Shown here in pieces: positions 1 to 64,000 of a DNA stretch of 64,000 nt. Positions within the stretch are counted from its first letter, which is position 1. Each line of letters starts with the position of its first letter. The notes beneath the pieces were generated by a model. It was not told the DNA's origin, ran no database searches, and saw only the letters and a list, made by a program, of their open reading frames with translations. The stretch lies in NCBI RefSeq assembly GCF_018977255.1, contig NW_024704742.1:111912001-111976000 (forward strand), read 5' to 3'. This DNA is from Callorhinchus milii. Lineage: Eukaryota. Made by a program: the position numbers and the translations under genes.

Positions 1-559
1 TAAACCCTATCTTCTGATTTCCACTAAAGATGAAACGTAACACCGCATGCATAGAGCAACCTGGCTAGATTAATAACATCATTGTTTAATTTCTTTACTA
101 GCACCAGCCAGTTAAATACAAACAACTTTGATACCTCTGCAGGAATGAATCAATCTGTCACCAATTAATCAAGTCTATCATTGTTCTTTTTCACAGTGAA
201 GTTAAAATTGTAGATTTACAAACGGATTTGTAACTAATGTTATAACTAGTGTTGCAAATCTTACAATTTAGAAACTGATGTGAGGTTTAATGGGTGCTGA
301 TGATGACATTCGCTCTTCAAGATGTCTGTAATCTGGGCCAGGTTCTCAGTTACCCAAAGGGAGTATGCATATCATGAAAACCGAAGGTCACCAACATTTT
401 AAAAAATCATATTCTCCATTCAATTAAGAAATCAATTATTCTGGCATTTCTTTAAATTGTACACAATCTGGTTTATAATGTGTTTGATTTGATAGAGGAA
501 CAATGATAACCTACTGCACTGGATTAGAGAATAATAAATGTCTTGGGGTGTGTTACAAG

Positions 560-900
560 GGCCCAGAACAAACCTTGCTATTAATTCAGTGGATCAACAA
601 GTTACATGATGTTTTAGCACAGTTGGGGCAATAGTAAAGAGAGCTTTAATTGACTTCAGCACCCCGGGGTTCAGGAAGGAATAGACCACAGTGTTCCTAA
701 TCGATATCTAGTTATGTCTTCCTGGAAGAGTCAGTGTGGAAACTGCCAAACTATAGCAGGATAAGACTGCTCCCTTTACCCCTCCTTCTCCCCTTCCCCC
801 TGGCTAAATTATGAAGAATATTCTGATGGATTAGGAGTTGTTGGTGCCTGTGCAACTGTACTACAGAACAAGTTATCCTTTTTCAGGAGAGGAAATTGGG
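560..900 (+). mobile_element. Degraded LF-SINE-like element
   Basis: taattgacttcagcaccccgggg, atgaagaat, gtgcctgtgcaactgtac, ttcaggagagg. Confidence 0.5.
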
Positions 901-2049
901 ACAAAAATTTTAAAAAAAGGCAAAAACCAGGGCATCTTTCTTGAGGGATTTTACTGATCTTTTCCACAACATTTCAATTATCATATTTGTGCATAGAAGA
1001 GGATTGTGTTTCTTTGCATTTACAACACTATATATACAAGGCGCATATATACATATGTATACTATACATATTGCTTACTATTTTCACTCAAGGATCCATC
1101 ATTTCCATCTACTAGTTCAAATTTGCTTTGTGTAACATATTATTCTTTTTATGTACCTGTTCTTTTTATGTGTCAGAAAAATCGGATATTACACTTGCAT
1201 CAGCATTGTGCAACAGGAGACAGTATTGTAACAAATAGTAAAAGCAATGCAAATCTATCTAGAATATATAATAACTTGGAACTATTATATTAAATTGCTT
1301 TATTCCAGGTAATGGCCTTTCAATTTGCATGTCCCAGTGTCAGAATTTGTGTTTAATTTATTTGACTCTATTGCCTTGTTTACTGCAAGTGTGGCTTTGC
1401 TCTTTATTATCTATGGCTTTCTTACCTGCACAGAGAACAAACCTTACCTTTTCTCAAAAATGGATGATATTATTTTGTGTCATTATAGAATGAGTCACGA
1501 AACATCAGGAAACCTGAAGATAATTTTATGTGAAAAGAATGAGTTCTCATTTCATGAAAGTGCTTCTCAGTGATAATATATTAGTAATGTACATCCCAGT
1601 GAATAACAAGAAACATTTAAGAGACAACTTACAGTCACTGAAAACATTGGAAACATCACCTCTGTTCTAATCAACTTCAACTAAATTCAGCTAGTCAGCA
1701 GCTTTTAGACAAAGAATCTTGTAGATTTGTCAAAAAGGGTGGCAGCTGGTTGAAATACAAGGAACTGCATTTCAATGTTATTTTTCACTTTAAAAGCAAA
1801 AGGTAGAAAATTATACTGTGTCAACTATGGATAACCTTTTTTACTCCCACCCCTCCGCCCCATAACAATCTTGGCTTATACAATGCACTGGCAATGGTCT
1901 GCAACAGTAATATTTGTGCCCATAAATATAAATGAATTCTGAATAAAATAAAATTCCATCTGGGACAAATTCTGACTGCTCTGAAATGGTACATTAATGG
2001 AAAATACCTAGACCCACCTGGAATTTCTTCCTATTTATTCATCAGCAAT

Positions 2050-2475
2050 CTAATAATAATCATTACATTGTGTTATAACGTCTTTCACATCGTGAGAACA
2101 TCCCAAGGCGCTTCACAAGACATGCTGTAAAGTGTTTTGTGGGAACGAAGCAGCCAATTAGCACACAGGAAGGAATGTTCCACAAACCGCCATGTAGCAA
2201 ATGACCAATTTTATTTGAGGGATTGTTAACCAGGACCCCTGGAGAAACTCCCTTCTGTTTTCGGATAGTGGCAGAGGTAACATCTATTTGAATAGGCAGA
2301 TGGGGCCTCAGTTTAACATCTCATCCAAAGGACAGCATCTCCAACAATGCTGCACACCCCAGGACTGCATCTGAGTGTCAGCTTAGATGATATGAGTTCC
2401 AAGTCTCGATATGGGGCTTGAACCCCATATTGAACCACAGCCTTCTGGCTTAGAGGCGACTGAGCCAGGCTGATG
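2050..2475 (-). mobile_element. DeuSINE-type element (SacSINE1/AmnSINE1-like)
   Basis: The reverse strand has TTTGGATGAGATGTTAAACTGAGGCCCCATCTGCC and GGGAGTTTCTCCAGGGGTCCTGG (Deu domain as recalled), a tRNA-like head and an L2-like tail. Confidence 0.8.
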
Positions 2476-4299
2476 CACATTGATAGTACACCATAAGAAT
2501 GCATATGGTGCACTTGTTTTCGTCAGAAAAAACAGGTTGAGTAGGGATTGATGTAAGCAGTCGATTTGAATTAGACCATGGAAATCAAAACTCAAAAGGT
2601 ATAGTTTGAAATGAATAAAATTCAAACAGTTCTAACAATCAGATTTTTTTCCCACAGAATAGTGTAACACACTCACAACAAAAACAGATGGTGCTGAGCC
2701 ACTTTGCAGCATCCAAAAGGCTGATTAAATATCTGCTTGAGAACAGTTTAAGGAGTCATAAGTGTAGACTGAAATTAACCACTTCTTCTTGGGACACAAT
2801 GTTTTTTGCATTACTGGAGTTGGATGGGGTGGGAAAGAGCTGTCTGTAGTGAGAAAGAGGCCAGGCTTGAATAGTCAATATGTGGAAAATGATGAATATA
2901 GGAAATAAATGAATATTGGAAATAGATGAATATCTCAAAAGTTTTTACATAATTTATTTGGGATTCAGAAGTATCCATGCTTTCCTCCAAGACCCAGTGA
3001 ACGGGGTGAAGTCCCTCCTAGAGTCCTCTTTGAATGAACAATGTGAACTCAAAATAGCCTTTTCTCATTCCATGCTTACTTGTAAAGTTGTTTAAAGTTA
3101 CATGGAAACATGGAGGAACAATGTGGTAAAAGACTGACCAAAAGCTCAGATCTCTGATGCGCAGGCAATTAATTTGTAGTATGTGAGTGTAGATTCTGCT
3201 CAAGGAACAGAAATCAGTTAATGTTGTTCCACAATTGTTCAGCGACTTGCTGTGCAACATGTGTAGCTTCCTGACGCTTTGTTGAAATCAGTAGCCTGCA
3301 GTTCAGAAATTAACATATTTGTTAATAATTGTGCGTATGGTTGGTAATCCATATGTGTGCAGAGTGCTGGTTAAATATGTTTTCATACTATTCCCTTCCC
3401 TTCAATTCAAAGAACAATTTGTTCGTTGACTGAAACTTGCAAGCAGACTAAACCAGAATTTCTACTAAGTGTGAGAATGCAGCAATTTACTCCTCCCTGA
3501 AAACAACAAATGTTTTGAATGGCTGAGCGATAGCAAGTCAAGGCCTTCTCTTGGATTGACAAGGCACAAGTTCATGTTCTATGAAGGCTATAAAGTCCTA
3601 TCATGTGAACATGTCTCACCTCGATCAGTTTACTTTTTTTCTCAGCTGTGCCCCTGCGTGAAAGCCAAGTAATTTATCAAATATAAGGCCCCAAATCACC
3701 TTGTTCAGCTTCCCCTGCTTGAATTGCACCTCTAGCCAGCCATTCACAGAGCAAAATTAATGGTAAAAAAAGGATGTTCCAAAAAATAGCTTTGAGTCAC
3801 AGTTCTGAGAATCGCCCACCTGATAAGCGCTCCAAGACGCAGTGCTGGTGAAGAGTGCTATACAAATGTAACTTGTTAGCAAGTCGTTGTTGTTGATAAG
3901 TTTCCAAATTCAGCCTATCTAAGGGAAGCGCCGAATAGAAGCAAGACTCATCCTTATATGGAGGGAAGGAAATACAAGTCAAAGTGCTCTTGTGCACCTC
4001 CTAGTGCCCATTGATCAAGCATCACAGAAAGAAATCTAGGACCAGTCCATCTGCTTGTTTCTGGGTCATACAGTTTAATGAAACGTAGCTTGGGAAAGGA
4101 GACCCAAAAGAGGGTGAATTTTGGTAATGAAAAGTTTACAATAGAAGGCCACTTAACAGGATTCCCTATTAAAATTATCCACAGAATCATTGTGAATTAA
4201 GTTGGCTTTATTAGAAATGTTAATCAGTTGCATTGACTTATAAATGAGTGCTTTTACCATCATACAGTAGTAACTGGCCCAGTTTTAACCTGGACGTTT

Positions 4300-4624
4300 A
4301 ATAATGATAATCCTTGCATTTGATATTATTATTATCCTTGCATTTGATATAGCGCTTTTCACGTCTTCTAGACGTCTCAAAACGCTTCACAGATATCCTG
4401 TAAAGTTAATTGACTGCATACTTATGGGCGAAACGCGGCAGCCAATTGCGCACAGCAGTGTCCCACAAACAGTCATGGATTGAAGTGACCAATTTTTTTT
4501 CTTGAGGGATTATTATCAGGTGTGTAGAGTACGGAAACTTGCCCAAGGTTTCACTTTGCCAGGAATCGAACTCAGGTCTCTCACTTGCAAGGCGAGTGCT
4601 CTAACCACTAAGCTACAAGACTCC
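4300..4624 (-). mobile_element. tRNA-derived SINE, same family as 6534-6859
   Basis: Colinear similarity to that copy; the terminal tail segment is duplicated (atccttgcatttgata x2). Confidence 0.9.
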
Positions 4625-4659
4625 TATGTACTATGTACTATGTACTGACAGTTGATCTC

Positions 4660-4760
4660 CCCAGCTCCACTATTCAAAAAATCCAGCTCATTCAGAACTC
4701 TGCTGCCCACACACTTACCCAAACTCCGTATCCCAATCTCACCAGTTCTGGCCAGGCTAT
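4660..4760 (+). mobile_element. Short L2 ORF2 fragment
   Basis: Encodes KIQLIQNSAAHTLT, compared with KLQVIQNSAARVLS in the 33 kb L2. Confidence 0.6.
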
Positions 4761-4944
4761 ATAGATATAGCGCCTTATCCCGTCTTTGGGACATCCTAAA
4801 GCGGTTAATTGCTAATTTGTTTAATTGAAGCATTCAGAGTGTCCAAACGGTTATTTTACTTGAATACAAATACAAGTTGTTATTCCTGTGGACTATTGAG
4901 ACATATTTCTGAGCCGTTTTTCTATGACTTGAAGGTAAAGACAT

Positions 4945-5180
4945 TGTGGTTCTCAGCCATGTAGACCAGAAGGTCGTAACTTCAATCTTTGGTCTGTGCT
5001 GTCGGCTGATCTCAGCTGGCACAATTGCAAATGGCCTTGGCACTCCTGAGGTAGGAAGGAGAAAATCAGCAAGCGGCCCTTTCTGGAAAATGCATGTCTG
5101 TTAAAGATCAAGTTCAGCTGTAATGTTACTCCCAGCCATAACTAAGAAGCCTGCTGACGCTTTAGGCTCAGATACTAAAA
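4945..5180 (+). mobile_element. LF-SINE-like 5' part
   Basis: agccatgtagaccagaagg...ggtctgtgctgtcggctgatctcagc...aaaatcagc. Confidence 0.65.
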
Positions 5181-6533
5181 GCGAATAAAGATTTGCATTT
5201 TTATATACTGAAACATTTTTATACTGAAACATCTCAAATCTTCATAAGGAATTACCACCTATTAAGTGTAGTTACTGCTTATGAAGCCAAACACTGCAGC
5301 CTTTGATACCACAAAGATCCCACCATAAGCCACAAGGTGAATGGACAGTTAATCTGAATTTATTCATTAAATACAATGCCCAGGAAGTTGATTGTATTAT
5401 TAATAATAAATTGCCGATTTAATTACAAAGAAAAAATAACTTTTAAAAGTTTTAAACATGTTGATAACCTAACTAAACAGTAATAATGCTGACATTTACT
5501 GATTGAGCTTTATAATTATATTTAGTTAATGTAATATTTTACCAAATTAATACTTTCAACTTTTAAAGACTTGTTGAAGGAACAAGTCATGTTGTTGTTA
5601 ATCCAGTGAGAAGTTTAAAAATGACCCACAATACGGGACATTGATGTCTTTATTTTATTTCCTGTGTTATAATGCACCAAATGTGATTGGCATTTGCATG
5701 GTCTGTCACGTGATAGCTTATCATTGCTGAAAGACACTAGTCAAGTGGTTGCAGCCAAAGCTTTAGGAGGAGAGGGAAATACCCTGAGAGGAAGTCACCA
5801 GCTACAGGAAGGCCTAGAGGGGTCCTGCTGACCCCCGATACCCTGAACTGCTGGTTTCACAACTAATTTCAGCTCTCTTTGCAGCTATTTATATCTGAAC
5901 ACATTTTGACAGAACCAACGGCTGCCTCAGTGATAGCTATTTAATCAGCACCCTCACAGTCTTTGTGCACTGTGACAGATCTCTTTAAAATTAGCGCCAC
6001 AAACTAATAAGTTCCTTTGAGTGCTTTGTCTCTTTGTCTGTTCCATCCTTCACCTTTCGCTTTTTTCAGTCTGGCAGTCAAAATCTGTACTAACAATTCA
6101 GAAGATTATCCAACAGAAAACAATATGAGAGATGGGGCTTTTTACATGAATACAGAATCATGTCCTTTTGCATGAAGACAGAAGGCAGAGTGAAAATAAA
6201 AGTCGTGGGGTTATGGGTTACAGTTCACTGTCTCCAGCCATTTGCCCCAATCCCCCAGCCCTCAAATAGAAACAATCCAGTCAATAGGAACTTTAGCAGT
6301 GCATGACCTGAACCATCCCGTCTTCCCAGTTAAAAAGAAGTCTGTGAACCCCCAGGCAAGTTGGAAAAAAGAAGGTAAAATGCAAACCTAAGGAGCACCA
6401 TATTTAAAAACCTTTGATATGGTTTCTATGCAGCAGATGGTAGTGTTATTCCTTTATAAGGCCAATATAATTTTTGTTTCAAAATATATCAAAAAAATCA
6501 GTGCATCAGAACTGTTATCCATGCAAATCACTC

Positions 6534-6859
6534 AATAATAATAATAATAATAATAATCCTTGCATTGATATAGCGCTTTTCACGTCGGGAGGACGTCCCA
6601 AAGCGCTTCACAGAACACACTGTAAAGTGAATTGACTGTATATTTGTGGGCAAACGCGGCAGCCATTTGCGCACAGCAATGTCCCACAAACAGTCGTAGA
6701 ATTGAAAATGACCAATTTATTATTGTTTTTGGTTTTTGGAGGGATTATTATTAGGCGTGTGGAGTAAGGAAACTTGCCCAAGGTTTCGCCCTGCCTGGAA
6801 TTGAACTCAGGTCTCTCGCTTGCAAAGCGAGTGCTCTAACCACTGAGCTACAGGACTCC
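6534..6859 (-). mobile_element. Full-length tRNA-derived SINE (about 320 bp) with L2-type tail and (ATT)n end
   Basis: Head GGAGTCCTGTAGCTCAGTGGTTAGAGCACTCGCTTTGCAAGCGAGAGACCTGAGTTCAATTCC contains A box, TGC anticodon arm and B box. Body TGTTTGTGGGACATTGCTGTGCGCAAATGGCTGCC; tail GTGAAAAGCGCTATATC. Multiple copies in the window. Confidence 0.92.
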
Positions 6860-7254
6860 TAAATACTCAAATACATTGGCCTCATTATAAGATCAGTTGT
6901 GCTGGATTTCAAACATTAAATTCTACTAGCGTAACACACTGCGACAATATTGGGTTAAAGTTAAATTAAAGTTGTATTCTAATTATGTTCAGGACTATTT
7001 TTCTCCCTTTTCCTCCTCTCTTTTGTCTCCCCTCCTACACACCGCCCACAACTGAGAGTTGGCAGGCTCCTGTTTCCAGGCTGCTGCATGTGTTCTGTAA
7101 CTGATCATTGGTAGCTTCATATGAGTAACTCTGGGATGTGTGTGTGTCACTCTGATTTCTGTTCCTCATGGGTGTGTGGGGGCGGAGTGTAGGGGTGGGG
7201 AGGAGAATAGTGTCTGGATTCTTGTCACCTTCCTACCATTGCAGTTCTTTTTCT

Positions 7255-7580
7255 TTGTCTCTTTCTGATTTTTTTTTGTTTTATCTCTCTGATTTTCCTT
7301 TCCTCACCCTCTTTATCTGATTTTGCGTTCATCTCACGGAGGAAGTGTGTGTTTATCAGCTTCCTTTAATAACATATCTATTTGATTTTCCTGTACTCAC
7401 TGATTTGCCTGCTCTTTCTCTCTCTCTCTGGTTTTCCTTTCCTCTCCTCTCTTGTTCCTTTATCATTGATTTTTTTTCTGTTCATCTCACCGAGGAAGTG
7501 TCTGCCTAATACCGCACTGTGATTGCACCTTCCATTTCCTTCTCTCTCCCTCTTTCTGTTGGATTTTCCATTCCTCTCGG
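7255..7580. repeat. CT-rich degenerate direct duplication (unit about 150 bp)
   Basis: ttttcctttcctc...gttcatctcac.gaggaagtgt occurs at about 7290-7350 and 7432-7502. Confidence 0.6.
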
Positions 7581-9134
7581 TAGGTAACGCCCAGCCTCTA
7601 TTAGCAATCTCCCCATGATTACTTCCCTGACATCAATAACTCAATGTGTGTGAAATCATGGGCATTACAAACCCACGTCTTTCCACTCTGGAGGACTCTG
7701 AAATGCTGAACATTCTCTGTATGGTGCTTCCATCATGCTGAGAAGCTGAAATGCCAAAAAATTCAGTACCATTAGTGGGAATTGTTTAGATGGTAATGCC
7801 ACCATTTTCTTTCCATTTTCAAGGCTGGGTTGCTGAAACATGAGATAAATTTGTACTCAGCCTGAGATTCCAGAACATCTGCTGCCCATTGCTCTTAACA
7901 GGGAGATTGTTGGGAACTTGGTCTTAGCTTTTAGTGTCACAAATTATTGTGAGATAGACTCTTAAGCCACATTACTATGGACTGCTTAGCTTCTTTGTCA
8001 CTCTCCAACCCAACAACACAATGATTTTAAAGACACAAGTAAATCAAAACATTTTTTAAAAAGTGTTTTAACGAAGAAACTATTATGAGGTCCATGATGC
8101 ACTGATCATTAACAATAATGAGTTTTTTTTAATATTAAGATGGGAAATCCATTGTAAACAGCCCCCCCCAAAAAAAAATTGCTATATTTAGCAAGTGGTA
8201 TGTGGTAGCCCCCATTTAACAACACATTGTACTTATATAGGCCTTTTACGTTGGGAAAGACCAGTTTAACTCACTTGAAATATTGTTGTTAATGAATTGT
8301 CTATAAAAGCCGCAAAACGTGCAATACAAATCATATCTAATATTTCTCTAGGCTATGCACAGCCCGAGCACTGAAATGCTGAACTCCTACTTTATTTGGC
8401 TGTACAAAGCCAAATTAATATTCAGAATTTAATGACTGTACATTTCCAATACTTCAAGGAATATTTTCCTATCTCATCTTATCACAGTGATGTGTGAAAT
8501 TCCGTTGCTCCTGATTGATGATAGGGTTAAAAATATACATTTTAACATTGCTGTGAAATATCATGAGCATCACAGTATTAACACTGTTTAGTTGCACTGG
8601 TATCGGGAATAAAAAGTTACCTAAATTTTAAGCAACACTAAAGTAACATTGATTAATTTGTGTGGTAGGATCACATATAACAGCATAAACCCATCCCAGT
8701 AGCAAATCAGGAAAGTGTGAAGTGCTGGTATTATAAGAGCATAATAAAGAACAACAAGCAACTTCACTCATAAAATATAATAATTGCCACCACAAAACTT
8801 CGAAGAAGAATGCAAGAAAGATTCTCAGCAAGCAAATAAACTTTTTTATAGCAGCAGTATTTTTCTATTATTAAAGCTATTTATCAATATAATTTTTTTA
8901 GAACAGTTTTACCACTATTAAATTATGCTGCTATATACCACAGAAAATGTGTTGTGCTGAAAAGATGTATAAATATTAAATGTTAACAGACGCAGCAGAA
9001 TTTGGATGTGCACCAGTATCTGATTGTTGCAGGCTGCATTTATTCTTTATTCTGCAGCTTCTTTTGGAGGCCCTGAGGGAGTGTAAGAGGCGGGAAGCAG
9101 AACTGAAGCCATTGTGAGGGGAAGAAGTTACATT

Positions 9135-9175
9135 CTTCCTGTTATGACAGGAAATGCAGACAAATGTGCTTCCTG
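9135..9175 (-). promoter_or_regulatory. Core of an endothelial enhancer with a FOX:ETS composite motif; probable orthologue of mouse Mef2c F10/F10-44
   Basis: The minus strand reads CAGGAAGCACATTTGTCTGCATTTCCTGTCATAACAGGAAG: three GGAA ETS cores and an ATAACAGGAA FOX:ETS site. It closely matches the F10-44 sequence as I recall it and lies in the intron upstream of the MADS exon. Confidence 0.8.
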
Positions 9176-10827
9176 ACCATTTACTCGGGAGGGAATGAAC
9201 TCTTCTTTGACCTTTAGCTGAGGCACAGCTTGTTTTTTGTTGCCTTGACAAACATGTTTTTCCATAATGATTCCTAATGCATACCTGTAGACATAATGTG
9301 AAAAAGAAACCAGGAAATATAAATCCTGTTTCACGTAGGTGGTCTTGAGCCATTCTTGGGTAAACTCTTTAAATAGTGCTTTGCAGGATGTCTTGGCTCC
9401 AACATTCAATAGAATTCCACCATGATGTGCTATGTTGGGGAACAACAATATGGATTTTGGAGCAAGGAAACATTTCTAATTAGTAAGAACAAAAACGATG
9501 AAATGATGTCTGCTAAGAGTCACAGAAGTCTAGCTTGTTACTAGTTAATGGTGTAAGGATAGGCTGTTGTGATAGCAAAGAGTTGACCTATTGCCTGTTT
9601 GGTTGTTTGTCCTTGAACAAAACCAGACCTAAACAATTGGTTGCAGTTTCTGAAGGTGTGGACAATATGTTGGCTGCCTGCTTCACAGCACTGACTCCAG
9701 TGTTACTGAGCAAAAGCAGACATTGGATGGATACATCTGAGACACTCAAGTGCATACAAACATACCCAATTATTCAACCAGATTGTACTACTTTCAAAAA
9801 ATTAAAACAGAAAAGGCTAACCACTATCTTTGGACTATGTGACCAGAGGAAAAGTAAATACTCTGTATGATAAACCAACAGGTGAACAAATGTTACATTT
9901 GTAGGCCCTCTACAGCAAAACAATGACAATGCTATTATTCTTTTAATAATAAATAATAATCATTCCATTTGATGGAGCACTTTGTATCACATTGTTGAAC
10001 CATTACAAAACAGAATATTTACTGTGAAGTGTAGTGACTATATTTGTAAGCAAACGGTGATCAGGAACAGATATCAAACGGTTTCAAACTAATGAGTAAA
10101 TATACAAATTGTTTGATGCTGTACATATGTATAATTACAGAGTGCCAAGTGTTTACACAGTACAGTGGTTAACAGCACCAATGCCAATCAGTAGATATAT
10201 AAAGAGATTACGTGAATAAAGTGAACAGATTGTGGTGCTGATTGTGAAAGGAACTTTGTTGCTGTAAACTAGAGAAATATTTTGATATTTAAGAATTGGC
10301 ATGGTGGACCAGAGTTTTGGAGGCTAGGTAAACTATGAAGAAAAGTATACATTTTGGTCATTTGGTCTGGCTATTATATATTTGGGAAGTATAAGAAGTT
10401 TATTGTTGTGGATGATTTGTGAATGTTTGAAGAAGGCAGGAGACCAGGTTTGAATAATGGTGATTTGGAGATGAATCGGACAATCATGAATTAATTTTTG
10501 ATCAACTTTGAGGTTACGGGAGTCTTCATACAGTCCGTTGGGTCTTTTGAGTTACCACTCTGCTTATTTGTAGGATTATTCCTGTTTCCATTCAAATCTG
10601 AAAAGTTAGTTATTGACTGAGAAATCCACAAAGTCTGACTTGCAGGTCAGGTAATTTAGCATTAGATGGATTTATGACTTAAAGTATTATTTAAGTGTTT
10701 AAGATGAATATGTCCGTTTAGTTGTGGTGATTCAGTATTTGTGGTTGCTAGAAACATATCATACTTGAATTAACACTGATTTGTGGTTTATAAACTTTAA
10801 AGCAACTTAGTCCATTTTTTTATACAG

Positions 10828-11138
10828 TCGCTCAAGGTGCGAAACCTTGGGCAAGTATCCTTACTCTACACACCTAATACCTTCAAAACAAAAAAATAAT
10901 AAATTGGTCATTTTCAATCCACGACTGTTTGTGGGACACTACTGTGCGCAATTATGCACTTTGAGACGTCTAAAAGACATGAAAAGCACTATATCAAATG
11001 CAAGGATTATTATTATTAATTGGCTGCCACATTTCGCCCACAAATATACTGTCAATTCACTTTACAGCATATTCTGTGAAGTGCTTTGAGACGTCTAGAA
11101 GACGTGAAAAGCGCTATATCAAATGCAAGGATTATTAT
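10828..11138 (+). mobile_element. 5'-truncated tRNA-SINE carrying an internal insertion of its own 3' tail
   Basis: The SINE body is split at gcgcAATT|ggctgcc by an extra tail of about 65 bp. Confidence 0.85.
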
Positions 11139-11394
11139 AAGGTGCTATAGAGCTATAAATCTCAAAGTGCTTCACAGGACTTACTGTAAAGTGTAGTGAC
11201 TACGTATTTGTAGGCAACTGAGCTCATGCCATCAAGCCTGAAGCTGATGCACTGTTGGCAGCAGAACATGGACTCTTATTCTTTGATGAGTTTAAGACCG
11301 TTTTCTATTCCGAGGCTTTTTTTCACTTGTAAAGGAGTAGCATAAGGCCTGGTGTGCAAAATTGATTTACAAAACTGCACATTTTAAAGGAAAA

Positions 11395-11512
11395 TAGTAA
11401 TAATAATAATCCTTGCATTTGATGTAGCGCTTTTCACGTCTTCAAGACGTCTGAAGGCTCTTCACACAATATACTGTAAAGTGAATTGACTGTATATTTG
11501 TGGACGAAACGC
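11395..11512 (-). mobile_element. SINE 3' fragment
   Basis: taataatccttgcatttgatgtagcgcttttcacgtc...gtaaagtgaattgactgtatatttgtgg. Confidence 0.8.
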
Positions 11513-14500
11513 AGATGAGCAGTTCCTGGATTGAAGAAGAAGCAAAGCTCATTTCACCATTCTCATATTACATTGAATTGGTCTTCAAATGCATTTTCTC
11601 TGAGGCAGCAACTGTCTGCTGCAGCTTTCAGCTGATCCCTCAGACTATTCCATTCCCAACACCCCCTCCCCCTCCATTGTGAATCCTTAACCCTTTCATT
11701 GGGAATCTTTAAGATTCAGAAAGGAAACAGATCACTAGCATCCAGTGACAAAATGAAAACCAAATCAATGGTCACAATGCCAATTGGGCTGGAGAGGCAA
11801 AACTGGGAAATTTTCTTTGTTGTGCTATTTAGCTGGTATTAAATTCAGACATAGTAATATCTATGCCAGGACTTTGTCCTTATGTAGGTAGGCTGACACA
11901 ACAAGGCAGATAAGATGCTAAACAAAAGTACTGTCTGCTCAGATTATTTATATTTAATATTTAAATGAGTTTAATTTTATGTAATTTTTTTCTACAGGGA
12001 AAAAAATGCAATGAAAGCGGGAGGTACACGTAAACATTTGCAAACATATAATGCCTCCGTAGTCGCATCTCCCAACATTTCTTGAACTTCCCCAACTAGA
12101 CCTCCAGACATAAGACTTATTTATCCCTTTACCTTTCCCTCTCCCATCATAGAGTTAAAAATATATCCCAAACTAAAAGCATTGTAAATTGGAAAGATAC
12201 AGAACACAGGGTAACTATGAAACCATCTGCAAAATAAATGAGAGACAGACAATAATATCTTGTCTAGTCCCACAGTTAAATTGAAAATTTGAAATACTTT
12301 TCCTTCATTAGATCAAGCTAACTCATTTACAGAGAGGGACTTCGGACCTTGTTTTCAAAAGGATTTCTTTTCTCCATAACTTATCTGCAAATTTGTATTG
12401 CAATGTGGAGAATTTGTGGCATTTTTCCGACTTGTTGCTTTCAGAAACCTCGTATTCTTTCACCCAGTCACAGCTATACATAATGATTGTGAAGCAATGG
12501 CTAGCATAGTGCAAACAGGTCAGCCAGTTATTGCCATTAGTCTCACTTCTTCAATAGAAGGTGAACATAGAAATGCACAGGACCAGAAATCACCACTGTG
12601 GTCCATTGAGTGGCCAGTTTAAAATGATTTGCATATTTTGAATGCCACAGCGTACAGAAATTTAAACAAGCAAATATCAATATGACCTGAAAAGCATGGG
12701 TTTAGAAAGACATTCAAATTTGATCCAGGACCTGAACATGTGGAATGAATATTTNGGGGTTTGCCTTCAAAAAAACATTTCTTGGGAGAGGTGTGTGTGT
12801 GTTGTGTGTGGGGGGGTGGAGGGAGATATGATTAAACATTGCAACATTACTTCCATTGCACATAGCTGCCATATGTAAAATATCATGAAGTGTGGAAAAC
12901 GTGAATCAACACAGTTTTAAAAGCAATGTGATTTCTCATAATCCATTTCCATTGTACACAAGTGTCTTGTAGCCACAGCCACAGTTTCTGACAACTGGCC
13001 ATCAATGAATAGAAAAGTGCTGCAAGAACAAAAAATGTTGCCACAGAAAAGCTTTGAAAAAGCCCTGCAAGCTACACTTTCCAGGATATTCTGCAACACG
13101 TGTTACTGCCCTGTGATGTCTGTAGCATGCCAAGGCTTGAGATGGTTGCAAAACATAACTAGTCTATTCTGGAGCGGAAGCCTGATTTATCAGGAGGAGA
13201 ACTTAAACGGTTGATTCTTCTGGTAAATTGTTTTAAATAAAGGTTAAAAATTGTGAATATTCCATTTAGGAAATTCTGGGGGTTCATCTGATGGCTCACA
13301 CTTTGTTTCACCATAAGTTATAGAGTCAGAACGGAATCCACAGTGAACTTTAAATTAGTTTTGCAAGTGGTTCAGGAGTTGCCTCATGGTAATAATACCC
13401 AAATTGTGATCCATGAAAATATATTGAGGATGCAAGTGTAATGTGTATTGAATAGCAACAGTTTCTGAGAGTAGAAGCATTGGTCCATCAAGTCTATCCA
13501 TCCAATTTCTTAAATGATCCTTCGACACATCTAGCTCTTCAGCTCATAACCCTGAATCCTTTTAATTTCCAGGATATTATTTAGTTCCTTTTTCAAACCC
13601 AGTTTTAAATGTTCAACTGTAGTCAATACACAAGAATATTGGAAATATGCCCACTAACCGCATATACAGAAGATTTTTGGATATGACAAATATGTTCACT
13701 GTCAGCAAAGACCATGTTGTAACTCGAACTATAATTGTATTTTTGAAATGTTTTGAAAGTTGAATTCTTGCCTAACAAGACTGAATATGAGCAATGAGTA
13801 AATGCAGTATGCAATGTCAAATTGGAGTGCTAACAAACGGAGGTATCCACTTAGATCACGCCAAGGTTAGCCAGGGGGAGGAGGTGTTTATTGATGTTTT
13901 AGTGTCACCTTTTTGGTACTCGTGTCAGCAATAGTCTGTACAGGGTATTAGCAAAGGTTACAAGATAACAAAACCCATCTGGGTCAGGTACGGTCACACA
14001 TAAGGGGATCTATCCCCGTGACACATGTCATGTCACATTCACTTACAGTATTCAGTAAGCCAGGCTTTAAAGGGAGGTGGAGATAAATAAAGTGTTGTGA
14101 GAGAGGATAATGCAACCGATTAGAGAACAAAGTCCTCAGACTTTGAATACTAGAATTTTATAACTTTAACACTGCAGTATTGGGAAGATTTTGTGAGGTA
14201 TCGTTTAACTAAGGACAAACAGCATTGTTGGAATTAATTACATTTCATTTCACTTCTTCTGCTTGTATAATACTTGTCCAACACAGTATGTTTTACAGTG
14301 ATCAATAGCATTTCTTATTATTGTGATCATTTTCTGTTATAATCACAAAGTTATCTTTCCCAATAAAAGCATGCCATATCACATTATTCAATCCTGAGAT
14401 GAGTGCACAATCTAAATTTTTACCAATAGTGACCTAAATTAGCCCAGTGGGATCTGCTTGAATTTAGTCCAATTCAGGCAGCTTCTGATTCAGGCGTGCC

Positions 14501-16384
14501 TGCTCTGTAAAAGCAAATTGGTGAGAACAAATGTTGCTCAGCACATCTATAAAAACATATTAGGCATTACCTTGCCAGTATTTGTAAGGAGAATCACATG
14601 TCTATAGCTAGGGCCAAAGATACTGTTTTCGAAATGTTTATAGATATATATATATTATATGCATATTAGCATGTTCTATACAATGGCTTAAAGGTTAAGT
14701 GGAGGGATGGTCTCTCCAAGTTATCACTGTTTAAGAAGGTAGGAATACAATCATTTCTGCTGCTCTGTTTTGTTGGGGAAGCAGGAAAGCATCTGTACTC
14801 CTGGCAATGTCATGATGAGTTGGCCTGGCATTGATATGTCCTTGGCTTTGATCTTCCTGGAGATCTAATGTTGGACCTTTTCAAAGCCATAATAAATCCA
14901 GACTACTGAACCCAAACGTCAGATGTATTTTCCTGTGATGATCTTCAGGTGCACTATACCCTGTCAATTGTGCAACTTTAGTGATTTGAAGGTCCCTTCA
15001 ATTTGTTCACTTTATGGTATCACAATGTCCAGCATTAAGAAATGTTTTGACTGGTACACCATTCAAATTAGTTCATTATGTGCATCAAGTGCAGAATGAA
15101 ACCCATTGTACACCTAATTAGAATGTGATCCAATAACTATTCTCCTGATTAGTTAACTCTTATGTAAAAAAAAAGTATGTAACAAGAAACATGAAGCAGA
15201 CATGAGTTAATTTCTGCCAATTAGTGGGAGGCTTGGAAGTGTGAGCGAGCCTGTGTGTGTGATTTGTTGCAATTTTACAAAGATGACAGCAAGAAAACTC
15301 TTGGGTGCAGTGATCTGTTCGGAGTCAAATGAGAAAGTATGATTTTTAATTTTTTTTTATAAAAACAATTCCAGATCTAGAATTGGATTTTGCTTTAAAG
15401 TTGTTGTTTTAATACATGGTCAAATGTATTAAATAGCTGTTGTGCTGTGGTCAGACTGGACAACAAGCACAAAATACTTGGAAACAGCCCATATATTTAA
15501 CTTTCGTCCACGTGTATAAAGGCCACAGGAGCATCATATGGGCCTCAGTCTATTCAGCCATTTGTTCTGTTTTTTTTCTCCTCAATTTTGGACCACAAAC
15601 ATGAAAAACATCAGATTAGAAGAAGAGCTTTTTGTACACATATGTCAAAACATCTCGAGACACTTCACAGCAACCGCTGTCTTGTGTAGGAAATGCTTTT
15701 TGCAAGTACACGGGGCAACCATGTTATGCACATCTGTGTCCCAAAAACACAATGAAGTGAAGAGCCAATTAATCTAGACAATAGCTGGCCAAGACCAAAG
15801 CTGACTACTGATTTCCAAACAACCTGATTTTAATTGCATGAAGTACAACCGTCCAGACATATTTCCCGTCAGACCAGTGGTTAATTTACACTGGATAACA
15901 TTGTCAGATGCGCCTGCTAAAAAACAAATAATATTGATAGCTAAACACACAACATACAGGCAAGGAATGTACAGATGTTATCTGAAGATGATGAATGGGA
16001 TCACAAAAATAGTTAGTCTGAAATATACTCTACGAGTCTCTCACAGCAGGTTGAATTGAGCTGGATCCAAGACAAATTTTCTCCTCTCACTCAATACACA
16101 TTTGTTCTTCTTGATATTCCATAAGCAACAGTCACTGGGGAACAGCACAAGTTACAACCAATACTAGACATTACAGGTTTTTGGCCATTGTCATGAATGT
16201 TGCTTATAACAGCCCCAACAGTAAGAGAGAAATAGATAAACAATGACATCTGCATTCGTGAAAGAGCCCACCTCTTCTCACCAGTGGGAATGGACAGGAG
16301 ATCAATTGCTGTGTGAACATTTGTAGTATTATGCTCGGTAACCCTCGTTGCTGGACTCATTGCAGCAGTATGTAACAGTTGTAA

Positions 16385-16722
16385 TTGTAATTATAATACT
16401 TGCATTTGGTATTGTGCTTTAACACATTAAAACATCTCAGAAAGTGCTTCTTGGAACAAGTTACTTTGAATCATAGTGACTGTTGTTACATAAGCAAACG
16501 TGACAGCTAATCCACATCAGTATGTTCCCACCAATACAAGGAGATGAACAAATGAATCTGCTGCATGGGGAATTTGGTTCAGGAATGAATATTAATTGTA
16601 ATGTCACATCAGAAGGATGACACTTCAAAAACAATGCAGCACCCCCTCAGTACTGCACATGGAGTCAGTCTATATTAAGAACTGAAATCTTGATGTGGGG
16701 CTCAAACCCACAGCCTTCTGAT
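16385..16722 (-). mobile_element. Degraded DeuSINE-type element
   Basis: Head cccacagccttctga, gcaccccctcagtactgcac, and tail cttgcatttggtattgtgc. Confidence 0.6.
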
Positions 16723-16828
16723 TTTCCTGAACTTTTCTGAAACATGTAATTAAGCCAACCCTCTGCAGCTCTTCACATCTCGAGGATCCTAGCTGAACAG
16801 TGATAACATTGACCACTTTAGACTATAA

Positions 16829-17185
<357 letters not shown>

Positions 17186-17959
17186 TAGAAGATATGGAAG
17201 CTTTATTCCACACTCATGTAGGATGGGATTGCTGAAAAACTGGCGCTTTCATAGTGCTCTGTATAAAGCCTTTTATCCAACTTGACTTATATGTTGCCAA
17301 AGCAACGAGTTACTTGGATGCTAATCTATTGTGCTCGAGCACATACAAATGTTATATAAGTCCGAGATTCGATTATAAGTTTATATTTTTCTCGAACTGA
17401 ATAAAAACAGCATGGAATAAATGCATTGTGCCGTGAGTTATGATGGAGTCCAATTGACTATTGTCTCAGATTATTTATTGTAGGGTTTTGGCCTCTGATA
17501 ATAACAGTTAGTTACTGCCAATAGAAAGAAGAGGGTGACCAACTGAAGAGCAGTTAAAGAGGTTTCACTGTTGTTAACATAACAAGAACGGCAAGGTGAC
17601 TATCCAGTCTTGCGCATTCAGAATTCCTGAAAGCAGAGCATAAGTGTAATATAATTTTAAGTACAGTTGCAGAGTGCTTCAAGTTCCAGCTGTAATGTGT
17701 AGCACTTCCTCATGCATCACCTCGTGACTGCGAACATATTATGCTAATTTCTCTGTCTGTGAGCAATTTTACTAATTAATATATTTTGTAATAAGGGAGA
17801 GTAAGAAAGACCTTGCATTTTTATAGTATCTTATTGTGTTGAAACCTCCAAAAGCACTTTACTGTAATTGCTGTTGAATGTAGTGACTGTCTGTATGCAG
17901 GCACATTTCTGCTTTATGACATTGGAAGTAGACAAAGGAGGCTCTTCTCAATGGCTCTC

Positions 17960-18320
17960 AACCTGTTGTGCAACTGAATTTTAGAAATGTGAAAGGTCTC
18001 AGTCTTGATTTTCAATTAGTTAATCTCAGCCAGGTTGGTATTTGGGCTGCTAAAGTTGGCTTGAGTGCAATTGAGAAGGAGAATTGCAAGGAGAAGATAC
18101 AGCCAGTTTGTGATTCGTACTGGAAAGTGCACATGTGGACATTGGGTGAGGACAGGATTGGGCTTGACTGAGATGATCCGTTAACTAAACAACCTGCTGA
18201 CACTCAGCTTCTGGATTACACATGAAGAACAGCCACTTGAGTGAGGTACTGGGGAAAGAGGAAAGGTACCAGTAGTTAAGAATCTGCTCCAGGAAAATTC
18301 AAAGTCTTCAGAAGGGGAGG
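17960..18320 (+). mobile_element. LF-SINE-like element
   Basis: ctggaaagtgcacatgtggacattgggtgaggacaggattgggct...cacatgaagaacagccacttgagtgaggtac. Confidence 0.7.
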
Positions 18321-20940
18321 TGGAACAATTAGAGGGAGGTAAACAGAAAAATAAAGTTAGACAGAACACATGCCAACATAAAGTCACTCATATAAAAGAC
18401 AGAAGATTTTTTTTAGTAATTAGAAGTATTCAGCCAACATATTTGCCACAGGAACTGCTACAGTGATGTTGCGTAGCAACCTCAGGTTTCAATTTCTTTT
18501 AGTATTTTTACTGTAAGAAAGAGGTAGTTACTCTTCAGGTGATTTGTGTATAGTTTCCTCATAAAACTAGCTGCCTGGTGTTCATACCAAAGACAGCAAG
18601 TTCCATGGGTAGAGGAAATAGCTCAGCAGCATGCGTGGGTGTTTAAAGCAGATCTTTACATTAGCTGAAGCTCTGTGTAATTAGCATGCCTTTGCTTCAT
18701 AATTAGTGGTGCGGCTACATTGGTGCAAAGCCCTGTAAAAGCTCTTCAGACATGTTTAGACAGATTGAAAAGGTTTCTACTTGGGGGGAACTGAACAGCC
18801 ACAAAAATGCCACATAACATCAGATCTCTGTCGATTTCAGCACTAAAATCTACAAATGCAAAATGGTACGTTCGTGGGCTTGAATTTGTAACCGTTAACA
18901 TTCGATATTGTTTGCAATACAAACATCAATAAATTAGTGTACATGATAATGAACTGCACAACATGCCTCCAGATTCATAAAGGTAATTTAATTAAGGATT
19001 TCTTTAAATGTAGAATTATTGTGTCTTCTGTCCTTTACTTTTAACCTTTTGTCAATTCGTGCTACGTTAATTGCAGGATATGTGACAAACATCGGGGGCC
19101 TTTTAGAAAATATATTTTGTCTCATCAGTATCTTACTGCCCGTTTGCACTGGAGCACAAAAGTTGCATTTTACATTTATTTGCATCATATTATTGTGCAG
19201 CATCTTATAAACATTTAAATAATTGTTTAATGTGGCTTCAATTGGCCAAAGGGACTGTGTTAGTCATAAGACCATGGCAATGGAAGGAAGCATGCCAGGG
19301 TAACATTCCTGTCCAACAACTGTTTTTTCTTTCAACTGCAATCCAATTAGGGAAAAACACTCCCATATATTTTTGTAATAGAAATTTAGTAGCATCGTTA
19401 GATCAGCAATGAAGCAGGCTCACAATCGTCACACAAGCTATAAGTAGCAATGCAATCCAGTGTCCTGCAGTGCACCAATACAAACTCCTAGTTCCAATGC
19501 TAACATTAATTTAGACTCCAATCTTATTTATGATCATGCTAGAAAGAATTTGTGGCGTATAGTGTGGAACAAATGCAGACGAGGGTCACTGGGAGAACAA
19601 AAATAATACTGACCCGTTGCTTGAAATACCAAGAGACTCAGACTTGCATGTTTTATTTGAAACCTCCGTCAGGATGCAGGATAGTGGAGTAATGCATGGC
19701 ATTGCATTATCAGGCTACAACAATGTGCAAAAGCCAGAGCAGGTGTCACCCTCCCCACACACACTATCACCTCTCTCTATTATTCTCACAGTGCAAAATG
19801 TGTTACAGAAGGTCTTTGAAGCGTACTTTGTGTACGCTAACACATGGCTATTATCACAGTTAATCAAATTTTAACATACTTTTATGTTATTACTAAGATA
19901 AGCAATTGGGAGTTTTCTGCTAGATGAGCTGAAGTGGCCGTTGTCATAGTCATGGAGTGCCAGGGAAATGAGATCAGTCTGCAGTTACAGCCTTAGTCTG
20001 CAGAATAACAGGGGTGTGAATGCAGGATGTTTTAAAAATGTAAAAAAAAATGTAGAACAAGACACTGAGCTGATTATTTTTATTAGTCGTGCTCCCGGTG
20101 GTAGGGCAGCTATTACTATTACAACTATTATCCCAAAACCAACAACGGCAATATCAATGTGCATCGTTCTTTAATCCGCTTCCACTTTGCTGGTGCTGAT
20201 AAAGAATGGCTACAAGGAAAATTAATTAATTATCTATGGTAGGTTTTTTGTATTCTCGATCCGAGAGAATTCACTTCTTTGCATAGTTAGACAGCAGCTA
20301 TTTTCCTGATAGTTTCTGTCCTCTCCATTTTATGTAGCCATTTGGTAGTGTCTGCAAACACAGAAGTAGGAAAAATGATTCAATCTGTATGTAGCATGTG
20401 CTTGTGTGCAGAGGTTTGCTAAGCCTCAATTAGAATCTTTTTAATATTATATAGAGTGGCATTAATCCCCTGTGACTTTTAGTTACAAAAAAAACACAGC
20501 AGGAGTATCAATGAAACCCTTGTTCAGGGATGGTGGTTCAGGCTGTTATTTAGGACCAGAATGTACAGTACATTCTGTTATATGGCTTGAAGTGAAACCA
20601 CCATTTATGAGCAACATGATCTTTTTCAAAATTTTAGGTGGGGTGGGGGTGGCTGTTTGGTGTTTGAGCATTCAACTGTACACAGGATATGTTGTTCTGC
20701 CATATCTTTCTTACATATTTTGTTTTAAAATGATACCAGTGCTCCTGGAGAGCATGAAGTAACGGTGAACAGTACAATTGTTCTAAAGTTAATGTGCTTG
20801 TTTATCCTGGAAAATCCACTTTTATAATAATAACAAATAAATTAAAGGAAACACAGGATGCACACTTATGACTACTGTATGGGAATGATTACCAAGAGTG
20901 GTGCAGAATACGGCGTTCTGGTGGGACAAGCTGAATAATA

Positions 20941-20980
20941 CACACACACACACAAAGCACACACGCACGCACACACACGT
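20941..20980. repeat. (CA)n/(CACG) microsatellite
   Basis: cacacacacacacaaagcacacacgcacgcacacacac. Confidence 0.9.
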
Positions 20981-22913
20981 GACATGCCACATGCACAGTG
21001 TTTTATATCTGAGAGAAATCCAGCAATCCCATCTTCCTGACTGATTTAGTCTGTGTAATCCCTGTCAAATCTAGCAGCCCAGCAGCTTGCTCTACATCAT
21101 GCTCCAGCTCAGTCACCTGGTAACAACTTCTGAACGAGATGAATGAAATCTCTGTTAATTATTTGCGGAGGTCAAATGCTAATGGATTCCTACTCTGATA
21201 ATACATTTCTAAAACTCTGGCTATCTGAAGGCTTTCCAGCAACTTTTGCAAAAAAATAAATAAATGCAATTCAAAACTGTGGAGAGGTTTTATTAACGTT
21301 TACTTTATTGGCTTTGAAAAATCAGAATAATCTTAAAACCTTTCAATATTTTTGACCATTGGATAACTGGATTGTTTTAGCAGGCATCATAAAAGGAAGG
21401 TGCGGTTAGGCAGTACAGGAGTAAATGACCTGCAGGGAAAGAAGTGGTTGTCTGCACTTTTAATCTTTTCATTGCGATACTCGGTTGAAATAATGTAGTA
21501 TACGATCAAGGCTAAACAAGGAGGTAGAACAGGATCAAGAAATGGTGGCTAGATAATACAAAGCTTAAGTTTAAATCCATACTGTGCCAGTCTTTCGGAC
21601 TTGGGAATTAATAAAATAGAGCAGAAACACAGCAACAAATCTTGATTTCAACATGGTCAGGATTCTGAGAATATTTTACAATTAATACATGAAGCCATCA
21701 TCAAGTAAAGCCTCCATAGCATCTTAAGCGAGATTTAATGGCACCTTGCTCCTGCTTAAATAGTAATGACAATAACAGAAGCAGATAGTCAACATTTATT
21801 TTAAAATATATTATTACCAAAACGAGGTTATTCCATGTGGAGTTGTAATGGTTACCGTTGGCAGCTGAGGCAGAAGAGGAAGAGCAGCAGCCGTTCACAT
21901 TATTGTGGTTTTAAAACCAGAACCCTGTTTTGCTAAATGGTTGTCACTCTTAAAAATAAGCACAGTTCGATATGTTCAAATAGTTTTGCAATCCGTCTCA
22001 CTCTGCCTGATTATAAATGTCACTCACTCAGCCTGATCATAAATGTTCCTTAGTTTTGACGGCTCAGCTGGGGATAGTTAAAGGGTGGTGTTTCTCTTGG
22101 TAAAGATTGCTGCTTTAGTAATACAGATATTTCCCGATATTTTGTTTGGATCCTGACTCTCATTCCATTCAAAGATGATATTCGTTTTCTGCATCTGTGA
22201 GTTCAGAGGAATTAGGCAGGATTGAATACTGAATCAGCTTTTGTGGAAGTAAGGAGGTTTACCCCAAGTCGTTAGTTACACCACTTCATTACCGTAAGAG
22301 CTTTGGGAGACAGATATCACTTTCTATCGTTTGTATCGGCAACCTCTCACCTTTCAGATATCTAAGATATAGAACCAGAACCATAAGATAACTGAGCTTC
22401 ATCATTCTGAGCAACTACTGTACTGTGCACAAACAGATGTTATCAGCAGGTTTTCTTCATAGCTTTACATTGTCAACGTAAATAGCATCAAGACTCTATT
22501 TATTTCCTAACTTTGCATCTTGAAGCATAACATGAGCCAAGTTGCAGTGGGCAAGATAAATCTCCCTTCATCAGAAACCAAGTGTGTAAGAATGTTTAAT
22601 GCAGCTTTATAATTATATATTTATATTTTGGCTTTTGCTATATTTTCCCCAGTAGAGACAGCTCTTTGTTTAGTAGTCACTGTTTCGCACAGTAAACGCT
22701 TGTTGTATTCACTATTTTTGGTCTGCTTGCCAGAGGGCAAGTTTATTTTTAAATCCCTGAACTCTGAATAGTCTTTATTTTTCTAAGATTGGAAGCAGAT
22801 GAAGTGCCCGGAGTTAGCAGATTGTGGGCTTGTTTCAAATTATGAGAATGGGAGTTCTCCCCCTTTTGTATTTTTATTCTTTTGCTCAGAAATGCCTCAT
22901 AACCGGTAGTGTC

Positions 22914-22945
22914 CTAAAAATAGGATCTGGTGCAGCTAAAAATAG
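22914..22945. promoter_or_regulatory. Tandem pair of perfect MEF2 binding sites (CTAAAAATAG x2)
   Basis: CTAAAAATAG at 22914-22923 and 22936-22945, both matching CTA(A/T)4TAG. Confidence 0.55.
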
Positions 22946-24514
22946 CAAAGCCTGTGCCTTGCCAAGGAGAATGGAGAGGAATGGGCGTGGAGTTCAGTCT
23001 CTCTGATCCTGCTCTATTCATTCAGCGATCCCTCTGAGAACATAGGCAATGATAAAGTGCCCTTGAAAAAAGCCACAGTCTCCAACTCCAGTCTTCAGAC
23101 TTCTGGGTGCCAATAAGTCTTTTAGCCCAAGGATACAAGTTTTTTTTCCTTTCGGTTTAACAGTGTTACAGTGAAAGACAGATTTTAGATGCAGGAAAAG
23201 AAAGCAGTTGCAACAAATATAACATTATACGGTTTCTGCATGGAAAATATTATTATAGCTTTATATTGTGCAAAGTAAATTGCAGAAACCAGACCCCTAC
23301 CTTGTGCGCTTGCTTCAATAGTTATTTTCCTTTCTGCTAGAGACTGATCCTCACGAATGAAGTATTTTTCTGCACACAACAAATACACTGTAAAGCAGTG
23401 TGACAAATACAGTTGGTCCTTCAAGTTTTGCAATAGAAAACAATGATTCTAAAAGGGATATTACAACTCTGCCTGTTCTTAACTTACCTGTAGATCACTG
23501 CTGAAACCATAGTAAAGAAATGACCTGAATCTATTACCACAAAATTGTTAACCCTCTACCCCAACCCACCCCTACTCGTCAACATTCTCAGAAAGTCTGT
23601 GAATTGCAGCTGTTCTCTCCATCCATCCATTTTGTATTTTGCTCCCAATAAGACACTCATCACACTTCATTTCAAATCAAGATTTTTTGATCAAAAAAAC
23701 ATAATATTGTCAAGAATCTTAGGCCCCGACATTCCTACATTATTTGTTTTAGCGAAAATGCAGCTGTACATAAAGCAGCACAGGAGAGAGAATACTCTAT
23801 TCAAATGCCATCGCCAGAGTTTGCAAAATGTTTGTCTCTGTGCTGGTGCTTTTTTCAACCAGGGGCAGTAAAGCTGTTGCTCAGTGGTGTGGTGAATACA
23901 CAGATACAACACTGGGTTGTCCTTGTTTTGTAAAGAGCAGAAATGCACAAGGATCCATTTGGGCACTGAAATGCACTGCTGCGCTGCCCTGACAACTGCA
24001 GTGTTAACATGTAACAATAAGAATAATAATCTTTGCATTTGATACAACGTCTTGTCGCATTGTCGAAATGTCTCAAAGCGCTTCGCAGGATTATAAGGTC
24101 AATAGCCCCCAGGCTTCCAAGATCTTCCTCCCAAATAACACCACTGTTTCTTCCTTCTATGGAGTGAGTTGCTTCAGACCTGGGTTTATCACCTATTGTC
24201 CTCAATGCCTTCCTTTTGTGCTGTTGTACCAATTCTGCTGTTGAAAGTAGGAGCAGTGGTAAATGAGATGTATTGATTTGATCAATGAAAAATCCTTCTT
24301 GTGGTATATTCATGTTTTCTCTCATGAAATGTTAATTGCAATTTAGAGCCATGGAAATGTATGATCATTCGACCCATTTTTTGTCGTCTGTGTTTGCTTC
24401 TCCCAGAAGCAAGCCATCCACCCTATTCCCAATTGTCTGCTCTTCCGTTTCCCCTCTAATATCCTTCCTCTGCATGTGGTTGTCTAATTTGTTTTTAAAT
24501 ATCCCACACTGTCA

Positions 24515-24828
24515 TTGAGACGTCTCGAAGCGCTTCACAGAATATATTGTAAAGTGGATTGACTGTGTATTTTGCGGGCGAAACACAGCAGCCAATTGCC
24601 CACAGTAGTGTCCCCAAACAGTCGTGTATTGAGTGACCAATTTTTTTTGAGGGATTATTACCCCGGAAAGCGATCCGTCAATCATTTAACAGTCGGGTTC
24701 CTACTTACTGCTTGGTAAACAGAGGCATGTTTAAAGAAACTCGCCTAAGGTTTTGCCCTGCCTGGGAATTGAACCCGAGTCCTCTTGCTTGCGATGCGAG
24801 CTTGCTAACCACTAGGCTACAGTACTCC
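24515..24828 (-). mobile_element. Longer variant of the tRNA-SINE with an extra CORE-like central segment
   Basis: Same head and 3' body as the family, plus about 60 bp extra (ATGCCTCTGTTTACCAAGCAGTAAGTAGGAACCCGAC...). Confidence 0.85.
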
Positions 24829-26924
24829 ACTGGGTCCCATGGTCCTACTTATGGCAAATATTAATACTGTAATTTGGTGCTTTGCTTTAACTTGAACACT
24901 TTCTTCCAGACTTCCTGTCAGGTCGCCTGAAATTGATCTGAGACTGAGTTGACATTGTCCGTCACGTATTGCCACACATCCTGCATTGTTTACCTATTGG
25001 TGGGGAGAGAACTGATTTCCTCCACCAAAAGGGTGCTGGCATCTCTCCACTTGCATGTACACAAGCTCTTGCTGTTTCTTCTCCAAAAATCAGCTTCAGG
25101 AATTTGCTGTCGAGCCATGTTTCCCCAAATTCCACAATTTCAGTGCTAACAAAATGGCATTTGTCACAAAGGGCTTTCGCGAGTACTGGGCCCTCTTTGG
25201 ATTCAGTTAGTTATTTGTGAAAAAAATATGTTAAACAGGCTTTACACTTGGTTTTAATCAAAAATAGGAATGTCGTACCCTTGGTCTGATTATAATATTG
25301 AGCTCCAAATCGAGTATATACTGAGATTTTCAATGCTGCAGTTGTAGCTTTAGGACTAAGGCATCATATCTTGAATATCCCAGACATATAGCATCATACC
25401 CCTACAATATATGCACATCTTATCGTTTATTAATGCCTCATTTTCACTTGACATATATATAGAGGGTGCAGAATGGTTGCTTGTGTCCTGTGGTTTTTAT
25501 TTCTGTCAGTAGAACTGGATGAGTTACAGTCAGCCTCACTCTTAGTAATAAAACCATCTAGCACAGACATTCAATATTTGTTTTTAATTTCAATTTCTTG
25601 CATTTCTATGGTTTTCGAGATGATGGCCTTTAATTCTTTGTAGTTAGTTTGGAAAAATTTGGGAGCAGCAATAAATTCATCATAATTTTTCTCTTCTAAC
25701 TTATTGCAATTCTGTTCACAAATACACAGTGCTGCATTGATATACTAAAATATTGGATTTTTTTATATGATTAAAGGCTGTTATCTGCTGACTATACATG
25801 TTTCTTCCCATTCTGGGTCTTTTTGATGTTATATTGCATTTGGATAATAAAATATAAATATTTTCGAAAACGAAGACACAGAGCAGGAAATAAGGGGTAA
25901 ACAAAGCAATTTTGGCTCAATTGTTGTATTATAATTAGACTTTCATAGATACTGCCCACATCATCTTTCGGGGGTGTTGGCTGGAGGGGGGGGCGTGGGG
26001 GTGTGGTGGTGGTGGGGGGGTGGCAGAAGCAATCATTCAAATATAATGGTTGCTCACCGTGTCAAAAATATTCTGCAGAAAGGTCTCAATAAAATAAAAT
26101 CTATACACTATAAAGGTGTATACAAGGTTGCAGACGGTTGTTTTTAAACATTAAAACAAGATTACTAATGGCGTATAAAATAAAAAGTTGATTAAAAGAA
26201 AATAGTATGGGATAAGTAATACATCTAGTGTTAAGCAGTTGTTTACTCACCTAGATCAATGTCTGAATAATCCAAAACTCTTGCATAATAAGCTGCAGGG
26301 TGTGGAAATGTTACCATAGTTCAGAGGGTCAAATGCATCGCTATTGTTGCCTTCAGCTGCAGACCCCTTCCTGTAAGGCATTTTGTGATAAGCTTTGGTG
26401 ACAAAAGCCGATAATTGATGTAGGGTGCCATAGAATGTTTGGAAACAAATGTGGTCCTTATGTCTGAGTTCCCAAAGCTCCCTCTAAAGTATTTATTCTT
26501 CTGCTTTACCCCACCCCTCCCTTCACCATCATCACTGCTCTTTGTAGCAAAATAGACCTAAAGCAATTTCTTTATCCAGCACACTGGAATTCACTATGTC
26601 AATTCAGTACGACTACTGAGGATGAACTCTTATATTGTTTTTTGTTGTCAAGAGACATTTCAGACCTTCAATGAAGAACAAACACTTTTCATTATCAGCT
26701 TGTTGGCTTGTCTCAGTGCTTTACTGTGGACATCCTCTGAGTTTGGAGGTCAGGATTATGAAGGAATTCTTATTTTTTCTTGTCTCTTCCTGCTTATCCT
26801 TGCATTTTTAACACTTAAGTTGTCATGCATGAAAACACTGTTAAGCATTTTTAGTTGCACTAATTAGATATGAGTATTCATAGCGTACATTGCACTTATA
26901 CAGCATTTTTCACATAACAGAAGG

Positions 26925-27115
26925 TCTCAACGTGCTTTATGGGAAATTAGTCCAGAACTGATTTGAAGTGGGAAGAATAGAGGGAAGGTGACTAAATATA
27001 TGATTGAAAAAGTAGGTTGTTGGAAGGATTTTGAAGATGATGAGAGTAGTTGTGAAGCAAGAGTGCCACAGCATGGGAGGGACATTGTGGCTGAAAGCTT
27101 TGCCGCCAAAGGTAG
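26925..27115 (-). mobile_element. Old L2 3' fragment
   Basis: The reverse strand encodes TFGGKAFSHN...LWHS, the degenerate L2 ORF2 C-terminus. Confidence 0.55.
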
Positions 27116-27326
27116 GTCTAAGCTTTAAGGCACAACAAGATTTAGTTTATAGAACATACATGATGGAATGCCTCCACACCCACCCAGTAACTTTGTATGA
27201 AAGTACTCCTCATAGTGTGACAATCAGCAAGGTCTAACAGTCTAAGATTCAATCCTTGAGTTACGTGTCCTCAATTGGAAAGTGAAGTGAGGATAATGGG
27301 TATCCTATAATTAGCCTAGTATAGGA

Positions 27327-27375
27327 AGTATAGTATAGTATAGTATAGTATAGTATAGTATAGCCTAGTATAGTA
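27327..27375. repeat. (TAGTA)n microsatellite
   Basis: About 7 consecutive tagta units plus flanking partial units. Confidence 0.9.
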
Positions 27376-27392
27376 AAGACAGCCTTTACACT

Positions 27393-27611
27393 CCAAGGTC
27401 TCAAATTTCTCATCACCTTAGCCTTATGACCATTGTCTTTACAATTGTTCAGAATTTTTGAGAAGCTGTTTTTCTACTGAGCTTCAAAAAAATTGTGGGA
27501 AAACTGCTAGCTTCTAAATTCAGACTGAGATAAGTTTTTTATTCTCCAAATTCTGCAATATCTAAAAATTTAAGATGCTGACTGACATCATGAGGAATTT
27601 TGAGCCTGTGG
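27393..27611. mobile_element. MITE-like element related to 31250-31496
   Basis: Terminal inverted repeats ccaaggtctcaaatttctcat / atgaggaattttgagcctgtgg, with internal cagaatt...aattctg symmetry. Confidence 0.55.
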
Positions 27612-28659
27612 TTGCCATCAAGTAACCAATGGTAGAAAGTTCAAGTGTGTACGGACATTGAGTTGAATGACAGCAGGTTCGGGCTCAGATGTGAATTCTC
27701 CCCTTGATGCTCGTTGTGCAGGCTATACTTTGAAGAATGACCACCTGGGCAATGTACTGGAGTCTAGCCAGCACCTGGGAAACTCCACAGAGCCCAGCAT
27801 GAATCAGTGCCTTCAGGGGAGGAGGGGAGAAAAGAAAATCTCATTGATTTTCCTGTAAAAGCCATCNAAAAAAGGAGCTAACGTGTTGTTGAAAACATTT
27901 ATTGCAAACCAGTTCATTTTGAATGTTTATCCAAGGACAATTATACATTGTAGTGGGGCTGTTATTCTCAGTTCCTAGGTGTCATTTCTTTTTTAGCAAC
28001 TTCAAAGTGATTTTTGCACGGTTCCGCTGTGCCTGGTGCAGTTAGTCATACTGTATAATTCTACTTTGTCAACGTACGGCCAATCCCCACTTCCCCCACA
28101 GTGCGATTTCTAGACATTGTTTTGACTTGTGTGCTTGGACCTTGCATTGCATTCCATTGGTTCCCTGCAGTTTTCTCCCAATTTTCAGCTGTTACTGAAC
28201 CCTGCTAAATTGGTGTTAGCTGACTGTCTCCATTACAAGCCAACTCTAACATTGTTAATGTCACCGTTTTCACCAATCAGTCGATCCCTGCATTTAGAGT
28301 GATGTGTATTGCTGAATTCATTTAAATAACATCAATGTGGACATTTATTTCAGATTATTGAAAATTACTAAACAAACAATTTTACCGGGTCTAGCTTTGT
28401 AACAGGACATTTGTGAGTTGTTATAACCAGCCACCTTAGTGGACGAATAAATTACATTTTATGGCCAGCATATAATGTTCTATTTAAACCACCCACTTAT
28501 TTTGAAAGCAATTTCTGCGAGTTTCATACTTGGGTGGGAGGAGGTCATTATCAAAGTGGAATACCTCATGCCCATTCTCTCCTTGGGGCAGGTAGATATA
28601 ACCTTGTAAAACGCCCAAAGGACGATTGAAGTTCAAAAGTAGTCTCAAGCAAAGCCCTA

Positions 28660-29178
28660 AAAATGAATAAGAATCCATGCCTTATCACACCATTGAAAAA
28701 TCTTAAAGCACAGAATTTTACTAGGAAGTGTAGTGACTTTATTGGTAGGCAAATGTGGCAGCCAATGTGCACACAGCAGTGTTCCACAAATAGCAATGAA
28801 GGGAATGACCAGTTGAAATCATTGGAATGATAATTGGCCAGGACATCAGAAAAAAAACTCGCTTCTCTTTGTGAGTGGTGCCATTGGATCTTTATTAAAG
28901 TCCACTTGAACAGGCAGATGGGACCTTAGATTAACATCTCATCCAAAGAATGGAACCTCCAACAATAACAACAAAAACAACAACTTTTATATAACAACAA
29001 CAGCATTTATATAGGGCCCTTCACACAGGGTAGCATCCCAACCTCCAGCAATGCAACACACCCGAGCATTGCATCAGATTGTTAGACGAGGCTGTAAGTT
29101 CAAAGTCCGTCATGAGGCTTGAACCCACAACCTTCTGACTAAGAGGTGAGAGTCTTACCAACTGAGCCAGGCTGACAC
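28660..29178 (-). mobile_element. DeuSINE-type element interrupted by an L2-tail fragment (about 28966-29039)
   Basis: Deu core aacatctcatccaaag and gtccacttgaacaggcagatgg. The insert is flanked by duplicated aacctcca.caat. Confidence 0.8.
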
Positions 29179-31249
29179 AATACATATGTTTGATTGTCAC
29201 TGAGCTAATTTAGATTTGGAGAACGTGGCATGCATTTCAAATACACAAATGAATGTAAAGATTGTGGTCAAACATGAACTGTAAAAGAGCCCTGTCCCTC
29301 AAAATAACAGTAATAAAAAGGTGCACAAACTTCAATCCTGTTTGCACGTGGCAAAAATGCATAACGTTTGCAATTTGAACAACATTTTTAATTTTACATA
29401 TAAATACCTTTACTGATTTTGTCTTCCCTCTTTTACCACCTCCTACCCTTAATTTCCACTGATACATCATCTTTTTTGTGCTCTGGGAGCACGAGAAAGC
29501 ATATTTTCTTGCATCTGGGAAAGGTGTAAGGAGTAAAAATTAAGAGCATTTTTACTCCTTCCACCTCTCCCAGACACGAGAAAATATAACTTTGTGTTTC
29601 TTCACATTGCTTTCCCATAGTATTTTATTGATGTATATTTTTATCAAATTATTTTATTGTTTGTATTCTATTATTAATCTTTTATGGCACCAATAACTTT
29701 TTATAATAAAAAATATTGTAACATTGTCCTGTACACAGTCAGTAATACAGTAGTCAGACAGGTTCTGTACAACTACAGTATTCTGTATGCCTCAACCCTA
29801 TTCAGTTTAATTCCATTCCATTGAGTTACATTTTTTGTTTGATGTATTAATTGATAATCTCCCTAAATTCACAATATTCAACACAGAGCCTTAAATCTGT
29901 TCAATTTTGACAGTAAAGGAAGATTGTCACCAGCAGCCATTACAATAAATTTCAAAGCAAATCCCTTAAAATCTACCATTGTGAATTTAACATCTCTAAA
30001 ACCTATTTATTAACACCCTTTATATGAGGCATAAACAAGTGTAATTACATTTTAGTGTACATTATCAGACCATGTGCACATGCTTTAATCTGCAGAGAGT
30101 ACATATGGCCCTTTGAACATTCTGCTAAGCTGTTTTAATCAAAAGAAGTGAACTGCAGATAAAATCTCAGTATGGCCCTTCAATATAACACAATGTAATT
30201 TGACTCCATAAGTGTATCAAAATGTTCACATGTAATTATTCCCTAACTGTGTACATTGGGAGTGCAATACAGGTATTCAATGCATATTGATATTCTTGTT
30301 GGAAGTTACGCCTTGACTGCTACCACTCTGTAAATAAACTTGAGTTATTACACAGCTTTGGAGTGTCCAAACTAGTTTTAAAAAATTATACTTTTCTATT
30401 TTTTGTTCTCATCTGGTTCTAATATTTTCATTCTTCTGTACTCGGTATGACAGTTTTTAAGCAGGTTTCGGGAAGCATACTCAAATAAAACAGGTGTTCC
30501 TCAATTGCAAACTTCATCAAATAATCTGGAGCATTTGTAGTGTGTGTTGAGAATACCTGCAAATATAAAAGCCTGTCTTTATAGCAGAATATGCTATGAA
30601 GATTGTATAATTTGTATAACAGTGGCACAGAGGGTTAACCAGGTCCGAGTGGCAATCTGACACATGCATTTCTGAATCTGATCCCAAGTTATTTACTGCA
30701 AAAGGCCAAGCTTGGCTTGAGATGGCTTCAGATGGGCCAACTGCACAGCTAGGGCCAGGGCTTGCAACCCAAATTTACAACTACAAACCTTGAGTTGAAG
30801 GTTACAGATTATGTAGGACACCATGTCTGCATTGAGCTTGGCACAGAGCATTGCCCTGACAAGCAAAGCCAAGTGGGAAAAAGATGAAGAAAGTAGCTTA
30901 ATTAGAAGCAGATTTCAGAGGGAAGGAGTAGGAAGGAATAAAATTCCTTTTTTTCCAAAGATAGCAAACCAAACAAGTTTGTTTTCCTTGAATGTTCTGC
31001 TTGTTGTGTTTCTTTTTGCATTTTTACATAAGCTCTGTTAACTTTAGACTTTTTCCCTATGTTCTCTATTCCTATTGCCTGCTCCCACTGTTCTTATTAA
31101 CCAACCAATTGAACTCTTCCCTTCACCCACCCAATCTGTTCCTCAGTCTCTCATCCCAAATTTAACAATCTAAAATTTTGAAGCCTGAAGTTAATCTAAA
31201 CTCTATGTCACATAACCGCTTTTTATTGATTTATCATTTCTGTATTTTT

Positions 31250-31496
31250 GCCCTAGTCGGTATTTCCCCTAGTGTAAGCTCGCAAGACCATTTTGTGTTA
31301 AAGTTTAAGATCATGAAGAATTGTGAAAAATTCAGTCTTAATTTGGAAGCCAGTTGTTCTTAAAACAGGCCAGTTGTAGAAAATAGGCTTCCAATTAAAG
31401 ACTGAATTTAAGAATTTTCCACAATTCTGCATGATCTTAAACTTTGACAGAAAATCGTCTTGCATGCCAAGATTATGTGGAATTTTGTGTCTTCGG
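31250..31496. mobile_element. Hairpin (foldback) MITE-like element
   Basis: Imperfect inverted arms of about 70 bp, 31282-31351 versus about 31386-31463 (gcaagac.attt..gt.aaagtttaagatcatg.agaattgtg.aaaattc...agtctt..ttggaagcc). Confidence 0.75.
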
Positions 31497-33129
31497 TACA
31501 CTGTTTGCAATGTGTTAGTTCTCCAGGATACTCAATGACACTTTGATTTTACTGAGCACTGTATGGTTTATTTTCTGAATTGCTTTTGACAAATGGACCT
31601 TCCCACTTTTATGGCAGGGAGAGAGAGACAACTGTAGAGATAGTAGTTCCTTCCACCATGCTGAAGGCAGATGGGTGACTTATTGTACTGAAGAGTTTCC
31701 TATACCCATGGACCTGTATTCAGGATGGCTCAACTTCAGGAAATCGAGCAAAAATATTTGGTTCAAATAATAAAAGTTTGTGATTTTATTTTTTCTCTAA
31801 TTTCTCAATTAACGACCACCTACATCATCAGCACATCAGTGTAAGAGTGGGCAAATATATTATGTTGCTGCACCACTCCTGCCTTTCAACTGTGGCTTTT
31901 CACGTCAAATGAATTCAAAATACTTTTAGTTACTTTTATTCATTTGGATTTATGTGTGTGAAAAAAAATCTCTCAACACTCACGCAGCATCTGTGCAGCC
32001 TATTTTAGTGGCATAGTGCTGGACTACTCCATGAGATAAAACTCTCTGTTGCAACATGCTCCATCTAGAGGCCCAACTGAGATGTGCCAAACCTCAAACC
32101 TGTGACCTCTGCGGAGTAGAGCAAGCATTCTCACTACCACTACACCACAGCAATCATCAGCCTCACCTTTAATATTTTTTCCCCCCAGTATATATTTCCA
32201 TTTACTTCAGATAAATATAAAAAAGGTCCATTGCTGGAGTGAGTGGCAATTTATAGATTGATGCTTTTTTAAAATCTTACTACCAAATGAAATTATGTTT
32301 GACTCATTAGTTGTAAACTAAATCACAATTCCAGGAATACTCCTTGGATTAATTTGGCCATCTGTAGTTTTTAGTTTCTTTTTGGCATCAAAGAGGAATT
32401 ACTTATTTGAAGCCAAATTTTTACAGTGGAAAAACTGTCCCATGTCAAACCTTTCCTTTATTGTTCAATGCATGAAATAAAGGTATCGTACCAAGTAAGA
32501 CGAATTAGAAGTAAAGATATCACATAAAATAAAGGTATTGAATGCCAAATTATTGTTTGCATTATGATAGGCCACAGAAGCTATGATATATGGATAATAC
32601 CTAGTTTATTTGTAACAAGGAATGATGCTTTGGACAGTCATTTCTCTCTCCATGTTTTATTGTGGATTCCAGTATGTTTTCAGTTCACTCCACATTACCT
32701 AACATTGTTAGCTATGCACATGACCGATGGAATAAAAAAAATCCAAATTTAATGAGAGCTATTACAGGCTGAACAGTAAAAGCTTCAGTGGTATTAGTCC
32801 ACAAATGATTAGCTTCCCAGTATTCTGACAATTGTAATAATAAAGTCTTAAATCATGTGGCACGTAGTAGTCTGACTAATCTCTAAATCTTGTCAGTTGA
32901 GACTGGGATGTTTAGTCTAGTTAAGCATTTCGCAGATGCCTATTCTGAATTTCCGTTATGTAAGTGTTCAATAAAGGGGCCTTCTTTAATGGAAACGTGC
33001 TTGGCAAATGTTTGTTTTGGGTATTACAGAGAAGACCCAGAAAATAGAGCAGTGTTGTTTCATCATACTGTCATGTCAAAGTGAGGAAGAACACATACAT
33101 CGCTGTGTTCTGTGATTCAAGATATCTAG

Positions 33130-35770
33130 GACACCATTTGCCCGATCTTCCTACTCCTCTGGCTCTTTCCCCTCTTTCGAGCACCTCACCCTCTCCCACC
33201 CCTCCTTCCTCTCGCTCAAAATCCTCCACCACTACTGGCCCCCCAAAACCTCTCCCACCTTCATCTCCGATATTTCGACACTTCTTACATCTCTCTGCCT
33301 CTGCTCTGATCGCCTCGTCATCCTGGGCGACTTCAACCTGCACTTCACCCCCTCCCGCTCCATCTCCTCAGACTTCTCTTCCATGCTCTCCTCGCTCAAC
33401 CTCTCCCTCCACATCAACTCCCCCACTCACAGTCACGGCCACCTACTCGACTTGGTGATCACCCGGAGCCTCAGTGTCTCGGATGTCACTATCACCGACA
33501 AGGCCGTCTCTGATCACCACTTCATCTCCTTCACCACCTCCACCCCCCTGAAGGAGTCCTCTGAACTCCTCTCCCTCTGGCCCTCAACCCTCACTGACCC
33601 CTCTTCTCCTCTCACCCTCCTCCACAACACCCTCTCCTCCACACTCGATACTCTTGCCCCCATCACCTCCCGTACTGTCTCCTACTCTCGCTCCTCCCCC
33701 TGGTTCACCACCCACCTCCGCTCACTGAAAAGCCAGGTGCGGGCCGCTGAACGCACCTGCGTCAAATCTGGCCTAACGGTCCACCGACAAATCTGGCTGG
33801 ACCTCCTCAAAATCTACCGCTCCACTCCAGCCTCGGCCAAGTCGTCCTTCTACTCCAGGACAACCCCAGGCTACCGTTTTCTACCACATCCTGACTCCTC
33901 CGTCCCCCCCGCCACCCCGCGCAGGTCATCTCCTCCAACCTTCACTGCGAGGAGATGCTGGATTTCCTTGAATCCCAAATCAAGGGAATTCGCTCCGCGG
34001 TCACTTCCCCTCTAACATCCACCCACCCCCTCCCTCCCACACTCCGACTCCTACCCATCCTCTCCTACACACTTTCGTACCCGTTTCCCCACCCTCTGTC
34101 ACCAAACTCATCCTATCCCTGAAACCCACCACCTGCTCCCTTGAACCCATCCCCACTCCACTCCTTATCTCCCAGCTCCACCTCCTTGCCCCACATATCA
34201 CAGACATCGTCAACCTGTCCCTCTCCTCTGGCTCTGTTCCCATTCCCTTAAAAACTGCCACCATCACTCCCACCTTGAAAAAACCCTCCCTTGATGCGTC
34301 GCAGCTGTCAAGCTACCGGCCCATCTCCAACCTCCCCTTCCTGTCCAAGGTCCTGGAACGAGTTGTCACCTCCCAACTGCGCTCTTTCCTCTCCACCAAT
34401 TCATTATTCGAACCCCTTCAGTCGGGTTTCCGTGCTGCCAATAGCATAGAAACTGCCCTGGTCAAGGTCACCAATGACATCCTGACCATCTGTGACCAGG
34501 GCTCCCTCTGCCTCCTCGTCCTCCTCGACCTATCGGCAGCATTCGATACGGTCGACCACGCTATCCTCCTCCACCGCTTGTCCTCCCACCTCAACCTTCA
34601 AGGCCCTGTCCTTGAGTGGTTTAGGTCCTACCTCTCCCACCGTCTTCACTTTGTTTCCACGAATGGCTTTTCCTCCAGCCCCCGCACTGTGTCGTGCGGT
34701 GTCCCTCAGGGCTCTGTCCTCGGTCCCCTCCTCTTCACCCTCTATATGCTCCCCCTTGGTGACATCATCCGCAGACATGGGGTTAACTTCCACATGTATG
34801 CGGATGACACCCAACTCTACCTTTCCTCCTTTACCCTCAACTCCACGACCACCGATGTCCTGACAGCTGCCTGTCCGACATCGAGTCCTGGACGAGAGAC
34901 AACATTCTTCAGCTCAACGTGCGCAAAACTGAGGCCCTCCTGATTGGCTCTCGTCTGCATCAGCATCCAAGGCTGCACTCTCCACCTCTCAAAGCCAGTC
35001 AGGAACCTCGGTGTTCTGTTCGACCCTGAGCTGTCCTTTCTTCCTCATATCCGCACCACAACTGGCACCGCCTTCCATCACCTCCGGAACATCGCCAGAC
35101 TACGGCACTACCTCACCCCTCACGCTGCTGAAACTCTGGTCCACGCCTTTATCACCTCAAGGCTGGACTATGGGAACTCTCTCCTCGCCGGCCTTCCCAC
35201 CACCTCCCTCCACAAGCTGCAGGTCATTCAGAACTCTGCAGCTCGTGTACTGTCCCGCACCAGGCTTCGCGACCACATCACTCCCACCCTCGCTCGCCTC
35301 CACTGGCTCCCCATCCCCCAGAGGATCGAATTCAAGATCCTCATCCTCACCTACAAGGCCATTCACGGCCTTGCTCCCTCCTACCTCTCTGACCTACTAT
35401 CCCCCTACCTACCTGCCCGTACCCTCCGTTCCTCTGGCTCCGGTCTGCTCCATATCCCCCGTCCCAACCGCCCTACCATCAGTGGCCGGGCCTTCAGCCT
35501 CTCAGCCCCCAGGCTCTGGAACTCTATCCCCCAGTGCCTTCGCCGCCTCCTCCCTTTCCTCCTTCAAGGCCGGTCTCAAGACCTTTCTCTTTGACCGTGC
35601 CTTCAGCTCCCCTCTCGACTCTCTACCCCCTCCTCGCTCCCTCCCTTCCCTCCCCTCACCCTGACCATTTCCCCCCTGCTCGGGTCCCAACCCAACTGTA
35701 CAGCGCCTTGGGACGTCCTCCCGACGTGAAAGGCGCTCTATAAATGGAATCTTGTTGTTGTTGTTGTTGT
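33130..35770 (+). mobile_element. L2-clade LINE, 5'-truncated and frameshifted ORF2 (APE endonuclease end plus reverse transcriptase), with 3' stem-loop and (TTG)n tail
   Basis: Motifs [94 protein letters not shown]. Split across several frames. Ends GTGAAAGGCGCTCTATAAATGGAATC(TTG)n. Confidence 0.95.
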
Positions 35771-36439
35771 AAACAGAGAAAGATTTGCCAAACACTGTAG
35801 AACACTTCAAAAATTGCTTGGATTCAAGTGCTCTGGGACTCTACCTTGCATGAGGTGCACTATATAAATGCAAGTTGTTGTTATTATTTAAGTTACACTG
35901 TTAAAATCTTTTTACTGATCCACGATGTTTATGTGATGTGAGACTCTGTGCACTCGCACACTGATAACTTTGATCCTAAAATGTATAGAGAATATCAAAC
36001 TCTTTGTATGGTAACAGACATTAGAAATTCTAGCCTCGCAATATCTGCACTTATAAATTTACCCCATTCTAAACCTACACTACAGGCATTTTGCTATGGA
36101 TGAAACCAGGAATTCTGGAAACGGAAATATGAATAGAAAATGCTGGAAATGCATTGGTTTTGTTTATACTGTATATACTGGGTTGGTTCATAAAAATAAT
36201 GGTCTTAAAGGAGCCTGGGTGACAGACATAATTTCTTTGTTTGTTGTAGCTCAAACATATCTCACACGTTTTGGCCATGAAAGATTATCGTTCCCATGTT
36301 TGCATCAATCTTAGTGTCTTTCACTCAGATTAATACAATTTTGCATCCAGTTTGCAAATATCACATTTTAAACCTTCTAAAATAAGGATGTTTTAGCTAA
36401 GAATTTGCAAGTTAATATGGAGGTTTAATGTAACCCATC

Positions 36440-36535
36440 GGTTCTGATGAAAGGTCGGGTCGGAACCATTAATTTGCTCTTATGTTTCACATGCTGATGG
36501 ACCTGCTGTGTCTTTCCAGCATTTAATTTTTTTTA
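36440..36535 (+). mobile_element. Penelope-associated terminal repeat remnant with a degenerate hammerhead-like core
   Basis: gttCTGATGAaaggtc...ggaaccattaa...atgctg...gacctgctg..tttccagcattt resembles recalled shark PLE ends. Confidence 0.5.
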
Positions 36536-37439
36536 TCATGCACTGTTTTAAGGAATATGTAAATCTTTGCTGTTATCACACATGAGATGCCAGTTACATC
36601 CATACATACCCCCATGTTATTTTGAGCTGACACTCTCAGACTATTCAAGTGCCTTCTGGACTAGTTCACCCTCACTTGTTTTGGGCGTTGTTTTCACACC
36701 AAAGTAAAATGGAACGTGTACTTGTGCCTAAAGCTCCGATCCTGGGTTTGATTTGAAACTCAATGCAGTAGTGGCTTTAGATTGGGTTAAATTTGCAGTT
36801 GCAGATATTGCAAGTCTATAGTTTGTCTCTATAATCCGTCACCATTCAGAGAGACTGATTTTCCATGTTTTAGGATCAAAGCTCTCTGTTTTGCAGACAG
36901 ATTGACAGATGTTCCTGAAGCACAGAGCTCGCTGAAGCTCAGAGCCTTGTTATTAAAGTTAATGAAATATAATTTTTGTCTGACTTTTATGACTAAAAAA
37001 CAAAGTTGTGTGAGTGTCGGAGCTCTTTTTCAAGCAACACATGAAACAACTTTTTGAAATTGCAGCCAAATTAATAAGTGGAGAAGAGTTCCTTAAACTG
37101 CTTTAGAATGACTGGCTAAATTGATCACTGTGCCATATTGCTGTTCAGATTATAAACATACACTGCTACACGCATGGCATGATGTGATAGGTCACTCTTT
37201 TAATTCCCTAATTATCGCAACGGAAAAAAAGATTTTAAAAAGTATTAGACTGATCCCTCAGAAATTGTGAGTAAATACGAGTATTTCTTCTAAAAAAATA
37301 AATATTCCAAATAATCTAGAAAGCATATAGTTACTTTAAGCTGTAGTGTGGTGACTGTGCAGTGCAGTGATCTTTGGCTCCATTCGAATATCCCAGTGAC
37401 ATGCACAGGTGCAGGTGTCCCCAGTTTAATGTTCTTACT

Positions 37440-37572
37440 ACCATATATACCTTCCTCTTCAACCGTGCTTATGGTCACCTCCCTCCCCCCAGCTCAGCAT
37501 ATGGCTCCGCTACTGTTAAGCTCTGAGAGAAACTGCCCTGGGTGAAGGGCGCTATATAAATGCAAATTGTTA
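37440..37572 (+). mobile_element. L2 3' UTR/tail fragment
   Basis: accttcctcttcaaccgtgcttatggtcacc...ctactgttaagctctgag...gggcgctatataaatgcaa, homologous to the L2 ends at 40625-41100 and 54634. Confidence 0.75.
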
Positions 37573-39489
37573 TATATTACCAAAGTATTATCATGAAGTC
37601 CTTTGAGAATGTCACCGATTAAATTTTACAATAACTCAATCTCTTGTTTTGTACTATATTAGAATGAGGAAATATTCTCTAGTTTGACTTACTTCTCCAG
37701 TTTCACAATGTAATTTTTTTCAATAAAGTGCAGAAAGAAGCATTTTCACTAAATGGTTCATGTTTGAACATGTTTGTGTTTTGAAACAGCAAATGACAAT
37801 GAGCATCAAGGAGTTAATGAATAGCTTACCCCCCACCCTCACACCCCTTTTCCCCTCAAAAAATTATTTTTATTTCCTACGCTGAAGCTGGCGGTTCTGA
37901 TTTATTTGGTACACTGGGAGAATGTGTTTTTGACAATGTTCAAATGACAAAGCTGCAGACCAGAGTTCTTTGGAGATTAGCAGTGATGGTCATTGGAGAC
38001 TCCACAGACAGAGCCATCTATGGCTATGTTGCTGAACCGTCATTTGCAATTGGCTGTTGTGGAGCGATCCTCACCAGACAACAGGTGCAGATTTGTTGAC
38101 AGGTGTGGATATCTTGGATGAGTAAAATTGCTGATGGCTAATGATGTAGCCGCGTGCTAGATTGTAAAATGCTGAGCTATAACAGAATATGAAGCCAACT
38201 CGCATGCTTTCAGATCACTTGATGCTGATATCCGCCCACCCCCTCAGCCCCGCATGAATTCCCGGGTGACAAGACCCAAGCCCTGACTAAATCCTGTGAA
38301 AATTGTATCTGTGTGCCTTCAGAGTGCCTGGGAAATGTAATCCTGTCAGTTGGGAAATGGCATAAGGATTCCAAGCTGTTTGTCCAGCAGGCATTTACTG
38401 TAAACTTGCAGGAACTCAGCCTCAGTCAAGTTGTCTGAGACTTGTTGACTGCTGCTCTTTTTTTGTTTACTGAGAGGCTTGTGTGGATCGGTTTTAACAT
38501 ATGTGTGGTCTGAAATTGCAGTTCATTCAAAAAGGTCAGTCTGCCTTCAAACAAGAAACAGAGTGTTTGCAGCAATACTCGAAAATTCAGATGAGATTTA
38601 AGAGTATGAAATAATAACCCAGCACCTGCTATTTGGGGATCAAATAGTTGTTCTTTAGATGCTTAATTCAACTATAGTATGAAGTAATACCACAAAAGTC
38701 ACATGAAAGGAGAGTTTCATTTTGTATTATAATAAGTAGGCGATTTTCAAAAATTACTACAAGGCAGTTAAGTCATTGATAGTTGCATATGATTTCCAAG
38801 AAAGTAATTTTACTGAAGAAAAAAAGAACTCAACCAGTTTTTCTTCAGTGAAGAAGCCTTCCTATCATTCGCACGTTTTTGTTAACATATTTATTCTTTG
38901 AGGGAATTACTGTTATGACATTCGCACCTGTCGCCCTTGGAATATTGCTGGACAGCTGGCAGTGTCACTGCGCAGCTGAAACGATACTGGCAGACAAGAG
39001 CAGGACCCGGCTGACAAGTCAGTCGTCTCGGGGTGTTCCCACCGGGTCCTAGCGACTGCAAATCCTTGTTCCACATATACTCAGGTTTAGTATGCGGTGA
39101 TTTGTAACAGGAGTCACTTATAGTGAAGCTGGGTTGCAAATAGCAACTCCTGCCAGGAAACAGAATCATGTCACGCCAACCCCATGATCAGAAGTATTTG
39201 ACGTCTGGGCCGCTTTGGTGACATGGCCTGATGCACTTCTGGTCATCAGAATCAGCTCATCGAATCTCCTGTTAGGAATCACCTCTTGTTGACGTATCCT
39301 GCAATTGTATAGTTCCAAATACATTGATATTGAGTTATTTGTTAATAATTGTCCATTACATTAGCATTTTTTCGAAGTTCAGGATTCATTTTTCTTAATT
39401 TGACTATCACAAAGTGAAGTGTTAGTGCACTGCATTTTATTTTTCAATTATGCATTTTGTAGGGGATAAACTGTGTATATTCCATTTAT

Positions 39490-41100
39490 GTCTTTAATGG
39501 CTTCTCCTACTGCTAATGTTCCTCGAGGTTCTTTCATTAGTCCTGTCCTTTTCCTCATTTACACGCTCCACCTTGACATCTTCTGTGGGCAGTGGGCGCA
39601 CTTCAATTTGTACACAGACAACACCCAACTACCTTTTTGCCTCCACCCTCGACTCCAGCACTACTGCTGTTCTGACAGACTACCTGTCAGACGTCAACCT
39701 CTGGATTGACTTTAACATTCTCTAACTCAGCATTGACAAAATTAAGGCTGTTCTGCTTGGCTCCCGTCAGTACCTCCTCACAAGAGGTGCAGCCAATATC
39801 GATATCGGCGGTTTCTTACTCCAACTCACGGAGCCCGTGAGGAACCTTGGCATTTGTTTAACCCTCAACTCTTTTAAACCCTTCATCTAGGCTCTAAGGA
39901 AGATGATTTCTTTCTTCTCCACAACATAGCCGCTTCTGCTACTATCCCACCCTTATGCAGTTGAAAACCTCCATCTAAGTCGTTGTCACTTCCAAACTTG
40001 ATTTTACCAATTTCCTACTTGCCATCTTCCCCAAATCCATCCTTCAGAAACTCAAAAACATCCTGACCTCTGAAGCCCACACCCTCTCTTCCACCAGGCT
40101 CTGTGAGTCCATCTCCCCCATCCTGTTGCCGGTCTGCCTCTTCAGATGGATGTTAAATATCCCATGACACTTTTCAAAAAGAGAAAGGAGTTAATCCCAG
40201 TGATGTTTGAGGTATATCAAATACAAAGATTATTATTATCCTCATCTAGTTCCACTGCCTCTCTAACTCCAGCGGATAAACTTTTACAATCCTCATCATA
40301 CCTTCAAAAACTCTTGTAGAACTTACCCTATCCTACCTCTGCGATCTCCTGTGAACGTATTCAACAGTCATTCCTTCAGCTCTGCCATCTACATTTTCTC
40401 ATTCCTACCCTGTTCACTCTCTGGCACCTCTCCGACCTCCTCAGTCTCCAATCCACCACCCGGCACCTCCGCTCGACTGGCACTGGCCTCCTGCTCGTCC
40501 TTCGCAACCTCCGCCCCACCATCGGAGGTTGCACTTTCAGGCACTACGCCCCAAAACTCTGAAACACTCTCCCTCAATCCCTCCGCCTTGGCCCCTCTCT
40601 CCCCATTATCAAGTCCTGCCTGAAAACCTTCCTTTTCAACTGTGCTTACGGCCACCTCGCCCCACCCCTACCACTCCCCCTATCAGAGTCAGGCTCTGCC
40701 ACTGTTAATACTAAATAATAATAATAATCCTTGCATTTGATATAGCGCTTTTCACATCTTCTAGACATCTCAAAGCGCTTCACAGAATATACTGTAAAGT
40801 GAATTGACTGTATATTTGTGGGCGAAATGTGGCAGCCAATTGCACCCAGCAGTGTCCCACAAACAGTCGTGGATTGAAAATGACCAATTTATTATTATTA
40901 TTGTTTTTTGGGGGGATTATTATTAGGCGTGTGGAGTAAGGAAACTTGCCCAAGATTTCGCCCTGCCTGGAATTTAATTCAGGTGTTCTCGCTTGCAAGG
41001 CGAGTGCTCTAACCACTGAGCTACAGGACTCCACAACGTTAAGCGCTCTGATACGCTACCCTGCATGGAGGGTGCTATATAAGTGCAAGTTGTTGTTGTC
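39490..41100 (+). mobile_element. Degraded L2 LINE 3' part, interrupted by a DeuSINE fragment (about 40125-40240) and a tRNA-SINE (40714-41032)
   Basis: Decayed VPRGSFISPVLFLIY / YTDNTQL and GTGAGGAACCTTGG motifs. The 3' UTR resumes after the SINE as gttaagcgctctga...gtgctatataagtgcaagttgttgttg. Confidence 0.85.
40714..41032 (-). mobile_element. Full-length tRNA-SINE inserted into an L2 3' UTR
   Basis: Colinear with 6534-6859; flanked by gttaa on both sides. Confidence 0.92.
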
Positions 41101-42714
41101 CCATTATTGGTGGGTGCGTTTTTAGCCATTTTGCCCTTGCCCTCTGGATATCTCTTCAGAAATCTCTCCGCCTCATTCCCTCCTATTCTGCTTTCTCTTC
41201 TCCCCCCACCTCTCTCCCACACCTCCTGTCTGCTTCTCAGCTCAGGCTCTCACTCAGTCTTTGTAAAGTACTTTGAGACATTCTCCCTCGATGAACAGCC
41301 CTAAATAAGTGCAGATTGTTGCTGTTATATGTGTTTGTGGATAGAAAATCCAAATAAAGTATTTGCATTTAAAGTGCTAGTTATTGTGTAGTAAAGCGAG
41401 TTGGAAATTGATTTGCTTAGCTGTATAGAAGTTACATTGATGGTGGATCTGTCAATAAACACAAGATTGATAAAACCACAGAAGCAGTGAGCAAGATGTA
41501 ACAAGAGTTGTGCGGAGGTAAGACACTTAACACCCCGCTGAGTCAGACATTTGTTTCATTTTGGAAACATGAGATAATTTGTTGATGGGGGTCTATGAGG
41601 GTCAATATGTTCCTTCTGAATCTGCAATACAAGCTAGGGAAAGTACTAACGGTTGGTTATCTGAAATTGCCAGAAATAGCATGCAATACAAAAAATTACA
41701 TTCATAAGTGTGTGGAATGAATATGCTTTCAAATGCACATTAATAAAGATCTAAAAGTTATGTAGGAAGGGCTTTCATTTAAAGAAAACTTTACCTGTGT
41801 CATAATCTGAAAACTACTATTTCTACAAAAGTAGAGACATTTTGGAACATGTTCAATGATTATTCATTTGAGGAGAGAGTTTCAAGTTTTAGGCGTGTTT
41901 AATTTCACTCATTAGTTCATTTGTTTTTTTTCCAAATGACTAACTCAAAAATATTTACTAGAATTAAATGTATTAAAATGACAGTGAACCAAGATAACAA
42001 CTGGTGGGAATGGAAAATGTCTGCTAGTATGTGGGAAAGGAAATGATCTAAAACCATTGGGACAAAAATGCACTGAAATAGAAGAGGGACATTTTGAAGA
42101 TGAGCATGCACATCTCTTAGCTACATATGAATGACCAAACTAGAACGTATTGTCTTAACCCTTCAAGGAGTATTTTGCAACCAAAAAGAAAATCTGTTTT
42201 GCAGTATTATGTACATTTTTATTTCTAGGAATGTGACACATTTTCTTAAGCCTGTATATATGATTATTACTGTACTTCCAATATTAAATATGGGAGATGT
42301 CCAGAGAATAAATTTTGCAGATGTTTGTGTGAAAGCTGAAAAATGATTTTATTCCTCAATGGGTTAATGAAACAGTTGTTCCTTGAGATTTAAGGTAGTT
42401 AAACACAGAGCTGCATATAGGACATTGCAATTTGATTGGAATTCTGAGTTCAGAAAAATGGTGCTGCAGACAGCAATTAATGTAATCACACTGAGCGTTG
42501 CAAACGATGATGTGGTTTTTATATAAAATTTTCATGGTTCTTTTAGTGGATTGCAGTGTTCCTTTGGTCCCTTTGATTCAATATTCATTGATGATTTTTG
42601 GTCTGAAATGGGCTGTAGTTTGATCAAAGGCGCTCGGATTTTACACATCCTTTGTTCCGGGATGTCCCTTGTGATCTGTATAGAAGTTTGAACTTTCCAA
42701 ATTGTGTATTTCAG

Positions 42715-42858
42715 ACGTTGAGAAAGAAGGGACTAAATGGCTGTGACAGCCCAGACCCAGAAGCAGACGATTCAGTGGGTCACAGCCCTGAGTCTGACGA
42801 GAAGTGCAGAAAAATAAATGAAGATATTGATCTAATGATCAGCAGGCAAAGATTGTGT
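42715..42858 (+). CDS. MEF2C: MEF2C alternative exon alpha1 ([48 protein letters not shown])
   Basis: tttcag|ACG acceptor and TGT|gtaagt donor. 144 bp, 48 aa. The '[10 protein letters not shown]...[15 protein letters not shown]' sequence is characteristic of MEF2C alpha1. Confidence 0.97.
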
Positions 42859-42914
42859 GTAAGTACAAGGATCTTCCTTCATTTTTATTTTTGATATCTC
42901 TCTGAACCTGGCAG

Positions 42915-43052
42915 GCATTGAACAAGAAGGAAAACAAAGGCTGTGACAGCCCTGATCCTGACTCCTCTTACGCTCTTACCCCACGCACTGAAGAAAAATA
43001 CAAAAAAATTAATGAAGAGTTTGATAATATGATAAGGAATCATAAAATACCT
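42915..43052 (+). CDS. MEF2C: MEF2C alternative exon alpha2 (ALNKKENKGCDSPDPDSSYALTPRTEEKYKKINEEFDNMIRNHKIP); muscle-type, mutually exclusive with alpha1
   Basis: ggcag|GCA acceptor and CCT|gtaagt donor. 138 bp, 46 aa, translated by hand (absent from the ORF track). Paralogous to alpha1, same phase. Confidence 0.96.
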
Positions 43053-44737
43053 GTAAGTACCATGAGTTAGATGGCTGTTGTGCTGACGACTGCTGCAGTA
43101 ACCTTTACCCTTTTAGTGCAGATATCTCACATTTTACATAAATGCTTAGTTAGTACTTATGCACATTTCATGCACATAACATTTTCTAACAAGCAGAACT
43201 AAATTATGCCTCCTTCTTTGGTTCCTAGCTGTATAGTATAATCCAAATGACATCCATTTTAGCTGTCATCGAGAGCAGCGGGGAGGAGTGACTTTGTATA
43301 AGATCTTGAGAAACTAAGGCACTGACTTTTACATAGGTTTGTATAAATTTCTTCTTTAATCACTCTACCATTAAAGTTTGTTACAATTTTTAGCTGTACC
43401 CTCACTTGATCATTGGCATCAGTATTGAGTGACTAAAACAGAATGTAGCAAAATGTACGACACAAAATCTATAACACATCTCTGACCATCAGTTACAACT
43501 ATGAGTTAAAAATAAACGACAGCCACACTCTTTAAAAATAAAACCATGTAGGAGGTGACAGGTGGGCAATAGTACCTTGTGTGTGTATGTCAGAGAATAC
43601 TGATCTATATTTAAACAAATGCTTTCATAAGCAAAGCATTCCTAACCAACACATGGTAGAAACATTATCTTACTTTCCATCACATGTAGTAATGTTTAAG
43701 AGTAATACATTTAAGATGGATCATTCCTATATCTCATACTTTTCATCACAAAGTCCATTTTTATTTTTAACATAACAAATATACGCCAACTTTAAATATT
43801 GAAGCACTCTCTAAAACACAATCTGTCCAGTTAGCAATACTTTTCATAATTAAAAAAAGCAGAACGAAATTTTAGAAAATTAAAAGGATACCATCATTAT
43901 TACACAACATTTTTTCATCTGAATATTCACATGCCATGTGATGACAGGATTTACATTGTGAGAATACCATGTGTGCTTCTGAAACATCATTGTATCTCTT
44001 GCAATGACGGAATAATGACAGAACTGGCACTGAGATCCTCTGGAATCAAGCTACTGAAAATTTCTTCCCTAAATGACAATGATTGTCGCTTGAAAAATAT
44101 AAGCCGTTTTATTTATTTCTTTTATGCATTTACCTTTGGCCTTTTGTGCCTCTCAAATGACAAAAGAACTGGGAAATGGAATGTTTGTTTTCTCCATTTG
44201 GCACTCAATAAACACATCAAGCAATTTCTTGTTAGTTATAGCACAAACGAGAGGTAATACTGAGCTCCCTCAACACTACTCTGGCAATGTGCCTGAAGTC
44301 CCAACTTTATATAAGACAGCCTCCTGCCCCAGTGAGGCTCTTTATGACTCTTACACCATCTCCTTGTGGGCTGTATAAATGATGTTGCCAAAGTACAGCT
44401 GAGAGTGCCAGATTTCAGGGCAGTGTTGTGTTGAACTCACACTCATTGATAAGCAGTGTGAGACCAACCAATTCAATTAAGCCCTTAAACAACAACAACT
44501 TGTATATATATAGCACCCTTCATGTCCGTCGGCATCGTGAAACCCTTAGAAGGCATTGAAGAAAGATTTTTTTTCCACCCATTTTTCTGAGCTGGATTTA
44601 GATTCAGATCTGCCAGGTGAAAGTGCAGTGTTCAAACCTCTTACACTTTTTTGCTGCATGTTGTGGGTGTTATATGCTCCACTTATTTTCACTGTTTTAA
44701 CCACATTGGTTTATTTGCCAATAATTTTTAAAATTCA

Positions 44738-45092
44738 TTAATAATCTTTGTATTTGATATAGTGTCTTATCACTTTGTTTAAAACACCTCAAAGCACTTC
44801 ACAGAATATACTGTAAAGCAGTTTGACTGTCTATTTTGTGGGCGAAACGTATCAGCCAGTTTGCACGTAGCCCACATGTCCCACAAAGAGCCATTGAGTG
44901 ATTGATCAATTTTATTTGCGGGATTGTTGCCCAGGACTCTGAGAAAAACTCCCTTCTCTTTTCAAATAGTGCCATAGGATCCTTAACGTCCACCTGAACA
45001 GGCAGACGAGAACTCAGTTTAACGTCTAATTTGAAGGACATCACCTCCAAAAATGCAATACGCCCCCAGCACTGCATTAGATGTCAGCTTAG
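44738..45092 (-). mobile_element. DeuSINE-type element lacking its head
   Basis: The reverse strand reads GACGTTAAACTGAG...CTGCCTGTTCAGGTGGACGTTAAGGATCCTATGGCACTATTTGAAAAGAGAAGGGAGT. Confidence 0.8.
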
Positions 45093-45804
45093 TCTTTATC
45101 TTTAAGCAAGTTGTAATATTTCTAATAGTTAAACAGAGGACACTTCCATTTTATCTCAAATTTGCGGCCGTTACATTACAGAACAATCATGGTACCTGTA
45201 CTCCAAAGGGTTAAAGCTTACTGCTCGCTGTAGTGCGTCAAGCTGCATGAAATCCTGTTGATGAAATTCAAACACGTTTGTGTGCTGGGGTGAATTAACA
45301 GGATTACAAAAATTGCTTTGCGTCCCGTCAAGAACATTTATTCTCCTGCCTTAACATTAAGCTACTTTGTTGACAACTAAAGCAAAGCCTCAACACTCAC
45401 AGTCTTTCATATGCCTCGCCAGAACTCTGAGAGAAATAACATAACTATTGCATGTGCTTACTGTTGCATGAATAACTAGCTCACCAATGTGATCACTTGT
45501 AATACTGTACAGTGCACTATATCAGGTTTTCTTTATTTTTCAACTGTGCTTGTGTTTATGAAAATGGATACAATCGTCTTTCTTCCTAACATACCATTAG
45601 CACTGTTATTGTAAAGACTTCAATTGGTTATTTTTGTCCATAATTCAACAAGGGCATGAACGGATAAGTTTNAAAAAAACCTTCAAAGCGTTTCAAATTT
45701 TTGCAAAATTCAATTGACATTCACTGAAAAATAAATAAAATGTTTGTTGCAGTCTCCAGCTTCTGCTAGTGACAGTTCAGCTTGTGGTCAGTGTGGTTAA
45801 AGAC

Positions 45805-46030
45805 AGCAGGGCAGCCAGATCCGAGTAATGGATGCCGTCATCTCACACAGGAAGGATGGCACCATCAAAATGACAGCTTACTGTAAGCCTACACACGCAT
45901 GGCGTAGCATCACCATTTCAAATCACCTCGCCCAGTAGACCACAAAGTAGAGGTGGGAAGAACATTGCTGAACAGAGATGAAATGGTGGGTCCTGAAGAT
46001 GACATGGTCAACAGGACCCAAGTAAAAGAC
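45805..46030 (+). mobile_element. Penelope-like retroelement RT C-terminal remnant
   Basis: Frameshifted DGTIKMTAYCKPTH...FKSPRPVDHKVEVGRTLLNR resembles the PLE motif YRKPTHT...F.S.HP..HK..V.RTL..RA. Confidence 0.55.
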
Positions 46031-47435
46031 TCATTGAAGAGCTGACTTAATGTGGCCATTCTAAATGGGTTGCATACATGACCAAGTGGTCCAAAACCTC
46101 ACGTAAATTACCAAAAAAAAACATCAGCGCAGCCAAAAGAAACAGTCCTTCATCTATTGGATGTGTTGTGACATTTCCAAGAGACATTCATTAGCAAAGA
46201 TATTAAAATGGTGTTAAAATCTGGAGCCACGTGTACTTTTCTGTACACTGCATGTTAAACCATAAAATTTATTCCAGTGCAAAGAATAATAAAAGATAGT
46301 TTTTTTTATAAAAGGTAAAAATTGAACTAAATTACATAATGATATATGGAAATTGGGTTATAATTGGGTCAGATCAATTAAGAACATGCACATTTAAAAT
46401 AATACAAAGATAAACCAGAATATTAACTGGTAAACCTCTTGAGAGCTACACTAAATGATAGTCAGTTTGGATGATCAGCGATTCTGAATAAAGGAGGATT
46501 TTACACAGTAAGTAGAGGGAATAGAAACACTGAGGAAAAACCTTGTCAGTGAAAAATAAACCAACAGGACTTTTTTTTAATGATGTATTTAATCCATTAA
46601 TTTCCCTCCCTCCCATTTCTCACCCTCTGCCTTTCCTGAACAAACCGGAAACTGCTGCCAAGAGGGCAGATGGACAGTCCATTCCTCGGCCTCTGCCAAG
46701 CATGTTCTGAACTAGCCATCAGAAGTCATGGAGTCTCCTCCAGATTTCCTTCCCTCCCTGTGGGGAGACACCTGGCGTCCATTCAGTGGCTTCCTTACCA
46801 GCAGTGACATTGCTAAGATCCCAAACTCAGGCAGGAGGGAAACCACGTCCCACCATTGTTTAATGCTTCATGTTGTGCTCCAGCACCCTGTGCCCCTCTA
46901 TTCTGCAGGACTCAGAAGTTGCATTTTTATCCGTGTCACCAAGCCCTGCTCATTAACCTCACAATAACCTCATTTTTGTTTTCTTGTATGCTTCAAGTAA
47001 AGTGTTGCACACAGGTATATATGCACACAGAAATAACAGAAGTGTCACACATAAGAGGGTCGTTATCGTTGTTACCATATTTTAAGCCTGACAACTCAGC
47101 TGAAGCAAAACGTTAGGCAAATCATTTTTATTTCATGATCGTAAATCCTGAATGCATTGCCGAATGACATTAAAGTATGCAGCATTTAATTATCAATGAT
47201 CCAAACTTTAAAATACTTTCTAAAACACAACTGAATTAGAATTTCTTGTGCAGTGTTACAGCATTGATAATGTGTTATCAATGTTCTTAAAAATGAAAGA
47301 CCATCAAATTGCGCTCGAGCTGACAGCAGTTATGATTTATGGGTTTTCTAAGAAAATTTAGAAAACTCTCATGACACAATAGCCTCCATGTTATTTGCTG
47401 TTTTTCATGACTGCACGTGCCAATTATCTTGCTCA

Positions 47436-47832
47436 TTCTGATCTGGCTCAGTGAGTTTAAGTGAGCAGCCGATCCATACAGACTAGAAAGACCCTAAGTT
47501 CAATCCTAGGTCTGTGCTGCGTTAGCTGATCTCAGCTGGGGTGAAGTAGACGCTCTATAATTGGCCTCAGCATCTTTCGATTAAGGAGAGGAGAATCAGC
47601 CAGGGTCCCCTTCCCAATTGTATTGTGTGATCCCGCCTGGTCATCAGCTTGTGCCGCACTGGATGAGGGCAGGATCAAGCTTGCCTGTGATGCTTCTCAC
47701 AATCTGTCAACACTCACTGTCAAGTGTCACACATGAAATGGCTGTTTGGGTGAGGTAGCAGAGGTTGGCTAATATCCGTGGAACCAACAAGAAATCTATG
47801 GCTTCAGGAGAGGAGAGAATGGGAGAAAATTG
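47436..47832 (+). mobile_element. Near full-length LF-SINE-like element
   Basis: GGTCTGTGCTGCGTTAGCTGATCTCAGC, TATAATTGGCCTCAG, AATCAGCCAGGG, ACACTCACTGTC, CACACATGAA, TTCAGGAGAGGAG, colinear with the LF-SINE consensus as recalled. Confidence 0.85.
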
Positions 47833-48689
47833 TCAATGAAAACAAGTAAAAAGTGCCTGCAAACTGCCTTGTACTTTAAGTCTTACAGCATTTCCAAGGT
47901 GACAAATTGCAACTTCTACAAACTTGCAATCCATCCCAAGCAGCATTATTAATGACATAACCAGCCTTCCTTGCAGCATTCATGTCTATGTACTGTATTT
48001 ATTAGCATGCATTATTTTTGTACGAGTACAGATATGAAAAAAATCCTTCAGCGCGTAGTGAAAAATAAATTGGAAGACCTCGCAGCTTTCTGAGCATTAA
48101 CAGGAATCTGTGCAGAACTTATCAAAGGAGAGGACGCCTGTTTTGTATGAGATCTTTAAGTTTTGTATTGAATCAAATGAGACAGGAAAATTAATGTCCG
48201 ATGATTACTATTGGTGGCTTACTGAACATGTTACACTTAGGAATGAATGTTACAGAAACAATTGAAATAAGTAAGGGAGTAAAATGATTGCAGTTATATT
48301 AGATAATTGTTTTCCTTTTACAAAAATACAGTACTACAATTTACACAAATAAACTAAAGTTATGAAAAATCATTATCTCCACAATGTGTTACTTGGAACT
48401 TATATATGCAACTTTTTAAAATCATAAAACACTATATTAACAGATCTAACTAAAATTCATCACATCGTCTGGTGATCCAAGCTCACTCTTTCCTGAACTT
48501 CAGAATTATGGCACCTCCTCATCTCTCTCATTTTTCCTTTCCTCTTACAATCCACAGGTTTTCAAAACCAAAATATCACCTTATCACTGTTCCTTAATTT
48601 ATTTCCTATGTTTTTTAATCATGTTGGCATTCTGCACTGTGGCCTCTGGCCATTCACCTCGTTTTTTTTCCTATTTGAAACTATTAATC

Positions 48690-48820
48690 CTTACTTTCAA
48701 ATACGCCAAAGCAATAGAACAAGAGGGCACAGGTTAAGGGATGGAAAGGGCAATTTTAGGACAGACACCAGGGAGTATTCTTTCGCACAGAGAGTAATTA
48801 GCGTCTGGAATGGATAGACA
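48690..48820 (+). mobile_element. CR1 ORF2 C-terminal fragment
   Basis: Encodes RTRGHRLR...FRTDTREYSFAQRVISVWN, the CR1 TRGH...QRV...WN motif. Confidence 0.75.
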
Positions 48821-49402
48821 GGAAAGAGGTAGATAACATCTACCCTTGTTCCCCCCCCAAAAAAAATAAGGAATTGCAAAATGGATACTTCTTAAATTTA
48901 TAAATACTGGATGATTTATTGCATTCATTTTAACAAAAGAAATTAATTAAAAATTACAAGAGTTGAAAATAAAACCAATACATATTTGTCTACCTTAGTT
49001 GTGTGACCTTTAAACAAAAACAATCTCAACTGACACCCCCCCCAAACAAACACACACCCCATGTTCTTACTCTCTGTAGTTAACCCAAGTTGTCTAAAAT
49101 TTCTATCATTTAAGTTGCTATACAGTACTGTAGGATTTCCCAAACATTTCTGAGGCATCTTCTGAGCTATCTGTGCCATTCTGTTTTATTGATGTTTTCC
49201 ATGTACTGAGTTTCCCTTGCACTACATGTATAATGTGCAATACAAAAGTGATTAAATCAAGTCTATACAGAAATATTTATTATTGAGATACTTTGCAAAG
49301 TTTGAGTTGCACTGAACCAAGCTGTAAATGGAACCCTGGTTTCTTTTTGTCATTGGTCTATTCCTCCCCTATTTTGTTTTTTCCTTCTTTTCTGTTGCAT
49401 AG

Positions 49403-49586
49403 GCTGTTCCACCACCGAACTTTGAGATGCCAGTTTCGATCCCTGTGTCCAACCAGAACAACCTGGTCTACAGTAATCCAGGCTCCCTGGGCAACCACAA
49501 CCTAATGCCAATGGCTCACCCCTCTATGCAGAGGAACAGCATGTCTCCTGGAGTAACACAGAGGCCACCGAGTGCAGGAAACGCAG
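49403..49586 (+). CDS. MEF2C: MEF2C exon ([62 protein letters not shown])
   Basis: Long pyrimidine tract plus catag|GCT acceptor and G|gtagga donor. 184 bp, phase 0/1. Matches the MEF2C transactivation region. Confidence 0.96.
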
Positions 49587-50479
49587 GTAGGATTCACTGG
49601 GTAAATGCCTTTAATGGGAGATTAGTGTCGGGGCATGACAAACCCTAGATTTGTGGGTTCCTTTTGGTTTATCATTGATATAGCTTGTGTGCCTTAAATC
49701 TATTTTTAAGAAAGTTGTTTATTACCTATTTTCACAAAATATAAGCCGAATATAAAGAGAAACAGCAGATATTTACCAAAAGCAGTTTAGTACAGTATAT
49801 ACCCGTGTTCTTTTTAAATACCAGCATTGGTAGCTGATAAAGTATAGGCATTCGCCTTCAAAACACAGTCACGACACTATATAGTATATCCTGTGAAGCT
49901 CTTTGAGACATCCTCTTGACATGAAAGGTGCTATAACAAATGGAAAGATTATTATTTTGTTATTATTATAACTCCACCAAAAAAACATACACTTTTCACT
50001 AACTTATTTTTCCCCCTTCCAATATTCTTCCCTCTGTCTTGCCTGATGGAGCTGACTGCAGAGTGCAGAATAGTTCAGTAGGTGCCAGGCATCCTCCAGT
50101 AATGGCTCACAGTGTAACCCAGACAGTGATTGTGATGAACCAGAGGTGCAAACATATGGCCCGTGGGTGATATTTGGTGACCCATCCATTCGTTTCTAAA
50201 ATTTATATATTGTACTGTAGTTTTTCTTCAAACCAACCCTCTTTTTAATATAAGACATATATTCAAACCTGTGCAATCTGCATTGCATGAGTGACATTCA
50301 CATTAAACCAATGACAACTCACATTAATACAATGTATAACTTGTTTGTATGGTGCAGCCCACCAAGTGAAAAGTGTTAACTTAAATGGCCCTTGTGGCCA
50401 GATGAGTTTGACACCCCTGCGATTGACTGTTTGATGCTGTGGAGAGAGCATAATAGATCAACCTGATTTTGTCCTCTGC

Positions 50480-50717
50480 TGCGGTCCAGCATTTTTCATC
50501 ATCATAGCTCTACGGTCATTATCTTAAGGTTGTGCAGAATTTTTAAAAATTCTTAAATGCCAACTTAATTTTGCAGCTGTTTTTCTGCACCGCGTTTTTA
50601 AGAATTGCAGAAATCAAAACGGAATGTAAGAATTTTCCAACATTCTGCCCGACATCAAATTTTAACATAACATGTAATGATGTTAACATTAAGTCCATAA
50701 GGAATTTATGGCCTTTG
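50480..50717. mobile_element. MITE-like element related to 31250-31496
   Basis: taaggttgtgcagaatttttaaaaattcttaaat and aatgtaagaattttccaacattctgc match the arms of the 31.3 kb hairpin. Confidence 0.55.
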
Positions 50718-51521
50718 ATGGGCACATCGCGTGTGCTTTCTTGCCAGATAGAGAGAGACCAGTCGTGTAATTCTGGGTGATTTTTATCCCCTCCCTAACC
50801 CAGCAATGCTGATTCTAATTATAGCATTCCTGCAGTCCCACCCCCCCCTCACCCATCCCCTCATCCCTAAAGCAGCTCAGGCTAGGGATCAAACCAAAAA
50901 TCTTCTAGGTCTGCTTGGCTCAGGGTCATACTAAGCAGTGGCTTTATCAATCAAACAATGACGAGAGCTACTGCTTTTTATTGACACGCTACAAGCTTCT
51001 AGGTCAAATTTTATTTTGCTTGTTTGGGCAAATCAATTATGGACGAATTTACAATTTACTTTCTTTCACACACTGTGCAAGCTTTGGGTGTGCCACTACA
51101 CAGGGGGGTAAGTTGCGCTGCTTGAGCCAGTTGTATTAGGTTAACCACGCTGTACAATCCCCTGGGGGCTGAGGGCAGATCACACGTTTCTGCAATCTGC
51201 CAAAGTGTCTGAACGATGTGGAGTGAGTTGTGGGTTTACAGCACATGCCTCTCATTTTTAGCACAGTTTGATTTTTTTTGTGTGAAATAAATTTACTTTT
51301 AACAACAACAACTTGCAATTATATAGCGCCCCTAATGCAAGTTAGGATCCCAGAGCACCTTGTGTAAGAAGAACTAGACATTTGTGGCAACTGTCATTTG
51401 ACAAAGAGTGAACGGGGTTAGTACTGGGACATAATGCAGTACAAGTAAACAGGAGAATTCACCCAGTGGTAGGGTTTTCAATATCGGGTTTTCAATATCC
51501 AATTCTTCTGTCCTCCTGTGT

Positions 51522-51733
51522 GGGGAAAAATTCCATCTGGGTCTCTATTTATGTAGCATTTTAAAGCTTCCAAAAATTGTCGAATTATTGAATTATTTTT
51601 TTTGTATTTCTTAAAAGAACTTAAAGAAAATCTGCTTCAAAATGAAGGCCGTATTTACAAATTAGCCAAATTCTGGACGTTCTGGCATGCTGCATAAATA
51701 GAGTAGATCGAGACTCAGGTGAAATTTCTCCCC
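51522..51733. mobile_element. Imperfect palindromic element (MITE-like)
   Basis: ctctatttatgtagcat / atgctgcataaatagag (16/17 complementary), plus outer aaattccatctgggtctc / gagactcaggtgaaattt. Confidence 0.45.
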
Positions 51734-51782
51734 GCATTAATAGTCTTTTTGTCATCAGATGCAGATGAGTTATAAATTGTGC

Positions 51783-51799
51783 TGCTGCCCTCTAGTGCT
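51783..51799 (-). promoter_or_regulatory. Candidate CTCF site
   Basis: TGCTGCCCTCTAGTGCT resembles the reverse-strand CTCF core GCGCCCTCTAGTGG. Motif evidence only. Confidence 0.4.
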
Positions 51800-52323
51800 C
51801 CCATTGTTTTCAATCGGGAAATACGTTCACATGTTACATTTAGAGAACTGCATATGTAAGGAATTAGAAGACAATAACATTGCTGCAGGGACCAACTTTA
51901 CCTCAGTGAGAGAGGTTGATTAGTTTATATGGACAGACATGAACTCCACAATTGTAAGATTGCATTTAACTATTATTCCCAATAATACTTAACATAAATG
52001 TTCTATTGTGGAACTTAAAATTTCAGGCGAGTTACTGTTTCTCATAGAAATCTCAAATTGTTGTGAAAGGGGCCAGTGAATGTATATTATAAGTCTTTGT
52101 TACATTAAAATGATTGCGTTGTGACTGCACGCCTGGAAAAGTGTTTACATGGTCATTTGTTTTTGTTGGGTTCATTGCCTTGTTGATTGTAAAATGGCAA
52201 ACTACAGAATATGACCCTGGTCATTGTACGATATAGTGTGTGTTGCTGCACTCACAGTGTTCAGCTTATATCTACTGTCTAAATGTCATTGATGCTAATC
52301 AGATTTTGTGCTCTTGTTTTTAG

Positions 52324-52374
52324 GTGGCCTCTTGGGTGGGGACCTCACAACAACTGGTGCAGGCACCAGTGCAG
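52324..52374 (+). CDS. MEF2C: MEF2C small exon (G-GLLGGDLTTTGAGTSA-G)
   Basis: ttttag|GT acceptor and G|gtacgt donor. 51 bp, phase 1/1, compatible with the previous exon. Resembles MEF2C GGLMGGDLTSGAGTSAG. Confidence 0.93.
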
Positions 52375-54633
52375 GTACGTCACCCAGCAGAATGTTGAAA
52401 TACTTGATGCATCTGAAAGCTGTCATGTTTATCAGTAGCAAGATTTTTATTCTTTAAAAAAGAAATGTGCGAAGTTACTATTCATACCACTTCATGTTTT
52501 GGAATCGTGTGATGTGTGGAGTGCAGTGACACAGTATATCGGAGTAATAATTCATTGGCAGGATAGCATACTCATACTGGATACTAGTCTGATCTGCACT
52601 CTGCAGACTTACTGATCTAGCTATATCCGGGCAAAGAGCCATGAAATGAAGGTCAGGCAGAGCTCTCAAGTTTCACTCATTTCGTACAGGGCTTTATTAT
52701 TTTCTTTTTAAGAGTACAACCTATTTTTGCAGATCTTGCTCTGAAAAATAAAAACAAGGGGCAATTCTTTGAATGTCAGCAAATGTACGGATAATGACAA
52801 GCATTAACATCTTATTCTCTGCTGCTCTGCAGTAATTCTGACCTTTGGGGATCAATCCTACAGCTCCATATCTCTAAACAAGTTTAAACCTGTCTCAATT
52901 TTCTCAATCATAAATATCACTCCTTGACGTTGACAGCTTAGAGCACCTCCCTTATACAGTAAGTGTCCCTTAGCCATTCCTTTTCATGCCTTCTGAGGTG
53001 TAGAGTTTGATCGCAGCTAATAGCTCATTCCTTTCCGGGATAGAGAAACGTTGGTAGTGGTGGGGTAGGGGGTGGGGAGGGAGCAGAGCACCCACTTGTT
53101 CTCTTAGCTGTAGGTGAGAGAAAAGTATGAAGAAAAAATATTGGAAGAAAATTATTCAGAAACACTGCATGATGTTTTAAAATGTAAGATCCATTGACAG
53201 CTTATCTGTAGAATTTAGATTTAGTTTTAACGTAGAGAAAAACAGCTGCAAGTTTGCATTGTGAAATGGTATTTGTGCTGTAAACTGTGGGTGGTGTTTT
53301 CTTGCCTTTACTACAAAAGTTCACATGTATTGTCTACAGTCCTATGCCATGGAATATAAAGAACCATAGAAATGAATTGTGAATACCAGCCAAAGAAAAC
53401 AATAGGTTTATACGAGTGTATTTTGTTAACAAATATTGGCTTGACAAACAGTTACATTTTTAGTTCACAGTGGATTTTATGTTGGTTGAAACCGATAAAG
53501 GCTGTTCAAGCCTCTGACATTTAGCAATGTTTCTAAAGGAAGGGATTTCCTACACTGCAGGTTGCAGAAATATTCTTGTTCTGGCCACTAGTACGAAGCC
53601 CATTTGTTGTTGTAAAATTCATCCACAAGCAATGGGTAAACTTTTACTAACAATAAAAGTAGTCACGTGGGACCAGTATAGACATGGAAAATAAAGCAAA
53701 AAAGATCTTTAGAGAGACTGCTTTTATTGACGGTTATCACACAATTATCTGGAAAAGAAAAGTCTTTTTGTAAAATCTGGTCCCCGGCATGTTGCCTAGT
53801 CATATGAACGCTCGCTGCTTGTAAAACTATGCTCATTGCCTGAAGTGTCAAAGGACATACAAAACAGGGCAGGAAGGTCAATAGTGGACTTAACTGTCTT
53901 GTCCTGATGTCATATTCAGGGAATGTAAGTAATTCAAATAGCTCTCTGTCCATGGGGTATTCAGTAATAAACATGAAAAGTCCTCTTTGTTCTTCATTTG
54001 CTTTTTCAAAACAGAGGATTCTCTGTAGTTGCTGCTTGCCCTTAAAATCCAGTAACAAGTAAAATCACATGAAACAACCTTTTGAGCTACATATTTTGTC
54101 TCTCTTGAAAGGCAGTTGAGGGAATTTGCCGCTTTTGGGCAATGGAAAATCAAGAATCCATTTAAAGAATGTTGTTCAAATTAATATTTTATTGCTAATT
54201 CCTACTGTATGTTGGCAGTCTGTGCAGAAGAAACCATTTCCTTTGGCTTTTCTAACTGCAGCCTCAGAAAGTAGGCTCGTTCAGTTTCTGGCAGGTCACA
54301 TGTCACTCTGCAAGCTCAAAATTTTTTAGTGAGATAGAAAATTGAACTTTTTCCTAAATCACCCTATCTTCTTCAAACTGCAGTGGGATCTAAAGTTCAA
54401 CATGTGATATGTGAGGAGATGATAATCACATTACCAAAAACTGGTCACAGGTGTCATTGTGAACAGCTTTGAGGTGCCTTCTGACATGAGAGATGTTATA
54501 CAAATGCAATTTTTTTGTTATAGATATTTAATCAAATTGAACAGCGGTAGTAATTTGAGTATGAGGCAGGGCTGCAATGGCTCAAATTAGAGCTAGGCCA
54601 TTTAAGAGAGAACTATTATTTTACGTAAGGTAT

Positions 54634-55652
54634 CAACAACAACAACTTGGATTTATATAGCGCCCTCCACGCCGGACGGCGTCTCAGAGCGCTTCACAGT
54701 AACGGATCCCGGGGCCGAGCCAGGGGGAGGGGGAGGAAGGTGACCAAAGGCGTGTTCGAAAAGAAAGGTCTTCAGCAGAGACATGAAAATAGGAAGAGAG
54801 AGGGGGCGAGGCGAAGGGATTGAGGAAGGGAGTTCCAGAGCCTCGGGGCATAGTAGCTGAAGGCATGGCCACCGAGGGTGGAGCAGAGGACTCGGGGGAC
54901 AAGGAGGAGGCCAGACCCGGAGGAACGAAGGCAACGGGTACTGTTTTGAGGAAAGAGAAAGTCAGGGAGGTAGGGGCGCGGAGGAGTGGAGGGATTTGAA
55001 GACAAGGGTGAGGATCTTGAAATCGATTCTCTCTGGGACGGGCAGCCAGTTCAGTCTGGCGAGGACTGGGGTAATCAGGGAACAGAGTTTGGTGCGGGTG
55101 ACAATGCGGGCTGCAGAGTTTTGAATAATCTGGATTTTATGGATGGTAGTGGAGTGGAGGCCGGTGAGGAGGGCGTTTGAATAGTCCAGCCGAGAAGTGA
55201 CAAGGGCATGGACCAGGGTTTCAGCCGCTTTTGGAGTGAGGTATTTGTGGAGATGGGCGATGAGTCGGAGGTGGAAGAAGGCGGTGCTGGTGAGGGACCG
55301 GATGTGGGGGAGGAAGGCTAGTTAGGGGTTGAACCTGACGCCTAGGTTACGTACAGGTTCGAAGAGTTTTAGGAGGAGGTCGGGTAGGTGGAGGAGGTGA
55401 GAACCGTGAGATTTTAGACGTTGACGAGAGCCGAAGAGAATGGTTTCCGTCTTGTCAATGTTCAGCTGAAGGAAATTTGCGCTCATCCAGCCCCTGAGGT
55501 CTGACAGGCAGGCTGACAGAACATCAGGGGATTGGGGGTCGCAAAGAGAGGTGGAAAAATAGAGTTGGGTGTCGTCCGCATACATGTGGAAGTGTACCCC
55601 ATGTCTGCAGATGTCATCCCTAAGAGGGAGCATGTAGATTAAAAAGAGGAGG
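54634..55652 (-). mobile_element. L2 LINE 3' fragment (RT C-terminal half and tail)
   Basis: Minus-strand ORFs with [44 protein letters not shown], plus a (TTG)n tail. Confidence 0.93.
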
Positions 55653-55822
55653 GATATGGAGCAAAGGTGCGTAAATGGAGTTGAGGTACAGATCAGCTAT
55701 GAGCTAAAAGAATAGCGGATCAGGCTCAAGGGGCTGAATGGCCAGCGCCTTGGGACGTCCTCCCGACGTGAAAGGCGCTCTATAAATGAAATCTTGTTGT
55801 TGTTGTTGTTCTCTTATTCCTA
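55651..55822 (+). mobile_element. CR1 3' UTR remnant, split by the L2 tail
   Basis: ggagttgaggtacagatcagctatg...caggctcaaggggctgaatggcc ... ctcttattccta resembles recalled chondrichthyan CR1 3' ends. Confidence 0.65.
55743..55810 (+). mobile_element. Isolated L2 3' tail inserted into a CR1 3' UTR
   Basis: Nearly identical to 35701-35770 (cagcgccttgggacgtcctcccgacgtgaaaggcgctctataaatg..tcttgttgttg). Confidence 0.85.
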
Positions 55823-55829
55823 AAGGTGC

Positions 55830-56137
55830 TATAATAATCTTTGCATTGATATAGTGCTTTTCATGTCTTCAAGACGCCTTAACGTGCTCACAGAATATAC
55901 TGTAAAGTGAATTGACTGTATATTTGTGGGTGAACCGCGGCAGCCAATTGGGCACAGTAGTGTCCCACAAACAGTCGTGGATATAAGTGACCAATTTATT
56001 ATTGTTTTTTTCTTCTTGAGGGATTATTATCAGGTGTGTGCAGTAAGGAAACTTGCCCAAGGTATCGTCCTGCCGGGAATCTAACCGAGGTCTCTCGCTT
56101 GCGAGGCGAGTGCTCTAACCACTGAGCTACAGGACTC
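55830..56137 (-). mobile_element. Full-length tRNA-SINE
   Basis: Colinear with 6534-6859. Confidence 0.9.
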
Positions 56138-56969
56138 TACTAGGTGTGACAATACATAGCAAATTAGGACCAGGAGAAAGCTATTCAGCCCACCAAGCCC
56201 ACTCTGCCACAGACAATTCACTTGCCTGATACTCTCCTAATCCCATCTTCCCACCATATCCTTAATATTTTTTCCTACCATTTGTTCACTTCACTTTACC
56301 ACTTTACTATACTTTACTATTACACTGAGCCATTAACACCCAGCCCGAGAAACAAAGTAAAACCTGCGGAGCTATAATAACCAATAGATTTAATTTGTCT
56401 GGGCTAGACTCAAACACAACCACCGGGAGATTTTGGTGGCAATTTATTAATATATGCACCTTTTCTTGTACAAGGGAGACCTTTATTTTTCCCAATGTCT
56501 CTACAAAATAAAAGTTTTGTTCTGCGTGGTCGGTAGCCCTCAACCATCTTAACTTGTGGTCAGTCAATGGTAACGCCCCATAAGTTAATGGCGCCTTAGG
56601 CCACAGTGGTTAGAGTGCACTGAACTCTAACAGCCTTTAAATACCATCTCATTTTGGTTTTCACAATACACTGTTCAGGCCCCAAGTCATATTTTGAGAT
56701 GAAAACAGCACAAATACACTTTGTATAAATTACTAGGTATAAAAGAATATTGTGTGCGTGGCAGGGAGGATACTGTCTCCTCAAGAGTTGTTTTAGCGCA
56801 TGTAAAAATATAACCATCTCTTTGCTGAAATTAATCTGAATAATTATATCAGTATAGTAGACAGCAGGCAGAGAGATTCAATGCTGTATTTCATCCAAGA
56901 GGTTCAAATGATAGTTTGTATAGTAAAGCTTCAGAACTTTGTGAATGGCATTTGAGCCCTGAAATTACG

Positions 56970-57170
56970 TAGAACATAGGAATGTACAAGACCGGGAAAA
57001 AAATCATTGCAGTCCATCTGACCAGTCCCAAAGTAAAAATAATATATATATAAAAAAATCCTACACTCTATCTCTCAAAGTGATTTAATTACGATACCCT
57101 CTTGAATTTGCTGGAACAATCTACCTCCATCACCTGCCTGGGTGGTCTATTCTGTGTCGTCACTATTCAT
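56970..57170 (-). mobile_element. CR1 3' end fragment
   Basis: tagaacataggaa...gtccatctgaccagtcc and ctccatcacctgcctggg...ctattc resemble the reverse complement of CR1 ends. Confidence 0.45.
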
Positions 57171-57489
57171 AAATTGAGCTGCAGACATCAGTTTACCAAC
57201 CAAGCTATCTTGTTTGAACAAAAATGGATGTGTTGATTTAGGTTGAAATGTTCTCCCTGTGTTTGGCTTGGCAATGAGTAAGGCGGAGAGAGGGTAAGTT
57301 AGTAAGTCTTGGATACAAGGTTAGATAAGTCATTTTAAACATTTAAACTGAAGGTGTACAGCAACGCGCAAACAAGTCTTTTCAGAAACAGGTCGCTACA
57401 TTATTATATGTGCAACATAAAATTGCTGAGTAAAGACAGAGAACCCACAACTCAGAGAATGCTTGCCTTAGATTTCCGTACGTTTGCAA

Positions 57490-57868
57490 GTGGCTAAACC
57501 ATCCCATATTGTGGTGCTGAGGTATCTAAAGTAGAAAGGACCCAGTTTGATGTGTCCTAGCTTGTCTGCATCACCCAGGGTGACAGTTCAGATGCTACAA
57601 TCAATCTTAGTTTATCTGGGCTATGGAGAGAAAGATTTGGTCAGGTCCACTTCTGATCAATGTTGAGTGGTTCCTACAGGAAAGAGCATGTGCGTGAGCG
57701 CCAGATGAAGAAAGGGTTGATCTTAGGCAAATCACCCGTCTGCAGTCATTGTGCAGGTTTGATGAAGAATAGCCGCTTGATTGAGGTACCAGAGGTTGCA
57801 AACATCTGTGGAACTGTACCACAGCATGAATCACTACCTTCAGGAGAGGAGAATAAGGGAGAAAATTC
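57490..57868 (+). mobile_element. LF-SINE-like element
   Basis: atgaagaatagccgcttgattgaggtaccagagg...tgtggaactgtaccacagcatgaatcactaccttcaggagaggag. Confidence 0.65.
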
Positions 57869-58249
57869 AAGGAGAAAAGAAAATAGTCCAGACTGATAGC
57901 CACTGCTGGCTCAGGAACAAGTAAAATTGAAAAGATCTCAAGGTTTCAATACTCTAATTTGGGGTTCGCTTACATGATTTGAGATATAATCTGAATGCCA
58001 CAGTTATATGACAACTGTTATTCATATTTATTCTCTCTCAATGTATACTCATGCTGTGCAATATATTTTAAGCCAAAGAGGGAGAAATTAGTTTAGGAAA
58101 ATATTTTTCCCAAATCTTGAAATGAACAAAGCTTCTTTCAATCCCCATAATTGCAACATAGCTGTTTTGCAGCATGGATTTTACAGACAGATATATTTCT
58201 AACATTGGCTTATGATCTCAAGCTATGTGGCCAGTGAGTAGAATACGGG

Positions 58250-58440
58250 AGATTAACAGCATTGAAAGGGATCAGGACAAGTTAAGTGACTGAACTAAGA
58301 AATAACAGATGAATTTTACTGTGAGACTATTTTTTGCATGAAACAGGGGGGAAACAATGGATGGGAAAAGGATTTGGGTGTGATTGGTGGTGTAATTGTG
58401 GCAATAAAATGCTCAAAGCATTCGCAAATCTTGTATCCTG
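58250..58440 (+). mobile_element. Highly degraded CR1 RT fragment
   Basis: Remnants of RD.D.L..W...QM.F and EKDLGV motifs, with stop codons. Confidence 0.45.
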
Positions 58441-59200
58441 CCAGTAACCGAGTATGTGTTGCATGAACCATCAGGAACTCTGCTCTGGCACATCCAGAAA
58501 TAGATTTTGCTGAAGCAGAGTTCCCATGAATTGGTGATACACATTCAGTTTAGGCAAAATTTAAGATTTATCGCTCACGTTACAAAACCCAAAATTCCAA
58601 CCCCTCTGTTAAACATTTATTGGATATTTGCTGTCAACTTAAAGTTGTTAGTGATAAACACGATAATGAAGTACTAAGATGAATCTAACGGCAATTTGAT
58701 TTTATGGCAAAATAAATTATAATTTCTTAACATTCTAAAACTTATTTAGAACAACCAGTCTACAAGAAAATTTAGTTGTGTTTGAAAGGGAAGAGAGTTG
58801 TGATTAAAGAAATGGAAGGCATGAATTCAAAATTGACAACCATCCACCAAAATTAGAGATTAGAAGAAATATTATTTCCTTACTAAGTAATAGATTGAAG
58901 GCTAACAGGACAGATGTAGATAAATCAAATTAGCTATGGAACACAATGGTTCAATAGACAATAGACAAGTCATCTCAAGAATGCATCTGGCTAGTTGAAT
59001 GGTATTGACTGTAAATTTGGATCAAAAGAATGTACATATCCAATGTCCTGAAAGGGTTTCTTATCAAAAGCTTTTTCTTATTTCCATTCAATATTTTGCC
59101 CAATTGCCTGAGAAGTATAAATGACTAAATTTTAACTGTGGCACCTAACAGCAAAGTGAGGGTAAAATTAACTTTATAATGGTGCTTTATTTATGAACAC

Positions 59201-59387
59201 ATAATAATAATAATTCTTGCATTTGATATGGCGCCTTATCACGTCTTCTAGAGTTCTCAAAGCACTCCACAAAATATACTGTAAAGTAAATTGACTGTAT
59301 GCTTTGTGGGCGAAAAGCCATGGCCAACTGTGCACAGCAGTGTCCCACAAACAGTCGTGGATTAAGTGTACAAATTATTATTATTAT
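59201..59387 (-). mobile_element. SINE 3' half
   Basis: Tail plus the cacagcagtgtcccacaaacagtcgtgg body. Confidence 0.8.
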
Positions 59388-60849
59388 AAACGATGATTTT
59401 TTAAAAATATGCTATTGCCTTGAACAATTGAATATGCAATATTTCTGGGTATTGTGTAAATTTCTTTTATATCAATGATTGTTAATATTAGTCTGGAGGC
59501 ATAGCAAATCAGACAGACACTCTCAGCATAGTTATTTAAAACCAATCATAATTTTTTTCTCTCTTTTTTAATGCTTGTCTGCTGCTCAGACCTAATCTCC
59601 CCGCGCAGAGGCAGTCAGTGGTAAATATGAAAGGCGGTAGCTCAGGCAAATGTTCTTTGACAGATTCTGAAGTGCCAGTTTCAGCAATGTACTGCTGTCC
59701 TTCCAGCACTCCGAGACATTATCCCATGTGAAAGACACGATAAAAATTGCAAGTTTTTGTTGCATAACACATTTATTCTGAGCAATCATTAGATGATCAA
59801 AATAGATATGGAGCGACTCTGTCTGACTGCTGGGTATTTATAGAATGTTAATATAGTACAGTAATCACAAATTTGTTTTGATTTATTTTTACTTTTCTTC
59901 ACATTGCTATTGTGGGATTGAAAACCTTGATAATCTATAAATTGAACATTCGTTTGTCCCAAAACTACAAGTTAGAGTAGGTTTTCCATAGCATTTGGGA
60001 TATTTCCTATAGTGAGAATCCTGAAACAGTAGCAGATTATGGTGTATGCATACTTCGCCCCCGCTGTATATCCATAAAAGTGTCAGTTACTTGGCTGATA
60101 GTACAGTTATTCATCAGTCAGTTGAAATCTATGGGAGCCTTTAATCGTCTGTTTCAGTGAAGCTTCGTTGGCACATAACACAATACATTGTGCTAAATTC
60201 AGAATGCCCACCTGGGTTTACTGTGGATCAAGAGCATATCTGGGATGGTTCAGTTACGCATTTCTAACCTGAGTGGGCGAAAGCAATAGTCATTTATATG
60301 TGGTTACAGCTAAATATAGCATTTGGATGATGAGAATAATAAGTCTTGATACAATTTGCTTATTTTGTGAATGAGAAATATTATAAATAAAGTAGTGATC
60401 CTGCACAGACAGATCAACAGTAAGTACCAGTCACCAGCACACATAAGACAAGATAGAAACTGCCATCTTTATCTTCACTCTCTATCTCTCTGTAACTCTT
60501 CAAACTAACATTGTGATCTAGAATGTTTCTTCAAAGGGATAGGGCTATAGCCATACATGGAATTGATGTTTATTTTTAAAGATATATTTTGTATTTATTA
60601 AAATAAACTTATTGTCTATATTAGTTGGTATATTACAGATGACTACCATACAGACACACATCTCATGATTTCGAGCCTCGTGGTTGCTAGTGCTGAGGAG
60701 AAAGCTGTAGTGCCCCTTGGTTAATGCATGCTCCAGTAACTACTTTTGACCTTCAAGGGGTGACTCGCCCTACAGTATTTCTTCAGTTGTCCGGGAACCT
60801 GATCTCCATTTCACACTTTCCCAGCATGACATTCTTATGTTTCTTATGT

Positions 60850-61032
60850 TCTTATAAGTGTTGATACTTTCAAACACAGATGAGATAGTTTTCTTTTAGG
60901 AAATAACATTATGGGATATAGTGCAAAGGTAGTTCGGGACATATGTGTATGCGACCACCGGGAAGGTGGAAGTCGAACTAGATGGACCTTGGTCTTTTTT
61001 CGTCTAGCATTTCTTATGCTTATGTTCTTATG
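60850..61032 (+). mobile_element. CR1 3' end with (TTCTTATG)n tail
   Basis: gaactagatggaccttggtcttttttcgtctagc hairpin followed by ttcttatg repeats. Similar repeats also lie just upstream. Confidence 0.65.
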
Positions 61033-62397
61033 ACATGGCTGATACTAGGTCACAGTGTCGGGAACCATAAGATACAAGTCCAAGTTGTACACTGTCACAC
61101 AATATATTCGACAAATCTATTGTATAGTTGTGCTTTACTATGTGGAATAGAACATTGAGATCATACTAGACCACAAAAAAAAACACATGATCTGATAAGC
61201 CACATCAGTAGACATGTATATCTATTCCAGTGATTGAAACTGATTTTTTTCCCCCAAGAAAGAAAAAGTATATTTGCATCTTATTGTCTTGACCAAATGA
61301 TCGTCCAGATTAATGGTGAGTAAGATTTAGAAAAATACTTTTTATTCAATGCTTTTCCTCCCTCCGCCCATCATTGCTATCAGATATTGTAGCTATAATT
61401 TATGCAGAAAGAAAACAACATTACATTCATTTTTTTACAAATTTTGTGTCTAGAAAAGGTTTAGATGGCAATTCCTCCACTAGTCAGTAAATGTATGGAG
61501 CATGGTGATTTGAGTTTATAATGGGATTTACCAACGACTAGAAAATAATCCACTTTCGTTTATTCTCAATCTTGCATTTTAGTAAAATAAATTCCCTGTT
61601 ATGTTTCCCAGAGGCTTGTGAGCAGAGTTTTTTTAAACCCTGTCAGTTGCAGAATATTTCCAAACTGAAAAATCAACACTTCTGCTGATGGATGTTTTTG
61701 GTGAGAAAGGAGAATAGTTCTTTTGTGTTGTGTGCCCACACCCAATCACATAGGGTCTTCACAGCCCAAAACAAGAGGGTAATTTCATCTCATCCATTCC
61801 AACAGGATCCAAATCTAATACCGCACTGTGATACCCAGTCCTTTTTTAGAGGGTGGGGGCGAGGGAGGAAGCATGGTATCAAAAGGATTGTACTTCATCT
61901 AGTGCCTATGTAATGTACACAAAGTTTGCTTTTGTTGCATTCCTGATGCTTATATTTACTTTGTTTTATTTGATCTCAACTCCTTGCATGTGCTACTCAT
62001 CTTTTGTTCCATCTGTTAGCTCTCTGCTTTGATTCTTAGCATGTGCTATCTTCTTTACCCTTAACAATATATGTGAATGTTGTAGATGTTGGAGGGGGCG
62101 AGAAAAGTGGAGAATAGTATAAATAAAATAAATAAATAATCCTTACATTTGGTTTGGCCCCTTTCATGTCAGGAGGATGTCTCAACTGCTTCAAAGAAGT
62201 TACTGTTAAGGGCAATGAGTGTGTATTTTGTAGGTGAATGATAACAAAACAGATAGAAATAAAGCAAAAGAAAGTTAAGAAAAAATGATCGTTGATGAAA
62301 GATTAGCAGAAAAGAGCATAAAATGTTAAATAATACAAGAAAAGATATGAGGATACAAAACAGACAACAGCTTGAACTTATGTAGCACAAATGTATC

Positions 62398-62570
62398 TAA
62401 TCATTCCTCATAGTTCATCCCTCTAATGTTGGGGATTAGTCTTGTTTGTTTCCTTCGTTCTGCCTTTCGGACTTGGTTAGTCTCCTTATGTCTTTGTGAA
62501 TGGAACTGTATGCATTTCTCTAGGTGTGGGTGGGACCAAACCAGAGTACTGTACAGCTCGAGCGTGACTT
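62398..62570 (-). mobile_element. CR1 ORF2 fragment
   Basis: LYSTLV..PHLEKCIQF...TRLIPNIRGMNYEE, the degenerate CR1 'LVRPHLEYCVQFW...YEERL' motif. Confidence 0.75.
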
Positions 62571-62669
62571 CTTTCAACAACAACAAGTTGCATTTATATG
62601 GCGCCTTTCACATAGGATGAGCATCTCAAATCACAAAACAAAAGGCATATTTATTTTGGAAGCCATGAA

Positions 62670-62880
62670 AGACTTATAAAGAAAGTACAGCACGAACAGG
62701 TCACTTAGCCCAACCAGTGCATGCCAGTGTTTATACTATACTTGCCTGAGTCTCCACCCACTCCTTACTCCCTCCCATATCCTTCTTTTCCCCTTTCTCT
62801 CTTTCCTCTTGAATGCATCCATACACTCTGATTCAACCACCGCTTCAGGCAGCGAGGTCCACATCTTTTACCTCTTTTAC
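62670..62880 (-). mobile_element. CR1 3' end fragment
   Basis: acagcacgaacaggtcacttagcccaaccagtgcatgcc resembles the reverse complement of a shark-type CR1 3' UTR. Confidence 0.5.
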
Positions 62881-64000
62881 ATCCGTGCCTCGGTATCTTA
62901 TACTTATGTTGACTTGTAAGTTATACCGACTGTGGGGCTGAGCTTGGAGAAAATAGAACCCTGGACTCAGTGGCAGAGCCAGGCTTTGCAACTGGGAGAG
63001 GGTGGCAGGGGCAGATTGGGTGTTTGGGAAATGGGGAAATTTCCTGAATGCCCCATGAATGGTTCCTGACCGCCCCTGTGAATGGCTCCCAATGCTTGCC
63101 ACCCCGTGGGGCCTAGTTCAGAATTTCTATTTAAGCCTGACAAAAAGTTTTGAAACACGCAGATGTCTTCTATGCTTTTTGGCGCCCCACATGAATCGGA
63201 GCCCCTATTTTACCTGATAATCTCAAGCCTTTTCGGGGAGCCAGGCCGCCAATGGTCATTATTGGCATTACCTACAATTATATCTCTCCTTATACCTCCC
63301 ACTCTGGCTCTCTTCCCATCACTCTCAGCTCCACTCATCCTCCCTCTGTCCCTCCCCAGCCCTGCCCACCTATTACCTCCACCACTGCCCAGACTAACTT
63401 ATACTGACTGAGGCTAAGCTCAGAGATTTTAGAAATTAGAAACCCTGCAATGAGTTATATGGAATGCAGGGCTGAGCTTGTAGGGTTTATCAAAAAGAAA
63501 AGGAACAAAAGGAGCAGGAAGAGAAAATTAGGTAAGGGATGGAAATAGTAGAACAAGAGACACAGAGGGTCAATAAACATGTCTGGCCATCAAAAATGGA
63601 TACGAAAAAAATACAATACAATTCGTATTTACAAGATCTGCCAGTGGTATTAGTGGTGGGCAAGTAGAGAGTTGAGAAATATTGATGGTGGCCAAAGTTA
63701 ATTTGCAGAGACAAAGCCTATGAAAATTGCTTTGTTTCTGTATAAATCTGAACATTGATAATTGGGATCTGGATTTCACTCTCCGTTTGGAATATTGGAA
63801 AATGTATTGAATGTGTATCGAATATAATAGATATTCCCCATCATGATGATGGCAAATTAACCTATCTATAGTTTAATACATTTTCCATCACAACCAACAA
63901 TCACCAGATTAAAGTACCCAAATGACTACTTGGTGGTGCTCAGACTGGACACCCTACTATCACCGGCAATAAAGAGAGGACATAAAGTCTAGTCAAATGA

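Follow-up and report, generated by a model that had tools for sequence, protein, structure and literature searches.

A putative ortholog of the Mef2c F10 endothelial enhancer in the first coding intron of Callorhinchus milii MEF2C

We analysed a stretch of 64,000 nucleotides of Callorhinchus milii DNA (the window), which covers the central part of a plus-strand MEF2 gene. Over the exon at 49403-49585 the identity to C. milii MEF2C is 100%; the named matches that follow come from sharks and rays (84-94%), and among the 120 matches listed for this exon the named ones are only MEF2C/mef2cb or unspecified MADS-box or hypothetical proteins. Further exons of C. milii MEF2C isoforms are found on the plus strand at 42915-43052 and at 61258-61317 (20 residues, isoform X2). 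An earlier interpretation made from the letters of the window (the sequence-only reading) had named Mef2c as the host gene, and the exon matches to C. milii MEF2C isoforms bear this out; the gene is not a paralog. The first coding exon of MEF2C (residues 1-18) has no match within the 64-kb window, which places the element described below in the intron that separates coding exons 1 and 2, with exon 2 following 7.7 kb downstream.

Both alternative MEF2C alpha exons are present in the window (42715-42858 and 42915-43052), where they have AG/GT ends and are separated by a 56-nt intron. Of the two, only the second is used in the three full-length C. milii MEF2C isoforms that were inspected. The 20-residue exon at 61258-61317 is found in isoform X2 (P0006) and is absent from the nine other MEF2C proteins compared; it is possibly lineage-specific or mis-predicted. 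Concerning repeats, about 18% of the window is repeat-like. A tRNA-headed SINE family has several copies, including those at 6533-6867 and 10839-11141, with an Rfam tRNA match at 6786-6857, and at 33048-35886 we recognised by eye a broken LINE whose frames resemble endonuclease and reverse transcriptase.

The 44-bp mouse Mef2c ETS-FOX oligo of De Val et al. 2008 (F10-44) is printed in the methods of PMC5295818; the mouse element is known here via excerpts of PMC5295818, PMC9726828, PMC10952167 and PMC11896612. Compared by eye, 40 of its 44 positions are the same in the 43 bp at 9133-9175 on the minus strand, where two blocks are identical to the oligo: 18 nt at 9158-9175 and 21 nt at 9134-9154. 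The mismatches are the spacer between these blocks (3 nt, against 4 nt in mouse) and the final base of the oligo. The 41-mer quoted in the sequence-only reading is found without a single change on the minus strand between 9175 and 9135, and its identity with mouse F10-44 is upheld by this match, in which all three ETS cores and the forkhead half are identical. Based on order 0-4 models of the window sequence, the 18-nt and 21-nt blocks are jointly expected by chance 9e-18 to 3e-16 times per window. Also, in a text search of approximately 8.4 million papers a 13-letter piece of the core matched only PMC5295818, as the mouse Mef2c ETS-FOX oligo. Judged by these letters and the alignments presented below, the stretch 9063-9288 is almost certainly the C. 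milii ortholog of the Mef2c F10 endothelial enhancer. The features of the locus are listed in Table 1.

Table 1. Coordinates of the MEF2C exon, the predicted enhancer and its motifs in the window
Feature	Position	Strand	Remarks
MEF2C second coding exon (MADS/MEF2 domain)	16865..17068	+	tblastn with C. milii MEF2C; AG/GT ends
Enhancer body (Mef2c F10 core ortholog, predicted), non-coding	~9063..9288	.	Alignments with L002 and organisms D and E
F10-44 ortholog (predicted)	9133..9175	-	43 bp (mouse 44 bp); ungapped 42/43 to L002, 40/43 to L001
SOX-like CATTGT	9110..9115	+	6/6 in L002, absent there in L001; module membership uncertain
FOX:ETS composite motif, non-canonical forkhead half abutting GGAA	9135..9147	-	Identical in mouse, L001 and L002
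Middle ETS core, opposite strand	9148..9154	+	Identical in mouse, L001 and L002
3-nt spacer	9155..9157	.	Same length in window, L001 and L002 (mouse 4 nt)
SMAD-binding-element-like CAGAC	9157..9161	+	In window and L002, not in L001
E-box CANNTG adjoining distal ETS core	9161..9166	.	In window, L002, L001 and mouse oligo; predicted site
Distal ETS core	9169..9175	-	Identical in mouse, L001 and L002
Nuclear-receptor half-site AGGTCA, NR2F2/COUP-TFII type	9208..9213	-	In window and L002

The 21-nt block was found in metagenome contigs at three loci (L001, L002 and L003). L002 contains a MEF2 first coding exon at 4315-4368, and its copy of the element lies 5.6 kb downstream of this exon, on the same strand. 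L001 retains the core alone (62-92 bp; 88.7% identity over 62 bp). Our impression from compactness, repeats and alignable length is that L002 is bird- or reptile-like and L001 teleost-like. L003 was rejected as an ortholog and attributed to chance: it has the 21-mer and a few further bases (27/43 over the element), without the distal ETS block and without a MEF2 exon, and it is excluded from all conservation statements. At L003 3078-3139 the chance 21-mer is surrounded by several ETS-like CTTCCTGTT copies, in DNA that is otherwise unrelated.

Of 24 sequencing runs listed, 18 contain part of 8900-9700, and the alignments come from four of these 18, with 40 of 147 substitution rows and 12 of 56 indel rows listed; runs X4-X9 and X11-X13, with small word shares, were left out of the comparison. 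Four runs of organism A contain 89-93% of the words of 8900-9700. Most of the region is aligned at roughly 90-95% in organisms B and C; a single 6-kb contig of organism C spans 8541-9710 unbroken, and in organism B none of the 19 of 26 substitutions listed for the covering contig falls in 9085-9198. For organisms D and E the alignment is confined to 9066-9285 (16 substitutions) and 9071-9288 (15 substitutions), respectively, with one gap each, and their flanks are unlike those of the window. Against L002, 9063-9227 shows 86.5% identity over 171 bp (E 2e-51), including a 49-bp identical run. All 30 positions of 9140-9169 are kept, and the conservation peak is centred on the FOX:ETS motif and the ETS cores. 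The resulting block of approximately 226 bp is similar in size to the published core regions of F10 (297 bp in mouse, 274 bp in human). The 44-mer makes up only a fifth of it, leaving room for other constraints.

The sequence-only reading had set wider limits, 9100-9475. This interval holds the F10-44 core, but its right half (about 9290-9475) lies outside the conserved block. The ETS cores claimed near 9310 and 9382 are present (CCAGGAAAT at 9310-9318 and GCAGGATGT at 9383-9391) but unconserved, and both were rejected as parts of the module: they are kept at 6/9 and 5/9 positions in L002, respectively, and lie outside the block aligned in D and E. The loose ends of D and E beyond 9285, inspected by eye, are also without the ETS core of 9310-9318. 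A loose FOX:ETS-like site at 9323-9331 was rejected in the same way (5/9 in L002). Motifs of these kinds are common: CAGGA[AT]R has 64 copies in the 64-kb window, one per kb, so that the outer ETS motifs alone are not beyond chance, and neither is CATTGT alone, the SOX-like 6-mer pattern having 215 copies.

A second non-coding element is common to the window (5759-5897) and L002 (8976-9112), with 69% identity over 140 bp (E ~1e-11) and in the same order. It contains a CAGGAAG ETS core and a TAAT-containing run common to both. One possibility is that it corresponds to a further conserved part of the mouse F10 fragment, e.g. the neural-crest part.

Concerning the motifs inside the block, we take CAGAC at 9157-9161 to be of SMAD type and AGGTCA at 9208-9213 to be of NR2F2 type. 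The AGAC of the former is also found in the mouse oligo; the half-site of the latter adjoins the distal ETS core in L001, instead of the 9208-9213 position. The FOX:ETS motif and the distal ETS core are the two sites changed in the blunted mouse mutant oligo (PMC5295818, methods and excerpts). In a table of PMC11896612, mammalian F10 is given as venous, with strongly conserved ETS, FOXO, FOX:ETS, SMAD and NR2F2 motifs, and the excerpts of that paper report an NR2F2 binding peak at mammalian F10 in addition to the motif. The SMAD-type and NR2F2-type sites, which the sequence-only reading did not mention, would fit the venous bias of F10. Among the features of venous enhancers (ETS, SMAD and NR2F2 motifs, no SOXF), the SMAD and NR2F2 motifs are conserved between the window and L002; a SOXF absence, which is expected of a vein-biased enhancer, was not found in the block, where CATTGT lies at 9110-9115 and is kept in L002. 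This SOX-like site had been pointed out in the sequence-only reading; it is indeed present, but it is absent in L001, and mammalian F10 is reported without a SOXF motif in the source table and text excerpts of PMC11896612.

The chimaera and mouse elements share identical FOX:ETS and other two ETS cores and an intronic position in MEF2C. They differ in the spacer (3 nt in the chimaera, 4 nt in mouse), in one end base and in the SOX-like site, which lies 18 bp away in the chimaera and has no SOXF counterpart in mammalian F10. The distal ETS offset is 14 in the window, L001 and L002 alike, which corresponds to a 3-nt spacer in all three. The different spacer of the sequence-only reading thus stands with respect to mouse but is no trait of the lineage, since L001 and L002 also have 3 nt. 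As these two divergent loci carry the spacer of the window, mouse appears as the outlier among the four sequences compared (window, L001, L002 and mouse), and 3 nt is probably the ancestral state. For the single inserted nucleotide of D and E, the spacer is one possible place and the site following 9115, at which L002 is one base longer, is another. The length of the spacer is probably not critical, because the mouse element drives endothelial expression in zebrafish (excerpts of PMC9125237 and PMC9726828). A more far-reaching view is that the chimaera has kept an ancestral F10 grammar (FOX:ETS, two ETS cores, SMAD, NR2F2, 3-nt spacer and SOXF-type site), from which the mouse lineage gained a spacer base and mammals lost the SOX site, with a shift from broad to venous activity. 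We regard this as improbable, with a small chance of being right; if true, a swap of chimaera and mouse F10 would show one site rewiring artery-vein specificity across ~450 Myr.

The study of De Val and colleagues from 2008 is said to describe conservation of F10 as reaching zebrafish. The claim of a syntenic intron is also upheld: in L002 the MEF2 first coding exon lies upstream of the element and on the same strand, as noted above. 'Intron 4-5' of mouse Mef2c is presumably the intron after the first coding exon. The excerpts of PMC9125237 place mouse F10 in this 'intron 4-5', and those of PMC10952167 place it at +79 kb from the start site. A cartilaginous-fish host, and with it an origin in the jawed-vertebrate ancestor, had been put forward conditionally in the sequence-only reading; both are supported by the identity with C. 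milii MEF2C, the identity with F10-44 and the syntenic intron. Together, these lines of evidence and the cartilaginous-fish host support an enhancer that would be at least as old as the jawed-vertebrate ancestor (~450 Myr, PMC3964593, excerpts).

The published data on function concern the mouse element and are cited from excerpts. The mouse 44-mer is enough to drive endothelial expression, and Foxc2 together with Etv2 activates it 40-fold (PMC9726828), while mutations of the FOX:ETS and distal ETS sites blunt the element in endothelial cells (PMC5295818). Binding and mutation data for ETS and FOXC/O factors are available for mouse F10, which is pan-endothelial at E9.5 and venous at E11.5 (PMC10952167, PMC5295818). 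A longer mouse fragment also has some blood-cell activity (Zhou 2017, PMC5295818). In C. milii, FOXC2 is annotated; the literature searched holds no relevant report on ETV2 in this species. In the working that we propose, an ETS factor (ETV2 early, ERG/FLI1/ETS1 later) would bind the GGAA of the FOX:ETS motif, and a FOXC or FOXO factor would join on the abutting non-canonical forkhead half. The two further ETS cores would raise occupancy, and the complex would switch on the MEF2C promoter, which lies upstream, in endothelial cells. Through the SMAD-type and NR2F2-type sites, activity may later be tilted towards veins.

This motif class is known from other loci. The FOX:ETS endothelial enhancers of ECE1, FLT4, FOXP1, NRP1, PDGFRB, NOTCH4 and Flk1 (PMC10952167, excerpts) also combine the composite motif with ETS cores in an intronic conserved block; they are separate loci that have the motif class alone in common, whereas the chimaera element would be the ortholog of the founding member. 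The vein enhancers Ephb4-2 and CoupTFII-965 (PMC6349860, excerpts) have a grammar of ETS and SMAD elements as in F10, and F10 is grouped with them as vein-enriched in the excerpts of PMC11896612. SMAD elements are needed by these other vein enhancers and their SMAD dependence is demonstrated (PMC6349860), whereas the excerpts report no such dependence for F10. Taken as a whole, we consider it very likely that the element is an F10 ortholog which was inherited in place from the jawed-vertebrate ancestor and works most likely as in mouse. By analogy with mouse, the chimaera copy would very probably be active in chimaera endothelium. Its target is MEF2C with still higher probability. A venous bias of the chimaera copy is more doubtful, and we suggest it tentatively.

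The best-surviving alternative accepts the orthology and holds that what chiefly preserves the block is a different or further role (in blood, neural crest or neurons, or as general ETS-driven activity), the endothelial activity being minor or gained later in bony vertebrates. Approximately 180 bp outside the 44-mer are still 87-93% conserved, ETS, E-box and SOX-like sites serve other lineages as well, the mouse fragment has the blood-cell activity mentioned above, and a neural-crest driver, Mef2c-F10N, exists. Against this, conservation is highest on the FOX:ETS motif and the ETS cores (30/30 at 9140-9169), the core is the only part which L001 retains (62-92 bp), and endothelial expression reportedly needs no more of the mouse element than the 44-mer (PMC9726828, excerpts). 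We consider this alternative unlikely. Far less probable still is a transcribed element (an alternative exon or a non-coding RNA), or a regulator of some gene that is not MEF2C. MEF2C loci do have alternative exons and numerous conserved elements, and on the minus strand the region is crossed by two stop-to-stop frames of 115-130 codons. However, the block has no Rfam match (the search of 5-11 kb gave only the tRNA-like match at 6786-6857 and a weak one, E 0.79), none of the MEF2C isoforms tested aligns to it, and the 1-nt indels between the window and L002, mouse and organisms D and E argue against coding. That the mouse match results from chance, convergence of short ETS motifs or contamination is taken as refuted: L003 shows that the 21-nt block can arise in unrelated DNA (~0.1-3.5 chance matches expected for plausible collection sizes), but both blocks, the flanks, the synteny and the second conserved element agree, and the runs of organism A and the unbroken contig of organism C cover the region as described above. 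The preferred reading remains that of an F10 ortholog with endothelial activity.

The block was likely already catalogued, without a label, in 2014. Supplementary Table IV.1 of Venkatesh et al. 2014 (PMC3964593) lists C. milii gnathostome elements, among them a probable counterpart, scaffold_27.162 (306 bp); the table gives coordinates only, without a gene or enhancer label. Scaffold_27 has synteny with human chr5 and chicken Z; on it, a mir-9 gene and the gene next to it are 50 kb apart. One offset range fits 11 listed elements into the window clear of repeats and exons, and scaffold_27.162 then covers the element; support for this mapping is moderate. The offset test gave 664 of 119,400 offsets, with a weak control, as 59 of 300 shuffled lists passed the first two of three criteria; under stricter criteria chosen afterwards, 29/200 and 5/200 shuffled lists passed (5/200 for all three). 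The plus orientation also allowed a zero-overlap offset elsewhere. Under the mapping used here, the element at 5759-5897 is missing from the table. In the MEF2C enhancer literature, as far as its excerpts go and with the species alignment of De Val 2008 outside the search, no F10 element of elephant shark or Callorhinchus was found; the excerpts of PMC9292287, PMC3595034 and PMC6265484 mention MEF2C or elephant shark without this element.

The same mapping bears on a further stretch of the gene. At 45252-45304 two FOX:ETS-like motifs lie on opposite strands, 34 bp apart (two of the seven strict matches in 64 kb), and this pair falls in the stretch mapped to the catalogued conserved element 45237-45672. 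It is a candidate for a further endothelial element of MEF2C.

The sequence-only reading overstated the novelty of the element, because F10 has been described as highly conserved and the block is probably in the 2014 catalogue. The finding extends a known result by one deep branch. Such conservation is expected and will be of little surprise to specialists, as deep conservation of developmental enhancers is the rule in elephant shark (63,877 conserved elements catalogued, PMC3964593, excerpts). It puts the origin of the founding FOX:ETS endothelial enhancer, with almost the same bases, before cartilaginous and bony vertebrates separated, and the natural variant of the chimaera, with its 3-nt spacer and SOX-like site, is useful for finding which parts of the enhancer matter.
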